DNA of 64,000 nt from Robiginitomaculum sp. (GTDB taxonomy: Bacteria; Pseudomonadota; Alphaproteobacteria; Caulobacterales; Maricaulaceae), in contig NVWK01000012.1 of assembly GCA_002733605.1 (NCBI GenBank), positions 16,506 to 80,505 of the forward strand. Reading direction: 5' to 3'. Under the pieces are notes generated by a model. The model did no database searches and had not been told where the DNA came from. It worked only from the letters and a program-made list of their open reading frames with translations. Position 1 is the stretch's first letter, and each line of letters begins with the position of its first letter. This document shows, piece after piece, positions 1 to 64,000 of the stretch. The position numbers and the translations under genes were made by a program.

Positions 1-231
1 AAAATTCTCGGTACCCAATACGAAACACGGTGCGCCGGCGTCCGAATTTTCAAGGATAGCTTTATAGGTGCCAGAAACGGCGACGCCGCCCCCCTCCCCC
101 AAGACAGTTTCTGTAAAAGGCTGGGCCACTTCAAGAAGCGCCTTCTTAACGACATCCAACTGCCCGCCTAGCGCCGCATAAGATTCCGCTACGGTTGTGA
201 CAGCCGATATTTTTTTCGTCAAAATGCTCAT
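1..231 (-). CDS. hypothetical protein, N-terminal fragment (ORF runs off the left window edge)
   Basis: Hand translation of the reverse strand from ATG (231-229) gives MSILTKKISAVTTVAESYAALGGQLDVVKKALLEVAQPFTETVLGEGGG... with no stop down to position 1. It is divergent from motB. No family recognised. Confidence 0.35.
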   Translation of the reverse strand, partial: MSILTKKISAVTTVAESYAALGGQLDVVKKALLEVAQPFTETVLGEGGGVAVSGTYKAILENSDAGAPCFVLGTENF

Positions 232-354
232 ATTTAACTCAACGCCTCGAAATACATAAAATATTAACCATGTTTGTTACACGATCATTCAGCATCTTCC
301 TTAAGATTCACTTTACTAAATAGAGCCTATAAATTTATAGCAGGTTAACAAAAA

Positions 355-1161
355 ATGAATGAGCCAGTCCAACCCATTATTATTCGCAGGAAGAAAATTT
401 ACCAAGTTGCAGGTGGTCATCACGGCGGCGCATGGAAGGTGGCTTATGCCGACTTTGTGACAGCGATGATGGCCTTCTTCTTGATGATGTGGTTGCTTGG
501 CGCCACGACAGAGGATCAACGCAAAGGCATCTCGGACTATTTCAACCCCAACATTCCGCTTGCGGCCGTTTCGGGTGGCGGCTCGGATGCGCTTGGCGGT
601 GACAGCATCTTTGCCGAAGATACAAATGCCCAGAACGGGGTCGGCGCTACAAGCATTAAACCCCACAATAAAGGCACCGCCGAGACACAAAATTCAGAAA
701 ATGAAGAAGCGGGGGAAAAGGAAAGGCTCGAGGCCCTGAATGAATCGCTGGCCGAGGAAAGCCAGGACATTTCCGAGCACATGCAAATCAAGATGACGCC
801 GGAAGGACTGGTTATAGAACTTGTCGACAGCGAAACGGAACCTCTCTTTACTGTTGGCGGCACCGTTCCGTCTCCATTATTAAAGAACCTGATCAACATG
901 GTCGCCGCCGCCTTTCAGGGCGTGCCAAACAACATCAAGATTGTCGGTCATACGGATAGCCGCTCTTATAATGGCGGGGCGGAATATTCTAACTGGGAGC
1001 TTTCGTCGGATCGGGCCAATATGGCGCGCCGCCTGCTTATTGCCAGCAAGTTTCCACATGCGCAGATTGTAGAAGTGTCCGGCAAAGCCGATACCGACCA
1101 TGTGGTTGATGATGGCCTGGCTGCCCAGAATCGCCGCATCTCGATTATAATCTTGAAATAA
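355..1161 (+). CDS. motB: flagellar motor stator protein MotB (OmpA-like C-terminal domain)
   Basis: N-terminal KVAYADFVTAMMAFFLMMWLL TM/plug region typical of MotB. C-terminal OmpA-like peptidoglycan-binding domain (GHTDS...NWELSSDRA...NRRISI). Sits in the flagellar cluster. Confidence 0.85.
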   Translation: MNEPVQPIIIRRKKIYQVAGGHHGGAWKVAYADFVTAMMAFFLMMWLLGATTEDQRKGISDYFNPNIPLAAVSGGGSDALGGDSIFAEDTNAQNGVGATSIKPHNKGTAETQNSENEEAGEKERLEALNESLAEESQDISEHMQIKMTPEGLVIELVDSETEPLFTVGGTVPSPLLKNLINMVAAAFQGVPNNIKIVGHTDSRSYNGGAEYSNWELSSDRANMARRLLIASKFPHAQIVEVSGKADTDHVVDDGLAAQNRRISIIILK

Positions 1162-1210
1162 CCGATTGCAGCTCGCCGTTTGGCGTCACTGTAACACGTT
1201 GGAATCATAC

Positions 1211-1226
1211 TTAAATTTTTATTAAC
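1211..1226 (+). promoter_or_regulatory. candidate CtrA box TTAA-N7-TTAAC upstream of flgE
   Basis: Exact TTAAATTTTTATTAAC (TTAA, 7 nt, TTAAC) lies 56 nt upstream of the flgE ATG in an AT-rich spacer. A short motif in AT-rich DNA can occur by chance. Confidence 0.45.
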
Positions 1227-1281
1227 TAAGATCGGCTAGCGTTGGCGTGTTGTTTTAATAATATTAGTTTAGGATAAACTT

Positions 1282-2589
1282 ATGACAATCTCATCTGCCC
1301 TTAACGCCAGCGTTATGGGGTTGCAAATCAACTCTACGCGTTTGGCTACAATTGCTGACAATATTGCAAACTCTGCTACCATTGGCTATAAACGTAGTGA
1401 TGTAGATTTTTCCTCCATGGTCATCAACCAACGCGCCAGCATCTATTCTGCCGGCGGCGTGCGTGCGACGTCATTTAAAGAAATCTCCAGTGAAGGTGCC
1501 TTGATCGGCACAGGTAATTCCACAGACCTTTCCGTGAATGGTCGGGGCCTTATTCCGGTTACAGACCAATTCGGTAGAGACGAGCCTGCCAATCAACGCG
1601 CTTTAATGCTTGTTCCGACCGGGTCATTTTCGCCGGATCAAAACGGTTTCCTTCGTACATTGAGCGGATTGCAGCTTCTTGGCTGGCCAGCGAATGCCAA
1701 CGGCGTCGTGTCTGCGGTTAGTCGCGACAGTGCGGCAGGGCTTGAGCCTGTGAATGTTGGCGTGAGCCAATTTACGGCCTCCCCTACCAATCTTATCAAT
1801 TTGGGGGTTAATCTCCCTACTGCGGCATCACAGGCAGGCGCTGCGGGTACGCCGTACTCTCTTCCTGTCGAGTATTATGACAATCTGGGTCGTCCTCAGA
1901 CCGTTACCTTCGAGTTTACCCCCAATGTCACCGCCATAGGGCCGCGCGACACATGGGATGTAAATATCTATGATACCGCAGGCGGTACGCCGGGCGTCAT
2001 TATTGGAAACTTATCAATGACATTTAACGATACGTTCCCAAATGGTGGCTCGATTGGAAGTGTGACGGCCGTTCTACCCACAACCTATGACATCGCGTCA
2101 GGTGAGATTACCTTTGATGTCGACAAAGGCCCTATGGCTGTCTTCATCGGGAAACCAAATGACACCTCGGGTGTTACACAACTGGAAGCGCCGTTCTCGC
2201 CCTATAATGTGGATAAAGACGGTGCGCCTATTGGCGATTTGGAGTCTATTGAAATTGACGACAAAGGCTTCTTGGAAGCTATTTACGACTCAGGCTTTCG
2301 TCGGACTCTGTATCAAATTCCGATTGCAGATGTGCCAAACCTCAATGGTCTTGTTGCCCGAAGTAATCAGGCATTTTCGATTTCACAGGCCAGTGGTGAT
2401 GTTTATTTCTGGGATTCAGGTACCGGGCCGGTCGGGTCAATCGCCAGTTATTCCCTCATGGAATCCAATACGGATATTGCGACAGAGCTTACGAATTTGA
2501 TTGAGACCCAGCGGGCCTATTCTTCAAATGCAAAAATCGTACAGACTGTTGACGAAATGTTGCAAGAAACGACAAACCTAAAACGTTAG
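1282..2589 (+). CDS. flgE: flagellar hook protein FlgE
   Basis: N-terminal rod/hook motif (IADNIANSATIGYKR) and C-terminal TELTNLIETQRAYSSNAKIVQTVDEMLQE domain. 435 aa. Followed by flgK and flgL. Confidence 0.9.
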   Translation: MTISSALNASVMGLQINSTRLATIADNIANSATIGYKRSDVDFSSMVINQRASIYSAGGVRATSFKEISSEGALIGTGNSTDLSVNGRGLIPVTDQFGRDEPANQRALMLVPTGSFSPDQNGFLRTLSGLQLLGWPANANGVVSAVSRDSAAGLEPVNVGVSQFTASPTNLINLGVNLPTAASQAGAAGTPYSLPVEYYDNLGRPQTVTFEFTPNVTAIGPRDTWDVNIYDTAGGTPGVIIGNLSMTFNDTFPNGGSIGSVTAVLPTTYDIASGEITFDVDKGPMAVFIGKPNDTSGVTQLEAPFSPYNVDKDGAPIGDLESIEIDDKGFLEAIYDSGFRRTLYQIPIADVPNLNGLVARSNQAFSISQASGDVYFWDSGTGPVGSIASYSLMESNTDIATELTNLIETQRAYSSNAKIVQTVDEMLQETTNLKR

Positions 2590-2599
2590 GTAGTTTAAA

Positions 2600-4072
2600 A
2601 TGACGCTTAATTCGGCACTTGCTTCAGCTTCTTCCGGCCTCGCGGCGACATCGCGGCGAGCCGATCTGACGGCGAGCAATATTGCTAATGCCTCGACGCC
2701 GGGATATGTACGCCGCGAGCTTGTCACCGAAGAACGCGTTGTTGGCGGACGCGGTCAGGGCGTCACCGTTGTTGGGGTCAACCGGGCTCAGGATATGGCC
2801 CTGTCACGGGATCGCCGGGACGCCAGTGGCTCGGCCGCACGTGCCGACATCATTTCCCAGGCCTACACGCAGCTCAACCGTGAAATGGGCGAGCCGGGCG
2901 ACACGTACGGCCTGTTTGCGTCTTATCAGAATGTAGAAACGTCCCTCCGTGATTTGGCGGTCACCCCGGAATCTCTTGCGTATCAAAATGACGCTTATAA
3001 TAGCTTGAACGGGCTGACGACCCAGTTTAGCGAATTGTATTCTATCGGCATCAAACAACGTGTTAACGCCGATAATGCTATTGCTCGCGATGTGCAGGTC
3101 GTCAACCAGAGCCTGCACCGTATTAGTCAGTTAAACGAGGAAATATCAAAAGCAGGTAAGACTATCGGCGGCGCGGCCAGTCTTGAAGATGAACGCCAGC
3201 GTCTGCTTGATAAAATCTCGCAAATCATTCCCATTAAAGATTTGGTCAAAGAGAATGGCCAGATCGAAATTACAACACAAGAAGGTCTATTTCTGATTGC
3301 GGGCGTAACTGTACGGGAATTGGAATTTACACCTGCCGGTGTCATCCCGCCCGGTGCGACATATGCGCCACCAGTCCCGGGGCTTCTCTCCGGCATAACG
3401 GTTGGGTCGGAAAACCTCACACCGGGAAATGGCTCTTTTGGCATTCAGGGCGGTTCACTGGCCGGATATTTTGCTGTGCGTGACCAGACGGCGCCTAATT
3501 TCCTCAACCAGTTGGATAGTCTGGCTGCCGATCTGGTTAACCGGTTTACCGGCGCAACTGTTGACCCGACCAACGGGGTGGGTGCGGCAGGTATTATAAC
3601 CGATAATGGCGGCCCCGTTGTCCCTCTGGCTATAACAGGGATTGCAAGCCGGTTACGGCTTAATGCGGCGATAGACCCCAATCAGGGCGGCACAACGTCG
3701 CGCCTAAGAGACGGCATTGGCTCGGTCGTTGCCGGGCCTGTCAGCAATGCGGATATCTTGAACAGTTTGCTTGATGCATTTACCAATACAAACACAGCCC
3801 CTACAGGATCAGGAATTGTCGGAGATTTCACATCAACAGAGCTGGCAGCGGGCTTAACCTCGTTAATAGGTGAGGCGCGGATCAATGCCGATGCTCTTGC
3901 CGCCTCGTCTCTTAGTCGCGCCACGACCCTGGCAGATATTGAGTTGTCCCAAACCGGGGTGGATACGGATGCAGAGATGCAAAACCTTTTAGTCATCGAG
4001 CAATCTTATGCAGCCAATGCCCGCGTCATTCAAACGATCAGTGAGATGATTGACATATTGATGCAGATTTAG
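2600..4072 (+). CDS. flgK: flagellar hook-associated protein 1 FlgK
   Basis: N-terminal SNIANASTPGYVRRE and C-terminal NLLVIEQSYAANARVIQTISEMIDILMQI, typical of FlgK. Positioned between flgE and flgL. Confidence 0.88.
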   Translation: MTLNSALASASSGLAATSRRADLTASNIANASTPGYVRRELVTEERVVGGRGQGVTVVGVNRAQDMALSRDRRDASGSAARADIISQAYTQLNREMGEPGDTYGLFASYQNVETSLRDLAVTPESLAYQNDAYNSLNGLTTQFSELYSIGIKQRVNADNAIARDVQVVNQSLHRISQLNEEISKAGKTIGGAASLEDERQRLLDKISQIIPIKDLVKENGQIEITTQEGLFLIAGVTVRELEFTPAGVIPPGATYAPPVPGLLSGITVGSENLTPGNGSFGIQGGSLAGYFAVRDQTAPNFLNQLDSLAADLVNRFTGATVDPTNGVGAAGIITDNGGPVVPLAITGIASRLRLNAAIDPNQGGTTSRLRDGIGSVVAGPVSNADILNSLLDAFTNTNTAPTGSGIVGDFTSTELAAGLTSLIGEARINADALAASSLSRATTLADIELSQTGVDTDAEMQNLLVIEQSYAANARVIQTISEMIDILMQI

Positions 4073-4080
4073 GGGGTCTT

Positions 4081-5091
4081 ATGGTAATTTCCGCGCTTCC
4101 AGATTTGCTCGCCTTCCAAAGACAGGTTCGCCTGACAGGTGATTTGAAAGCCCAACTGGCCCGCGCCTCACACGAGGCCGTGACCGGAAGATATGACGAC
4201 ATTACGGCGGCTGTAAATGGCGCGGTTGGCGAAACTCTGCTTTTGCAAAAGGCTTTGGATGATATTGATCAGGATACTCGTATTAATGCCCTCTCAAGCG
4301 CACGATTGAGCCTTATAAGCACTTCGGTTCATTCTGTACGCGATGCGGTAGACGGGCTTGCGGCCCAAGGCCTCGTTGCCCTGACCACCGGAGACAGTTT
4401 CAGCCTTGATACGGTCGCCGTGCAAGCAGAAGCGAATTTGCGGAGTGCGATGGCTGTATTGAATACATCTCACGGGAACCGCAGACTTTTTGCCGGAGAC
4501 GCAACAGATAAGCTTCCGCTTGCGACAACCGATATTCTTTTGGCAGATCTCGGCGCCATTCTGACAGGGTCCCCAACCCCGGCAGCCGTAGCAATTGCGC
4601 TTGATACCTATTTCAATGATCCTGCGGGCGGGTTTGCGACCAATATCTATCAGGGCGGAAGTGCCGATGCGGCGCCTGCATATCTGGCTGATGGCTCAAG
4701 AATACAATTCGGGGTGCGCGCAGACAATCAGGCAATACGCGATACTTTACGAGGGCTCTCCATCATGGCGCTTGCAGGCCAGAGCGGGCATTCCATTACC
4801 AGCAGTTCTTTCAAGGATATTTTCAAACAGGGGACTAATCTTGTTGAAACAGGAAATAATGCCCTGATCAAACTGGAAGCAAGTATTGGCGTGTTTCAGG
4901 GGCTTGTCGAGGATTCGACCGCCCGGCAAAGTGAAGAGCGGCTCACAATCAACATTGCCCTCAACTCCATGATTGAGCGCGATCAATATGACGCGGCAGC
5001 AGAGTTGAAGCGCCTCGAGACCCAAGTGGAATCTTCTTATCTCATTACTGCGCGCCTTGCCAGTTTACATTTATCCAATTTTCTTCGGTGA
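4081..5091 (+). CDS. flgL: flagellar hook-associated protein 3 FlgL (flagellin-fold)
   Basis: 336 aa, directly after flgK. Helical N- and C-termini (C-terminal ...LKRLETQVESSYLITARLASLHLSNFLR) resemble flagellin/FlgL termini. Confidence 0.75.
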   Translation: MVISALPDLLAFQRQVRLTGDLKAQLARASHEAVTGRYDDITAAVNGAVGETLLLQKALDDIDQDTRINALSSARLSLISTSVHSVRDAVDGLAAQGLVALTTGDSFSLDTVAVQAEANLRSAMAVLNTSHGNRRLFAGDATDKLPLATTDILLADLGAILTGSPTPAAVAIALDTYFNDPAGGFATNIYQGGSADAAPAYLADGSRIQFGVRADNQAIRDTLRGLSIMALAGQSGHSITSSSFKDIFKQGTNLVETGNNALIKLEASIGVFQGLVEDSTARQSEERLTINIALNSMIERDQYDAAAELKRLETQVESSYLITARLASLHLSNFLR

Positions 5092-5094
5092 TTC

Positions 5095-6204
5095 ATGAAA
5101 TTATTTTTATCAATATTTATCTCCAGTTTGCTTCTCTGGGCCTGTGCGTTTTCTACGGCACATGCGCAAGTAAAAGTGAAAGACCTTGTCGACGTTGAAG
5201 GTGTGCGCGGGAATGATCTGGTGGGCTATGGTCTGGTTATCGGGCTTAACGGTAGCGGCGATACGATTCGTAACTCCCCCTATACCGAAGAAGCCCTGTC
5301 CAATTTACTGGAGCGCCTGGGTGTGAATATTCAAGGCAGTGATTTTCGGCCCAATAATGTGGCCGCCGTCATTATTACCGCCACCCTGCCTGCCTTTGCC
5401 CGTGTCGGGTCTCGCATCGATATAAATGTGTCCTCTATTGGCGACGCTAAAAACCTTGCCGGAGGCACATTGGTCATGACACCTCTCAACGCGGCCGACG
5501 GCAATGTCTACGCGGTGGCGCAGGGCAGTGTCCTGATTAGCGGCTTTCTGGCTGAAGGTGATGGTGCCAGTGTGACCGAAGGTGTGCCTACGTCGGGAAC
5601 AATTCCGGGCGGAGCACTGATCGAGAAAGAAATCGGGTTTAGCTTCGCGTCCATGTCGTCTATTCGTCTGGCGCTACGTGCCCCTGACTTTACGACGGCA
5701 AGCCGGGTTGAAAGCGTAATCAATGATCAATACGGAAAGCCTTTGGCAACCATGCTTGACGCGGGAACGGTCGAGTTGAATTTAACCGGCGAGACACGCT
5801 CACCGGCCGCCCTGCTGGCCATGATCGAAAACTACACGCTGATGCCGGCCCAAAAAGCAAGAGTGGTTATCGACCAACGATCCGGCACGATTGTGCTGAG
5901 CACAAATGTAAAGGTCTCTGCGGTCGCGATTGCCCAAGGCAATCTTTCCATTACGATTGCCGAAGCCCCGGAAGTTTCTCAACCCAACCCGTTCGCACCG
6001 GGTGAAACCATGGTCGTTCCCCGCACCTCAATCCAGATTAATGATGGTGCCCCCGGCAATATCGGGATGATCGAAAGCAATGTAACATTAGCCGATCTGG
6101 TTGCAGGACTGAACTCTCTTGGTGTAAGTCCACGCGAAATGATGGACATTCTTAAAACCATGAAAACCGCAGGCGCCCTACATGCAGAGCTGATTTTACA
6201 GTAA
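5095..6204 (+). CDS. flgI: flagellar P-ring protein FlgI
   Basis: Signal peptide followed by VKDLVDVEGVRGNDLVGYGLVIGLNGSGD, the FlgI signature. C-terminal LKTMKTAGALHAELILQ. Confidence 0.93.
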   Translation: MKLFLSIFISSLLLWACAFSTAHAQVKVKDLVDVEGVRGNDLVGYGLVIGLNGSGDTIRNSPYTEEALSNLLERLGVNIQGSDFRPNNVAAVIITATLPAFARVGSRIDINVSSIGDAKNLAGGTLVMTPLNAADGNVYAVAQGSVLISGFLAEGDGASVTEGVPTSGTIPGGALIEKEIGFSFASMSSIRLALRAPDFTTASRVESVINDQYGKPLATMLDAGTVELNLTGETRSPAALLAMIENYTLMPAQKARVVIDQRSGTIVLSTNVKVSAVAIAQGNLSITIAEAPEVSQPNPFAPGETMVVPRTSIQINDGAPGNIGMIESNVTLADLVAGLNSLGVSPREMMDILKTMKTAGALHAELILQ

Positions 6205-6312
6205 TCGGTAAAATCGGTTTCTGACAAACACCCGCGCCAGTTTCACGCTTTATCCGCATGAATAACGGATTCGCTCTCTCCAAGAGCATTTTTGTGGATA
6301 GGAAGCGCTAGC

Positions 6313-7455
6313 TTATTCGCCCTCAGCGTCCTCGGCGTCCATAACAGGTAGATCAAGATCCATCTCGAAAGCCGCCATGCCCGTGTCGGAATCATCGCTA
6401 ACTTCGATATAGGCAATCGTTCCCGCTCTTTCGAGACCGGATATAAAAGCCATGAGAGCGATAATAGCCGATTCGCCTTCTTTTTCCGTCATTGAAGGTA
6501 ATGAAGCCATGTCCTCTTTGTACTGCTCGGCCATTCTCTGGGAAATATTGCCAAACAGGAAGCCGGTTGTCATAGGTTCCGAGCCCTCGCCAGCTTTCAG
6601 AGCCTGCAAGAGGGTTTTGTTGTCCATATCGCGGAAAATCATTGGTATAGCTGTCTTCGGCAAACGCACTGGCAAATCTTCGAAGGTCAGGAGACCTCTA
6701 CGTATGCGCTCGGCTTGTTCAGGATTGCTTTCTTCGATTATATCCATCAAACGGTCACGTCTATTGCGCGGAAGCACACCCATAACATCCGACATAAAGG
6801 ACGCAGCTTCGGCATTTTCATCGACGCTGCCTTCAGCCATAAATTCGATTTCGACAACTTCCGCAATGGCCGCTTTCGTAATGTCATCCGCATTACTGCC
6901 TTCTGCCATCATGTGTCCTGCCGCTTCTGCGGCTTCGTCTGACATTTCGCCCAAGATTTCTCCGGCTTTAATGGGGCTAAGATTTGAAAGGATAATATTG
7001 GTCACTTCGGGACGTTTCGTGTTGAGATAGTCTGCAATTACGTCCGGTTTTTCTTCGGCGAGCTTCACCCAGACCGCGTCTGTACTATTGCCTTCAGCAG
7101 ACAGTATCGGGGCGCTAAACAACCGGTTTGCCCGTTCTGAATCCAAAAGCTCTGTTGCAATCTGGCGCGCTTGCTCCTCCCCGCCCCGGAAACTGCCATT
7201 GCGCGCATTCATATTGGTGATAAAATCGGCTACAGTGGCCAACAGGACAGGGCGCGGGACCAGCTGAAGGGTTTGCATGGCCTGCACAAAAGAACGCATA
7301 TGTCGCTCTTCTATGGACTCGATAAGCGGTTTGGCGTTTTCCGCTCCCAAAAGGGCAATAATAATCGCCGCTTTTTGCATACGCGAAAGATTGCCGGCGT
7401 CTTGCTGGGCTTTCAGAACTGCGGCATCATTGCCTGGATTTGCGTGGTCAATCAT
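6313..7455 (-). CDS. fliG: flagellar motor switch protein FliG (with acidic C-terminal tail)
   Basis: The C-terminal domain matches FliG torque-helix region patterns (LLTFEDLPVRLPKTAIPMIFRDMDNKTLLQALKAG; ISQRMAEQYKEDMASLPSMT). N-terminal MQKAAIIIALLG. I place the start at ATG 7455, which overlaps the fliP stop as ATGA, rather than at the longer track ORF start (7497). Confidence 0.8.
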   Translation of the reverse strand: MIDHANPGNDAAVLKAQQDAGNLSRMQKAAIIIALLGAENAKPLIESIEERHMRSFVQAMQTLQLVPRPVLLATVADFITNMNARNGSFRGGEEQARQIATELLDSERANRLFSAPILSAEGNSTDAVWVKLAEEKPDVIADYLNTKRPEVTNIILSNLSPIKAGEILGEMSDEAAEAAGHMMAEGSNADDITKAAIAEVVEIEFMAEGSVDENAEAASFMSDVMGVLPRNRRDRLMDIIEESNPEQAERIRRGLLTFEDLPVRLPKTAIPMIFRDMDNKTLLQALKAGEGSEPMTTGFLFGNISQRMAEQYKEDMASLPSMTEKEGESAIIALMAFISGLERAGTIAYIEVSDDSDTGMAAFEMDLDLPVMDAEDAEGE

Positions 7456-8234
7456 CAACCATACCCCGCGATTAAAGCCTCGGTTATTTTCAGCCAACCA
7501 TCCGCAACGACGAAAAAGGCCAATTTAAACGGCAAGGATACGACCGCAGGCGGCACCATCATCATACCCATAGCCATCAATATAGACGCCACGATCAAAT
7601 CGATGATCAGAAAGGGCAGGAAAATAACAAAGCCGATTTGAAACCCGCGTTTAATCTCTGATAACATGAAGGCCGTGACCAGAAGACTGAAAGGTGTTTC
7701 TTCTTGTAGATTATAATTCCGGGACGGCATTGTATCGGCCAAACGCTGTACGGCATCGTCTGTAATGCGCTTTTCCATAAAACCCCGAAACGGGGTCAAT
7801 GTACGCTCGGTCGCTTGTAGCTCGGTAATTTCACCGTCCATATACGGGCTTAGCCCCTCGTCCCAGGCTTGGGAAAACACCGGCTGCATAATGAAAAACG
7901 TCAAAAACATAGCCAATCCCATAATCATCATGTTGGGCGGGGAGGATTGCAAACCAATCGCTTGACGCAGAAAAGAGAATACGATGACAATAAACGGCAA
8001 GCACGTAATCATCATAGCAATGCCCGGTGCCAGGCTGAGAACCGTTACAATCAGGAAAAGCTGGATAATACGTGCGTTTAGACCTATGCCCTCAAGCGCA
8101 GGAACGCCATCCAAAAGGCTGGGTGCATTATTTGCAGGGTCAGGCACTTGCCCAAAGGCTGTACCCGCTAAAAACAAAGCTGCCGTCAGCCAGACGACAG
8201 CAAAAATCCAAAGATGTGCTTTGGTTAGCTTCAT
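7455..8234 (-). CDS. fliP: flagellar export apparatus protein FliP
   Basis: Signal sequence plus the conserved FLRQAIGLQSSPPNMMIMGLAMFLTFFIMQP and GFQIGFVIFLPFLIIDLIVASILMAMGMMM blocks. Confidence 0.93.
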   Translation of the reverse strand: MKLTKAHLWIFAVVWLTAALFLAGTAFGQVPDPANNAPSLLDGVPALEGIGLNARIIQLFLIVTVLSLAPGIAMMITCLPFIVIVFSFLRQAIGLQSSPPNMMIMGLAMFLTFFIMQPVFSQAWDEGLSPYMDGEITELQATERTLTPFRGFMEKRITDDAVQRLADTMPSRNYNLQEETPFSLLVTAFMLSEIKRGFQIGFVIFLPFLIIDLIVASILMAMGMMMVPPAVVSLPFKLAFFVVADGWLKITEALIAGYG

Positions 8235-8581
8235 TGCAACATGTCTTCGGTCACATCAACAATTTCGGTTAACTGCACCCCTATTTCTCCGGTTGCAGGA
8301 TCGGTTTCAATAAGCTCTCCACGGGCAATCACACGATTATTGATGACGAGGTCGACAGGGTCTTCCAGTTTGCAATCCAGTGTGATCAAAGAATCACGTT
8401 TCATTTGCAACAATTCACCAATCGTCGGATTGGCCGTACCTATCACGACCTGAACATTAACGGACAACGCGTAGATAGAGCGTTTATATTGGTTTGCACC
8501 ATCCATATCACGACGTTCCTGCACAGCTGCCTGTGCCTTTTTTGGTGTCGCAACCGGTTTGTCTTTCGCTGGTTTAGCCAT
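8231..8581 (-). CDS. fliN: flagellar motor switch protein FliN (SpoA domain)
   Basis: 116 aa with a C-terminal SpoA-like block (VNVQVVIGTANPTIGELLQMKRDSLITLDCKLEDPVDLVINNRVIARGELI). Its stop overlaps the fliP start as ATGA. Confidence 0.85.
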   Translation of the reverse strand: MAKPAKDKPVATPKKAQAAVQERRDMDGANQYKRSIYALSVNVQVVIGTANPTIGELLQMKRDSLITLDCKLEDPVDLVINNRVIARGELIETDPATGEIGVQLTEIVDVTEDMLQ

Positions 8582-8634
8582 CCTGGCCTCCTTACTCTTC
8601 CTAAATCGCGCTTCAATCCCGCGTTAATCGCAGT

Positions 8635-9249
8635 TCACTCACTTTGGGCTGCCGTTAACAATGCCAAGCAGTTTTGAACGGCCGCATCAATATCAATAGA
8701 CCCGCCACCACTACACCATTTTGCATCCACTGCCGTACCTGCCATGTTTTCATCAACTTCGATGATGAATTCCGGCGCATCATGAGCTGAAGCTTCGAAG
8801 CTTTGGGCAACTTCATTGACGGTGGCTTCATAAGCAGGGCTTACACGTAATGTGATTTGGCCCTGCAAGGCCTGTCCGGCTATTTGCCCTAAGAACCGGC
8901 TAATTTCCATCCCTACGGCCTCTTGCGCCAAATGCGGCAGAACGGCTCTCAGAACACTGGAAACGGCCCGATTATGACTGGCTTCTATTTGCGCTCCAAG
9001 CTCTAATAGCTTTTGTTGAAGACCTTGTGCAAACAGCGCGCCCTCATTCGTCGCCAACACACGCCCGGCTTCTACGCCTTGTTCATATATTTTTTGCGCC
9101 TCGATATCTTTGGCTGAAAGCGGCATATCATTCGCATTTGAAAAGCTTTGATGAAATACGTCCAAATTACTTAATGTCGCCCCGCTCGTGTCCAGGCTGC
9201 CAAAGGGCATTAATCTATCATTGATTTTTGTAAGAGGCGTTGCATTCAT
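8635..9249 (-). CDS. fliH: probable flagellar assembly protein FliH
   Basis: Located between fliF and fliN. 204 aa with a helical middle and a C-terminal pattern (IIEVDENMAGTAVDAKWCSGGGSIDIDAAVQN) resembling the FliH/YscL C-terminus. Similarity was judged by eye only. Confidence 0.55.
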   Translation of the reverse strand: MNATPLTKINDRLMPFGSLDTSGATLSNLDVFHQSFSNANDMPLSAKDIEAQKIYEQGVEAGRVLATNEGALFAQGLQQKLLELGAQIEASHNRAVSSVLRAVLPHLAQEAVGMEISRFLGQIAGQALQGQITLRVSPAYEATVNEVAQSFEASAHDAPEFIIEVDENMAGTAVDAKWCSGGGSIDIDAAVQNCLALLTAAQSE

Positions 9250-9270
9250 TTTCTAATTCCCCTTCCTGTC

Positions 9271-10848
9271 TTAAGCGAGTTTTTGTTGTTCGAGATTGGA
9301 ATCGTTATCTAGCCATGAGCTAAGAAGCTCTGCTGCTTCGTTCGGGTTGTCCATAGTGATTTGCTTTAGCAAGTCAACTGGATCTTGAGCCGCGCCCATC
9401 TCTACTCCCATAGCAGGGTAACCACCCTCGGCAGCCGCTTGAATCGCTCCTGTAGGCATTAATTCCATAGGCAACAAACCGCCGCCTTCTTGTGCTGAAT
9501 CAGACGGCGTAAACAGAGGCCTCACAACGAACATGCCCAAAATCAAAGTAATCATGCCTAAAAACCCTGCCTGCACCATGCTCCACAGATATTGCTCAAG
9601 GAATTGCTGGAAGAGACCGGGCGCTTCAACACCACCGGTCAAATCAGGGGTTTCAAACGGGAAACTTTTTAACGTGAGCACATCGCCCTGCTCCGCATTG
9701 ATCCCCGCAGCCGCCAAAGCCAATTCCTGTAAGGCTGCCATCTCTTCGGCGCTACGCGGCTGAGAGGTTGCGACCCCGTTGGCATCGACAATGGTCAAAT
9801 CATTGACCAAAATTGCAACGGTCATACGTTTGATCGCTCCGGGCAAAATTTCTGTATTGCGCACCAGTTCGGATAATTCATACTGGATGCTTTCCGATGT
9901 TTCACCCCGACTGGCATTACTGGTTGTGCCTTGCGAAGCATCCCCTTCAGGCAAAGAACTGGCAACGGTCACAGCCCCACCCCGACCATTACTTGTATCG
10001 GTAACTTCAGTAACGGTTTGGGATTTCACCACACGCCCTGCAGGATCAAATGTCCGCTCGACCAGTGTTTCGTGTGTACGGTCGATATCGAGGTACACAC
10101 TGACCCGTGCATTCCCACTTCCAACCCGCGCTTCCAATATGGACAGGAGGTTTTCTTTGATTACCGAAGCCCGATGCAGCCCATCTGTACTGCCACGCCC
10201 CAACATTTCTGAGCTTCCCGGCCCAGCAACAATGCCTGCACGGGCGTCAATAACAACGACATCCGTGGGCGAAAGCCCTGCGACAGCCAATGCTGTTAAA
10301 TACTGAATTGCTTTAGCCGTCTGCGCATCCGTTCCACTTGCTGTCCTGACGGTTACAGACGCAGACTGTGCAGATGGCGTAGAAGAGAAACTGGCACGCT
10401 TTGCCGTTCCCAAATGCACACGGGCCATACTGACATTGGGAAGCCCCAGGATTGTGCGACCAAGCTCGCCCTCTTTGGCGCGCCAATAGGCCGTATTAAA
10501 CATATCCGATGTCATGGCGAAACTGTTGACATTGTCAAACAATTCATACCCCGCCATGCTTTGGCGCGGCAACCCGTCTTTGGCAAGTTCCATCCGAAGG
10601 GAGTCACGACGTCCCGCTTCGGCATAAATTGCAGACCCACGCACCTCGAAGACGACACCTTTAGCCGCAAGCTCAGCCACGACTTCACCCGCGACTTGGC
10701 CCTCCAGCCCAGAATAAAGCAAATCCAGCTTTGGCTCCATGGTCTTTTGGGCCAGGAATGAAAAGGCAATAATCGTTGCAAAAACTGACACAACAGCAAC
10801 AAGCTGTTTCTGCCATGTTAAAGATTTAAACGCCGCAAACGCATTCAT
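9271..10848 (-). CDS. fliF: flagellar MS-ring protein FliF
   Basis: 525 aa. N-terminal TM, a YscJ/FliF-type periplasmic domain (LDLLYSGLEGQVAGEVVAELAAKGVVFEV), and a second TM near the C-terminus. Confidence 0.9.
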   Translation of the reverse strand: MNAFAAFKSLTWQKQLVAVVSVFATIIAFSFLAQKTMEPKLDLLYSGLEGQVAGEVVAELAAKGVVFEVRGSAIYAEAGRRDSLRMELAKDGLPRQSMAGYELFDNVNSFAMTSDMFNTAYWRAKEGELGRTILGLPNVSMARVHLGTAKRASFSSTPSAQSASVTVRTASGTDAQTAKAIQYLTALAVAGLSPTDVVVIDARAGIVAGPGSSEMLGRGSTDGLHRASVIKENLLSILEARVGSGNARVSVYLDIDRTHETLVERTFDPAGRVVKSQTVTEVTDTSNGRGGAVTVASSLPEGDASQGTTSNASRGETSESIQYELSELVRNTEILPGAIKRMTVAILVNDLTIVDANGVATSQPRSAEEMAALQELALAAAGINAEQGDVLTLKSFPFETPDLTGGVEAPGLFQQFLEQYLWSMVQAGFLGMITLILGMFVVRPLFTPSDSAQEGGGLLPMELMPTGAIQAAAEGGYPAMGVEMGAAQDPVDLLKQITMDNPNEAAELLSSWLDNDSNLEQQKLA

Positions 10849-11001
10849 GCGTATCTCTCTCCCATTCCTTGGTACAAATCACAGTCGTCCTGACTATGTT
10901 TTTGATTAGTTAAAAGTTCTTAACAAAGTATTTACCATAACTGGTTTACGGACAGTTAATTGCTATTATAGGCATGTTTGTTCAAGTGGCAGGAAGCCTT
11001 A

Positions 11002-11520
11002 ATGAAAAAACCCAAAAAAAACCCAAAAGGCGATGCCGCTAAAGGCGGTGCAGATGGCGCAAAAAAAGGCGGCATGGTCGGCAAGCTCGCGCTTGTCGTG
11101 GCTATGGGCGCAACATCTTTTTGCACCGTATTTTTCCTCCCAAAGGAAGATACTGTTACGCCCGAACATGTCGAGGCCGGCGAACATGACGTTCCTGCCG
11201 TAGAAGAGCTTCCACCTGAACCGATTGTAACAGCGTTCCTGGATATGGAATCCTTTACCGTGTCCTTAAAAGGCCGCAGGCGCATCCTTCGTCTGGGCGT
11301 CGCGCTCGAAGCCCCCGAAGATATGGTCGAATTTATTGACCCTAATGACCCACAGCTTCGCGATGCTTTTATGGGGTATCTAAGTGCGATCGACATTGCA
11401 CAAGTTGAAGACGCTGCGTTTTTGGTGCGTCTACGTTCGCAACTGACCCGACGTGCCAAATTTGTTCTCGGTGACGCCAATGTCCAGAATGTGCTTATTA
11501 CAGACTTTCTGGTGCGGTAA
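11002..11520 (+). CDS. fliL: flagellar basal-body-associated protein FliL
   Basis: Lys-rich N-terminus, a single TM, and a FliL-like core (FLDMESFTVSLKGRRRILRLGVALE...LRSQLTRRAKFVLG...VQNVLITDFLV). ATG at 11002 is preceded by AGGAAG. The track start at 10978 is less likely. Confidence 0.8.
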   Translation: MKKPKKNPKGDAAKGGADGAKKGGMVGKLALVVAMGATSFCTVFFLPKEDTVTPEHVEAGEHDVPAVEELPPEPIVTAFLDMESFTVSLKGRRRILRLGVALEAPEDMVEFIDPNDPQLRDAFMGYLSAIDIAQVEDAAFLVRLRSQLTRRAKFVLGDANVQNVLITDFLVR

Positions 11521-12045
11521 ATGCCCAATGCGATGACCAACATATTAACTCCGGATCATATTTTTGATCTTGTCTTGATATTCATTTCAGGCACGGCTGC
11601 ATTCTATTGCTGGCTTCTGAGCCGCCGATTGAAGGGCCTACAAGACCTTGAGAGCGGGCTGGGCGCCTCTATTGTCTCACTCACAAACGCCATTGCGAAA
11701 ACCAATCAGGCGGCGTTTGAAGCGCGGGAATCCACTGTTGCTACGGTGAGAACCCTGAAAGATTTATTGCGCAGCACCGAAGCCACGCTTCCCCTCGTGG
11801 AAGCAAGGTTGGAAAGCCTAAGGCACAGTCAGCGCTCGGCACAAAACAAACATGACGAGTTGGATGCGATTTTGAAACGATCTGTTGACCCGGCGCTTAA
11901 AAACGCCCGCGCAACCTCTGAATCCCTCCTGCAAATCATCAAGGAAGTGAAGAAGTTTGAAGCGGAAACGCTTGCCAAGACCAAACCTAAAACCAAAAGC
12001 AAGGCTAAGAACAAGACCAAGCCTAAAAAAGGAAATCCCACATGA
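11521..12045 (+). CDS. hypothetical membrane-anchored coiled-coil protein in the flagellar operon
   Basis: The start abuts the fliL stop (TAAATG) and the stop overlaps the next ORF as ATGA. It has an N-terminal TM (LVLIFISGTAAFYCWLL), a helical body and a Lys-rich tail (KTKPKTKSKAKNKTKPKK). No family recognised. Confidence 0.6.
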   Translation: MPNAMTNILTPDHIFDLVLIFISGTAAFYCWLLSRRLKGLQDLESGLGASIVSLTNAIAKTNQAAFEARESTVATVRTLKDLLRSTEATLPLVEARLESLRHSQRSAQNKHDELDAILKRSVDPALKNARATSESLLQIIKEVKKFEAETLAKTKPKTKSKAKNKTKPKKGNPT

Positions 12046-12647
12046 AAACACGTGTCCTTCCCGTACTCGGCCTTCTGTTTGCAATCACCCTCGTCAGCCG
12101 CACTGTGGCTCTGTCTAGCGAGGTGAATGTAGATCAAAAATCGCCGGCGGCCACGGCCCATGTAGAGAAAAGCGCGGAACATGCGCAGACCGATCTCACA
12201 CCGGACACCGCACAACAACTATGTGTTACCGGCGAGGTGTTAGAGACAATTAACAACAAAATGGAGCGGTTAAAGTTACGCGAAACGGAAATTTCCGAAC
12301 AGGAAACCGCTTTTGCAGCTATTGAGCAACGCTTGAAGAAACAACTTGCCGTCGTTGAAACTGCAAAAAATGCACTCGCCAAAGAGATAAATGAGCGCAC
12401 AGAATTGGCAAAAAACGATATCGTGCATCTCACAACCATGTATGAAATCATGAAACCCAAAAAAGCCGCCGTTATCTTTGATAGAATGGATTCAAAATTT
12501 GCTGCCGGTTTCTTGCGCGAGATGAAAAGTGCACAAGCCGGGCAAATCCTCGCAGCTATGGACGCCACCAAGGCTTATGAAATCAGCCTTGTTATTGCCA
12601 GCCGCCACGCTAAATACCGGCCTCGCAAAAGCCCGACGCTTCCTTAA
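12042..12647 (+). CDS. MotE-like / MgtE-N-like flagellar accessory protein
   Basis: Signal peptide, a coiled-coil, and a C-terminal block (MYEIMKPKKAAVIFDRMDSKFAAGFLREMKSAQAGQILAAMD) resembling MotE/FlbB-type MgtE_N-like domains. Translationally coupled within the fliL operon. Confidence 0.6.
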   Translation: MKTRVLPVLGLLFAITLVSRTVALSSEVNVDQKSPAATAHVEKSAEHAQTDLTPDTAQQLCVTGEVLETINNKMERLKLRETEISEQETAFAAIEQRLKKQLAVVETAKNALAKEINERTELAKNDIVHLTTMYEIMKPKKAAVIFDRMDSKFAAGFLREMKSAQAGQILAAMDATKAYEISLVIASRHAKYRPRKSPTLP

Positions 12648-12734
12648 ACACCAGTCGGGCTTAAACACCATTCTGGATTCGGATCGACGCATGTTGGCCG
12701 AGCATCTATACACCTGAACAAATCTCAATTTCAG

Positions 12735-12753
12735 GAAAGCCTTTGGCTTTTTT
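12735..12753 (+). terminator. weak intrinsic terminator candidate after the fliL operon
   Basis: GAAAGCC-TTT-GGCTTTT hairpin running into a T tract. The stem is short. Confidence 0.35.
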
Positions 12754-12803
12754 AAGGTTTGAGTTAGTGTTTTCCCAACACACATATTTATCAGGAGATT
12801 CCC

Positions 12804-13667
12804 GTGAAACACGCCCTTATTTTGGCAGCTTTATTGACCGCAGCCTGCAATAATTCAACTCCGTCCACAGACACCAGCGCACCAAGCGAAACCGAAGCCG
12901 CATCTGTGAAGCTCTACGTGTTGGAATGTGGACGCATTAATATGCTTGATCTAGGCATTTTTGCCAGTAATGGCGCCTTTGACGGGCGTACCAACGAGGC
13001 CGTCTCCAGTTGCTATCTTATCCGTCATCCCAAGGGTGATCTTTTATGGGATACGGGCATGCCCGATGCGCTTAACGCCATGAAAGACGGGCTTACGAAC
13101 GGCCCGTTTCATGTCTCGGTTCCCCATACGCTTTCAGGACAACTTGCAGATATCGGGATCAGTGCCACGGATCTCGACTATTTATCCATCTCTCACAGCC
13201 ATTTTGACCATGCGGGCAATGCAGGCACCTATGCGAGTGCAACCTTCATCGTCTCGGAAGCCGAACTGGCCCATATGTTCAGGGATGAAGCCCGGGCCGA
13301 TGCCCAAAGCTTTGCGGCCTATAGCGCCCTTGAAACATCTAAAAAAATTACTTTTAACGGTGAACATGATGTTTTCGGGGATGGCAGTGTGATGATTATC
13401 GAAACCCCCGGGCATACACCCGGACACACGATCTTGAAGCTGGAGCTTGCGCATACAGGCACTGTGTTACTGAGCGGTGATTTATATCATCTCAACGAAT
13501 CGCGAGAACTACGTACCGTGCCCGTCTTTAACACGGACGAGCCGGAAACCTTGCGGTCTATGGACGTATTTGAAGCCCTTGCCGAAGAGACAAATGCTAA
13601 AGTCATCATTCAGCATTCTGCTCAGGATTTCGAAGCTTTACCGAAACCACCAGAATATATGGATTAA
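12804..13667 (+). CDS. MBL-fold metallo-hydrolase, N-acyl-homoserine-lactonase-like, lipoprotein
   Basis: GTG start preceded by AGGAGA. Lipobox LLTAAC. HSHFDHAGN (HxHxDH) and PGHTPGH motifs, then LLSGDLYH. The overall pattern matches AiiA-like lactonases. Confidence 0.7.
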   Translation: MKHALILAALLTAACNNSTPSTDTSAPSETEAASVKLYVLECGRINMLDLGIFASNGAFDGRTNEAVSSCYLIRHPKGDLLWDTGMPDALNAMKDGLTNGPFHVSVPHTLSGQLADIGISATDLDYLSISHSHFDHAGNAGTYASATFIVSEAELAHMFRDEARADAQSFAAYSALETSKKITFNGEHDVFGDGSVMIIETPGHTPGHTILKLELAHTGTVLLSGDLYHLNESRELRTVPVFNTDEPETLRSMDVFEALAEETNAKVIIQHSAQDFEALPKPPEYMD

Positions 13668-13803
13668 TCCGCAAGCGTTTAACGGGGCCTCTGCCTACGC
13701 TAGGGTTTTTGAAACAGGCGAAACACCTGACATAAAACTCTAGGCAAATGTCAAAACCCCGTATAGAAGGCGCGTATAAATGTTAACCCGAATGGAGTTC
13801 AAG

Positions 13804-14727
13804 ATGAGCTATTGCGTTGCCGCTCTATATCATTTCACAACTTTGAAAGATTATACGGCTTTGAAGGCCCCTCTCCAAGACATGTGTGAGCTGCTCGCCA
13901 TCAAGGGGACTTTGTTGTTGGCGAACGAAGGCATAAATGGCACGATTGCCGGCAGTGACGAAGCCATTGCTGACATTCTCGCCTTCCTGCGCGCAGACCC
14001 GCGCCTCGCGCATCTGGATCACAAAGAATCCCGAGCCGATACCATGCCGTTCTACCGTATGAAAGTCCGGTTGAAGAAGGAAATCGTCACGATGGGCGTC
14101 GCCGGTGTCGACCCTAACAAAATTGTTGGCACCTATGTTGACCCCAAAGACTGGAATGCCCTGATCACAGACCCAGACACAATTCTGATCGACACCCGCA
14201 ATGATTACGAGGTCGAAATCGGGACGTTTAAAGGCGCGGTCAATCCACAAACCGATACTTTTCGTGATTTTCCGGCCTGGGTTGATGATAATAAGCAACT
14301 CCTCGCCAAGCCCAAAGTCGCCATGTTTTGCACGGGCGGTATTCGTTGCGAAAAGGCGAGCGCTTTTATGAAATCCAAGGGCTATGACGAAGTTTACCAC
14401 CTAAAGGGCGGGATTTTGAAATACCTCGAAACCATACCGGAAGCCGAAAGCACATGGGAAGGCGAGTGTTTTGTTTTTGACCAACGCGTTGCCGTAGCCC
14501 ACGGGCTTAAGCAAGGTGAATATGATCAATGTTTTGCCTGTCGTTATCCAATTACAGAGGCTGAAAAACAATCGCATCTGTATGTGAAGGGTGTCGCGTG
14601 CCCGCGCTGTCACAATAAAATGAGTGATGCGCAGCGCGCCCGCTTTGCAGAACGTCAAAAGCAAATCGCATTGGCGAAAAAACGCGGTGAAATTCATATG
14701 GGACGGAAAGAAACCGTTTCAGGTTAA
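13804..14727 (+). CDS. trhO: rhodanese-domain tRNA uridine(34) hydroxylase TrhO (UPF0176/YceA family)
   Basis: [11 protein letters not shown]... N-terminus, a rhodanese active-site loop ([11 protein letters not shown]), and a C-terminal Cys cluster (CFACRYP...CPRCH). ATG 13804 is preceded by GGAG. Confidence 0.8.
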
Positions 14728-15359
14728 TGCCAATTTTGTATTCCTTTCGACGCTGTCCCTATGCCATGCGGGCCCGTATGGCCTTGCGGGTGAGCGGCGT
14801 AGACTATGAACATCGCGAGATTTTACTGCGCGATAAGCCACACGAAATGCTGGATGTATCGACCAAAGGCACGGTGCCCGTTCTTGTGCTGGATGATGAT
14901 CGCGTGCTGGACGAAAGCTTTGACATCATGCTCTGGGCGCTTGGGCATAATGACCCGCAAGGCTGGTTATCACCGGGTTTGGATACCATGCTCCCCATGA
15001 TTGACACAATTACCGGAGATTTCAAAACCCATCTTGACCGGTATAAATATGCGAGCCGCTATAATGCGGACACAACACGGGGCAGTGTTGATCTGTCCCA
15101 TCGTGAGCAGGCCTGCGCGGTTCTGGAGGCATACGAACAGCGCCTTTCGAAAACCTCCTATCTTATGGGCAGTGCCCCAAGCCTCGCAGATTATGCGATT
15201 TTCCCGTTCATACGACAGTTTGCCAATGTCGAGCGCGATTGGTGGGACACGCCGCGATTCCCAGTGCTACATGCGTGGTTGGAAGGTTTTCTCGACACGG
15301 ATATCTTTAAGCATGTCATGCAAAAACATCCGGTTTGGCAGGCAAACCCGTCGCTCTAG
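14727..15359 (+). CDS. glutathione S-transferase family protein
   Basis: Thioredoxin-like N-terminus (ILYSFRRCPYAMRARMAL...GTVPVLVLDD) and a helical C-terminal domain. The start overlaps the trhO stop (TAATG). Confidence 0.8.
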   Translation: MPILYSFRRCPYAMRARMALRVSGVDYEHREILLRDKPHEMLDVSTKGTVPVLVLDDDRVLDESFDIMLWALGHNDPQGWLSPGLDTMLPMIDTITGDFKTHLDRYKYASRYNADTTRGSVDLSHREQACAVLEAYEQRLSKTSYLMGSAPSLADYAIFPFIRQFANVERDWWDTPRFPVLHAWLEGFLDTDIFKHVMQKHPVWQANPSL

Positions 15360-15361
15360 AG

Positions 15362-15703
15362 CTATTTCGGCGGTAAACTAGCGGTAAATTCCAATGCCAT
15401 TGACAGCACTTTTCCCCGCGTCTCGTCATCTTCCAACAGTGCGCCGACGCATTCGACCAAACCTTTCATAGGACGGCCGGTGAAGGTCAACTCGCCAATG
15501 CCGTCAATCTGCATCGCCGCCTGATAGCTCTCGGGGCCAACCCGGAACATCGCCCCATCCTGCCCGTCTTTATGATGCACACCGCACAGCATGTGCCCGT
15601 TATTCATAAAGCACAGCCCCCCGAACATTTTCTTTTCGATAACAGACGCATATTCCGCGAGATCATCGCGGAATATTTGTGCTAGTCCTTCATCATACGC
15701 CAC
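15362..15703 (-). CDS. TfoX/Sxy N-terminal domain protein
   Basis: 113 aa. The KKMFGGLCFMNNGHMLCGV pattern is typical of the TfoX_N domain. Confidence 0.7.
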   Translation of the reverse strand: MAYDEGLAQIFRDDLAEYASVIEKKMFGGLCFMNNGHMLCGVHHKDGQDGAMFRVGPESYQAAMQIDGIGELTFTGRPMKGLVECVGALLEDDETRGKVLSMALEFTASLPPK

Positions 15704-15705
15704 GG

Positions 15706-16122
15706 CTAGAACAGGTTTAAGACTGCGCGCACGGCCAGCACCATGAGACAGAGAGAGCCCAGCCCAAACAAGCCGAAACGCACCAACACCTTGTTGATCG
15801 TCACCTGCACAAGGCTATGGACGACCCGAATACCGACATATCCCCACGCCAATGCCAGATTAAATGTGTCCGTTTGCTGGGTCATAAATAAATAGGCCAT
15901 GAGGGCGTAAAACAGCACGGGTTGTTCGTGCAAATGGTTATAATTATCCGCCACCCAGCGAGCCTTCTCGGGAATTTGTTCGCCCAATTTCGGGTTGCGA
16001 ATGAACTCTTGCGTATCCTTACTAATCGCATTCATCGCAGGTATGCGGCGCTTATACATCCATAAAAACATCACAAATGTCCAAACGATAAGTGCCAGCA
16101 TTGGCGTCAAAAAATCTTGCAT
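15706..16122 (-). CDS. MAPEG-family membrane protein
   Basis: 138 aa with 3-4 TM helices. The internal NHLHEQPVLFY motif resembles the MAPEG family. Confidence 0.6.
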   Translation of the reverse strand: MQDFLTPMLALIVWTFVMFLWMYKRRIPAMNAISKDTQEFIRNPKLGEQIPEKARWVADNYNHLHEQPVLFYALMAYLFMTQQTDTFNLALAWGYVGIRVVHSLVQVTINKVLVRFGLFGLGSLCLMVLAVRAVLNLF

Positions 16123-16192
16123 AGTTTTTCTCCCTTTAGAACGGTATTGAACGCAGTCTTAGCGAGATTGTCAAGGTGGAGAAGGCCTTTGA

Positions 16193-16624
16193 TTAAGCCC
16201 ATGCGGGACAATGCGACACACCCTCAAACGCACGCTTTAATCTCTGCACACGCTCCAATATTTGATGCTCCGTAAGCGGCGTTAAGGGCTGTACACCCCA
16301 GACCGGAGCGGGCCATGCAGGATCAGAGGGGGCGCGGACAATATGGTGGATATGCAGTTGTGGCACCATATTACCAAGCGCCGCCACATTCATTTTTGTG
16401 CCCACAAACGCTGTCATTAAGGCAGCACACAATGCCCTGCTCTCGCGCAACACTTGCATATGTGTTTGCTCATCCAACTCATGCGCATCTTTTATGTTGG
16501 CCACTCTTGGCACCAAGACAAACCAGGGATAGGCAACGTCCTTAATCATCAAAAGTTTCGAGATTTCAAAATCCCCAAGATCAAGACCATCTTTTGCGAG
16601 TTGTGGGTGAAGGGTGAATGTCAT
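16193..16624 (-). CDS. HIT (histidine triad) family protein
   Basis: Histidine-triad motif HLHIHHIV. 143 aa. Confidence 0.85.
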   Translation of the reverse strand: MTFTLHPQLAKDGLDLGDFEISKLLMIKDVAYPWFVLVPRVANIKDAHELDEQTHMQVLRESRALCAALMTAFVGTKMNVAALGNMVPQLHIHHIVRAPSDPAWPAPVWGVQPLTPLTEHQILERVQRLKRAFEGVSHCPAWA

Positions 16625-16702
16625 AAGGGGAGTTTAGGAAGGTTTTAAGGATTTAGGAAGCTCTGATATTGTCAATTTCAGAGTAGGAAGGTCGGGTAGG
16701 GT

Positions 16703-17026
16703 TTAGACATATGCCTTTGGAATATACATATGCGAGGAGTCATATATCTGCTCTTCTGTCAGCCCGTCATATAAATCCAGCCAATCCGGATTTGAGGTTT
16801 CGATCAACTGTAATTTCCAAACGCGGTTCCATTTTTTGGTTTGCCGTTCACGCTGGAAAGCCCCCTCTCGCGTTTCATGTGTTTCAAACCAGACAAGCCG
16901 ATCGCAGCTATACTTGGACGTAAACCCTTTGTACGCTTTTTGCTTATGCTCCCAGATACGCCCACTCAAATCATCCGTATGCCCGATATAGAGCGTACCA
17001 TTCCTATTATTCGTCACAATATACAC
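16703..17026 (-). CDS. GIY-YIG nuclease family protein
   Basis: MYIVTNNRNGTLYIGHTDDLSGRIWEHKQ... is the GIY-(x)-YIG motif plus a conserved R/E. 107 aa, small stand-alone form. Confidence 0.85.
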   Translation of the reverse strand: MYIVTNNRNGTLYIGHTDDLSGRIWEHKQKAYKGFTSKYSCDRLVWFETHETREGAFQRERQTKKWNRVWKLQLIETSNPDWLDLYDGLTEEQIYDSSHMYIPKAYV

Positions 17027-17107
17027 AAAGAAGATTTAGTGAACATATGCTAAAATACACATAAACACAACCCTGCTTTCTTTCCCACTCACCCTCCCTC
17101 CACACTC

Positions 17108-17135
17108 CCGCTCATACCCACAAACGTGGGTATCC
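17108..17135 (+). repeat. REP-like hairpin element, copy 1
   Basis: CCGCTCATACCCACAAACGTGGGTATCC, with stem ATACCCAC/GTGGGTAT. Confidence 0.7.
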
Positions 17136-17203
17136 AGTATTTTGGGTGATAAGATGGGAAAGATGATGTTTCGTTCGTCACCCCATGTGCAGATAAAGAC
17201 CTA

Positions 17204-17230
17204 GATCCCCGATGTCTCGGGGATGAGCGG
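17204..17230 (-). repeat. REP-like hairpin element, copy 2 (inverted orientation)
   Basis: The reverse complement reads CCGCTCATCCCCGAGACATCGGGGATC. Same architecture as copies 1 and 3. Confidence 0.7.
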
Positions 17231-17256
17231 GTAGGCAGGGAGAATTATGGAAGAGC

Positions 17257-17388
17257 AAATTACGGGAGGAAAATTGCGGGAGTCGAGAATTACACAAACC
17301 CGAAATTACGCAAACCGAGAATACGGAGGGAAATTACGGGAGTTAAAAATTACACAGGCCGGAAACTACGCAAACCAACCATACCACG
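17257..17388 (+). repeat. tandem repeat, 2 x 60 bp (plus a partial leading copy), built from ~15-bp AATTAC-containing subrepeats
   Basis: 17269-17328 and 17329-17388 align base for base with about a dozen mismatches. AATTAC-like cores start at 17258, 17272, 17288, 17304, 17319, 17332, 17348 and 17364. Confidence 0.8.
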
Positions 17389-17402
17389 CCCCCTCAACAC
17401 CT

Positions 17403-17430
17403 CCGCTCATACCCGCGAAGGCGGGTATCC
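17403..17430 (+). repeat. REP-like hairpin element, copy 3
   Basis: CCGCTCATACCCGCGAAGGCGGGTATCC, with stem ATACCCGC/GCGGGTAT. Confidence 0.7.
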
Positions 17431-17448
17431 ATTGCAGTAGAAGCAATC

Positions 17449-17503
17449 CACTCCCTGCCTCCACAACAGCCTCATCCAAGTAAATCTATCTGCCCGTTTC
17501 CTT
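17449..17503 (-). pseudogene. decayed duplicate of the last ~55 bp of thiC
   Basis: The reverse strand reads AAGGAAACGGGCAGATAGATTTACTTGGATGAGGCTGTTGTGGAGGCAGGGAGT ([17 protein letters not shown]). The real thiC end at 18041-18096 encodes [18 protein letters not shown]. Confidence 0.75.
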
Positions 17504-17510
17504 ATACATG

Positions 17511-18017
17511 TTACTTAAAATCGAGCTCGCATAAAGTTGTTTTACAAAATTCAATCATGTTCTTTCTGATACGCTCTATTCCCTGAGAATCTTCAGGAAA
17601 ATGTTCTGGATAGAAATTCCGAGTATCTATATTCCATGAATTTTGTGGTGTTGGCCTGTATTTCTTAACAATGACAACCTTATTTTCCCCGTCAACATGG
17701 GCAAATCCGTGGACCAAAAAATTTCTTGTAGCAATACACTTGTCAATACTTTCGATTACTACTAATGCATCTTTTTCAAATGGCCGCAGCTCTAAGAAGA
17801 GAGAGAATACTTGTTTGAATTTTTTAATACGTTTTTCCACTGGGTATGGCAATTTTTCAACATTAACGGAGATATTCTCGGATTCATGAAGGATTTGAAG
17901 AAAATCCAAAATCGTATATTCCATTTGCCCAAAGCTCGCAACAAATCCGCCACGGAAAAGATTGAACTCGTTCGCAATTCGTAATGTATATGGAGATTCA
18001 TCCGATACTGTTGGCAC
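17511..18017 (-). CDS. hypothetical protein with an RNxxxH (HEPN-like) motif, in an AT-rich insert
   Basis: 168-aa ORF starting 22 nt after the thiC stop. Visibly AT-rich: I counted 21 G+C in the 70 nt at 17511-17580. Contains IATRNFLVHGFAH, which fits the Rx4-6H/RNxxxH HEPN motif. The family assignment is inference only. Confidence 0.55.
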   Translation of the reverse strand: MPTVSDESPYTLRIANEFNLFRGGFVASFGQMEYTILDFLQILHESENISVNVEKLPYPVEKRIKKFKQVFSLFLELRPFEKDALVVIESIDKCIATRNFLVHGFAHVDGENKVVIVKKYRPTPQNSWNIDTRNFYPEHFPEDSQGIERIRKNMIEFCKTTLCELDFK

Positions 18018-18039
18018 TTATCATCCTCATTCGACCTCC

Positions 18040-20785
<2,746 letters not shown>

Positions 20786-20789
20786 ATTT

Positions 20790-20880
20790 AACGCCCGTCC
20801 TTACGCTGGTCTAATCCAGATCAAGTTATAAGGGTGCGTCTCAATCCCGCATACTGCGGGATGCCCCTCGGATGGATGGC
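20790..20880 (-). promoter_or_regulatory. TPP (THI-box) riboswitch
   Basis: The reverse strand reads GAGGGGCAUCCCGCAGUAUGCGGGAUUGAGACGCACCCUUAUAACUUGAUCUGGAUUAGACCAGCGUAAGGACGGG. It contains the conserved GGGG..., UGAGA, ACCCUU, UGAUCUGGAU.A..CCAGCGUA.GGA elements. Its 3' side lies within about 10 nt of the MBL-gene ATG. Confidence 0.85.
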
Positions 20881-20916
20881 TTATGACACGGGGGGACCTT
20901 TCCTACAAGAGGGTGG

Positions 20917-21285
20917 CTATTGGTTTAGCCCCAGTTCTTTTTGTAGCTTTTTGGTCAGCCCCAACGAGACGATGCGGTAGCTTTGCTTGATATAGTCTTT
21001 CAAATCCACATCACTCATGCTCTCGGTGCCTGTGCGCTGTATCCATTTCAGACCACGAGAGGCCAAATAAGGCGCAGGGCGACAGCCCGGCGCATCGCGA
21101 AGCATTTCAAACCCGATTTCGGAGGTCTTAAAGGTCACACAAAATCCTACACCCTCATTCCAACCACCAATCGCAAATACCTTGGCCCCGATTTTCCACA
21201 CATCTGCCCCACCCCATTGCACCACATGGGTCGTGTGGGGAAGTCCCTCGCAAAAACTGTTAAATTCATCTTGTGTCATGCTCAT
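20917..21285 (-). CDS. MmcQ/YjbR family DNA-binding protein
   Basis: FCEGLPHTTHVVQWGGADVWKIGAKVFAIGGW pattern typical of the YjbR fold family. The ATG overlaps the upstream gene's stop (ATGA). Confidence 0.7.
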   Translation of the reverse strand: MSMTQDEFNSFCEGLPHTTHVVQWGGADVWKIGAKVFAIGGWNEGVGFCVTFKTSEIGFEMLRDAPGCRPAPYLASRGLKWIQRTGTESMSDVDLKDYIKQSYRIVSLGLTKKLQKELGLNQ

Positions 21286-22874
21286 CACCAATGCCTGTCT
21301 TTTAAAATAACATGTGCAGCATTATGTCCCGGCGCACCGGTTACCCCACCACCGGGATGCGTACCGGAACCGCACATATACAAGCCCTTGATCGGGGAGC
21401 GGTACGTCCCATGCCCCAAGACGGGACGGGCAGAGAACAATTGGTCGAGGCTCATCCGGCCATGGAATATATCCCCGCCGACAAGGCCTAATTTGCGCTC
21501 GAGATCAAGGGGCGAGAGCACTTGGCGTCCCAATACGGATTTTTTGAAACCGGGCGCATATTGATCGACCGTGTTGATGATGTGATCAGCGGCGCTCTCA
21601 CGCAGATCATCCCATGTTTGACCGTCCGGTAGATCATAGGAAAATTGCTGGCAAAACAGGCTCGCTACATGTTTGCCTTTGGGCGCGAGGGTGTCGTCAA
21701 GGGTGGACGGGATGAGCATTTCTATGATCGGCGCGTCCGACCAACCTTTGGCTTTGGCCGAGAGCCACGCCTCGTCCATATAAGCGAGGCTCGGCGCGAT
21801 GACGATGCCGGATGTGAGATAATCAAAGCCTTTGGGGGCATTGGTAAATACGGGTAATTTATCTAGGGCCACATTCATCCGAAACGTTCCTGAATGGGAT
21901 TTGTAGTTTTGAATACGGGTCCTAAAATCTGTGGGTAAGGCATCCTTCTCTATGAGGTTTTCATACAGGATTTTGGGATGTACGCCCGCCGCAATGACAG
22001 GCGCTGTGTAGGTTTGATCTCCTGCCCTGACACCATATGCTTTGGCGTCTTTGACGAGGATTTCGTCAACGGGCGTATCTGTTAAAATATCGATGCCCTG
22101 CGCCCTACAGGCACGTTCCATAGCTTGGGTGATGGCCCCCATACCACCGATTGCGTGGCCCCATGCGCCTTTCACGCCGCCCGCTTCGCCAAAGACATGA
22201 TGGAGGAGCACATAGGCCGATCCCGGCTCATTGGGCGAGGCGAAATGACCGACAATAGCGTCGAACCCGAACAGGGCTTTCACTGCGTCATGCTCGAAAT
22301 ATTGATCCAGAATTTCTGTGGCAGATTTGGTAAAAAAATCGAGAAAATTACGCTGGGCTTCAAGCGAGAGCTTCCGCATCCGGTTGCCGGTTTTTAGAAG
22401 CGCCAGTAAATCCCCTAGTCCACCGCCCGCATTCGGAGGGACCACCAGTAAAAATTCACGGATGCAATCGACAATTTCGTCGAGTGCCTTCTCATATCGC
22501 GGGTAAGCGTGAGCATCGTTTGTACTCAAACGGGCAATTTCACGCGCTGTTAAACCATTCCGCCCTGCCAGCAAATATCCATCCGCCAACGGCAAATAAT
22601 TATCGACTTTACGTAATACGACCTTAAGCCCGTGATGCGTCAAATCCATATCTTCTATGATTTTTGGTTGCAGTAGGGACACCGTGTAGGCCGCAACAGA
22701 ATTGCGAAATCCCTCTTCTCCCTGACGATAAAATTCTTCAGTAATGGCAGCGCCGCCGACAATTGGGTTGCGCTCTATTACACAGGTTTTCAGCCCCTTA
22801 CGCGCCAGATAAAATGCGCAGACCAAGCCGTTATGTCCACCGCCCACAAGGATCGCATCATAGTTTTTCATCAT
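21285..22874 (-). CDS. NAD(P)/FAD-dependent oxidoreductase (phytoene-desaturase-like family)
   Basis: N-terminal Rossmann motif YDAILVGGGHNGLVCAFYLARKGLKTCVIERNPIVGGAA. 529 aa. C-terminal GLYMCGSGTHPGGGVTGAPGHNAA. Confidence 0.85.
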   Translation of the reverse strand: MMKNYDAILVGGGHNGLVCAFYLARKGLKTCVIERNPIVGGAAITEEFYRQGEEGFRNSVAAYTVSLLQPKIIEDMDLTHHGLKVVLRKVDNYLPLADGYLLAGRNGLTAREIARLSTNDAHAYPRYEKALDEIVDCIREFLLVVPPNAGGGLGDLLALLKTGNRMRKLSLEAQRNFLDFFTKSATEILDQYFEHDAVKALFGFDAIVGHFASPNEPGSAYVLLHHVFGEAGGVKGAWGHAIGGMGAITQAMERACRAQGIDILTDTPVDEILVKDAKAYGVRAGDQTYTAPVIAAGVHPKILYENLIEKDALPTDFRTRIQNYKSHSGTFRMNVALDKLPVFTNAPKGFDYLTSGIVIAPSLAYMDEAWLSAKAKGWSDAPIIEMLIPSTLDDTLAPKGKHVASLFCQQFSYDLPDGQTWDDLRESAADHIINTVDQYAPGFKKSVLGRQVLSPLDLERKLGLVGGDIFHGRMSLDQLFSARPVLGHGTYRSPIKGLYMCGSGTHPGGGVTGAPGHNAAHVILKDRHW

Positions 22875-22957
22875 AGATCAACCATATGCAAACCCCGTCC
22901 CGAATACAAGTTTGGCATTGTCACATTTCTTACACATCCATTCGCTAAGCTTTGGCT

Positions 22958-23731
22958 ATGAATACCGTCACCCCCACTGTTTCCCAAAGAACCTATAACA
23001 GTATTTTTATCAGTGATATTCATTTGGGAAGCAAAGGCTGCCAAGCCGACGCATTGTGTATTTTTTTAAAACAGAATACGTGTGAGAATCTGTTCTTGGT
23101 CGGTGATATTATTGATGGTTGGCGGATGCGGAAAAAATGGTATTGGCCGCAAAGCCACACCAATGTTATTCGCCGCATTCTTACGGCTGCAAAACGGGAT
23201 ACGAAGGTACATTATATCATCGGCAATCATGATGAATTTCTGCGCGCCTTCATGCGCTACGGGATCAGTTTTGGCCGGATTAAAATCTCCAACCGCTATA
23301 AATACAGAGGGCTTGATGGTAATTTATATCTTGTCACCCACGGGGATATGTTTGACGGGTTGATGCGTTCTGACCGTAAATGGATCATGTTTTTGGGGGA
23401 CAATCTTTATAACTTTCTGATCTGGGTGAATGTGAAATTTAATTTCTTTCGCAAGCTTATGGGTCTGCCCTATTGGAGCCTGTCCAAATATCTTAAAACC
23501 CGCACAAAAAAAGCCCTAAGCTTCATCCATAGTTTTGAGGATCATGTGGCTGGGTATTGCAAACGCAAAGGGTTTGCCGGCGTCATATGCGGGCATATCC
23601 ATGTTGCGGAAATCCGTAAAATTGGTGAAATCATCTATATGAATGACGGGGACTGGGTTGAAAGTTGCACCGCCCTTGTCGAGCACCATGATGGCCGTTG
23701 GGAATTATTACATCACGAGAGCCAACACTAG
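22958..23731 (+). CDS. calcineurin-like metallophosphoesterase, LpxH-like (putative UDP-2,3-diacylglucosamine diphosphatase)
   Basis: Motifs SDIHLG, GDIIDGW, GNHDEF and CGHIH in canonical order. ATG at 22958; the track start at 22952 is a TTG. The substrate assignment is by family resemblance only. Confidence 0.65.
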   Translation: MNTVTPTVSQRTYNSIFISDIHLGSKGCQADALCIFLKQNTCENLFLVGDIIDGWRMRKKWYWPQSHTNVIRRILTAAKRDTKVHYIIGNHDEFLRAFMRYGISFGRIKISNRYKYRGLDGNLYLVTHGDMFDGLMRSDRKWIMFLGDNLYNFLIWVNVKFNFFRKLMGLPYWSLSKYLKTRTKKALSFIHSFEDHVAGYCKRKGFAGVICGHIHVAEIRKIGEIIYMNDGDWVESCTALVEHHDGRWELLHHESQH

Positions 23732-23795
23732 GCTTCCCTCGATTGCAATTTTAGAACATACTCCCATCCAGAACATTCCAGTGCGGGAGGGCATT

Positions 23796-24335
23796 ATGGC
23801 ATCACCAGAAGACATGGCGAAGACAATGATTGCAAATTTAGCGGCAAATACAGGGAAAGCTTTGCCGGAATGGTTGAAAACCACCAAGGCAAGCGGACTT
23901 GAGAAGCACGGGCAAATTCTCAAAATGCTTAAAACCGACCATGGTATGACCCATGGATATGCCAATATGATCGCCGCTAAAACACTGGAAACCGGCGAAG
24001 ATGTCGATTTAGTTGCTGTGCAATATAGCGGTGCCAAAGCCTCCTTAAAACCCGTTTATGACGCGCTCATCACCTATATAAAGACGTTCGAAGGCATTGA
24101 AATCGCGCCTAAGAAAGCCAGTGTTAGCTTGCGTCGTGCCAAGCAATTCGCGCTGATCACACCTGCGACTAAAACACGTATTGATCTTGGGCTTGCCTTA
24201 AAAGGCGAGGACATCACCGATAGGCTGGAAAAATATAATGCTATGTGTAGCCACCGTGTCCGGCTGGAAACGGTTGAGGACATAGACATGGATGTTAAAA
24301 ACTGGCTAAAGCTCGCATATGAACGCGCTGGCTAG
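23796..24335 (+). CDS. DUF4287/DUF5655-like protein
   Basis: ATG 23796 is preceded by GGGAGG. The N-terminal MASPEDMAKTMIANLAANTGKALPEWL... pattern resembles DUF4287. The rest of the longer track ORF overlaps the previous gene. Confidence 0.55.
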   Translation: MASPEDMAKTMIANLAANTGKALPEWLKTTKASGLEKHGQILKMLKTDHGMTHGYANMIAAKTLETGEDVDLVAVQYSGAKASLKPVYDALITYIKTFEGIEIAPKKASVSLRRAKQFALITPATKTRIDLGLALKGEDITDRLEKYNAMCSHRVRLETVEDIDMDVKNWLKLAYERAG

Positions 24336-24344
24336 CGCCTTTTT

Positions 24345-25544
24345 CTAACAACAACTTTCCCGCTGGCTTGGATCTGTGGTCAGTTTCGGAGCCCCTTTTT
24401 TGGTTTCTTGAGGGTCACGGCGGCGAACGCCACAATCAGACGTAGGCCATTCAATGCGTTCGGTAATTTCAACCAGCGGCTCAATATAGCTAAATTGTCC
24501 GGCGTACGGTTCTTGTTGCAAAAGTTTGAAGGTTTTTTCGCAAACGGCAGAGCGTTCGCCGCGCCGGAAAACATGACCGTCATCATCCTGTATATTGCGC
24601 CATGGGCCATTGTAAATGACAGCTTGGTTCTTCTCCAGACATTCACCCTGTTTACCTTTATAGGCCAGATAGGTGGCTGAGCGGTATTCTATACCTTCGA
24701 CGGTTTGCCATGGTTCCAATTCGAATTTATCAATGGTGATCCCGTGAAATCCGGCCTGTTCAAGGGCTTGGCCAAAGCCTTCTTCTGTCAAAGCCCCTGA
24801 AATACAGCCAGACCAGAGACGGGCGTCCTGCTTTAAACTCTCGGGACTATCCTCGTCGGAAATGATGTCGGATACGGCCACACGGCCCCCGACTTTCAAA
24901 ACACGGAACATCTCGGCAAAGAGTTGCCTCTTTTTGGAATCAGAGACGAGATTTAACACGCAATTGGACACAATCACATCAATGCTATTGTCGGGGATCA
25001 TTGGCAGCTCGGTTTGCAGGCGCAGAATTTCGGCCTCCATCGCTTCCATGCCGCCAGCGTCTTTCACAGGGTTGGCCGCCAGCCATGTGTTCAACTGGTC
25101 AAGATCGGTTTTTAAATCCTCGATATGGCCACGCTTGAACTCTACATTTGCATAGCCAAGGCGCTCAGAAATGATCGGCGCATTGGTGCGGGCCAGATCA
25201 AGCATATCATCGGTCATGTCGACGCCGATCACCCTGCCCTTTGGCCCGACAATTTGGGAAGCAATGAAACAAATTTTGCCGCCGCCGGAGCCAAGATCAA
25301 GCACGGTTTCTCCCTCGCGCACATAGCGCGACGGGTCACCACAGCCATAATCCCGATCTAGAACGTCTTGGGGGATGATTTTTAAATATTGGGGATCATA
25401 ATCAACCGGGCAGCACAAAGCCGCTTCAACTTCGTTGGCGCCGCTCGCATATCTTTCTTGTACATCGCTCCGTACATCTGCATTTGTAGCCTGTGCACTT
25501 GTAGCTTGTGCATTTGTTGCATGCGTATCGCTTAACCCATCCAT
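24345..25544 (-). CDS. SAM-dependent methyltransferase, ArsM-like, with a C-terminal Cys-containing extension
   Basis: SAM motif I (VLDLGSGGGKICF...VIGVDMTDDML), an upstream Cys pair (ALCCP) and DYGCGDP. ATG 25544 is preceded by AAGGAAG. ATG 25574 is an alternative start. Confidence 0.8.
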   Translation of the reverse strand: MDGLSDTHATNAQATSAQATNADVRSDVQERYASGANEVEAALCCPVDYDPQYLKIIPQDVLDRDYGCGDPSRYVREGETVLDLGSGGGKICFIASQIVGPKGRVIGVDMTDDMLDLARTNAPIISERLGYANVEFKRGHIEDLKTDLDQLNTWLAANPVKDAGGMEAMEAEILRLQTELPMIPDNSIDVIVSNCVLNLVSDSKKRQLFAEMFRVLKVGGRVAVSDIISDEDSPESLKQDARLWSGCISGALTEEGFGQALEQAGFHGITIDKFELEPWQTVEGIEYRSATYLAYKGKQGECLEKNQAVIYNGPWRNIQDDDGHVFRRGERSAVCEKTFKLLQQEPYAGQFSYIEPLVEITERIEWPTSDCGVRRRDPQETKKGAPKLTTDPSQRESCC

Positions 25545-25739
25545 AGCTCTTCCTTTATTGTTTGTGTGCAACATAGGCCTGTTGCGCGTTCTGGCAAGGA
25601 CTGGACGCTATAAATCTGTCACAAATTTGTGAGTTTCCGTGAAGACACAACCAGAGCGCAAGTGATCTTTCTGGACATATAGACTTGGGGTGGATACCAT
25701 TTGCGCAACAATGATTACGGGCATTACGGGGAGATGAAA

Positions 25740-26639
25740 ATGAAAAGACATTCACTATACACAGGGCGAATTTATATGGGGCTAATCCCCTTGATTTGCG
25801 GCACTGTTCTTATGGGATGCCAAGCCAAAACGGAAAGCCCGGTAGAAACGCAGACAGCCACCAACTTACCCAGCTTGGAAAAAGTATGGGAAACGGCAGG
25901 ATTTGATACGCCGGAATGCTTGTTGCTCAGTCCGGATAAATCGTTTCTCTATCTTAGCAATATGAACGGCGATGGGAGCGAACATGACGGAAATGGCTAT
26001 ATTTCAAAACTTTCTCCCGACGGGGCAATCCTCACCAAAGAATGGGTGACGGGTCTTGATGCGCCCAAGGGTATGGAGTTGGACGGCAACACGCTTTATG
26101 TTTCCGATATCGACAAGCTGATTGCGATTAATACGCAAACTGGTGAGATTACCAAATCTCTTGTTGGCCCCGGCGCATTGTTTTTAAATGATGTCGTCGT
26201 TGTCCCCGGCCTCGGCGTTCTGGTCAGCGATTCCCAAACCCAAAGCATTTTCCTCTATGACGGCGAGGTATTTGAGCTCTGGATGCAAGATGATCAACTG
26301 GACGGGATTAACGGGCTCACACTTCACGAGGGGCATGTGCTTATCATGACAATGACTAAGGGCGAGCTTCTGTCTTTGGATGTGCATGACAAAACCCTGA
26401 GCGTTCTTGCAGGCGGTATGGAAAATGCGGACGGGGTTAAGGTGCTCCGCGACGGGAGCTATATAACATCAAGTTGGCCGGGCCAGCTTTGGCATGTCTC
26501 CAAAGACGGCAAAACCAACCTGCTACAGGACACAAGCGCGCAAGAGATTTACATGAATGATTTCGATCTAGATGGCAATACGATTTACATCGCCAATCTA
26601 AACCGGGGCACCGTGCAGGCGATTGAGATCAAGTTCTAG
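25740..26639 (+). CDS. lipoprotein, probable beta-propeller (SGL/NHL-like) protein
   Basis: Lipobox VLMGC. Repeated strand-rich modules (...LYVSD..., ...VLVSD..., ...IYIAN...). GGGGAG lies upstream of ATG 25740. The fold call is inference. Confidence 0.55.
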
Positions 26640-27928
26640 GCTTTAAACGGGTCACGCATCAAAATCACATCTTCGCGTTCAGGCGAAGTGGAAATCATGG
26701 CCGCAGGCACGCCGATTAATTCTTCGATCCGGCGAATATATTTGATGGCCTGAGCGGGCAATTCGGCTGTGGTGCGCGCACCCGCAGTCGAGCCGGACCA
26801 GCCCTCCATGCTTTCATAGACAGGTTCGACGGCGGCTTGATTGGCGGCACCGGCAGGGAAACGGCGGAGGCGCTTATCCCCTAATTTGTAGCCAATGCAG
26901 ATTTTCAATTCTGGCAGGCCGTCTAAAACATCCAGCTTGGTCAAAGCAATGCCGTCAATGCCGCCAGTTATAATTGCCTGGCGTACCATGGTGGCGTCAA
27001 ACCATCCACAACGGCGCTGACGTCCTGTGACCGTGCCAAATTCATGGCCGCGTTCCCCAAGGCGCTGGCCGACATCGTCATGAAGCTCTGTCGGAAATGG
27101 GCCCTCGCCTACGCGGGTGGTGTAAGCTTTGGTAATGCCAAGCACATAGTTCAAGGCCCGCGGCCCCATGCCTGTACCGCCGGCAGCTTGCCCGGCAGTG
27201 GTGTTGGACGAGGTCACAAACGGATAGGTGCCGTGATCAATATCGAGCATGGCCCCTTGTGCGCCCTCGAACAAAATACGTTTGTCTGCCCGGGCGGCTT
27301 CATCCAGCCTGTGCCAGACGGGGCCGGAGAATGGCAGGATTTTTGGCGCAATCTCCAACAATTTCTTGGTCAACGCGTCCGCATCAACGGGTGGATGACC
27401 AAGGCCTTTGCGAAGCGCATTGTGATGGTGCAACATGTTGGCGACACGGGCCGGAAGCCCTTCCTCATCAGCAAGGTCACAAACGCGGATTGCGCGGCGA
27501 GCGACTTTGTCTTCATAGGCCGGGCCAATACCGCGCTTTGTCGTACCGATTTTAACACCATCAGCCCGGTTCTCGCGAATAGCGTCCAGTTCCCCGTGCA
27601 CAGGCAGGATCAATGTGGCGATTTCCGAGATAACCAGATTATCAGGAGTGATTTTGACGCCCTGCTCGCGAATGCGGGTCATTTCCGTGATTAAAGCCCA
27701 TGGATCGATCACAACGCCATTGCCGATGACAGACAGCTTACCCCCACGGACAACACCAGACGGCAAGAGGCTTAATTTGTAAACAACACCGTCAACAACC
27801 AGAGTGTGGCCAGCATTATGCCCACCTTGAAAACGGGCAATCACATCGGCCCGGCTCGAGAGCCAGTCCACGATTTTCCCTTTGCCTTCATCTCCCCACT
27901 GGGAGCCAACAACAACAACATTTGCCAC
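26636..27928 (-). CDS. purA: adenylosuccinate synthase
   Basis: [12 protein letters not shown]-loop, GGHNAGHT and [14 protein letters not shown] motifs. GTG start preceded by AAGGA. Confidence 0.97.
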
Positions 27929-27943
27929 TTTAGAATCCTTTAT

Positions 27944-28567
27944 TTAAAACCGATGCGCGAGGCGAACGCCAACACTGTTCGCGCCTTCATTTTCTGGTCC
28001 ACCCAAGAGTTGACCATGACTTAGATGTTCATAGGTGATTTCACCAGCCCATTTGTCATTAAATCTGTAGCCAAGGGCGAAATTTTCCCGAAACAATACG
28101 CGCGAGCCAAATTCGATCTCCGCCGCTTTACGCGCATGGCGAATATCCACTTCCTCTGGCGTTGTTGCGTCAATAGGGTTTGGGGTGCGGACATGGCCCG
28201 AGTGCACAACCAAGCCAAAGGAAAAATCTGCATAAAAATTATTCCAGAACGCGCCGCGCCAAACAACACCGCCGCCGCCATGAGATGTTTCTGCCTCAAG
28301 ATTGAGCGTACCGCCCACATAAGGCCGCGCCCCCCAAGCCCAATCGAGCCAATCCGGTGTATCCCAGATATATTCGGCGGTCAAAGACATGCTTTGTTCC
28401 TTGCCGTGCTTGCCACCAAATACCAAATCTTCGAAAAACTCTCCGTCATGGAGCGAGACACCCGCGCGCATTTCGTCTGCCTGTGCAGACAAAGTGCCGC
28501 CGAGCAGAATAAACAAGCCCAGCAGACCCGCACGCAAGACTTGACGTAAGACTTGAAATTTTTTCAT
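27944..28567 (-). CDS. acyloxyacyl hydrolase / PagL-like outer-membrane lipid A deacylase family
   Basis: Signal peptide, a beta-barrel-like alternating pattern, a HLSHG...ENEGANS block and a terminal aromatic residue (RLAHRF). Confidence 0.6.
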   Translation of the reverse strand: MKKFQVLRQVLRAGLLGLFILLGGTLSAQADEMRAGVSLHDGEFFEDLVFGGKHGKEQSMSLTAEYIWDTPDWLDWAWGARPYVGGTLNLEAETSHGGGGVVWRGAFWNNFYADFSFGLVVHSGHVRTPNPIDATTPEEVDIRHARKAAEIEFGSRVLFRENFALGYRFNDKWAGEITYEHLSHGQLLGGPENEGANSVGVRLAHRF

Positions 28568-28670
28568 GTGCAAGCCCCGCCTCTGAATTGAAGGTTTCAA
28601 CAGACGAGGACTAACACACTTTGCTGCTCTGTGTAGGCAAAAAATGCCATTTTAAAAATTAAGAGCCCGG

Positions 28671-30245
28671 TTAAAAACTAAGAGCGCGGACAAATTTTAC
28701 CTGATCAAACTTGGAGATTTTATTCTGAATGTCTTCACAAACCGGAGCGTCAACCGACACCAAACAGATCGCACTGCCGCCCTGATGATCACGTCCGAGC
28801 GCAAACGTCGCGATATTGACCTTGCTCTCGCCAAGCAAGCTCCCGACAGCCCCGATAAAACCGGGTTTATCTTCGTTACGAACATAAAGCATATTGGGTG
28901 CGAAATCTGCATCCATTGGCACACCAAACAGATTGATCAAATGTGGTTCCCCGCCGTAGATCGTACCGGACACCTCATAGGTTTTGTCCTTAACGGTGAG
29001 AATCAGTTTGATTAAATTGTCGTGATTTTCGGCTGATTCCAGTGTGGATTCCTTCACCTCTATGCCTCTGTCCCGCGCAATCGCAGGCGCAGAGACCATA
29101 TTCACTTCCGGCATCATCGGCTTCAACAATCCGGCCAAAGCCGCTGCCGTCATAGGCTTGGTGTTAAGCTTGGCGACATTGCCCTGATAGCAAAATTCGA
29201 CCGCGTCTACAGGCTCGCTTAATAACTGGCCTGTCATTGCGCCCAGTTTTTTTGCCAGTTCGACAAACGGTTTCAAGCGCGGGGCTTCATCGGCAGAAAT
29301 AGACGGGGTGTTGAGCGCATTCGAGACCGCGCCGCTGAGCAGATAATCAGCCATTTGTTCGGCGATTTGCACAGCCACATTCTCTTGTGCTTCAAGGGTT
29401 GAGGCACCCAAATGCGGCGTTGCAATGAAGTTTTTCGTGCCAAACAAAATGTTCTCTTTGGCAGGTTCAACACTAAATACGTCCAACGCAGCCGCGCGTA
29501 AATGCCCGCTTTCCAAAGCGTCTTTCACGGCCTCTTCATCCACCAATCCACCGCGAGCGGCATTGACAAGGATAAGACCCGGTTTGGTTTTGGCGAGCGC
29601 TTCTCGGCTAATAATGCCGCGTGTGCCATCAGTTAATGGCGTATGCAATGTAATCGCATCGGCGCGAGCGAAAATATCGTCCAGTTCAACCTTTTCCACA
29701 CCGATTTCAATCGCGCGCTCTTCGGTCAGATACGGGTCAAACGCAATCACTTTCATTTTTAGGCCCAAAGCCCGTTCAGATACCAATGCGCCGATATTGC
29801 CACAACCAATCACGCCCAAAGTTTTGTTATAAAGCTCGATCCCTTTGAAGTCAGACTTTGGCCATTCACCGTTTTGAGTACGGTTGGAAGCCGCCGGAAT
29901 TTGCCGTGCACAGGACAGCAGTAAAGCAATGGCGTGTTCGGCCGTTGTAATGGCATTGCCAAACGGGGTGTTCATCACGACAACACCACTGTTTGTGGCC
30001 GCGACCTTGTCGATATTATCCGTCCCGATACCGGCACGGCCAATGACCTTTAGATTGGTAGCGGCCGCAATAATGTCGGCGTCCGCAGTGGTGGAAGACC
30101 GGATGGCCAGACCATCGTATTCGGGAATGATTTTGATCAGTTCTTCTTTGGAAAGACCCGTAATGACATCAACATCGACGCCTCTATTTTTAAACACATC
30201 TCTTGCAGATGCTGACATCTTGTCAGAAATTAGAACTCTTACCAT
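28671..30245 (-). CDS. serA: D-3-phosphoglycerate dehydrogenase (long form with ASB and ACT domains)
   Basis: 2-hydroxyacid dehydrogenase motifs (GVIGCGNIGALV, NAARGGLVDE, TPHLGAST) plus a C-terminal ACT region. Adjacent to serC. Confidence 0.95.
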   Translation of the reverse strand: MVRVLISDKMSASARDVFKNRGVDVDVITGLSKEELIKIIPEYDGLAIRSSTTADADIIAAATNLKVIGRAGIGTDNIDKVAATNSGVVVMNTPFGNAITTAEHAIALLLSCARQIPAASNRTQNGEWPKSDFKGIELYNKTLGVIGCGNIGALVSERALGLKMKVIAFDPYLTEERAIEIGVEKVELDDIFARADAITLHTPLTDGTRGIISREALAKTKPGLILVNAARGGLVDEEAVKDALESGHLRAAALDVFSVEPAKENILFGTKNFIATPHLGASTLEAQENVAVQIAEQMADYLLSGAVSNALNTPSISADEAPRLKPFVELAKKLGAMTGQLLSEPVDAVEFCYQGNVAKLNTKPMTAAALAGLLKPMMPEVNMVSAPAIARDRGIEVKESTLESAENHDNLIKLILTVKDKTYEVSGTIYGGEPHLINLFGVPMDADFAPNMLYVRNEDKPGFIGAVGSLLGESKVNIATFALGRDHQGGSAICLVSVDAPVCEDIQNKISKFDQVKFVRALSF

Positions 30246-30283
30246 GAGAGTCTCCTTATTAAATAAATTGATTAAGTCGCGAC

Positions 30284-31450
30284 TTAAAATGTTTGGGCGG
30301 CGATGGTTTCAAAACCCCATTCCAGCCATGGCAATAAAGCCTCTATGTCAGATTTTGCGCACAAGCCGCTAGCCCACACCCGAAAGCCCGGAGGGGCCGT
30401 ACGATAAGATCCAAAATCAACAGCCACACCTTCATCACCGAGCAATTTAACAATTGCCCCTGCGAAGGCCCGTTGCCCATCAATGTCCAGAGCCTGAAAA
30501 CGCGGATCGACAATTTTCATGCATACGCCGGTATTCGAGCGTTGCTCGGCCACTGCGCACAGGTTTTCAATCCAGGGCGTGCGATCCATCCAATCCCATA
30601 AAGTCCGGGCATTTTCATCGGCACTGTCATGCATATATTGCAGGCCACCCTGCGCGCGCACCCACGTCAAAGCGTCCAGATGATCCTCGACACACATTAA
30701 AGACGGGGTGTTGATCGTCGCGCCTTTAAACAGGCCTTCGTTGATCTTGCCGCCTTTGGTCATGCGGAAAATTTTCGGGAGTGGCCAAGGCGGGGTATAG
30801 CTCTCCAAACGCTCTACAGCGCGCGGGGACAGGATCAACATGCCATGTGCAGCTTCGCCGCCCATGTTTTTCTGCCAAGAATAAGTAATAACGTCCAGTT
30901 TGTCCCACGGAAGTGGCTGGGCAAAAGCGGCAGAAGTCGCGTCACAAATCGTGATACCTTCGCGGTCCGCAGGAATGAAATCGGCGTTGGGGACTTTTAC
31001 GCCGCCGGTCGTACCGTTCCACGTAAAGACCAAATCCCGATCACCGGTATATTGGTCAAGATCAGGAAGCTTGCCATAATCTGCCGTTAAAATACGCACA
31101 TCTTTGAGGGGCAATTGGCTTTCGGCGTCTGTGACCCATGCTTGTCCAAAACTTTCCCAAGCCGCAACATCTACGCCGCGCGGGCCGAGCATTGACCACA
31201 TGGCCATTTCAACCGCGCCTGTATCGGAAGCCGGAACAATTGCAATCCGGTAGTCGCTCGGAACTTCGAGAACTTCACGGGTAAGGTCGATAATTTCTTT
31301 AAGTTTGGCTTTGCCAAGTGCACTGCGGTGAGAACGTCCAAGGGCGGCATCATTGAGAATGGCGGGTGTCCAACCGGGACGTTTTCTGGATGGTCCTGCT
31401 GAAAAACGGCCATCCTCCGGCTTCACAGCCGGGCGTGTTAGTGTCGTCAT
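30284..31450 (-). CDS. serC: phosphoserine aminotransferase
   Basis: MTTLTRPAVKPEDGRFSAGPSRKRPGW... N-terminus and a class-V aminotransferase body (ITYSWQKNMGGEA with the PLP lysine context). ATG at 31450; the longer track ORF is an upstream extension. Confidence 0.88.
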   Translation of the reverse strand: MTTLTRPAVKPEDGRFSAGPSRKRPGWTPAILNDAALGRSHRSALGKAKLKEIIDLTREVLEVPSDYRIAIVPASDTGAVEMAMWSMLGPRGVDVAAWESFGQAWVTDAESQLPLKDVRILTADYGKLPDLDQYTGDRDLVFTWNGTTGGVKVPNADFIPADREGITICDATSAAFAQPLPWDKLDVITYSWQKNMGGEAAHGMLILSPRAVERLESYTPPWPLPKIFRMTKGGKINEGLFKGATINTPSLMCVEDHLDALTWVRAQGGLQYMHDSADENARTLWDWMDRTPWIENLCAVAEQRSNTGVCMKIVDPRFQALDIDGQRAFAGAIVKLLGDEGVAVDFGSYRTAPPGFRVWASGLCAKSDIEALLPWLEWGFETIAAQTF

Positions 31451-31746
31451 ATCTGTCTCCGTACGGTCGTTTTTGTAACCGCGTAAAGTACGCTTTGGTG
31501 GGAAAGCGCGACCCAAAGCCCGTATGCTGGATTCTGTGAGGTGGGTCAAGAGCTAAGGTGAGAGAGGTATATGTCTCTTAAAGGCACCCGATATTGCACC
31601 ACACCCAAAGTGATGAAATTTTGTGCATGTCACAAAATTGTGCTAAAAATTTAGACAATTTGACATTTTTAACCTTCTTTTAACCCGTTTCCGCCGCGCT
31701 CATGTCGACTCTCTATCAAGTATAGATTTAAGGCTTGAGCCACTAG

Positions 31747-32133
<387 letters not shown>

Positions 32134-32156
32134 TCCCACAAAATTGGAGACACATA

Positions 32157-33485
32157 ATGTCTAAGTTTAAGAAAATTATCGGGGGACTTTCCCTCGCACT
32201 ATTTATGGCAGGGACCGCGCACGCGGAAACGCTTGATCTGGAAGCGCTCAATGCGCTTGTAAATTCAAATGCGGAACAAGATTCCTATATTTTTGGCACC
32301 TTGCTGTTTCTCATCGGCGGGTTCCTTGTCATGTGGATGGCGGCTGGTTTTGCCATGCTTGAAGCGGGCCTTGTTCGCTCTAAAAACGTATCCATGCAGT
32401 GTTTGAAAAATATCTCGCTCTACGCTGTCGCCGGCATTATGTTCTGGCTCATCGGCTATAGTATCGCCTATGAAATTACCGAAGGTGCAAAATTTGCAAA
32501 TTTCGCCAGTCTTGGCCCAAGGGTTTTCGGAGATGCTGCGGATAATAGCGGCGGATACTCGGCTGCGTCCGACTGGTTCTTCCAGATGGTTTTCTGTGCA
32601 ACGACGGCCTCTATTGTCTCGGGCACGTTGGCAGAACGCATTAAATTCTGGCCTTTCCTGATTTTCACGGCTTTGCTCACCGGCTTTATCTATCCGGTTG
32701 TCACGTCATGGGAATGGGGTACAGGCTGGCTCGATGCACTCGGCTTTAGCGATTTCGCCGGGTCCTCTCTTGTTCACTCTACCGGTGGCTGGGCCGCTTT
32801 GGTCGGGGCTATCATTCTTGGTGCCCGTAAAGGCAAATACGAAAATGGTCGTGTCAACCCTATGCCAGGTTCCTCCATGCCTCTCGCGACTTTGGGTGTG
32901 TTCATCCTCTGGTTAGGCTGGTTCGGGTTTAACGGCGCGTCACAGCTCGCAATGGGCACAATTAAAGACGTAACGGAAGTTTCAAAAATCTTCGTCAACA
33001 CAAATTTAGCCGCCTGTGCGGGTGTTGTCGTCGCGATTTTCTACACACAAATTCGCTACAAGAAGATTGATTTGACCATGGCTCTCAATGGCGCACTCGC
33101 TGGCTTGGTTGCCATTACAGCGGAACCTCTCACACCAACAGTTGTTCAATCTTTGCTCGTAGGTGGTGCCGGATCATTGCTCGCAATGCTCACCGTGCCT
33201 CTGCTCGACAAGTTTAAAATCGATGATGTTGTCGGCGCGATCCCTGTGCATTTGGTTGCCGGTATATTCGGCACACTTGTCGTGGCCTACACCAATGCGG
33301 ATGTTACGTTCAAGGCGCAACTCACAGGTGTGGTTGCGATCGGTGTCTTCACTGTCGTCGCAAGTGCTATTGGTTGGCTCTTGCTTAAGTTCACCGTTGG
33401 TATCCGGGTTTCCGCAGAAGACGAGGAAATGGGTCTTGACCATGCCGAGGTTGGTGTTGCGGCCTACCCTGAATTCACCACTTAA
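32157..33485 (+). CDS. amtB: ammonium transporter AmtB
   Basis: Signal peptide plus an 11-TM Amt pattern (FQMVFCATTASIVSGTLAERIKF, DFAGSSLVHSTGGWAAL, PVHLVAGIFGTL). Confidence 0.93.
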   Translation: MSKFKKIIGGLSLALFMAGTAHAETLDLEALNALVNSNAEQDSYIFGTLLFLIGGFLVMWMAAGFAMLEAGLVRSKNVSMQCLKNISLYAVAGIMFWLIGYSIAYEITEGAKFANFASLGPRVFGDAADNSGGYSAASDWFFQMVFCATTASIVSGTLAERIKFWPFLIFTALLTGFIYPVVTSWEWGTGWLDALGFSDFAGSSLVHSTGGWAALVGAIILGARKGKYENGRVNPMPGSSMPLATLGVFILWLGWFGFNGASQLAMGTIKDVTEVSKIFVNTNLAACAGVVVAIFYTQIRYKKIDLTMALNGALAGLVAITAEPLTPTVVQSLLVGGAGSLLAMLTVPLLDKFKIDDVVGAIPVHLVAGIFGTLVVAYTNADVTFKAQLTGVVAIGVFTVVASAIGWLLLKFTVGIRVSAEDEEMGLDHAEVGVAAYPEFTT

Positions 33486-33519
33486 TTTCTATAAATATTG
33501 ATCAACTAAGGAAAATATC

Positions 33520-34254
33520 ATGAAAAAATTACTCTTAACCAGTTTAGCCGTCCCTGCAATGATGCTGGGCCTGTCAACAGCCGCCAGTGCGCAAGAAGTC
33601 GAAGTCAGCGCCAGTGTCGATTATGTCTCGGAATATGTATTCCGGGGCGTCACCCTTGCCGGTGACGCGATCCAACCGGGCCTCGAAGCCAGTTTTGGTA
33701 ACTTCACATTTGGTGGATGGCTTTCCGTCCCTATTGAAAATGGCTCCAATTTCGATACCGAGCTTGATCTGTATATCGGCTATTCATTTGATTTGTTTGA
33801 AAACGTATCTACGGACGTGGGTCTAACGGTTTATCACTATCCTGAATCCGGTGGTCTATTTGACTTCGGGACAGGCGGCGGTGCAGCCAGCACAATGGAA
33901 ATCTATGGCGCCCTTGGGTTTAGCGGGCCGCTAGAGCCAAGCCTAACCGCATATTATGATCTCACCCTCGAAGCCTTTACCCTTGAAGGCAGTGTCGGGT
34001 ATTCAGTACCGCTGGCAGAAAAAACCAGTTTTGACATTGGCGCGACTGTTGGTGCGGTGAGCGTCAAAGGGGCTGGCGATTACCAATACGGCTCTTTGAG
34101 CGGCGCGGTAAGTTATGCCGTTTCAGAGGCAACGTCCGTCTATGTAGGTGCGAATTTCGGCTTTAGTTCCGAGGACACATTCCTGAAACTTTCAAGCTTC
34201 ACACCAAAAGGCTCAAGCGCCTGGTTTGGTGCAGGGATTTCTACCGGCTTCTAG
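33520..34254 (+). CDS. TorF-family putative outer-membrane porin
   Basis: Signal peptide, VSASVDYVSEYVFRGVTLAGDAIQPGLEASFGNFTFGGWLS, and a terminal GISTGF. This family is commonly linked to glnK-amtB. Confidence 0.7.
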   Translation: MKKLLLTSLAVPAMMLGLSTAASAQEVEVSASVDYVSEYVFRGVTLAGDAIQPGLEASFGNFTFGGWLSVPIENGSNFDTELDLYIGYSFDLFENVSTDVGLTVYHYPESGGLFDFGTGGGAASTMEIYGALGFSGPLEPSLTAYYDLTLEAFTLEGSVGYSVPLAEKTSFDIGATVGAVSVKGAGDYQYGSLSGAVSYAVSEATSVYVGANFGFSSEDTFLKLSSFTPKGSSAWFGAGISTGF

Positions 34255-34357
34255 GCGCCGGTGACCCTCCGGCGCTCTGCAAAACAGGGCGGAATGCGGA
34301 GGTATTTACAAAGGGTGCCCTGAAAAGGGCATCCATACATTACCCTTAAACTTATAG

Positions 34358-34393
34358 CGTGATTTCAGATTTTTCTGGATCACGCTTTTTTTT
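34358..34393 (+). terminator. intrinsic terminator after the glnK-amtB-porin operon
   Basis: GCGTGATTTCAGA-TTTT-TCTGGATCACGC stem-loop (13 bp with one G-U pair) followed by T8. Confidence 0.7.
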
Positions 34394-34462
34394 GCTTCCT
34401 TCTAGGCACTTTCCCGTTAGTCTGCGGGCAATTTTGACGATCTCCGAAAGAAAGTAAGCGCC

Positions 34463-35383
34463 ATGGCATCTGATAAAACGGCCCGCACCACCCTCCTGTA
34501 TATTTATGTTGCCTTGATGGTCTTTATTTGGAGTACCGGATACACACTGATGTTCTACGCCGTATATTCAGGCGGGTTTCCGGCAGAATGGGTGCCAGCG
34601 GCCCGCACGACCCTGCCTGCGATTGGCATTACAATCTATCTTTATTCACGCGGCCTGAAGCTGCCTTCCCTCAAGGACAAAAGATGGTTCTGGTATGGGT
34701 TGATGGGTTTTTTTGGCATGACGGCCCCGTTCTTTTTGCAAGCCAAAGGTAATGAGTTAGGGGTGGAGAGCGGTATGTCATCTATTCTTGTAAGTGGAGC
34801 CATGCCTTTATTTACGATCATTCTGGCGCATTTTTTCGTCAAAAGCGAACCTTTGAGCTGGCGTAAAAGTATTGGGTTTGTGATCGGTTTTATCGGGATC
34901 ATCTTTTTATTCCTACCCGAACAGATCAGCTGGGATTTGATACAAAACTGGAATGCACAAGGCATAATGTTGATGGTGGCCCTGTCCTATGCTTTGGCCT
35001 CTATCGTCGCCAAACGCGCACCGGACACACCCGCCAGTATCGGGGCCGCGATTATGCTGATCACAGCGGCCATCACCGCATTTATCATGGCCGCACCGGC
35101 AGGATTACCTGATACCCATGTCTCGAAGGGTGTATTGATTGCCCTTCTGGTTTTGTCGATTTGCTATACGGGCCTGTCCGATATTTTATATTTGAAAGTG
35201 ATCGAGTTGAGCGGGCCAAGCATGATCGCAAAGATCAATTATATTGTGCCCGTGTTCGCGCTTGTCTTTGGCATGATCTTTCTGGATGAAATGTTTAGCT
35301 GGCGCTCTATCGCCGCTATGATGATCATCATTACCGGGCTGCTCATCGCGCGCATCGGTGAGAAAAGCGGCAATACCAGCTAA
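34463..35383 (+). CDS. DMT-superfamily (EamA) transporter
   Basis: 10-TM pattern with two EamA-like halves. Confidence 0.85.
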   Translation: MASDKTARTTLLYIYVALMVFIWSTGYTLMFYAVYSGGFPAEWVPAARTTLPAIGITIYLYSRGLKLPSLKDKRWFWYGLMGFFGMTAPFFLQAKGNELGVESGMSSILVSGAMPLFTIILAHFFVKSEPLSWRKSIGFVIGFIGIIFLFLPEQISWDLIQNWNAQGIMLMVALSYALASIVAKRAPDTPASIGAAIMLITAAITAFIMAAPAGLPDTHVSKGVLIALLVLSICYTGLSDILYLKVIELSGPSMIAKINYIVPVFALVFGMIFLDEMFSWRSIAAMMIIITGLLIARIGEKSGNTS

Positions 35384-35391
35384 GGTGAAAC

Positions 35392-36291
35392 ATGCACAAA
35401 AGCACAAAAACAAGCGATAAAACCCTTATTTACGCCTATTCTATTGCCCTTATTCTTATCTGGGGTACGGCGTATACAATGGTCGGATATGCGGTTGTCC
35501 ATGTCGCACCGGTTTGGCTTGTCGCCTCACGAACCTGTATTGCCGCAATCATTCTCACTCTCTATATGTATATAAGAGGGCGTAGGTTTCCACCACTCAC
35601 AGACAGTGTCTGGATTTGGTATGGCGGGCTTGGCTTTGTTGGCATGACCGCCCCGTTTTATTTCATAGCGCAAGCGCAAATGCAGGTAGATAGCGGCCTG
35701 ACAGCCATCCTTATCGGATTTATGCCGCTTGCCACCATCGTGCTGGCACATTTTTTCGTCAAGGGCGAAGCTTTAAGCTGGCGCAAATCCATAGGGTTTA
35801 TCATCGGGTTTTCCGGCCTTTTCATACTGTTCATGCCAGATACATTTGCGCTGGAATTGATCGAAGACTGGCGCGCCCAAAGCCTGATCCTGTTAGGCGC
35901 AACCTTATATGCCATAACGACGATACTGGCCAAACTAGCCCCCGAAGTCCACGCCAGTGTCGGGGCCTGCATGATCGTGATCGGGGCGGCTGTATGGTCA
36001 CTTGTCTGGCTTGCATTTTCCGGCACCCCACAAACCCTTCCGCCTACATCTGCCATACTGGCTATTCTCGGCATTGCTGTCGGGTCAACCGCCTTCGCGC
36101 AAATCCTCTATCTACGCCTGATCCAGATCAGCGGGCCGACCCTGATCGCCAAGTTGAATTATCTGGTGCCAATTTGCGCCCTTGTTTCCGGGATCGTATT
36201 TTTAGACGAGCGCTTTGGCTGGCGAACCCTTATGGCCATGGGCGTTATTTTTGTCGGGCTTCTGATCGCGCGGAGCAAAGGCAAACCTTAA
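35392..36291 (+). CDS. DMT-superfamily (EamA) transporter, paralog of the preceding gene
   Basis: Collinear similarity to 34463-35383 (e.g. LAHFFVKSEPLSWRKSIGFVIGFIGIIFLFLP versus LAHFFVKGEALSWRKSIGFIIGFSGLFILFMP). Confidence 0.85.
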   Translation: MHKSTKTSDKTLIYAYSIALILIWGTAYTMVGYAVVHVAPVWLVASRTCIAAIILTLYMYIRGRRFPPLTDSVWIWYGGLGFVGMTAPFYFIAQAQMQVDSGLTAILIGFMPLATIVLAHFFVKGEALSWRKSIGFIIGFSGLFILFMPDTFALELIEDWRAQSLILLGATLYAITTILAKLAPEVHASVGACMIVIGAAVWSLVWLAFSGTPQTLPPTSAILAILGIAVGSTAFAQILYLRLIQISGPTLIAKLNYLVPICALVSGIVFLDERFGWRTLMAMGVIFVGLLIARSKGKP

Positions 36292-37160
36292 GTCTTTAAA
36301 TCCTTTAGGGCAGCAAATGGATTGGGCTTGCCGTCCGATTTTTGGACGTCCACGTCCATGCCTGCCGCGAGACCATGATTGAGCGGCCCATTGCCTTTGC
36401 CCAGTTTGGGGGCCGTACGAATAGCTTCAAAAATAAATTCGCGAGCCTCTTGCACAGCCTGCTCAACCGGCATGCCCTGGGCCAATAAAGCCGCCATAGC
36501 GCTTGCCAGTGTACATCCGGTGCCGTGAGTATGGCGGGAGTAAATGCGCGGGGCGCTCATCATCTGGTTGCCCTCGGGCGTCACCAGTACATCCAATATG
36601 CTTTTGCCTTCCAGATGTCCGCCTTTTATCAACGCACCGTAGGCCCCCATCTCCAGCAATGCTTCACCGGCCTTGATCATGCCGTCCACATCCTTGACCT
36701 CGACGCCAGTCAATATGGCCGCTTCAATGCTGTTGGGGGTGACGAGATCGGCCATGGGTAACAGATTGTCTTTCAACGAGGCTATGGCCTCAGGCTCCAA
36801 AAGCGCATTCCCGCTCGTAGACACCAAAACGGGATCAAGGACAATTGGAATATCTTCGCCTTGCTCAGCAATCACCTGCGCAACGGCGTCTATGATAGCA
36901 CCATTGGCGAGCATGCCAATTTTGATTACGTCCGCCCCAATATCGGACAAGATACTCCGCATTTGATCCGCGACCAAATCTGCTGGCAGGGCTTCAACTC
37001 GCTGCACATCCACTGTATTTTGAGCCGTAATAGCGGTAATTGCCGTAGCACTGTAGACGCCAAATGCGGCACAGGTTTTTATGTCGGCCTGAATACCGGC
37101 ACCACCACCAGAGTCTGACCCGGCAACGATAAGGACGCGTGCTATTTTTGGTTTATCCAT
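36288..37160 (-). CDS. thiD: hydroxymethylpyrimidine/phosphomethylpyrimidine kinase
   Basis: VLIVAGSDSGGGAGIQADIKT, and HTHGTGCTLASA near the C-terminus. Confidence 0.9.
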   Translation of the reverse strand: MDKPKIARVLIVAGSDSGGGAGIQADIKTCAAFGVYSATAITAITAQNTVDVQRVEALPADLVADQMRSILSDIGADVIKIGMLANGAIIDAVAQVIAEQGEDIPIVLDPVLVSTSGNALLEPEAIASLKDNLLPMADLVTPNSIEAAILTGVEVKDVDGMIKAGEALLEMGAYGALIKGGHLEGKSILDVLVTPEGNQMMSAPRIYSRHTHGTGCTLASAMAALLAQGMPVEQAVQEAREFIFEAIRTAPKLGKGNGPLNHGLAAGMDVDVQKSDGKPNPFAALKDLKT

Positions 37161-37968
37161 TTTTTTGTTTCCTCATCGCCTGCCAGACTTTCAAAGCCTG
37201 AGCGGTTTCTTTCACGTCATGGACGCGCACGATAGATGCACCCAAGTTTGCCGCCCACAGGGCGCTGGCGAGTGAGCCACCAAGGCGCGCGTCTGCCGGG
37301 CTTTTATCAATCATGCTGATAAAGTTTTTGCGGGATGCTCCGATCAAAACGCGGTACCCAAGCGCGTTCAAATCATCTACCTCTGCCAAGAGCAAGAGAT
37401 TATCCTCTAGCCGCTTGCCGAAGCCAATACCGGGATCGAGGATTATATTTTTCGCCTGCACACCGCCTGCCATTGCGGCCTCTAGCCGGCGTTTCAAATA
37501 CGTGCACACCTCGTCCACAACATTGTCATAGACGGGGTTCTCCTGCATTGTTTTAGGCGTGCCTTTCATATGCATGAGGACAATTTCACAGCCCAACTCG
37601 GCAGCCATTGAAATACTGTTTGCTTCAAAGCTTAAGGCCGTCACATCATTCCAAATGCTTGCGCCCGCTTTGATAGCCGCTTTCGCCACTTTGGGGCGAC
37701 GGGTATCAATAGAAATTTGAGCGGAAAGGTTTTCAGAGACAAGCCCTTCGATCACCGGTAAAATCCGTGCAAGCTCGTCTGCCTCGCTCACGACATCCGC
37801 ACCCGGACGTGTAGACTCGCCGCCAATATCAATGATATGCGCCCCGTGGGTACACATCTCGAGCGCATGGGTAATGGCTTTATCTGTACTGGAGAACTGG
37901 CCGCCATCCGAGAAACTATCCGGCGTCACGTTTAGAATACCCATGATCTGGGTGGAGGGCTGGGACAT
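37153..37968 (-). CDS. folP: dihydropteroate synthase
   Basis: IMGILNVTPDSFSDGG, IIDIGGESTRPG, DPGIGFGK motifs. Overlaps the thiD start by 8 nt. Confidence 0.93.
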   Translation of the reverse strand: MSQPSTQIMGILNVTPDSFSDGGQFSSTDKAITHALEMCTHGAHIIDIGGESTRPGADVVSEADELARILPVIEGLVSENLSAQISIDTRRPKVAKAAIKAGASIWNDVTALSFEANSISMAAELGCEIVLMHMKGTPKTMQENPVYDNVVDEVCTYLKRRLEAAMAGGVQAKNIILDPGIGFGKRLEDNLLLLAEVDDLNALGYRVLIGASRKNFISMIDKSPADARLGGSLASALWAANLGASIVRVHDVKETAQALKVWQAMRKQKNG

Positions 37969-37976
37969 AATCCGGC

Positions 37977-38354
37977 TTATTTTACACGCTCGGAAATAGA
38001 CAATATGTTGCCATCAGGGTCTTTGAACCATGCGATTTTAGTCCCGTCAGGCGAGCTCCAAACATTGCGTTCATCCATGCCCATCTGGTCGTAATGCTCG
38101 AACTTTACACCACGCTCTTCCAATTCATCCATAGCGCTGGAGAGATCGGGAACCTGCCAATCAAGAACGGTAAACGGCATTGTGTTGAATGTAGGCACTT
38201 TGGAAATACGAAGCTCGACCCCTTTAAGATCGAACACCAATGCAAAATCATTTTCCTCGCGTAAATCCAGTCCCAGCACCTGCGTATAAAACGCCAAGCA
38301 CTCTTCAGCTTTGACTGTTGCCAAGAAGATCGAAACATCGAGGGACTTAAACAT
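37977..38354 (-). CDS. VOC (glyoxalase/bleomycin-resistance) family protein
   Basis: 125 aa with a paired beta-alpha-beta-beta-beta pattern (FYTQVLGL...; AWFKDPDGNILSI). Confidence 0.7.
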   Translation of the reverse strand: MFKSLDVSIFLATVKAEECLAFYTQVLGLDLREENDFALVFDLKGVELRISKVPTFNTMPFTVLDWQVPDLSSAMDELEERGVKFEHYDQMGMDERNVWSSPDGTKIAWFKDPDGNILSISERVK

Positions 38355-38360
38355 AGCGGC

Positions 38361-40301
38361 CTAACTTTCTGGTTGCGCCTTTGGTTTACGCTTACGCTTG
38401 GGCTTGGAGGCTGGTTTGGGTTTTACCACAATTGTGGTTGGCACAGCGGATAGACCGCCCGTACCGCCGTTGCCACCTTCGAAATCAGGACGTTTGGGAA
38501 GTATGTTGTCCTCCAGGAGATCTGTAATCTCGTCCCCGGACAGGGTTTCATATTCGAGAAGCGCTTCGGCCAACTTGTACCAATGTTTCTTTTTCTTCTT
38601 TAAAACCGCCAATGCGGTTTCGTGCGCTTCTGTGACAAAGCGTTTGATCTCGTCTTCGATAACCCGCGCTGTTTCCGGCGAGATCGCAGACCCACGCCCG
38701 ATCCCGGGCATGAAACTGCTTTGATCGGTATTCTTATAGGCAATTGGGCCGACTTTATCAGACAGGCCCCATTCGGTGACCATAGCGGTCGCGATACTGG
38801 TCACTTGTTCAATGTCTGACGAGGCACCAGATGTGACTTTGTCATAGCCGAATTTCAACTCTTCTGCGGCCCGTCCCCCCATCGCCATCGCCATGCGCGC
38901 GATCATTTCTTCGCGGGATTGGGAAATCTGGTCCCGTTCGGGCAAATACTGCACCATGCCAAGGGCACGGCCACGCGGCATAATTGTTGCCTTATGGATT
39001 GGTAAACTGCCGGGCATATTCATACCGACAATGGCATGTCCCGCCTCATGATAGGCCGTGTTGGCGCGCTCTTCCTCTGTCATCGACAGGGATTTACGCT
39101 CGGCCCCCATCAGAACTTTATCGCGGGCGTCTTCAAATTCACGCATGGTCACTTTACGCTTGTTACGGCGTGCGGCCAAAAGTGCCGCCTCATTGACCAG
39201 ATTGGCCAGATCTGCACCGGAGAAACCGGGTGTGCCACGGGCAATGTACTTATTGTCAACATCCTTACCAAGCGGCACTTTTTTCATATGCACGGCGAGG
39301 ATTTGCTCCCGGCCACTAATGTCGGGGAGCGGCACTTCAATCTGGCGATCAAATCGGCCCGGACGCAACAAAGCTTTGTCCAGAACGTCGGGGCGGTTGG
39401 TTGCCGCAATAATAATCACGCCTTCATTACCGTCAAATCCGTCCATTTCAACCAAGAGCTGGTTGAGGGTTTGTTCGCGTTCTTCATGACCACCGGATGT
39501 GCCGACACCACGATGGCGACCGACCGCATCAATCTCGTCAATAAAGATAATACAAGGCGCATTTTTCTTGGCTTGCTCAAACATATCGCGCACACGACTG
39601 GCGCCAACACCGACAAACATCTCTACGAAATCAGAGCCTGAAATTGTGAAAAACGGTACACCGGACTCGCCCGCGACAGCACGGGCCAACAGGGTTTTAC
39701 CTGTACCCGGAGGGCCTATCAACAAAGCGCCTGTCGGAATTTTCGCGCCCAAACGATGGAATTTCGTCGGGTCTTGTAAAAATTCAATAACCTCTTGCAA
39801 ATCCTCTTTCGCAGACTCGACCCCGGCTACATCGTCAAATGTCACCTTGCCTTGCTCCTCGGTAAGCATTTTTGCGCGTGATTTTCCAAAGCTCATAGCG
39901 CCGCCTTTACCGCCGCCCTGCATGGAGCGCATAAACCAGATGGCAATGCCGATAATGAGGACGAATGGTAATACATTGACCAAAAATGCGGTCAGCAAGC
40001 TGGTTTGTTTACGGGGCTTAAGATCGTAGGGCACGAGGTTTGCGTCCCATTTTTCGAGCTGTGCTTCATAGACAATGCTATTGGAAACAAACTCTTGGCC
40101 GTTTTTAAACGTACCCGAGACCTTATCGTTTTGGACATCGACGACCATGTGTTCGACCCGGCCAGCATCTATCGCCACGTTCAGTTCATGGGTTTCTATC
40201 AGATTGCTCTGTGCGGGTTTTAACGAGTTTTGCGAGACAGAAATCACAACTAAAAATGTCAGGAGGATTGCTGCCCAAAAGGCCATAGTGCGCATTTGCA
40301 T
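38361..40301 (-). CDS. ftsH: ATP-dependent zinc metalloprotease FtsH
   Basis: Two N-terminal TMs, Walker A GPPGTGKT, an SRH region and the zinc motif HEAGHA. Confidence 0.97.
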
Positions 40302-40420
40302 AGGTTTAAGTCTTTCCGGTTTCCGCGTCTTGGTACGGATTCGTTTGAAGTAGCCTACTATATAGGTACTCCTCCGTCAAAGTTAAGTCCCTATAGGCGG
40401 AAAACTCTCTAGTTTCACAG

Positions 40421-41737
40421 TTAATTTAGCATGGCTTGCAAGTGTGCTCCAATCAGGCACGTTAACCGGAAAGTTGCGCCCGTTTGTTGCGGGTAAGCCC
40501 ACAGCAATTCACATTCTTCTGATGTGCTGCCCCCCGACATATTGTCGCGCAAAATGCAAGGCAGTCCGGCCCGCGCTGGCTCCGGGATATTTTTCAATGC
40601 TTGTTTCTGTTGCTTGTCGAGTTGATCCGCGTACGTCATAAGCGGTGCCATATTGAGGCCAGCTTGATCCGTTTCGACTAAAAAACGACCATCCCAAAGG
40701 GTCGGGGTTTGTGTGGAGAGCGCTATAGGCAATTTTGAAGGTTTTTGTTTGCGGCCAAGCACAGCTCCGGGATCACGGACAATCAAGACATCATGTTTAC
40801 CGCCCACGAACTGCGCGCCGCCCAAAGTCGCGCCCCTAAAACCGGGTTTGAGTAGCTTCGCATTCAATCCGTTTAATTTATCTAACGGGATAGCCTGCGC
40901 TTCGCCTGATACCGCATGGATTAGGTATTTCAAGATTTGCGGGGCCAATTCCGAATTTACCTTTAGTCCTTGCGTCTCAAGAGAGGCGCCACCCCATTTA
41001 TGGATTTTTACGTGTGCCGCCAAGACGGTTTTGATTTTGTTTTTTTCTTCACGCAGGCACTTTTGCGCATGCATGGCGGTGCACAGAAACTGGTCTTTAA
41101 CTTCCGGCATTTTTGCCAAAGCCGTGCGGGCACGGATGCGGGCAAATTTGTGGTTTTCGTTTGAGGGATCGTCAATAAATTCCAGATGGTTTTCGGCGTT
41201 AAAACGGCGCAGTTCATCTCTTGAAACATCCAGTAAAGGGCGCATGATTTCAACCGCGTATAGCTCTGGCCAGATCGGGGCCAGACGCCGGATCCCCATG
41301 CCCGCAAACCCACGCCAGCCACTGTGTTTTTGAGCCCGCATAAACAGGGTTTCGGCCTGATCGTCTCGTGTATGGCCCAACAGGAGCTGAACACTTCCCA
41401 ATTGACGGCAGGTCTCCCCCAGTAATTTATATCTGGCCTGTCTTGCTTTTTCCTGAATGCCGGTGTCTGGTTTCACACCTTCCCAGCGTAGAATTTTGGC
41501 TTGCGCCCCCATTGCCTGTGCTCTTTTTGCGGCAAGCTCGGCTTCTTTACCGGAACCCTCGCGCAGACCATGATCTACGATCAGGGCAAATACGGGGCGT
41601 GCCTGTCGTTTGGCCCATTCGCATACGATAAATAACAGAGCGGTACTGTCTCCGCCCCCTGAGAAAGCGACACTTAACGGTGGGCCGTTCTTACCGGCCA
41701 CCCGTGTGAGATGATCGGAAATTTCCTGAACTAGCAT
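40421..41737 (-). CDS. tilS: tRNA(Ile)-lysidine synthase
   Basis: PP-loop FSGGGDSTAL. Conserved position between cpoB and ftsH. Confidence 0.85.
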   Translation of the reverse strand: MLVQEISDHLTRVAGKNGPPLSVAFSGGGDSTALLFIVCEWAKRQARPVFALIVDHGLREGSGKEAELAAKRAQAMGAQAKILRWEGVKPDTGIQEKARQARYKLLGETCRQLGSVQLLLGHTRDDQAETLFMRAQKHSGWRGFAGMGIRRLAPIWPELYAVEIMRPLLDVSRDELRRFNAENHLEFIDDPSNENHKFARIRARTALAKMPEVKDQFLCTAMHAQKCLREEKNKIKTVLAAHVKIHKWGGASLETQGLKVNSELAPQILKYLIHAVSGEAQAIPLDKLNGLNAKLLKPGFRGATLGGAQFVGGKHDVLIVRDPGAVLGRKQKPSKLPIALSTQTPTLWDGRFLVETDQAGLNMAPLMTYADQLDKQQKQALKNIPEPARAGLPCILRDNMSGGSTSEECELLWAYPQQTGATFRLTCLIGAHLQAMLN

Positions 41738-42663
41738 CCGCTACGTTGGGCTTCACGGGCAGCTTTTGTCCGCACCGTCGACGAGACCCTAGGGAATTGC
41801 CCCGGAAAACTTGCCAGTGTTTGACAGGCCATATCCGTGTTGCCAAGGGCCCGTGCAGTGGACGCCAAACGGATCATGGCATCAGGTGCAAAAATACCTT
41901 TCGGGGCGGCCCGCATGGAGGCAATATAGGCGTCCGCCGCATCCGCATATCCGCCCATGACATAATGGGTTTCCCCGAGCCAGAAATAGACATCGCCGCG
42001 ATCAGGCGCATTTTCGTTTAATTCCAAATATTGTTTGAACGCGATCTGGGCTTGTGAAAAATTACCTTCTTCCATTTTGTCCAGACCAATCGCAGCCAGT
42101 TGGGAGACATCCATGCCCGCACGCATACCCGCAGGCGAAGTGCCGGATGATCCACCCTCTAAAATCGTTGGCGGACCTGCTATGGACGAACCATTACTGT
42201 AGAGACCGCCGCCGATGCGGCTACCCCCATATACATCTTGGCCAGAATCAGACAGCCCGGAACCAGACTGGCCGGAACCAGACTGGCCCGAAAGCGCATA
42301 CCCTCCCCGCTCGGCAACAAGATCGACAGCTTGCAAATGGCGGTCACTGGCCTCGGCACTGGATTGGAGTTGTGTAATATTTTCGGCTAACGCGCGGACT
42401 TCATCTTGTAATGTGTCGCGTTCATAGCGCAATCTCTCCACCTCGCCTGTCTGGGCGCGCTGGGAGGCTTCCAAAGCGTCCATGCGTTGCATTAACCGCT
42501 CTGCGGCCGGGTCACCTGTCAGCATTCTGTTTTCAAGAATGGTCAAACGTTGCGCCAAACGGACATTTTGTGCGGCGAGCTCTTTCTTGCTTTGGGCGTG
42601 AGCGAGCGAAGCTGGCTGAGCCAACAGACAGACGGCACATAGGAAGAGTAAAAATATACGCAT
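41731..42663 (-). CDS. cpoB: Tol-Pal system protein CpoB/YbgF
   Basis: Signal peptide, an N-terminal coiled-coil and a C-terminal TPR region (YFWLGETHYVMGGYADAADAY). Follows pal. Confidence 0.8.
   Translation of the reverse strand: MRIFLLFLCAVCLLAQPASLAHAQSKKELAAQNVRLAQRLTILENRMLTGDPAAERLMQRMDALEASQRAQTGEVERLRYERDTLQDEVRALAENITQLQSSAEASDRHLQAVDLVAERGGYALSGQSGSGQSGSGLSDSGQDVYGGSRIGGGLYSNGSSIAGPPTILEGGSSGTSPAGMRAGMDVSQLAAIGLDKMEEGNFSQAQIAFKQYLELNENAPDRGDVYFWLGETHYVMGGYADAADAYIASMRAAPKGIFAPDAMIRLASTARALGNTDMACQTLASFPGQFPRVSSTVRTKAAREAQRSGC
42257..42286. repeat. perfect 2 x 15-bp in-frame tandem repeat inside cpoB
   Basis: CCGGAACCAGACTGG occurs twice in a row. It encodes the SGQSGSGQSGSG low-complexity linker. 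Confidence 0.9.
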
Positions 42664-42760
42664 AGCGAACCTCGAAACGCAAACCGGAAAGACTTCTGTA
42701 AAATCTTATAGCGGCGAAATTATGGCGGCGGTCATTAAATTGCAGTTAAAACCCTATGTA

Positions 42761-42794
42761 ACAGGATATTCAGGGTTACAGGATATTCAGGGTA
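42761..42794. repeat. 2 x 17-bp tandem repeat in the pal-cpoB spacer
   Basis: ACAGGATATTCAGGGTT followed by ACAGGATATTCAGGGTA. Flanked by AACCCT/AGGGTT inverted repeats. Confidence 0.85.
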
Positions 42795-42799
42795 AAACC

Positions 42800-43372
42800 C
42801 TAACTATTCCCGCCAATCAAAACGGACGAATGGGCATTGCGGTTCAAGGCCCAGGCCGCCTCGTTCGAGCCACCATCAATCGGGCGTTCCTTACCATAGG
42901 ACACTGTGGTGATCCGTCCGGGGGCGACCCCCTGACTGACCAAAAAGGCTTTGACCGCATCGGCACGACGTGCGCCTAATGCCAGATTATATTCACGGGT
43001 GCCGCGTTCATCCGCATTACCACCGACGATAAGAATGGCAGACGGGTACATGTTCAGCCATTGGGCTTGCCTGCGTAAAACATCGCGGGCAACCGGAACA
43101 AGATCATATTGGTTATATGCGAAATAGATCCGATCCTCGCCTGATGTATATTTAAAATCATCGACAGTGCCCGGTAAAGGGCCCAATGGTACAGCACTTA
43201 ACTCTCTAACCGGAGCCCGTACAACAGGCGTGATAGGGGCCGGACGCGTTACAACAGGCGGTATGATTTGTTGATCCGTATTTGCAGCGGACATGTCTTT
43301 TGGTGTGCTTGCACAGGCTGAAAGTGCGAAAATCATAGCACCTAAAAACGCGTATTTCATTTTCTCATTCAT
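42800..43372 (-). CDS. pal: peptidoglycan-associated lipoprotein Pal
   Basis: Lipobox ALSAC. OmpA-like domain (GNADERGTREYNLALGARRADAV). Confidence 0.92.
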   Translation of the reverse strand: MNEKMKYAFLGAMIFALSACASTPKDMSAANTDQQIIPPVVTRPAPITPVVRAPVRELSAVPLGPLPGTVDDFKYTSGEDRIYFAYNQYDLVPVARDVLRRQAQWLNMYPSAILIVGGNADERGTREYNLALGARRADAVKAFLVSQGVAPGRITTVSYGKERPIDGGSNEAAWALNRNAHSSVLIGGNS

Positions 43373-43511
43373 ATCACATATCCCAGTTTCAGTTTCTCAC
43401 GAAAGCTATTTGCGAGTTTCCCAATATCTGCGCCGTAAAGTGGACGCGCACCTACTAAGTGTCAAGTTGACAATCCTTCACGTTGTTTCATTCCAGATCA
43501 ATATGTCAAAA

Positions 43512-44846
43512 CTAGGGCAAGATTGGTGACCATGCCGGATCAGAGGCGTCACCCGGCGTGGCAACTTTGCGCAAATTCTTTCCAGTTAAATCAATTGACC
43601 ATATTTCAGAATGCCCCCGTATCCCGCGCGTGCCACGGGTGAACAATATGACCCGTCCATTTGGAGACCATGTTGGCCCTTCGTCGAGATAGCTGTCGGT
43701 CAGCATGCGTTCTGCCCGCCCCGTTTGCGCATTGATGACACCGATATGGAAACGGCCATGATGACTATTGGTGAAAGCAATCAGATCACCACGCGGTGAC
43801 CAGTTGGGCGCTGTGTAGCGACCCTCGCCAAAGCTAATGCGTTTTACGTTCGATCCATCCGCATTCATAGTGTACAATTGGGGGGTACCGCCACGATCGG
43901 AATTGAACACAATTTTCTTGCCATCGGGCGAGAAACTGGGCGAGACATCGATCGCTGAATTCGTGGTCAAACGGCGTGTGGAACGTGCGCGTAAATCCAT
44001 CACATACACATCACTATTGCCCCGTTTTATCATCGAGAAAATCAGGCTTTGGCCATCGGGGGAAAACCTTGGGGCCAAAGTCATGTTCGGGAAGTTGCCT
44101 AAAAGCTCCCGCCGTCCGGTTTCAATATCAAGCAAATAGACTTGTGAAGTTCCTGTTTCCCACGACAAATATGTAATCTGTTGAGCGGAAGGCGCGAAGC
44201 GAGGCGTGAGAACCAAATCGGCCCCTGCCAGCAAGGTTTGCGAGTTTGCACCATCTTGATCCATGATCGCCAATTGTTTGCGGCGATTGGTTTTCGGGCC
44301 ACTTTCGGCCACATAGACAATACGACTATCAAAATAACCGGCCTCGCCTGTCAGGCGTTTATAAATGGCGTCCGAGACTTTATGAGCAATCCGACGCCAA
44401 TTATCAGGCGTGGTGGCAAAACGAATCCCGTCAAGCTGGGTGCCCCCGTAAATATCCCATAGGCGAAATTCAACCTTTAACCGATTAGCACTTTCGCGCA
44501 CAATCCGGCCCGAGACCAAAGCCCGTGCCTTTATCAGGCGCCAATCTGCAAACCGGGGTTGATAATTTATATCGGTTTGTTTTTCGATAAACAGATCATG
44601 GTTTAGCGCGTCAAACAGGCCGGAGCGTTCCAAGTCGTCAGAAATGACCCGGGCCATGTCTTTGGCAATGCGGTCGGTTTCGGTGTGGGCGCTTAAAAAG
44701 TCGGGAATGGCGATCAGTGTTGGCTCGGCATTGCCTTTGGTAATATCGATTTCCAGTTGAGCGGATGCCGTCAGCGAGAAGAAAAATGCCGCCAAGACAG
44801 CCGTCACAGTCGCAATAAATCCGTTGATCCGCTTAGATTTCATCAT
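43512..44846 (-). CDS. tolB: Tol-Pal system beta-propeller protein TolB
   Basis: Signal peptide and repeated P.(F/W)SPDG propeller blades. ATG at 44846 (MMKSKR...) avoids overlapping tolA. Confidence 0.93.
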   Translation of the reverse strand: MMKSKRINGFIATVTAVLAAFFFSLTASAQLEIDITKGNAEPTLIAIPDFLSAHTETDRIAKDMARVISDDLERSGLFDALNHDLFIEKQTDINYQPRFADWRLIKARALVSGRIVRESANRLKVEFRLWDIYGGTQLDGIRFATTPDNWRRIAHKVSDAIYKRLTGEAGYFDSRIVYVAESGPKTNRRKQLAIMDQDGANSQTLLAGADLVLTPRFAPSAQQITYLSWETGTSQVYLLDIETGRRELLGNFPNMTLAPRFSPDGQSLIFSMIKRGNSDVYVMDLRARSTRRLTTNSAIDVSPSFSPDGKKIVFNSDRGGTPQLYTMNADGSNVKRISFGEGRYTAPNWSPRGDLIAFTNSHHGRFHIGVINAQTGRAERMLTDSYLDEGPTWSPNGRVILFTRGTRGIRGHSEIWSIDLTGKNLRKVATPGDASDPAWSPILP

Positions 44847-44854
44847 GTGTTGCA

Positions 44855-45652
44855 CTATGTATCTCCGGGTTGAAAATTGAGTTTCATGGTTTTCCAAATG
44901 TTATAATCGCTTGTGCGTAACCCGTCATAGGGCGCGCATTCGTTTAAGGCCGCCACCACGTTTTCACGAGCCGCACGCCAGGCATTGTTAGGCGACGCAA
45001 TAATTTGCGCGCCGTTGAGAATGTTGAGTGTAGAGATTTCTCCCCTTTCATTCAAGCTGAGCGCGATTTCTACGCGCAAAAGCTGATAGTCCCTGGCCCC
45101 TTGGTCAATAAGCCAGCACGGCTCCATCTTGGCCTTTATATATTCCTCGGGACTAACCGTTAATTCGGACCCCGCACCCGCTCCATTTTGGTTTTGTTTG
45201 GCAAGCTCCGCCTCCGCGATCAAGATTTGTTCCACGTTCGCGTCAGGGTTCTCGGCCCGGCTCTTGTTAATCATCGTCGCAAAGGCGTCGAGGTTGAACG
45301 CTGGTTGTTTCGGGGCAGATTTTTTCACCGCAACAGGTTCAACTTGTTTTGGCTCGATCTTCTCTGGCTTCTTTTCTGGCTCCGGTTTTTTTACAGCTTT
45401 AGCCACAGGTGCAGGTGGAACTGGTTCTGCGGAAGCCTGTTGTTCCGGCGTTTGCACATCAATGCTATTTTCGCGGTCTTGTGGGCGTTTCTTACGGGTT
45501 GGCATCACATTGGTCGTGTCCGCAACCGTAACGATTTCCAAAGGAATGATTTTTACGTCTGCAATGTCCTTGATCCCGTTACTCCATAAAAACACCCCGC
45601 CCGAGACAACAAGGGCATGCAGGGCAAAGGATATGGGGAGGCCAAATTTCAT
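44855..45652 (-). CDS. tolA: TolA-like cell-envelope integrity protein
   Basis: N-terminal TM, a Pro/Lys/Glu-rich linker (PEPEKKPEKIEPKQVEP) and a TonB/TolA-like C-terminal domain. Located between tolR and tolB. Confidence 0.6.
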   Translation of the reverse strand: MKFGLPISFALHALVVSGGVFLWSNGIKDIADVKIIPLEIVTVADTTNVMPTRKKRPQDRENSIDVQTPEQQASAEPVPPAPVAKAVKKPEPEKKPEKIEPKQVEPVAVKKSAPKQPAFNLDAFATMINKSRAENPDANVEQILIAEAELAKQNQNGAGAGSELTVSPEEYIKAKMEPCWLIDQGARDYQLLRVEIALSLNERGEISTLNILNGAQIIASPNNAWRAARENVVAALNECAPYDGLRTSDYNIWKTMKLNFQPGDT

Positions 45653-45660
45653 AACCGGCC

Positions 45661-46104
45661 TTAAGGAGATATAGGGTCCGTTACCAGACCTATATTGGTA
45701 AACCCTGCGGCATTAATGGTCGCCATGACCTTCATCACCGGCCCGTAATCGCCGTCTTTATCTCCGCGTATATTGATGCGTTCCTCATATCCGTTGGCGG
45801 CCATTGCGACCAAGCGAGTTCTGAGTTCCTCGAGGGTCACTTCTGTTTCCTGCAAGAAAATAATACCGTCCTTACTGACCGACACAGTCAACTCGTCCTG
45901 CTCGGCGCTCATGGCTTGGGCATCGGTTTTGGGAAGTTCGAGCGGAATGCCAACGGAGAGGAATTGTGCCGTCAAAATAAAGACGATCAGCAAGACAAGC
46001 ATGACGTCAACCAGAGGCGTGATATTAATTTGCGAGTTCAGCTCGCGCCGCGCCCTGCGACCACGACCAGACTGGCCTGTGCGTCCATATCTCGCCATGC
46101 TCAT
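45661..46104 (-). CDS. tolR: Tol-Pal system protein TolR (ExbD family)
   Basis: INITPLVDVMLVLLIVFIL TM motif of the ExbD/TolR family. Follows tolQ. Confidence 0.85.
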   Translation of the reverse strand: MSMARYGRTGQSGRGRRARRELNSQINITPLVDVMLVLLIVFILTAQFLSVGIPLELPKTDAQAMSAEQDELTVSVSKDGIIFLQETEVTLEELRTRLVAMAANGYEERINIRGDKDGDYGPVMKVMATINAAGFTNIGLVTDPISP

Positions 46105-46107
46105 GCC

Positions 46108-46851
46108 TTAGCCCCTTTTGCCGAGTTTGCGTGATAATATAGCAGACAACTCGTCCGTAAAACCGTCGAGACGGGCGGCGTATTTATCCAAATCGGCTGT
46201 AAATTTATTATAAAATACTGAGGCAGGAATCGCAGCCACCAAGCCTAAAGCTGTCGCGAACAAGGCTTCGGAAATCCCCGGTATGACAACGGCCAGATTG
46301 GCGCTTTGGGTTTGATCGATAGCGCGGAATGTGTTCATAATCCCCCACACCGTACCAAACAGACCAACAAATACGGAGGCCGAACCGACCGTCGCCAATA
46401 CGGTCATACCGCGTTCGGCTTTGGCAAGTTCACGGCTAACGACCAGCCCCATAACCCGGTCGATACGTTCGCGGGTTCCAAATATGTCAGAATCTGAGCG
46501 CCCGCCCATGTCCTTGCTTTCTTTCCATTCCCGCATTGCGGCGTTAAACACACGGCCCATAGGGTCGCGGACATCGCTTGCCAGTCCGTCCGATAACTCG
46601 TCAAGGGTGCGGCCGGACCAGAAGGTCTCTTCAAATTTTTTGGCGCGCCGCTTGAGAATAAAAAAGCTAACGCTTTTATCGAAAATCACACCCCATGACC
46701 AAACCGAAGCAATCGCCAAGATCGCCATAATGGTCTTTACCATCATGTCTGCACGTTCATAAAGTGCGGTAAAACTGTAATCCGGCGCCCCCAAAGGCGC
46801 GGCCGCGACAACAGAGATCATCATATCAGGCATCATGGTTATGGTATTCAT
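46108..46851 (-). CDS. tolQ: Tol-Pal system protein TolQ (MotA/TolQ/ExbB family)
   Basis: Three TMs with LATVGSASVFVGLFGTVWGIMNTF and PGISEALFATALGLVAAIPA motifs. ATG at 46851. Confidence 0.9.
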   Translation of the reverse strand: MNTITMMPDMMISVVAAAPLGAPDYSFTALYERADMMVKTIMAILAIASVWSWGVIFDKSVSFFILKRRAKKFEETFWSGRTLDELSDGLASDVRDPMGRVFNAAMREWKESKDMGGRSDSDIFGTRERIDRVMGLVVSRELAKAERGMTVLATVGSASVFVGLFGTVWGIMNTFRAIDQTQSANLAVVIPGISEALFATALGLVAAIPASVFYNKFTADLDKYAARLDGFTDELSAILSRKLGKRG

Positions 46852-47167
46852 TATGGGCGTTCTCCTCGATCCACTTTCTGTGCACACTACGGCGAAAATG
46901 TGGCGCTTCACTAATTAACACGCGTTAATATTACAGTATAATAAATACGCGCTTAATCACGGGGTTACGACAAGTCAGGGCCAGCTTCAATGAAATAACT
47001 AAAGGCTGTGCAGGTATTGTTTAAATATTGTAGCGTTTGGCTTGCGTTTATTGTGTGTGCGTCATAGTTTTGACGTATTGCCATTGTCTTATATGGCTAA
47101 AGCCCTTTCAAAATGTTTGCTGAAAATGTGCGCAGGGCGTTAGAGGGCGAAAGAAAGGCCGTGTCTT

Positions 47168-47560
47168 ATGAAAAAATTACTTAAATCAGCCACATTGTTT
47201 CTACTCCCGGCAATCGTGTTTCCGGTGGCCCTGAGCGCATGCGCGACAGTCGAGCCGGAGATGGATAGGATATCGATTGATACCCCTATCGCGGAAAACT
47301 GCTATCCGATTGCCTCTTTGGTCAAAGTGACCGTGCCAGCAGTTGTAAAAAGAGGGTTTAGTGTTGTTTCGATCGAAAACCCGCCTGAATATTATACGGA
47401 CCCAGAAACGGGAAAAACAATAACCATCCAAAACCCGCCGATTGAGACCAAAACCCCTTTTTCGCGGATTGTAACACCGGAAAAGCATTATTACACAACA
47501 CCCAAAGGTGAGTTGGTCAACAATATTTGCGAGTTGAATAAATACAATCCAGTTCAATAG
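47168..47560 (+). CDS. hypothetical lipoprotein
   Basis: Lipobox ALSAC after a signal peptide. 130 aa. No family recognised. Opposite strand to the flanking ybgC and tolQ. Confidence 0.55.
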   Translation: MKKLLKSATLFLLPAIVFPVALSACATVEPEMDRISIDTPIAENCYPIASLVKVTVPAVVKRGFSVVSIENPPEYYTDPETGKTITIQNPPIETKTPFSRIVTPEKHYYTTPKGELVNNICELNKYNPVQ

Positions 47561-47566
47561 GTAATA

Positions 47567-48070
47567 CTATTCCGACAAGAAATAAGGCGTAAGCTTTTCA
47601 ACCATTTTTGGGGTGGGTCTACGAGGCCTCCCGGTGAAATCTATGCAGGCGGCTTCGCTGTAAGCGGTCAGGAGTAACGTCTCGCCGCAGTAAATTTCCT
47701 GACTTACCCAGAGGCGGGCGCCTTTGTATTTATCATAGCTCGTCATCACCAATAAAGCATCGTCAATACGGGCGGGTCGGATATAATCGAGATTAAGCTT
47801 GCGAATGGCGAAGCCGAGCGGTTTGTCCCGCTCTAAAAGTTCGGCATGACTAATGCCCGCAAGCCTGAAGAACGATGATCTGGCGCGTTCTAAAAACCGT
47901 AAATAATTGGCGTAATAGACAACACCGGTAAAATCCGTGTCCTCATAGAAGACCCGTAACGGGTAATAATGTTTACGGCCTTCGAAATAGCCCATGTCTG
48001 GGGCGTCACGGCCTGATTCTGGGTCTGAAACTGAATTTGGGTCTGGCTTATCCATCATTTGATCCTGCAA
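47567..48070 (-). CDS. ybgC: YbgC/FadM-family acyl-CoA thioesterase (tol-pal associated)
   Basis: Hot-dog fold pattern ([30 protein letters not shown]). Located between ruvB and the tol genes. The true start may be an internal Met (48058 or 48055). Confidence 0.8.
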
Positions 48071-49088
48071 ACAGTGTCGGGGACACCAAATCCAAAGGTG
48101 CCGACAATCCTAAATGGGCAAAAGCGTGCGGAGTGGCAACACGTCCGCGCGGCGTACGTTGCAAGAACCCTTTTTGAATTAAATAGGGTTCGACTACATC
48201 TTCCAGAGCGTCGCGAGCCTCGGAGAGCGCGGCCGCAAGGGTTTCCACCCCGACAGGGCCGCCCGAGAACATCTCGCACAATGCCTGCAAATAGCGCATA
48301 TCTTGCGTATCAAGCCCGATATCATCGACGCCCAAACGGACAAGGGCTGCATCTGCGACCTTGGCGTCGATCAGGGTTGCCCCTACGTGTTCGGCCAAAT
48401 CGCGCACACGGCGTAGAAGCCGGCCCGCCACACGCGGTGTTCCGCGCGCCCGACGGGCAATTTCACGCGCGCCGTCCGCGTTCATTTCTATGCCAAGCTT
48501 ATGACCCGCGCGGGTGACAATTTTAGTCAACTCTTCCACATCGTAAAACTCGAGCCTAACAGGGATGCCGAAACGGTCCCGCAAAGGCGTGGCCAGAAGT
48601 CCAGCCCGTGTTGTCGCACCGATCAGGGTGAACGGGGACAGATCGATTTTAATCGAGCGGGCGGCAGGCCCCTCCCCGATGATCAAATCCAACTCGAAAT
48701 CTTCGAGTGCGGGATAGAGAATTTCCTCTACGGTCGGGTTGAGACGATGGATTTCATCAATAAACAACACATCACGGGGTTCGAGATTGGTCAGGAGCGC
48801 GGCCAAATCCCCCGCTTTTGAAATAACGGGGCCAGAGGTTGCCCGGAAATTGACCCCCAGTTCACGCGCGACGATTTGCGCCAATGTGGTTTTACCAAGT
48901 CCGGGCGGGCCAGACAATAATAGATGGTCAAGCGCCTCGGTGCGCCGCCCTGCGGCCTCGACGAAAACTTTCAGATTGGCAATGACCGTTTTTTGGCCGA
49001 CAAAATCCGCAAAGTTCAGGGGTCGCAAAGCCTTATCACGGCCATCACCAAGTTGGGTGTCAGAATCTATGATACGGGTCTCATCCAT
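48048..49088 (-). CDS. ruvB: Holliday junction branch-migration helicase RuvB
   Basis: [12 protein letters not shown], Walker [16 protein letters not shown] and RTPRG motifs. Confidence 0.97.
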
Positions 49089-49091
49089 GCT

Positions 49092-49715
49092 CTACGAACT
49101 CAATTCCTTAAGGGCGGCCTTCACAATCACATTTAAGCCAATGTCGTCACCTTCGGTCTTAACCGCATTTGCCACCGCACGCAAAGCCTCGCTTTGGCCA
49201 ATACCCAGATTGACCAGTGCGGACACCGCGTCTTTATGCAGGCCCATCACGGAGCTATCAATGATTTTATTTTCAGATGTGTGGGCTGGCATGCCCGCCG
49301 TGAAGCCGCGCCCGAGCGGGGCGGGTTTACCGGACAACTCAACCACGATCCGGCTGGCCAGACTTGGTCCAACACCGGTTGCCCGCGAAAATGCCGTTTT
49401 ATCTTCGAGACTGGCGGCGGAAAGAATTTCGGAAGGTGACAACACATCCAAAATGGCTAAGGCCGCCTTTGGCCCGACCTTTTGCACGGTTTGCAATTTG
49501 ACGAACCAGGCCCGTTCTTCCTCATCGCTAAACCCGTAGAGGGTAATCGCCGTTTCGCGCACATGGGTTTCCACCTGTAGCGTCGCCACCTCGCCCACAA
49601 ACAGGCTGGACAATGTCCTGCGCCCGCATTGCAGCAAATAACCAACGCCGTTCACATCGATGATCGCTTCACCTGTACCGATGACCAAAACCGTTCCTGT
49701 GAGCATGCCTATCAT
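49092..49715 (-). CDS. ruvA: Holliday junction DNA-binding protein RuvA
   Basis: MIGMLTGTVL...VNGVGYLL OB-fold N-terminus and HhH motifs (VGPKAALAIL; GVGPSLASRIV). ATG at 49715. Confidence 0.92.
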   Translation of the reverse strand: MIGMLTGTVLVIGTGEAIIDVNGVGYLLQCGRRTLSSLFVGEVATLQVETHVRETAITLYGFSDEEERAWFVKLQTVQKVGPKAALAILDVLSPSEILSAASLEDKTAFSRATGVGPSLASRIVVELSGKPAPLGRGFTAGMPAHTSENKIIDSSVMGLHKDAVSALVNLGIGQSEALRAVANAVKTEGDDIGLNVIVKAALKELSS

Positions 49716-50221
49716 GCAAACCTCCTGTGCAGAGCGCCAGCCGCACTGGCGCGGTGAGCGTGGCAAATCGCAATGGCAAGCGCATCGGCAGCGTCACCGG
49801 CGGTAACTTTAATCCCCGGCAAAAGCACGTTCATCATGGCGGCGACTTGCACTTTGTCTGCCCCGCCCGTGCCGACGACTGATTTTTTGACCTTACGGGC
49901 CGAATATTCCCCCACATACAGGCCCGCCTGTGCAGGCGCGAGCAAACACATAGCGCGGGCATAGCCGAGCTTTATCGCAGAGTTCGGATTGTTTTTAAAA
50001 AACATATCTTCGACCGCCGCCTCGTCGGGCGTATGAATTTCGATTATGTCTGTGATGGCTGTGTGTAATTCGTGCAAGCGTAAAGCCATATCCCTCTTGG
50101 TATCAGGCTTGATAACACCGTGGGCAACGTGGGTGATTTTCAAGCCTTGTGCCTCGACAATGCCCCAGCCGCATTTCACAAGACTGGGGTCTAGACCCAA
50201 TATACGAATAGCCCGACTCAT
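49712..50221 (-). CDS. ruvC: crossover junction endodeoxyribonuclease RuvC
   Basis: IRILGLDPSLVKCGWGIV N-terminus and the ADALAIAICHA C-terminal catalytic region. ATG at 50221. Confidence 0.93.
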   Translation of the reverse strand: MSRAIRILGLDPSLVKCGWGIVEAQGLKITHVAHGVIKPDTKRDMALRLHELHTAITDIIEIHTPDEAAVEDMFFKNNPNSAIKLGYARAMCLLAPAQAGLYVGEYSARKVKKSVVGTGGADKVQVAAMMNVLLPGIKVTAGDAADALAIAICHAHRASAAGALHRRFA

Positions 50222-50343
50222 GTGTGCTCCTGTCCCATAAAAAGAACAATACGGAAACATTTGCGGTTTGCCAAGGGTTTTTGCGTTAACAAAACCTTAC
50301 TAATCAGGACTGCAAGGCCATGAAAACGAACGTCCTCTTTGGT

Positions 50344-50877
50344 TTACGTCTCGACTTTCAAGACCTTATCCAGTGAGAAGCGGCCCGGCCCGTGTGCGAC
50401 AACAACGAAAAGTGCGATGAACCACCATACATGGCTCCCCCACCATGTGGCAGCATCCGGAAACACAAAGAACTGAATAAACAGGGTCATCCCCAACAAC
50501 ACCAACGCAGAAAGGCGGCTATACAGCCCGAGGATCAAGGTGGCCCCGAAAATAACTTCTGTAAGCCCGGCAATATTGGCCAATCTGTCTATGATAAAGG
50601 TCATAGTGTTGCCGTCTTCGGGGTAATCGTTGAGGGCCGCGGCACAGAGCCGGAGCGCCCCTTTGCGCACCTCTTCGGGGCAAAAGAACTCGTAACGGAA
50701 CAGATCATAGCTCGTTGCATCGAATTTGAAAAAACCTGACCATTTCGCCAAGCCTGAGAGTAAAAACACACGGCCAACAACCACGCGCGCGAACAACAGA
50801 GAAACCGGGCGTAATTTGTCGGCGTGAGGGTGCCAGAATGTGAGTAAACCAGATATGGATTTCATAAAATTACGCAT
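50344..50877 (-). CDS. bufD: DoxX-family membrane protein, fourth gene of the bufferin-type operon
   Basis: 4-TM protein with a DoxX-like LFARVVVGRVFLLSGLAKW motif. The start overlaps the upstream DUF2063 gene by 8 nt. Confidence 0.78.
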   Translation of the reverse strand: MRNFMKSISGLLTFWHPHADKLRPVSLLFARVVVGRVFLLSGLAKWSGFFKFDATSYDLFRYEFFCPEEVRKGALRLCAAALNDYPEDGNTMTFIIDRLANIAGLTEVIFGATLILGLYSRLSALVLLGMTLFIQFFVFPDAATWWGSHVWWFIALFVVVAHGPGRFSLDKVLKVET

Positions 50878-51643
50878 CAGTGTCTCCTGTGAGAGGTTGA
50901 AAAATTTCAGCTTCCACCATTTTGGGCAAAAGTGTGGTCACGTCGCCATCCGGCAAAGCCACAATAGCGAGGTTGAGGGCTTCACCTAAAGGCTTATCTT
51001 GCAAGATTGCTGTTATAAAGGCAAATTCACCCGCACTTAAACTACGCGAGATCACTTCATTTTGATAGCGCCACACAAGCGCCTGCTCAGGGTTTTGGTT
51101 GAGTTCCATGGCCTCAGATATTGCCTCATTCTGTCTAAGCTTTGACCAGATACCCAACACCGGCCAGTCCAAGTCTACGAGCTTGACATCAGGTTTTAAA
51201 GACAGTGTTTGGCTCTCTAAATCAGCTCCAGCACCAACTATATTTGCCAAATCCTGCATCACCAAAGTGGCGCTGTCAGGGGCAATATGGGCTTGTGTCC
51301 ACGCACGGTCCAATCTGGCAAAGCTCTGCAAATAAGGGAGATTATGTTTATCGAGATGTGCGCCTATCAGTTCAGGAAACCGCTCCCCATATCCGACAAG
51401 TGTACGACGGGTCGTACGGTCTGTTTCTCTATATATGCGTGCCAAGGCGGAGGCATATTCATCACCGATCAATGTGGTTACAGACGGATAATTACTGAGC
51501 AAGGCACCCCGCAGGGCACTGGCAGAATTGTTGCTATAAACCCGTACAAACTTCGGATCAAAACCTGTGTTTTCAAAGGCCTCTACGTCGAGCGGGCCTG
51601 TGCCAACAATACTATCTGCCATGGCTTTCATATAGCTCTTCAT
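50870..51643 (-). CDS. bufC: DUF2063-family protein (BufC-like partner of the MNIO enzyme)
   Basis: N-terminal pattern F.RVYSNN...L.GAL...YP....L.G......LA.IY......L..YGERFPE, as I remember it for DUF2063. Overlaps the DUF692 gene stop by 4 nt. Confidence 0.75.
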   Translation of the reverse strand: MKSYMKAMADSIVGTGPLDVEAFENTGFDPKFVRVYSNNSASALRGALLSNYPSVTTLIGDEYASALARIYRETDRTTRRTLVGYGERFPELIGAHLDKHNLPYLQSFARLDRAWTQAHIAPDSATLVMQDLANIVGAGADLESQTLSLKPDVKLVDLDWPVLGIWSKLRQNEAISEAMELNQNPEQALVWRYQNEVISRSLSAGEFAFITAILQDKPLGEALNLAIVALPDGDVTTLLPKMVEAEIFQPLTGDTDA

Positions 51644-52530
51644 GCGCGCCGCTCCTGCGTACAGACGTCTATCAAGGCTTTCTGGGCGCGGGCATGCTCG
51701 CTGAGCAAGTCTTCGAACGGGGGAATATTACCGTCACGCTCCAACAGCACAGGTCTTGGCCCGATATGGGCAAGGGCCGTCTCGAGCAACTCCCAAACCG
51801 GTTCGGCCACAGGGGCTGAATGGGTATCGATGAGCAGGGCTTTGCCCTGAACAGGGTCTTCGGTGAAGCCTGCAATATGGATTTCTCCGACGAGTTCGGG
51901 CGGCAAGGCCCGAATATAGGCGTGAGGATCAATGCCCGTATTGACGGCGCTAATATAAACATTGTTCACATCGAGCAATAGCCCACATCCGGCCCGTTTG
52001 GCAATTTCGACAAGGAAATCAGGCTCATCCAGCTCGAAAGTGCCAGCCATGTAATTTGTCGGGTTTTCAATGAGAATCCGTCTGCCAATCGCAGTTTGAA
52101 AGCTTTCTATGCGCTCGACCATATGGTCTTGCACGGCGCGTGTACGCGGCAATGGTAATAAATCGGCGAAATAGCGACCTTCAAAACTTGACCATGTGGC
52201 ATGTTCGGAAACTTGACGGGGTTCAAACCGGTCAATGAGGCGTTTTAGAAATGCGAGATGATCTGTGTCAAATGGATCAAGGCCACCTAATGACGCCCCG
52301 ACGCCGTGAAAGCTTAGCGCATGACGATCGCGAATGGCGCCGAGCCACGCAAGTCGCGGGCCACCTTCGACCATATAATTTTCCGGGTGAACTTCATACC
52401 AGATTTGTGCCGGATCATGATCGAGCGCCCCGTTGAAAAACTCTGGCTTCAATCCTATTCCGGCACAAATTGGCAGTTCAGTTTTCAAAGCGGGCGAGGC
52501 TCGCCCGCTTTGTTGTTCGGTTATGAGCAT
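51640..52530 (-). CDS. bufB: DUF692 / UPF0276 MNIO-family enzyme (bufferin maturase BufB-like)
   Basis: Blocks characteristic of DUF692: GIGLKPEFF, WYEVHPENYM, LSFHGVGASLGG, VSEHATWS, DLLPLPRT, IENPTNYM, LLDVNNVYISAVN, EIHIAG. Confidence 0.88.
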   Translation of the reverse strand: MLITEQQSGRASPALKTELPICAGIGLKPEFFNGALDHDPAQIWYEVHPENYMVEGGPRLAWLGAIRDRHALSFHGVGASLGGLDPFDTDHLAFLKRLIDRFEPRQVSEHATWSSFEGRYFADLLPLPRTRAVQDHMVERIESFQTAIGRRILIENPTNYMAGTFELDEPDFLVEIAKRAGCGLLLDVNNVYISAVNTGIDPHAYIRALPPELVGEIHIAGFTEDPVQGKALLIDTHSAPVAEPVWELLETALAHIGPRPVLLERDGNIPPFEDLLSEHARAQKALIDVCTQERRA

Positions 52531-52545
52531 TATAGACGCAAAGAC

Positions 52546-52899
52546 TTACAGTGCGCTTTTTGAACCGTGACCATTTGGTGTGACAATGAACTCACAGCTG
52601 CCTTTAGGGGCATATGTCCATGCATCGCCTTGGAAATCAGACGTCGACGTGCCTTGGCAACTTGTGCCAGCGCCAGCTTTGCAGTCATTTTCTCCGGTCA
52701 GGGCAATGCCGTAACACTTATCTTTACGGCCTTTAAGTTTGCCACCCTCAACCCAGCTATTAAATGCAGTTTGCACGTTTTCCGGTGCAGCAGCAGTAAT
52801 AGAGAGCTGTGAATTTGGTTTCGCCATTGCAACGCTCACAGAGGCAGCAAGGATGGCGCCAATAGCGAGAGTTTTGGCAATTGTTTGAGGTGCGGACAT
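52546..52899 (-). CDS. bufA: DUF2282-type secreted Cys-containing peptide (bufferin BufA1-like RiPP precursor)
   Basis: Sec signal peptide (...[10 protein letters not shown]), then the core [45 protein letters not shown] with four Cys in DUF2282 spacing. It lies 15 nt upstream of the DUF692 gene. Confidence 0.85.
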
Positions 52900-53105
52900 A
52901 GTATGTCTCCTTTATTTCACATCTAATTCAAATGAGGCGAACATTCGTCTCAGCTTAGCTATAGCTCTTTATTCAGTCAAGGAATCTGACATTATGCTCT
53001 CATTACGTAACTTGATTGTGATGTGTGCGTGCAGTGTCTTTGCCGGTTTTGGTATTGGGTCTCACAAATAAACTGATCCGAATGCAGAGTGACAAGGTGA
53101 AAAAC

Positions 53106-53564
53106 TCAGTCTGTCACATCAAATACCGACGCACTACAGGTACACGACGCGATTATTTTTCCGGTTTCGATATCTATCAGTTTTGCCTGAGCATGGCCAA
53201 GATTGGTTCCCAGATACACCATTTCCCCTTCTGCACGGCATTTTTTGTTTGGCACGAGCGGACGCATCAATTTGGCTTCAAAGGTTGCGGTGACGCAAAT
53301 TTTCCCCTGCGGCAATGCGCTTACAATCGAAAGCACAGAGGCCGCGTCCAATATCCCCATCGCCCAGCCGCCCTGTACCACCGAGCGCGGATTTAGATGG
53401 GCTTTCAATGGCGTGCCTTCATATGTGCATTTGCCCATTTGCGCCTGTACCAATTCAATGTTCAGGGTTTGCGCCATAGCGTCATAGAGCGGATATTGCC
53501 CGCTCAGCATATCTTGAAGGTTTTTCAGCCCGTTGTTCTCGGACCATTTTCTTATTGTACGCAT
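53106..53564 (-). CDS. PaaI-family hot-dog thioesterase
   Basis: 152 aa. The LNPRSVVQGGWAMGILDAA pattern is typical of PaaI/uncharacterized-domain-1 thioesterases. Confidence 0.72.
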   Translation of the reverse strand: MRTIRKWSENNGLKNLQDMLSGQYPLYDAMAQTLNIELVQAQMGKCTYEGTPLKAHLNPRSVVQGGWAMGILDAASVLSIVSALPQGKICVTATFEAKLMRPLVPNKKCRAEGEMVYLGTNLGHAQAKLIDIETGKIIASCTCSASVFDVTD

Positions 53565-53681
53565 AACACCCTGATTATTTTTATTTGGATGTTTAATGAA
53601 ACGAAACGGGGTTAGCGACTACCCCAAATCATCTATGGCCCACATAGTATTTAGAGCGTGCCCCATTTGGATGAGAAAGCT

Positions 53682-53921
53682 TTAATCCTGTTCAGGATCA
53701 TAGCCACCCGAGATGACTTCACTTTTGGCAGCGTCCATCACGGCGTTTTCCAAAGCTTCATCATCGGCAACCACACCGTCTTTCAGCTTTTCTTTCACGA
53801 CCATGAAAGGAGAAGAGGCCGGTTTTTTGCCAGCAAAAGCTTGTGCGGTGAATGTGTTTCTATCCCACTCGCCTTTGAGCGTATAATTTTTACCATCATG
53901 GCCAAATTTTGAAGTCTTCAT
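53682..53921 (-). CDS. hypothetical small protein (79 aa)
   Basis: ORF directly downstream of yebC on the same strand. No family recognised. Confidence 0.4.
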   Translation of the reverse strand: MKTSKFGHDGKNYTLKGEWDRNTFTAQAFAGKKPASSPFMVVKEKLKDGVVADDEALENAVMDAAKSEVISGGYDPEQD

Positions 53922-53932
53922 GAGGGTTCCGC

Positions 53933-54718
53933 CTACTCTTCTTCTGCGGCAGCGGCTACGGCGGCCATGGCCGCATCGGAAAGTTCCAGATTGTGATAAA
54001 CAGTTTGCACATCATCCAGATCTTCGAGCGCGTCCACAAGGTTGAGGATCGTGTTGGCTTTGTCAGGGGCATCGATCGGGGTTTGGGCTTTCCAGATCAT
54101 ATTGACGCCTTTTGGCTCTTGTCCCAATTGCTTTTCAAGCGCGCCCGCGACAACGGCAAGCTGGTCACGTTCGGTGTAGAATGTGTGCTCCGGGCTTTCG
54201 TCAGGATCATCACTAGGCTCGTCAGAAACCACATCATCTGCACCCACTTCCATGGCCGCTTCCATCATGGCGTCTTCATCACCGACGGCGAGAGGATATG
54301 TGATCTCGCCGACTTGATCGAACATAAAGGACACGGAACCGGTTTCGCCGAGATTGCCACCACTTTTAGAAAATGCGGTGCGCACTTCCATGGCGGCGCG
54401 GTTTTTATTATCCGTAGAGACCTCGACAATAATGCCAATGCCAGCCGGGCCAAAACCCTCATAGCGCATTTCGTCATAATCGGCACCATCACCTTTAAAG
54501 CCTTTATCAATCGCCCGTTTGATATTGTCTTTGGGCATGGACTGGCCCTTGGCATTGTTAATCGCCAAGCGCAGGCGCGGGTTCATGTCCGGGTCGGGAC
54601 TGCCCATTTTGGCGGCAATGGTGATATCTTTCGAGAGCTTTGAAAACAGTTTCGAACGCAATTTGTCCTGACGGCCTTTGCGGTGCTGGATATTAGCCCA
54701 TTTTGAATGTCCGGCCAT
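53933..54718 (-). CDS. yebC: YebC/PmpR-family transcriptional/translational regulator
   Basis: [15 protein letters not shown]... signature. ATG at 54718. Confidence 0.93.
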
Positions 54719-54783
54719 GAAGCCCTCCATGATATTATTATGATTTAAAGCGTGTGTAGCGCAGGATATGCGCCGCTTCAAGA

Positions 54784-55599
54784 CTACATTGTAGGTATTG
54801 TTTCGCGCAGATGCGGGCCTATGCGGATCGGCTCGACGCGCACGGCCAAGCCTGTCTTGTTATCGGTCTCGACAAACACACCGCAAACTGTGGCCTCACC
54901 AGTACCCACTGTAAACCGGCTCGAGCGCAAACGGGTGGTAAAGCGTTTGATCGGTTCTTCTTTGTCCATGCCGATAACACCCGAATAATCGCCGCACATG
55001 CCTGCATCGGTCTGATAGGCCGTACCGTTGGGCAATATGCGGGTATCGGCAGTGGGGACATGTTGATGGGTGCCAACCACAAGGCTGGCCCGCCCGTCAC
55101 AGACATGGCCCATCGCGTTTTTCTCGGATGTGGCCTCGGCGTGCACATCGATCAGCACCGCGTCCGCGACCATGCCGAGCGGGCAAGCGTCCAACTCCTG
55201 CTGCACCGCAACAAATGGATCGTCGAGCGCGTCCATAAAGACGCGGCCCAACACATTGACCACCAGCAAGCGGTAGCCATTTATCTCGTAGAGATTGGCG
55301 CCTTTGCCGGGAGCCATGCCTTTGGGATAATTGACGGGACGGAGCAAACGGGGTTCGCGCTCTATATATGTTAGGGCGCCTGCATTATCAAAACTGTGAT
55401 TGCCAAGGGTGATAACATCTGCGCCAGCCTCGTATAACTCACCCGCTGTTTTCTCGCTGATCCCGAAGCCGCCACAGGCATTTTCGCCGTTGACGACCAC
55501 CGCATCGAGCCGCAAATCTTCGCGTAAACGCGGCAGGTGTTTTTGTATGGCTCTACGACCACACCGCCCCACGACATCTCCAAAAAATGCTAGGCGCAT
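54784..55599 (-). CDS. YmdB-family metallophosphoesterase (2',3'-cyclic-nucleotide phosphodiesterase-like)
   Basis: [15 protein letters not shown]..., [26 protein letters not shown] motifs. Confidence 0.85.
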
Positions 55600-56177
55600 C
55601 TAAAATCCTTAAATCCTGCTTCGGTTAGCACACCGTCCAGTCCCTGATCATGGTTCCCGGACGGCAATATTGGCACTTCTTGCCCAGAGTAAGCCAAGGC
55701 GCAAGCAAAGATTGGCTTTTCCCCTGATGTTTTCTGCCGTAATTGCGCCAATGTCCGGTCATAAAACCCGCCGCCATAGCCAAGCCGCACACCAATCCGG
55801 CTATAGGCCAAAAGCGGGATCAGGACGATATCGGGGCTGATAAGAGGGGTTGTTCGTGCAGGTTCCTTGGTTGCGTAGGCGCCTCCGCGCAATTTGTCGC
55901 CGATCTTGTAGCTGCGAAATTCCAGAGGATGATCTTTGCGTTTGATACACGGGAGCGCGAGGGTATGGCCTGCGTCTTCTAGGGCCTGCATAAGCGGGCG
56001 TGGGTCAATTTCGGTTTGAAGGGGGATGTAACCGGCCACGACGCCAGACTTTATGCGCGTTTGCGGCCAGTGCTCGATCAATCCTATCCCTGCGTCCGGG
56101 TTCGTCTGCGCTAGTCCCAAACGTATCATCTTCGCCGCATTGCGGGCGCGGGTTTTTTCTAGGGAATCAAATGTCAT
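55590..56177 (-). CDS. 5-formyltetrahydrofolate cyclo-ligase
   Basis: GYIPLQTEIDP and RLGYGGGFYDRTL motifs. ATG at 56177; the longer track ORF runs into the 6S RNA region. Confidence 0.8.
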   Translation of the reverse strand: MTFDSLEKTRARNAAKMIRLGLAQTNPDAGIGLIEHWPQTRIKSGVVAGYIPLQTEIDPRPLMQALEDAGHTLALPCIKRKDHPLEFRSYKIGDKLRGGAYATKEPARTTPLISPDIVLIPLLAYSRIGVRLGYGGGFYDRTLAQLRQKTSGEKPIFACALAYSGQEVPILPSGNHDQGLDGVLTEAGFKDFRCA

Positions 56178-56289
56178 GACGGGGGTGTAGCCTATTGGGG
56201 GCATGTATGGGAGGAATTTGAAAATATGGGCAGATGGTGTTAAATCTACCTGTACATGCCCCGAACGTTCGCGCCGATATTTTTTTGGG

Positions 56290-56495
56290 CGAAGCCCAAT
56301 TGGCAAAAATAATATCGGCGACCACAAAACCGTGGAGACGGGTGTAACCTCGTGAACCAATAGTTCAGGTGGGCACCGCGTAATAAGACCACGGTCTTAA
56401 CAGAGGCAGCTCCCTAAGGTTTAAGTTAAGGGCTCCAGGATACGTGTCTCTCACATGCTCCGCAGCCGCCGACCCGCATAATATGGGGGTTTGGA
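56290..56495 (-). ncRNA. ssrS: probable 6S RNA (ends approximate)
   Basis: Located between zapA and the 5-FCL gene, the conserved zapA-ssrS-ygfA arrangement. The reverse strand contains CACCUGAACUAUUGGUUCACGAGGUUACACCCGUCUCCACGG, resembling the E. coli 6S 3' central-bubble segment (CACCUUGAACC...GGUUCAAGGGUUACAGCC). It also contains GGAGCAUG...AGCCCUUAA on the 5' side. The distal segments (UCGGCGGCUGCGGAG / CUCCACGG...GGUCGCCGA) can pair. Confidence 0.6.
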
Positions 56496-56526
56496 CGCAA
56501 AACCGCAAGGCATAAAAACCTGTGCT

Positions 56527-56889
56527 TTATCTTTCTCTGAGTTTGGTTGCCAATTTTTCGATCTGCAAAGCGGCAGATGTAAGAGCACTGGCTGCGTTGG
56601 CCTCGGACTCTTTGGCCTCCATGAGCTCGTCTTCGGCCTTGCGGGCAATATCATCGGACAATTCACGCGCCTGGGTTTCGAGGTTTTGTCGCGATTCTTC
56701 CAACTCATCGGTCATGCTGATCCCGGCCATAACAAGAAGACGCAAGTCCCCTATTTGTCCGAACTGGTTGGCCATAACTTTAATCCGCTCATCCAGTTTA
56801 CGGCCAAGAGACTCTAGGCGTTCCTCTTCGCCGTCATCACAGCCAAGTGCATATTTGCGCCCGTTGATTTCAAGACTTACCTTGCCCAT
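56527..56889 (-). CDS. zapA: cell division protein ZapA
   Basis: MGKVSLEINGRKYALGCDDGEEERL... N-terminal domain and a C-terminal coiled-coil. Confidence 0.85.
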   Translation of the reverse strand: MGKVSLEINGRKYALGCDDGEEERLESLGRKLDERIKVMANQFGQIGDLRLLVMAGISMTDELEESRQNLETQARELSDDIARKAEDELMEAKESEANAASALTSAALQIEKLATKLRER

Positions 56890-56891
56890 GA

Positions 56892-57254
56892 CTAGTCATC
56901 TCCTAAGGCGACAAGAACTTGCGAGATAACGCTTTCCAGTTCCTGAGAGGTTTCATCTGCCAATCGGGCCACATCTTCCTCGCGAGCCTTATAACGTTCT
57001 TCACGCGCTTTGGCCTCATCAAGCTCCGTAGCCAATCGGGCACGATCCGCTTCAAAATTTCTGGTGTCCAGAGTTTCCTGCTCACGAATATCTTTTTGGA
57101 ATGTCTCGTGCTCGGCCGCCTCTTTTTCCAGCGCATACACACGAGCCACCAAAGGCTCCAACGCATTTTCAAGCGACTTTAATGCCTGTTGCAAACGGTC
57201 CGCAGCCTCTCGCGTTACCGATGTCTTATTCGAGGATGACTGGGTCATATTCAC
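56892..57254 (-). CDS. DUF4164-like coiled-coil protein (ZapA-linked)
   Basis: 120 aa, entirely heptad-like and charged. Lies 2 nt upstream of zapA, an arrangement common in alphaproteobacteria. Confidence 0.6.
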   Translation of the reverse strand: MNMTQSSSNKTSVTREAADRLQQALKSLENALEPLVARVYALEKEAAEHETFQKDIREQETLDTRNFEADRARLATELDEAKAREERYKAREEDVARLADETSQELESVISQVLVALGDD

Positions 57255-57469
57255 TGCCGAATCTGTTGTTTATTCATGACAATGGCCCAAGAATCGATCT
57301 AGGCCAAGCTATAGTTTGCAAGAAGATAGCGCTCTCATTTCCAAAACACCCCACTTCGACCGTTTTAGAGGCATCCCGCCTATAGATTTTCTAGTTTTAA
57401 AGGCTTATAACGCCCTCGAATTTTGTAGACGAGGCTAGGTTTCATCCTACGCCTCATGTGGAGATTTAC

Positions 57470-58480
57470 ATGGCTTTACGCATTGCGATTAACGGCTTTG
57501 GCCGCATCGGCCGCCTCGTGGTTCGAGCCGTCCTTGAATACGAAATTGATGACGTAGAAATCGTCGCCATCAACTCTCCCGGATCACTAGAAACCCAAGT
57601 CCATCTCTTGCGTTATGATACGGCCCATGGCCGGTTACAAAGCAAGGTCATCTCCGCCCCCGGCATGATGGATTTCGGGACTGGCCCGGTTCGGGTTACC
57701 CATGAACGCGACCCTGCCGATATTGACTGGGGGGCCCTCGACGTCGACGTGGTCATGGAATGCTCCGGCTTCTTTCGCACCAAGGAAAGTGTGCAGGGCC
57801 ATTTACAAGCCGGTGCCAAAAGCGTTCTCATCTCGGCCCCGGCCAAGGGCGTTGACAAGACCATTGTCTACGGTGTGAACCACGAAGATTTAGGCAAGGA
57901 TGATCTGGTGGTTTCGTGTGCTTCGTGCACAACAAATTGTCTGGCTCCCATTGCAAAAGTTCTGGTCAATAGTGTCGGCATCCAACGCGGGTTCATGACC
58001 ACTATCCATTCCTATACGCTAGATCAAAACATTCTGGATAGCTCCCACTCCGATTTATACCGTGCACGCGCCGCCGCGCAAAATATGATCCCGACCTCGA
58101 CAGGTGCGGCCAAAGCTGTCGGTCTGGTATTGCCAGAGCTTGAAGGCAAATTACACGGGTCTGCCGTACGCGTACCGACCCTGAACGTCTCTATGGTCGA
58201 TCTGGCGTTTCAACCCGAAACCGCAACCGATGTCGAAACCATCAACGCTGCGATTAAAGAGGCTGCAGAGGGCCCTCTTAAAGGCGTTCTCAGCTATACA
58301 GAAGAGCCTCTGGTGTCTTCCGATCTCAACCATGATCCACATTCTGCCATTTTTGCGGCCCCATTGACCAAAGTCATGGATAATGAGCTTGTCAAAATCA
58401 TCGCTTGGTATGATAACGAGTGGGGCTTCGCCTGTCGTATGATCGACGTGGCCCGAGAAATGAAAATAGCTCACACATAA
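57470..58480 (+). CDS. gap: type I glyceraldehyde-3-phosphate dehydrogenase
   Basis: INGFGRIGR and SCASCTTNCLAP active site. ATG at 57470. Confidence 0.96.
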   Translation: MALRIAINGFGRIGRLVVRAVLEYEIDDVEIVAINSPGSLETQVHLLRYDTAHGRLQSKVISAPGMMDFGTGPVRVTHERDPADIDWGALDVDVVMECSGFFRTKESVQGHLQAGAKSVLISAPAKGVDKTIVYGVNHEDLGKDDLVVSCASCTTNCLAPIAKVLVNSVGIQRGFMTTIHSYTLDQNILDSSHSDLYRARAAAQNMIPTSTGAAKAVGLVLPELEGKLHGSAVRVPTLNVSMVDLAFQPETATDVETINAAIKEAAEGPLKGVLSYTEEPLVSSDLNHDPHSAIFAAPLTKVMDNELVKIIAWYDNEWGFACRMIDVAREMKIAHT

Positions 58481-58491
58481 AAGAGATACAC

Positions 58492-59715
58492 ATGGTCGAT
58501 TTCCGCAGACTTGAAGATGTAAATGTTTCAGGCAAGCGCGTTCTGGTGCGCGTTGATTTTAATGTCCCCTGCGACGACACTGGCAAAATTACCGACGATA
58601 CGCGCCTTCGGGCCGCTCTGCCTACACTTGCATATTTACGAGACAAGGGTGCTAAAATTATCCTGCTCAGCCATTATGGCCGCCCAGACGGTGTGTATGA
58701 TGCAGGTGCATCGTTAGAAAAACTGGTGCCAAGCCTGTCAGACTTGATCGGGATACAGGTTCATTTCGCCTCTGACTGTATCGGCCCAAAGGCACAGAGC
58801 GCCGTTGATGCTTTGCAGGCAGGCGATGTGCTTTTGTTGGAAAACACCCGTTTTCATATGGGCGAAGCCAAAACAGCCGACGGGCAAAAAGGCTATGACC
58901 CCGCATTTGCCAAAGCCATGGCCGATCTCGCTGAAATCTTCGTTCATGATGCATTTTCCGTTTGCCATCGCGCACAAGCCTCGACCAGCGGTATTGGGGA
59001 CATCCTCACTGCCTATGCAGGGCTGGCGCTGGAGCGTGAGTTGGATCATATCAGTCAGGCTCTTGATATCCCCAAAAAACCTGTCATGGGGCTGGTAGGC
59101 GGCGCGAAAGTGTCTTCCAAAATAGATTTATTGAAAAACCTGGTCGGCAGACTTGACTGTCTTGCCATTGGCGGGGGCATGGCCAATACGTTTCTGGCTG
59201 CACTGGGCCATAATGTTGGCAACTCCCTCTGCGAGCATGATTTACGCGAGACCGCTCTGGAAATTCTGGAAAATGCCAAGCTGGAAAATTGTGAAATTCT
59301 GCTACCAGTTGACGTGATCGCCGCGACAGGGTTTGCGGCCCATGCGCCGCACAGGGTGTGTGGTCTTGATGATGTAAAATCCGATGAAATGATTTTGGAT
59401 GCGGGCCCTGATACGGTGACCAATATTCTCGATGCCATGGATCGTTGCCGAACCCTGATCTGGAATGGCCCGCTCGGGGCGTTCGAACTGCCCCCCTTTG
59501 ACACGGCCACGGTGGAAGCCGCCAAATACGCGGCCAAACGGGTTAAAAACAACGGATTGATCGCTGTTGCAGGTGGTGGAGACACGGTGGCGGCGCTTAA
59601 ACACGCTGGAGCTGCGGATGGTTTCACCTTTATCTCGACAGCTGGCGGCGCCTTTTTGGAATGGATGGAGGGTAAAGCTTTGCCGGGCATTGAAATGTTG
59701 AAGAAAGAGCTTTAA
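58492..59715 (+). CDS. pgk: phosphoglycerate kinase
   Basis: VLVRVDFNVP, SHYGRP, NGPLGAFE and GGGDT motifs. ATG at 58492. Confidence 0.96.
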   Translation: MVDFRRLEDVNVSGKRVLVRVDFNVPCDDTGKITDDTRLRAALPTLAYLRDKGAKIILLSHYGRPDGVYDAGASLEKLVPSLSDLIGIQVHFASDCIGPKAQSAVDALQAGDVLLLENTRFHMGEAKTADGQKGYDPAFAKAMADLAEIFVHDAFSVCHRAQASTSGIGDILTAYAGLALERELDHISQALDIPKKPVMGLVGGAKVSSKIDLLKNLVGRLDCLAIGGGMANTFLAALGHNVGNSLCEHDLRETALEILENAKLENCEILLPVDVIAATGFAAHAPHRVCGLDDVKSDEMILDAGPDTVTNILDAMDRCRTLIWNGPLGAFELPPFDTATVEAAKYAAKRVKNNGLIAVAGGGDTVAALKHAGAADGFTFISTAGGAFLEWMEGKALPGIEMLKKEL

Positions 59716-59783
59716 AGCAAGTCCGTATTATTAGACGACCCTAAAGACTTCAAATTTTCAAGATCACGCTCAAGGAGAAAAAC

Positions 59784-60368
59784 ATGCGTAAATTTTTAAC
59801 ACTGGCGGTACTTTTGCCGGCACTCGCCCTTTCGGCTTGTAGCGACACACCGGAAGAAAAAGCAGCAAAAGAAGCGGATGCACTGGTTGCTCAAACGGCA
59901 GCAGATGCAGCATTGCGGGTGTGCGCCCCTCAAAAAGTACTCACTGATATTTCCAGCTATTCAAACGATGTTGCAGATACCTCACTGAACCAAACTGAGT
60001 GGTTTGAGGCCAATGGCAAACGCGAGGGCGTTGTTACAACCGCGTCAGGGCTACAATATTCAGTCAATAAAAGTGGCAATGCGGAAGGCCCGACCCCGGT
60101 TCCGACACAAACTGTGCGGGTGCATTATCATGGCCAGTTCTTGGGCGGAGAGAAATTCGATAGCTCTTATGACCGGGGCGAAGATATTGATTTTCCACTT
60201 AACGGTGTGATCAAAGGCTGGACAGAAGGCGTTGGCCTTATGCGTCCTTGTGATGCGTGGACGTTTTATATCCCGTCCGATCTTGCCTATGGGCCAAGTG
60301 GTCGCGGTTCTATTCCGCCAGCGACCCCTTTGATGTTTCATGTTCAACTGATTGAAATCACTGACTAA
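59784..60368 (+). CDS. FKBP-type peptidyl-prolyl cis-trans isomerase, lipoprotein
   Basis: Lipobox ALSAC. FKBP domain (VRVHYHGQFLGGEKFDSSYDRGEDIDFPLNGVIKGWTEG...YGPSGRGSIPPATPLMFHVQLIEI). Confidence 0.88.
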   Translation: MRKFLTLAVLLPALALSACSDTPEEKAAKEADALVAQTAADAALRVCAPQKVLTDISSYSNDVADTSLNQTEWFEANGKREGVVTTASGLQYSVNKSGNAEGPTPVPTQTVRVHYHGQFLGGEKFDSSYDRGEDIDFPLNGVIKGWTEGVGLMRPCDAWTFYIPSDLAYGPSGRGSIPPATPLMFHVQLIEITD

Positions 60369-60381
60369 TACGCAAATAAAT

Positions 60382-60408
60382 GAGGGCGTCATGATATGTG
60401 ACGCCCTC
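60382..60408. terminator. perfect 10-bp hairpin between convergent genes (terminator-like)
   Basis: GAGGGCGTCA-TGATATG-TGACGCCCTC. On the minus strand it is followed by ATTTATTT. No T tract follows on the plus strand. Confidence 0.5.
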
Positions 60409-60472
60409 AAAATATGCGGCCTTCTCGAAACATGTGGGCCTCGAAGCATGTGGAAAGCGCCGAATTTTATCC

Positions 60473-63298
60473 TTATTTTTGGGGTAAAATCTGTATTCTA
60501 TAGGCCAGTTCAGTGCGGAATATCTGTGCGGCAAGTGGCTTTAAATCATCGAGTGTCATATTTTGGTACGTTTCCTCACGGGTACGGAACGCATCAATAC
60601 CCCAGCTATCGGTTTGTGCGTGACCAATAACCCCCATCCAGTAACCATTGCTTTCAAGCGTACTATCCATATTTTCCAATACGGGTTGAATTGCGCGCTT
60701 GAATTCGTCGTCACTGATGTTTCCGGTTTGGAAATCGGCAGCAATTTCGTCCAGTTTCTTGATCATGGCAGGGACTTTTTCAGGCTCAAGTCCTAAAGAG
60801 GCCGACATATATCCATAGTCCTTATAAATACGAGATCCTGACCGTCCGGCAGACGGAGAATAGGCCGCCGCCTCGTCTTCGCGGATAATATCGGTCAGCC
60901 GGTTGGAAAACAGCGAGCGCAGGATGCTGAGACGACGATTGCGGATCACATCCGTACCGTCCGGTGCAGGCCAGGAGACTCTCAATAAAGCTCTATTCTC
61001 GTCACCGGAATGGCTTAAAGTTACAGGCTTGGCGCGTCCATCGGGGAAAAACAGCTTCGTCATTTCGGGGTAGGATTTGTGCCCCAGTTTCCGTTTGGGT
61101 AAGGCTCCGAATGTGCGGGCAATTTGCTTGATGATGATGTCTTTATCTATATCTCCAACGACCACAATTTCGATTTGGCCGTCTTTTAATTGTGGGGCTA
61201 TCCAGGCTTTGACGTCCGCAATACTGGCGTTCAGCAAATCGGCTTCTCCGGGAATGCCGTAGCGGGGGTCGCCCGAGTGCAAAAGCCGCCCAACATCACG
61301 GCTCGCCACACCACCGGGTGTTGAATCGAGGGTCGGGTACCAACTTTCAACCGATTTATCATAACGGGCCTTGGATTCAGGCCGGTATCCGGGAGCAATC
61401 AATTGCGCCATAAGCAGGTTAAACTCAGCCTCCAAATCCGACGGCACTGTTGCCCCGCTAATCGTAAAGGCCCTCGTCCCAAGGCCGAAACCAGCACTGA
61501 CGGCTTTCCCTGCCATAAGATGACTAATATCGTCATTGCTGTGGGCCTCGAACCCGCCTGCGCCCATCACAGAGGCCGCAAGTGAACCTAGTGCGAAATC
61601 TTTTCGGGGCGCGGACAGGCGTCCATCTCCAACACTGACAGAAATTTGGATCGTATCTTTCGCAAAGTCAGTCTTTTTGAAGTTGAGGAGCACATTGTTT
61701 TCGAACTTGATCAAATATGCGTCCACATCCTCGATATGCCGCTCGCTAAGCACTTTTCCGGGCGTGCCAAAATCCGTATAGGCAAAGACGCCGAGGTCTT
61801 TGCTCTCATCGGCGACCACATCGACAGCAAGGCTGGCTTCATAGGCTTTACGAATTTCATCTTCGGGGTTGTCCAGAATTTCACTGGTTTTCAAATATAG
61901 GATCGGCGCATCCAATGCGGACCATTGCTCTTTAAACCGCTTCCAGACATCTTCGATGGTAATATCATCGGCATATACATCATAACGCGCAAGGCTTGTC
62001 TTGGGGTGGGTATAGACGCCTTCATTGGCAAAACGCCCCAATATACCGCCTGCGAGTCCGTTGGTGCGGCGGGTGTCGGCGGTTTGAATAGAAACTTCCA
62101 TGCTCTTACGGCTATTGGCCAATTGCTCGTCCAATTCGGCTTGGGTGAACCCGTATTGTAGGGCTTTGCGAAGCTCTTGCTCGCCGACAGCGAGGGCCTT
62201 ACGCCAGTTTTCAGGGCGGCTTGTCACAGATAAGCTCATTGTATCGGAAGTTTGGTAAGAGGAAGAGCTTCCAACTCCGGCACCGATAAAGACCGCGTCC
62301 GCTTTACGGGCCAATGTCGCAAACCGGCGGTTTAATATCCGGTTGCCCAGCCCTTCGATAAAGCCGTCTTTACGGTTTTGTACCGTATCGTCAAAATGGG
62401 TATAGGGTTTCAGGGTCGCCAAACTAATAGAGGTCTGTATTTCAGGATCAATAAAATACCCGATATCCATGCCCCGCACAGGGGTTTTCCCGGCGTCAAG
62501 TTGTGCCCCTGCCTCACCAACGGCCTGCCAATCGGCAAAATATTCTGCAATTTTTGCCGCTGCATAGCCGGTTTCCACATCACCAACCAGAACAATGAAT
62601 GTGTTCTCGGGGCGATAATAGGCATGGTAATAAGCCCTAAAATCATCCGCATTCATGCTATCAAGGGTCTCATCCGTTCCAATCGGCAATCTGTCGATAA
62701 GGCGGCTCCCTTCGGTCATGAACTCAAAACCGGCCAGCCCTGCACGAGCCCCGGGGCTGTCTTGGCGGCGTTTTTCGGACTTTACAACACCGCGTTCGCG
62801 ATCAATCGCGCCTTGATCCAAGCTCAGGTTTTCAACCGTCTCGCGCATAATCATCAAGGTTTCGTCAAACAACTCCTCGGTTATATCCGGTAAGTTCAGC
62901 GTATACACCGTTTGATCAAAACTGGTGTAGGCATTTGTATCGGCCCCAAAGGACAGACCATGCCGTTCCAAGCGCTTGACCATTTCCCCTTCGGGAATAT
63001 TTTTCGAGCCATTAAACGCCATATGTTCAAGGAAATGGGCGATACCACGTTGCGCATCGGTTTCGTTTAAAGAGCCCGTCGCGATACGCACTCGCAAAGC
63101 CGCCGTCTTGGTTGGTGTATCATTGTGCATAACCGCAAAGCGCAGCCCGTTCGGCAATTTTCCGTATACGACCGCCGAATCGACTTGCAGATCACTGGCT
63201 TGATGGGCGAAATCTACAGGTGTATCTGCTACTTTGGGCGCACAGCCCCAAAGTAGAAAAACCGTGATAGCCGTTGCTGAAATAAGTCTGAGTGTCAT
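60473..63298 (-). CDS. M16-family zinc protease (pitrilysin/insulinase-like, two-unit fused form), lipoprotein
   Basis: HFLEHMAFNGS (HxxEH) zinc motif. About 940 aa with duplicated M16 halves. Lipobox LLWGC. ATG 63298 is preceded by GGGGA. Confidence 0.9.
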   Translation of the reverse strand: MTLRLISATAITVFLLWGCAPKVADTPVDFAHQASDLQVDSAVVYGKLPNGLRFAVMHNDTPTKTAALRVRIATGSLNETDAQRGIAHFLEHMAFNGSKNIPEGEMVKRLERHGLSFGADTNAYTSFDQTVYTLNLPDITEELFDETLMIMRETVENLSLDQGAIDRERGVVKSEKRRQDSPGARAGLAGFEFMTEGSRLIDRLPIGTDETLDSMNADDFRAYYHAYYRPENTFIVLVGDVETGYAAAKIAEYFADWQAVGEAGAQLDAGKTPVRGMDIGYFIDPEIQTSISLATLKPYTHFDDTVQNRKDGFIEGLGNRILNRRFATLARKADAVFIGAGVGSSSSYQTSDTMSLSVTSRPENWRKALAVGEQELRKALQYGFTQAELDEQLANSRKSMEVSIQTADTRRTNGLAGGILGRFANEGVYTHPKTSLARYDVYADDITIEDVWKRFKEQWSALDAPILYLKTSEILDNPEDEIRKAYEASLAVDVVADESKDLGVFAYTDFGTPGKVLSERHIEDVDAYLIKFENNVLLNFKKTDFAKDTIQISVSVGDGRLSAPRKDFALGSLAASVMGAGGFEAHSNDDISHLMAGKAVSAGFGLGTRAFTISGATVPSDLEAEFNLLMAQLIAPGYRPESKARYDKSVESWYPTLDSTPGGVASRDVGRLLHSGDPRYGIPGEADLLNASIADVKAWIAPQLKDGQIEIVVVGDIDKDIIIKQIARTFGALPKRKLGHKSYPEMTKLFFPDGRAKPVTLSHSGDENRALLRVSWPAPDGTDVIRNRRLSILRSLFSNRLTDIIREDEAAAYSPSAGRSGSRIYKDYGYMSASLGLEPEKVPAMIKKLDEIAADFQTGNISDDEFKRAIQPVLENMDSTLESNGYWMGVIGHAQTDSWGIDAFRTREETYQNMTLDDLKPLAAQIFRTELAYRIQILPQK

Positions 63299-63375
63299 TA
63301 GGTTCCCCAATATCGAAATACACCTGTTCATGAATATACAGAATTTACACTATAAACGCGATTCGCAAGTTAAAT

Positions 63376-64000
63376 CTAATCCAGATTTAACAACGCCGGA
63401 TCACCACCTTGTGCGGAGATGTTGACCGTGAGGGTATGTTCTGATGCGAAGCGTGGCAAATAATGTGGGCCACCGGCCTTTGGCCCTGTCCCGGATAGGC
63501 CTACGCCGCCAAAAGGTTGCACTCCGACCACCGCGCCAATCATATTGCGGTTCACATAACAATTTCCGGCGGGTACCAGCCTGCGAATTTCATCGGCAAA
63601 CCCGTCAATACGGGTATGGATGCCAAGGGTCAGTCCATAGCCCTTGGCGGCAAAATCTGCGACCAGTTTAGGAAGCTGCTTCGCCTTATAGCGGATCACA
63701 TGCAATATAGGACCGAAGACTTCCTTCTCCAGACAATCCAGAGAGCCAAGCTCTATCAGGGTCGGGGCAATGAAAGACCCTGTTTTGGGGACAGAGCAGG
63801 TTTTCAGGATTTTCTCATCCTTTTTCATACGCGCAATATGGGCACGTAATTCAACCTTTGCATTTGCATCGATCACCGGACCGACATCGGTTTCACTTTG
63901 CGCCGGGTCTCCGATGGCCAACTCATCCATTGCGCCCATTAAACAGTCCAGGATATCGTCTGCGGTTTCTGTGGGTAGGAACAAAACGCGTAGAGCCGAA
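63376..64000 (-). CDS. putA: C-terminal part of an aldehyde dehydrogenase domain, likely bifunctional PutA (partial, continues beyond the window)
   Basis: ALDH C-terminal pattern (EVFGPILHV..., NRNMIGAVVGVQPFGGVGLSGTGPKAGGPHYL). The frame remains open to position 64000. Confidence 0.8.
   Translation of the reverse strand, partial: SALRVLFLPTETADDILDCLMGAMDELAIGDPAQSETDVGPVIDANAKVELRAHIARMKKDEKILKTCSVPKTGSFIAPTLIELGSLDCLEKEVFGPILHVIRYKAKQLPKLVADFAAKGYGLTLGIHTRIDGFADEIRRLVPAGNCYVNRNMIGAVVGVQPFGGVGLSGTGPKAGGPHYLPRFASEHTLTVNISAQGGDPALLNLD

Follow-up and report, generated by a model that had tools for sequence, protein, structure and literature searches.

A probable Buf1-type bufferin operon with an extended precursor, a Cys-loop DoxX and a conserved upstream palindrome in a marine relative of Robiginitomaculum

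Results

The operon and its genomic site

Four tightly packed genes, all on the minus strand, lie at positions 50344-52899 of the window (the whole 64-kb stretch of DNA analysed here), which comes from an uncultured marine bacterium related to Robiginitomaculum and Hellea:

52546..52899, minus strand: bufA, bufferin-1 precursor, 117 aa (Pfam DUF2282/BufA1)
51640..52530, minus strand: bufB, MNIO (DUF692) maturase, 296 aa (Pfam and NCBIfam)
50870..51643, minus strand: bufC, DUF2063/HvfC-type MNIO partner, 257 aa (Pfam)
50344..50877, minus strand: bufD/doxX, DoxX-family membrane protein, 177 aa (Pfam)

The ORF list and the sequence agree with the packing described in the original prediction, namely a 4-nt overlap (ATGA) between bufB and bufC, an 8-nt overlap between bufC and doxX, and a gap between bufA and bufB that amounts to 15 nt if the ATG at 52530 is taken as the bufB start; an alternative start at TTG codon 15 would give an enzyme of 282 aa, as in the homologues, and a gap of 57 nt. 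The proposed DUF2282, DUF692, DUF2063 and DoxX assignments were upheld by HMM searches, all four above the Pfam gathering scores: BufA matches PF10048 (DUF2282/BufA1) over residues 59-107 with 73.3 bits against 22.4 (E 1.5e-20), BufB matches PF05114 (MbnB_TglH_ChrH) with 307.9 bits (E 6.5e-92), BufC matches PF09836 (DUF2063/HvfC_N) over its N-terminal domain, residues 7-92, with 43.5 bits against 27.2 (E 4e-11), and DoxX matches PF07681 with 41.9 bits against 23.6 (E 1.6e-10), in addition to DoxD with 24.6 bits. The present Pfam name of PF10048 is BufA1.

The order bufA-bufB-bufC(-doxX) is kept in 80 of 80 related loci fetched from GTDB genomes, betaproteobacterial loci included, with bufB directly after bufA in all 80, bufC in a conserved position right after bufB, and doxX downstream of bufC in most. 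The Pfam E-values together with this recurring order exclude chance, and the order agrees with the strict gene order reported for bufferin clusters (PMC12452194).

The surroundings are of the housekeeping kind already described for this copy, with ruvC downstream of the operon and a 4HBT thioesterase upstream. As also predicted, neither a sigma factor nor a cop gene was found within 10 kb on either side, and tblastn with SigF and NrsF of the Caulobacteraceae locus L050 (E < 0.01) returned no sigF- or nrsF-like gene in the 64-kb window. In relatives from Robiginitomaculum and Hellea the operon occupies the same site, between yebC and ruvC, despite a BufB identity of only 72-76%, and this shared site makes vertical inheritance probable. 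Horizontal acquisition was rejected on the basis of the shared site and of a GC content equal to that of the flanks. All four ORFs are intact, which, together with the same chromosomal position in relatives of such divergence, points to long-term purifying selection.

The precursor BufA

Three segments of BufA can be distinguished:

52822..52899, minus strand: predicted Sec signal peptide, residues 1-26 (read from sequence)
52726..52821, minus strand: N-terminal extension of mature BufA, residues 27-58, KPNSQLSI...W..G.KLKGRKD (homologue alignment)
52579..52725, minus strand: DUF2282 core, residues 59-107 (Pfam alignment)

The n-, h- and c-regions of the predicted signal peptide are visible by eye (K9, a hydrophobic stretch, and AMA followed by KPN), and cleavage is predicted after A24-M25-A26 (AMA/K motif), around which the homologue alignment has no variation at A26 and N29 and almost none at P28. 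Sec export of BufA1 has been demonstrated in Caulobacter (PMC11626156). Several of the 661 BufA homologue clusters are named 'BufA1 family periplasmic bufferin-type metallophore', and homologues 62-68% identical to BufA carry this name in NCBI or UniRef. The motifs KCYG, NDCKAG, TSCQG and GSCEF, pointed out previously, are all present and contain the four cysteines C62, C73, C81 and C102, which are invariant in 62 aligned homologues; nearly every bufA ORF from the related loci also has them. If they act as in C. vibrioides Buf1 (PMC11626156, PMC12452194), 5-thiooxazoles are predicted at C73 and C81, and a disulfide between C62 and C102.

The 32-residue extension is found in 120 of 120 homologues listed, from Hyphomonadaceae to Alteromonadaceae, and has no counterpart in Caulobacter-type BufA1; it accounts for the greater length of the mature product, 91 residues in the window against 68 in Caulobacter. 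The AlphaFold2 model of BufA is most confident in this segment (pLDDT about 85, with a helix at 40-50); overall it reaches a pLDDT of 66, and it gave only noise in Foldseek. A PDB sequence search with BufA found nothing, and NCBIfam contained no matching model, with just one chance PepSY match at E <= 10.

The maturase BufB and its partner BufC

BufB scores 339.3 bits against the NCBIfam equivalog NF050167, MNIO_BufB ('MNIO family bufferin maturase'; cut-off 310), and stays below the equivalog cut-offs of HvfB (229.9 vs 360), MbnB (68.5 vs 325), ApyH and ChrH. The blocks WYEVHPENYM, VSEHATWS, DLLPLPRT and LLDVNNVYIS, by which the original prediction had recognised the enzyme, were all located. 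Among 83 homologues, conservation is 97% or higher at each of its iron-ligand positions, H75, H110, E155, D187, N190, H218, D235, H237 and E264; the phmmer alignment with MbnB (7TCR) spans H110 to H237 and covers seven of the nine, H75 and E264 being placed by position only. The corresponding MbnB ligands we take to be H54, H90, E133, D163, N166, H192, D208, H210 and E239. The best solved relative of BufB is PDB 3BWW (E 1e-38), an HvfB homologue, followed by MbnB. D235, H237 and N190 of BufB correspond to D242, H244 and N175 of HvfB, which are essential for activity (preprint 10.64898/2026.07.17.739211).

The methanobactin system mbnABC shares the enzyme superfamily and the iron-ligand set with the window, and in both a Cys is turned into a copper-binding heterocycle, but MbnB is distant from BufB (E 2.7e-12), its partner is MbnC and not a DUF2063 protein, its precursor is short and leader-dependent, and its product is an oxazolone-thioamide exported for copper acquisition. 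That the window operon would also install an oxazolone-thioamide instead of a 5-thiooxazole is extremely improbable. The two are isomers that are hard to distinguish, and oxazolin was first assigned the oxazolone-thioamide (PMC11252979, PMC12538549); however, alkylation-assisted NMR, absorbance at about 305 nm and selective labelling favour the 5-thiooxazole for bufferins and the examined MNIO-DUF2063 clusters (PMC13097082; preprints 10.64898/2025.12.15.693703 and 10.64898/2026.06.05.730506), and BufB matches the BufB equivalog, not that of MbnB.

BufC, in which the expected motifs RVYSNN and YGERFPE are both present, is divergent, with only 39-46% identity to its closest relatives. It aligns nearly full-length (26-224) with the NCBIfam model RiPP_RRE_HvfC at a sub-threshold 22 bits (cut-off 142), an alignment that hints at an RRE-like C-terminal domain, and 29 of 31 BufC homologues match this model. 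Neither BufC itself nor a profile of 31 BufC sequences matched anything in the PDB.

One further element lies at the start of bufB:

52487..52511, minus strand: 12-bp GC-rich hairpin, 35 nt past the bufA stop (folding)

It covers codons 7-15 of the bufB ORF, and the 71-nt segment 52480-52550 that contains it folds at -23.7 kcal/mol (z = -4.07; 0 of 200 shuffles as good). Placed between the genes for precursor and enzyme, it may serve as an attenuator or stabilise the mRNA. Similar hairpins were seen in L004 and L088 and not in all relatives, so we treat it as a local feature and rejected a conserved attenuator after bufA.

This hairpin, together with the lack of a clear ribosome-binding site for bufB and the weak conservation of BufC, might suggest a silent or decaying remnant from which the modified peptide is no longer made, as a related MNIO cluster of the marine Microbulbifer showed neither detectable expression nor a copper response (PMC12538549). 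We regard this as very improbable, considering that the four ORFs are intact and keep their translational coupling through the 4-nt and 8-nt overlaps, that the catalytic ligands of BufB are intact, and that the operon and its upstream element are kept across relatives with 60-76% protein identity, which is unexpected for a pseudogenised locus.

The membrane protein DoxX

DoxX has four predicted transmembrane helices, and its AlphaFold2 model (pLDDT 84.8) finds its best fold match in NACHO/TMEM35A (PDB 9h9e_B, probability 0.99), which is presumably itself a DoxX-family protein. Relative to the DoxX of Caulobacter buf1 it has an insertion:

50602..50682, minus strand: insertion of about 25 residues in the TM1-TM2 loop, DoxX residues 66-92, C66-X11-C78, FCPEEVRKGALRLC (locus comparison)

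The Cys pair (CX11C) is conserved, and by the positive-inside rule the loop is probably periplasmic. A Cys-loop DoxX occurs in the window clade, Hyphomonas, Algimonas (L090) and Alteromonadaceae (L088), and the insertion is missing in every sigma-F-linked locus. In Caulobacter, DoxX is dispensable for the modification (PMC11626156).

Upstream region and regulation

Four elements were noted upstream of bufA:

52907..52911, minus strand: ribosome-binding site AGGAG, 7 nt 5' of the bufA ATG (sequence)
52936..52949, minus strand: small palindrome GACGAATGTTCGCC at the predicted transcription start (sequence)
52952..52980, minus strand: candidate sigma-70-type promoter TTGACT-N17-TAAGCT (by eye)
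52976..53021, minus strand: imperfect palindrome TCACAATCAAGTTAC-N16-GTCAGATTCCTTGAC, candidate operator (alignment of relatives)

The large palindrome shows 23 invariant columns in an alignment of nine loci with otherwise divergent intergenic DNA. Within its clade it lies upstream of bufA in nine of the Robiginitomaculum/Hellea loci L001-L010 and in the window's own records (L081 and L082), with a single occurrence in the window. A full-motif scan of metagenome contigs gave five matches; two are further buf loci, and the other three represent one homologous site inside a Ser/Thr-kinase ORF, which is chance-like. The element has no Rfam match at E <= 1, and RNAalifold gave -2.9 kcal/mol with no compensatory pairs and no RNA covariation. 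We consequently read it as a DNA site and rejected a riboswitch or structured leader.

TTGACT-N17-TAAGCT is a weak candidate for the bufA promoter; its -35 shares bases with the palindrome's right arm, it was not listed by the consensus scan, and it is poorly conserved in the relatives. AGGAG is kept as GGAG in their alignment. The small palindrome reads GGCGAATGTTCGC in L002 and, as a close variant, GGCGAATGGTCGC in L008, and other relatives have a palindrome at the same position. ECF41-like or other ECF promoters were rejected by eye, as there is no conserved -10 at fixed spacing. Overall, the operon is probably controlled by a DNA-binding protein whose target is the large palindrome of about 45 bp, which overlaps the candidate promoter.

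The sigma-F promoter GTAACC-N16-CGAA, found in 42 of 77 related loci, is absent upstream of bufA in the window and its clade even with two mismatches, on which basis sigma-F control was rejected; the window operon is not under sigma-F/NrsF control. Across all loci, 43 of 88 have a sigF-like neighbour, and none of the 18 loci with a Cys-loop DoxX, counting the window and its duplicate records, has the sigF/nrsF pair or its promoter; among the other assessable loci, 64 in number, 42 have an adjacent sigF. The original prediction was correct that the sigma pair is absent. This absence is no peculiarity of the present copy but a trait of the whole subtype, and is accompanied here by a conserved alternative upstream element.

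Discussion

We conclude that the four genes very probably form a functional Buf1-type bufferin (captophorin) biosynthetic operon. A close parallel is buf1ABCD of Caulobacter vibrioides (CCNA_03363-03366; bufferin 1; PMC11626156), whose genes belong to the four families found here and are arranged alike, with a four-Cys DUF2282 precursor (its Sec signal peptide being predicted in the window copy) followed by the BufB-type MNIO, the DUF2063 protein and DoxX. The maturases fall under the same NCBIfam equivalog. Identity to the Caulobacteraceae locus L050 is 50% for BufB and 61% for the BufA core. The Caulobacter bufferin carries thiooxazoles on its central Cys and a CysI-CysIV disulfide and binds copper (PMC11626156), and 5-thiooxazole formation has been generalised to MNIO-DUF2063 clusters (PMC13097082). 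Family memberships, conserved catalytic residues, gene order and genomic position are observed in the window, and with chemistry, export route, metal and physiological role carried over from the Caulobacter system, the pathway would run as follows. BufA would be made with its Sec signal peptide, and the cytoplasmic iron enzyme BufB, in complex with BufC, would oxidise C73 and C81 to 5-thiooxazoles. The precursor would then leave through Sec, be cut after Ala26 and form the C62-C102 disulfide in the periplasm, where the folded 91-residue product would chelate copper via its thiooxazoles and so buffer an excess of periplasmic metal, with DoxX as a putative accessory membrane protein.

Other known systems resemble the window to different degrees. 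The gig cluster (gold-induced genes) of Cupriavidus metallidurans and other sigma-F/RpoQ-linked Buf1 clusters have the same four-gene core, but these clusters are metal-induced and flanked by an ECF sigma/anti-sigma pair, whereas the window's subtype never has a sigF-like neighbour. The hvfABC(X)/oxazolin system of Haemophilus influenzae, fontiphorin and gonophorin combine an MNIO, DUF2063/HvfC and DoxX as the window does, and their products are Cu-binding thiooxazoles (PMC11252979, PMC13097082). The precursors of these captophorins consist of EGKCG repeats, in contrast to the folded DUF2282 domain of the window's BufA, in which no such repeat was found; an HvfABC/oxazolin-type identity was rejected on this ground and on the sub-threshold HvfB equivalog score.

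Several features speak against the bufferin function or its link to copper. The BufA extension, the Cys-loop DoxX and the regulation differ from the characterised copy and could alter function, BufC is divergent, and the confidence of the BufA model is no more than moderate. Near the operon there is neither a copper-responsive regulator nor a cop gene, and a copper response cannot be assumed given the unresponsive Microbulbifer cluster (PMC12538549). It is conceivable, though quite unlikely, that the same chemistry serves another role and that the thiooxazole peptide of this long-BufA1/Cys-loop-DoxX subtype is not mainly for copper buffering; it might help to keep a different metal in balance, or act under thiol/redox stress in the periplasm, where the CX11C loop of DoxX would be a redox-active partner. 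The subtype always lacks the heavy-metal-responsive sigF/nrsF pair and its promoter, the neighbours of the operon are constitutive housekeeping genes, a conserved pair of Cys has been gained by DoxX, and the Alteromonadaceae version has a MarR-type neighbour; moreover, links to oxidative or sulphur stress exist for DoxX relatives, and fusions of MerC with bufferin hint at other metals (PMC12452194). Nevertheless, both predicted modified-Cys sites and their surroundings are invariant and identical to those of copper-binding Buf1, copper is bound by every characterised MNIO-DUF2063 product (PMC13097082), and a missing nearby regulator is weak evidence on function.

Among MNIO RiPP families, that of the bufferins is the largest and counts thousands of homologues; the window copy is ordinary save for three lineage-specific differences; as one more member among thousands known, the operon matters little as a bufferin. 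The statement that the family had been studied in very few organisms was too strong, as several of its thousands of members are characterised (PMC11626156, PMC12452194, PMC13097082). Dedicated Pfam and NCBIfam models exist for bufferins, and several papers appeared from 2024 to 2026.

Judged from sequence, the window copy belongs to a coherent marine subtype with an extended BufA1, a Cys-loop DoxX, no sigF/nrsF and a conserved palindrome of about 45 bp, where Caulobacter buf1 has the adjacent sigF-nrsF pair and the GTAACC-N16-CGAA promoter. Buf1 clusters comprise at least two coherent architectures, the sigma-F/NrsF-linked one studied in Caulobacter and Cupriavidus, and a second one in marine Alpha- and Gammaproteobacteria with an extended precursor, a Cys-bearing DoxX and another regulatory input. 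A more far-reaching proposal, which we consider unlikely, is that the second architecture is a functionally distinct, sigma-F-independent subtype, in which DoxX acts as a dedicated thiol:quinone oxidoreductase in the manner of DsbB or VKOR, the BufA1 extension serves in docking and the 45-bp palindrome is the operator. With its probably periplasmic CX11C loop, DoxX may form or recycle the C62-C102 disulfide or, alternatively, set the redox state of the thiols on the thiooxazoles of the extended BufA1; the N-terminal extension could be the element by which DoxX docks to or recognises BufA1, and a regulator bound to the palindromic operator could switch the system. If this were true, DoxX would gain a defined role in bufferin maturation, though it is dispensable in Caulobacter. 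The second architecture offers a concrete route to the role of DoxX and to the control of the many bufferin clusters that have no ECF pair.

Organization of the buf operon

Our ORF list and the sequence itself place four consecutive minus-strand genes exactly where the original prediction had them, and all peptide motifs it cited were found in the encoded proteins. bufA and bufB are separated by 15 nt, bufB and bufC overlap by 4 nt, and bufC and doxX by 8 nt; the bufA start codon is preceded by AGGAG at 7 nt, and the GC content of the operon (0.47-0.55) is no different from that of its flanks.

Features of the buf operon and its upstream DNA, with Pfam matches
50344-50877, minus: doxX, 177 aa; DoxX, 41.9 bits
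50870-51643, minus: bufC, 257 aa; DUF2063, 43.5 bits, residues 7-92
51640-52530, minus: bufB, 296 aa; MbnB_TglH_ChrH, 307.9 bits
52487-52511, minus: GC-rich hairpin, 12 bp, 35 nt past the bufA stop and within the first 15 codons of annotated bufB
52546-52899, minus: bufA, 117 aa; DUF2282, 73.3 bits, residues 59-107
52936-52949, minus: small palindrome GACGAATGTTCGCC, conserved and non-coding, upstream of bufA
52976-53021, minus: imperfect two-fold symmetric element [TCAC-N6-GTGAC]-N16-[GTCAC-N5-GTGA], about 45 bp

The 71-nt segment carrying the hairpin (52480-52550) folds at -23.7 kcal/mol (z = -4.07), a value reached by none of 200 shuffles. The hairpin, which has counterparts only in some relatives, could attenuate read-through or make the precursor transcript more stable, as often in RiPP operons. 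Its position also hints at a possible BufB start at the TTG of codon 15, which would yield 282 aa; BufB measures 282 aa in the Alteromonadaceae locus L088 and 280 aa in the Caulobacteraceae locus L050.

Family assignment and catalytic residues

All four proteins scored above the Pfam gathering scores of their families; in a newer Pfam release (precomputed annotation), PF10048 is named 'BufA1' and PF09836 'HvfC_N'. With 339.3 bits against a cut-off of 310, BufB was moreover assigned to the NCBIfam equivalog 'MNIO family bufferin maturase', and it remained below the cut-offs of HvfB (229.9 vs 360), ApyH, MbnB and ChrH. BufC aligned almost over its full length with the NCBIfam HvfC RiPP-maturation model at a score far below cut-off (22 bits vs 142), and 29 of 31 BufC homologues matched this model.

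The solved structure nearest to BufB is 3BWW, the HvfB homologue of Histophilus somni (E 1e-38), followed by MbnB structures. Nine BufB residues, H75, H110, E155, D187, N190, H218, D235, H237 and E264, are at least 97% conserved in an alignment of 83 homologues, and in a phmmer alignment to 7TCR these positions land on H90, E133, D163, N166, H192, D208 and H210, which are iron ligands in MbnB. Furthermore, N190, D235 and H237 correspond to HvfB N175, D242 and H244, whose substitution abolishes activity (preprint 10.64898/2026.07.17.739211).

In Caulobacter vibrioides, the central Cys of the bufferin are converted to 5-thiooxazoles, CysI and CysIV form a disulfide, and the product leaves through Sec and binds Cu; BufB and BufC are both needed there and together suffice, and DoxX is dispensable (PMC11626156). 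For the window, the families of the proteins, their catalytic residues, the order of the genes and their conservation were observed directly. The best supported reading is that the operon of the window works by this Buf1 mechanism, which we consider very likely, with the chemistry, localization and metal of its BufA product inferred from the characterized homologue. In this reading, BufB and BufC would act in the cytoplasm and turn C73 and C81 into 5-thiooxazoles, the precursor would be exported via Sec and cleaved after A26, a C62-C102 disulfide would be made in the periplasm, and the product would then chelate copper.

An extended precursor and a Cys-loop DoxX

Mature BufA carries a 32-residue segment between the predicted cleavage site (AMA|KPN) and the DUF2282 core, whereas Caulobacter-type BufA1 (about 95 aa) lacks it. 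Among the matches listed, the segment was present in 120 out of 120, in taxa from Hyphomonadaceae to Alteromonadaceae; N29, W49, G52, G57 and K59 of this region are invariant in the homologues. In the AlphaFold2 model of BufA, whose overall pLDDT is only 66, the segment is the most confident region (about 85) and forms a short strand and a helix (40-50).

Some Robiginitomaculum MAGs additionally harbor a second bufA-like gene between the long-form bufA and bufB (L007:2388-2993, L008:3815-4546, L009:5071-5907, also L087), which is absent from the window. It encodes a lipoprotein signal (LAAGVGC) and 6-10 tandem 12-residue units inside one DUF2282 scaffold, with 15-23 Cys; its product would be a bufferin that is anchored to the membrane and offers many sites for modification.

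DoxX contains an insertion of about 25 residues in the TM1-TM2 loop with two conserved Cys, C66-X11-C78 (FCPEEVRKGALRLC), shared with the window clade, Hyphomonas, Algimonas arctica (L090) and Alteromonadaceae (L088), and absent from all other buf-operon DoxX proteins examined. Among cultured bacteria, the subtype is carried by Algimonas arctica, Hyphomonas johnsonii MHS-2 and strains of Paraglaciecola and Aliiglaciecola. Judged by its charge distribution (positive-inside rule), the Cys loop would be periplasmic. The DoxX model (pLDDT 84.8) best matched NACHO/TMEM35A and the membrane domain of vitamin K-dependent gamma-carboxylase.

Relation to the sigma-F circuit

Loci were searched for sigF and nrsF using SigF and NrsF of L050 as probes, and for GTAACC-N16-CGAA, the sigma-F promoter as established by experiment (PMC3511200). 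Counting loci that are not phylogenetically independent, a sigF-like gene adjoins the operon in 43 of the 88 examined, 42 of 77 have the promoter upstream of bufA, always with a spacing of 16 nt, and all 18 Cys-loop DoxX loci (window and duplicate records counted) have neither. No sigF-like gene was detected in the 64 kb of the window or in L001-L016, and the promoter was found neither in the window, with two mismatches allowed, nor in L001-L015. Conversely, none of the sigma-F-linked loci in our tabulation carries the DoxX insertion, and Cys-loop loci encode the long BufA wherever bufA is complete. A DoxX with the Cys loop, together with a metal-responsive sigma-F circuit that has been lost, is the ground for a rival reading in which the subtype uses the same chemistry in another role, e.g., with another metal or in periplasmic thiol/redox stress; we regard this as improbable next to the copper-chelating Buf1 mechanism.

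In several Asticcacaulis and Caulobacteraceae loci, L022, L023 and L050 (about 3.7-5.2 kb and 8.9-9.7 kb), a second MNIO-DUF2063 pair in divergent orientation adjoins the buf1 operon. This second MNIO is 39-41% identical to BufB, and the pair is probably a buf2-type cluster.

Palindromic elements upstream of bufA

The DNA upstream of bufA in the window and eight Robiginitomaculum/Hellea loci is hard to align save for a block in which 23 columns are invariant, TCACAWTCAAGTKA-N6-G-N2-AG-N6-GTCA, which is part of the symmetric element at 52976-53021. The right arm of this element overlaps a possible sigma-70 -35 hexamer (TTGACT-N17-TAAGCT, 52952-52980). The window has a single copy of the motif, which was also found in nine of the related Robiginitomaculum/Hellea loci L001-L010 and in L081 and L082 (the scaffold of the window itself and its Logan copy), upstream of bufA wherever checked. 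Scanning metagenome contigs with it retrieved two further buf loci; the other three matches, copies of one site within a kinase gene, were put down to chance. The element had no Rfam match and showed no covariation in support of RNA structure, and we read it as a putative operator of a DNA-binding protein; no regulator gene was found within 10 kb of the operon. Both palindromes, the larger one in the form TCAC-N6-GTKAC-N16-GTCA, are specific to the Robiginitomaculum/Hellea clade. In the Alteromonadaceae form of the subtype the motif is missing and a divergently transcribed MarR-family gene is present instead. In L088, this gene (4969-5514, minus) lies about 490 nt upstream of the long-form buf operon, and the MarR-bufA intergenic region is very AT-rich.

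Genomic context, inheritance and breadth of the family

Within 10 kb on each side, the neighbors of the operon are all housekeeping genes: gap, pgk, zapA, 5-formyl-THF cyclo-ligase, ymdB, yebC, a 79-aa ORF and a 4HBT thioesterase upstream, and ruvC, ruvA, ruvB, ybgC and the tol-pal genes tolQ, tolR, tolB and pal downstream. The 79-aa ORF (53682-53921, minus) has no Pfam match and the thioesterase (53106-53564, minus) a weak one (21.3 bits vs a gathering score of 20.6); since yebC directly precedes bufA in the Hellea locus L003, both lie outside the conserved neighborhood. Another ORF, of 130 aa (47168-47560, plus), sits between ybgC and tolQ but on the other strand; it has a lipoprotein-like signal (LSAC), matches no Pfam family, and recurs at the equivalent place in L004, L006 and L010 (43-47% identity).

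An identical BufB protein was found on a 543-kb metagenome scaffold (ENA ERZ23499538, TULL18-1_SAMN07571235_METAG-scaffold_5) and in the Logan assembly of SRR5988114, and the closest GTDB genomes are Robiginitomaculum and Hellea MAGs (BufB identity 72-76%). The chromosomal site is common to the window clade, as ruvCAB follows the operon in L002, L004-L007 and L010 and ymdB-yebC precedes it in L003, and the operon was therefore probably inherited vertically.

Scanning GTDB with one genome per species yielded 329 stretches with BufB relatives; all of the best 80 have bufA-bufB-bufC in that order, usually with doxX next. In the protein collection, BufA homologues form 661 clusters, several of them named 'BufA1 family periplasmic bufferin-type metallophore'. 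Family scores, gene order and the literature bear out the bufferin operon of the original prediction, and its picture of a family studied in very few organisms gives way to a well-known system: no MNIO RiPP family is larger than the bufferins, which number in the thousands and keep bufABC in strict order (PMC12452194). In 2026, they were grouped with oxazolin, fontiphorin, gonophorin and bulbicupramide as 'captophorins', with 5-thiooxazole in common (PMC13097082). In its main text, the 2025 landscape paper uses neither the word 'extension' nor 'MarR', and it describes no DoxX variant. Overall, the operon is a correctly identified example of a known, widespread system, of which the subtype features might be the only part new to a specialist.
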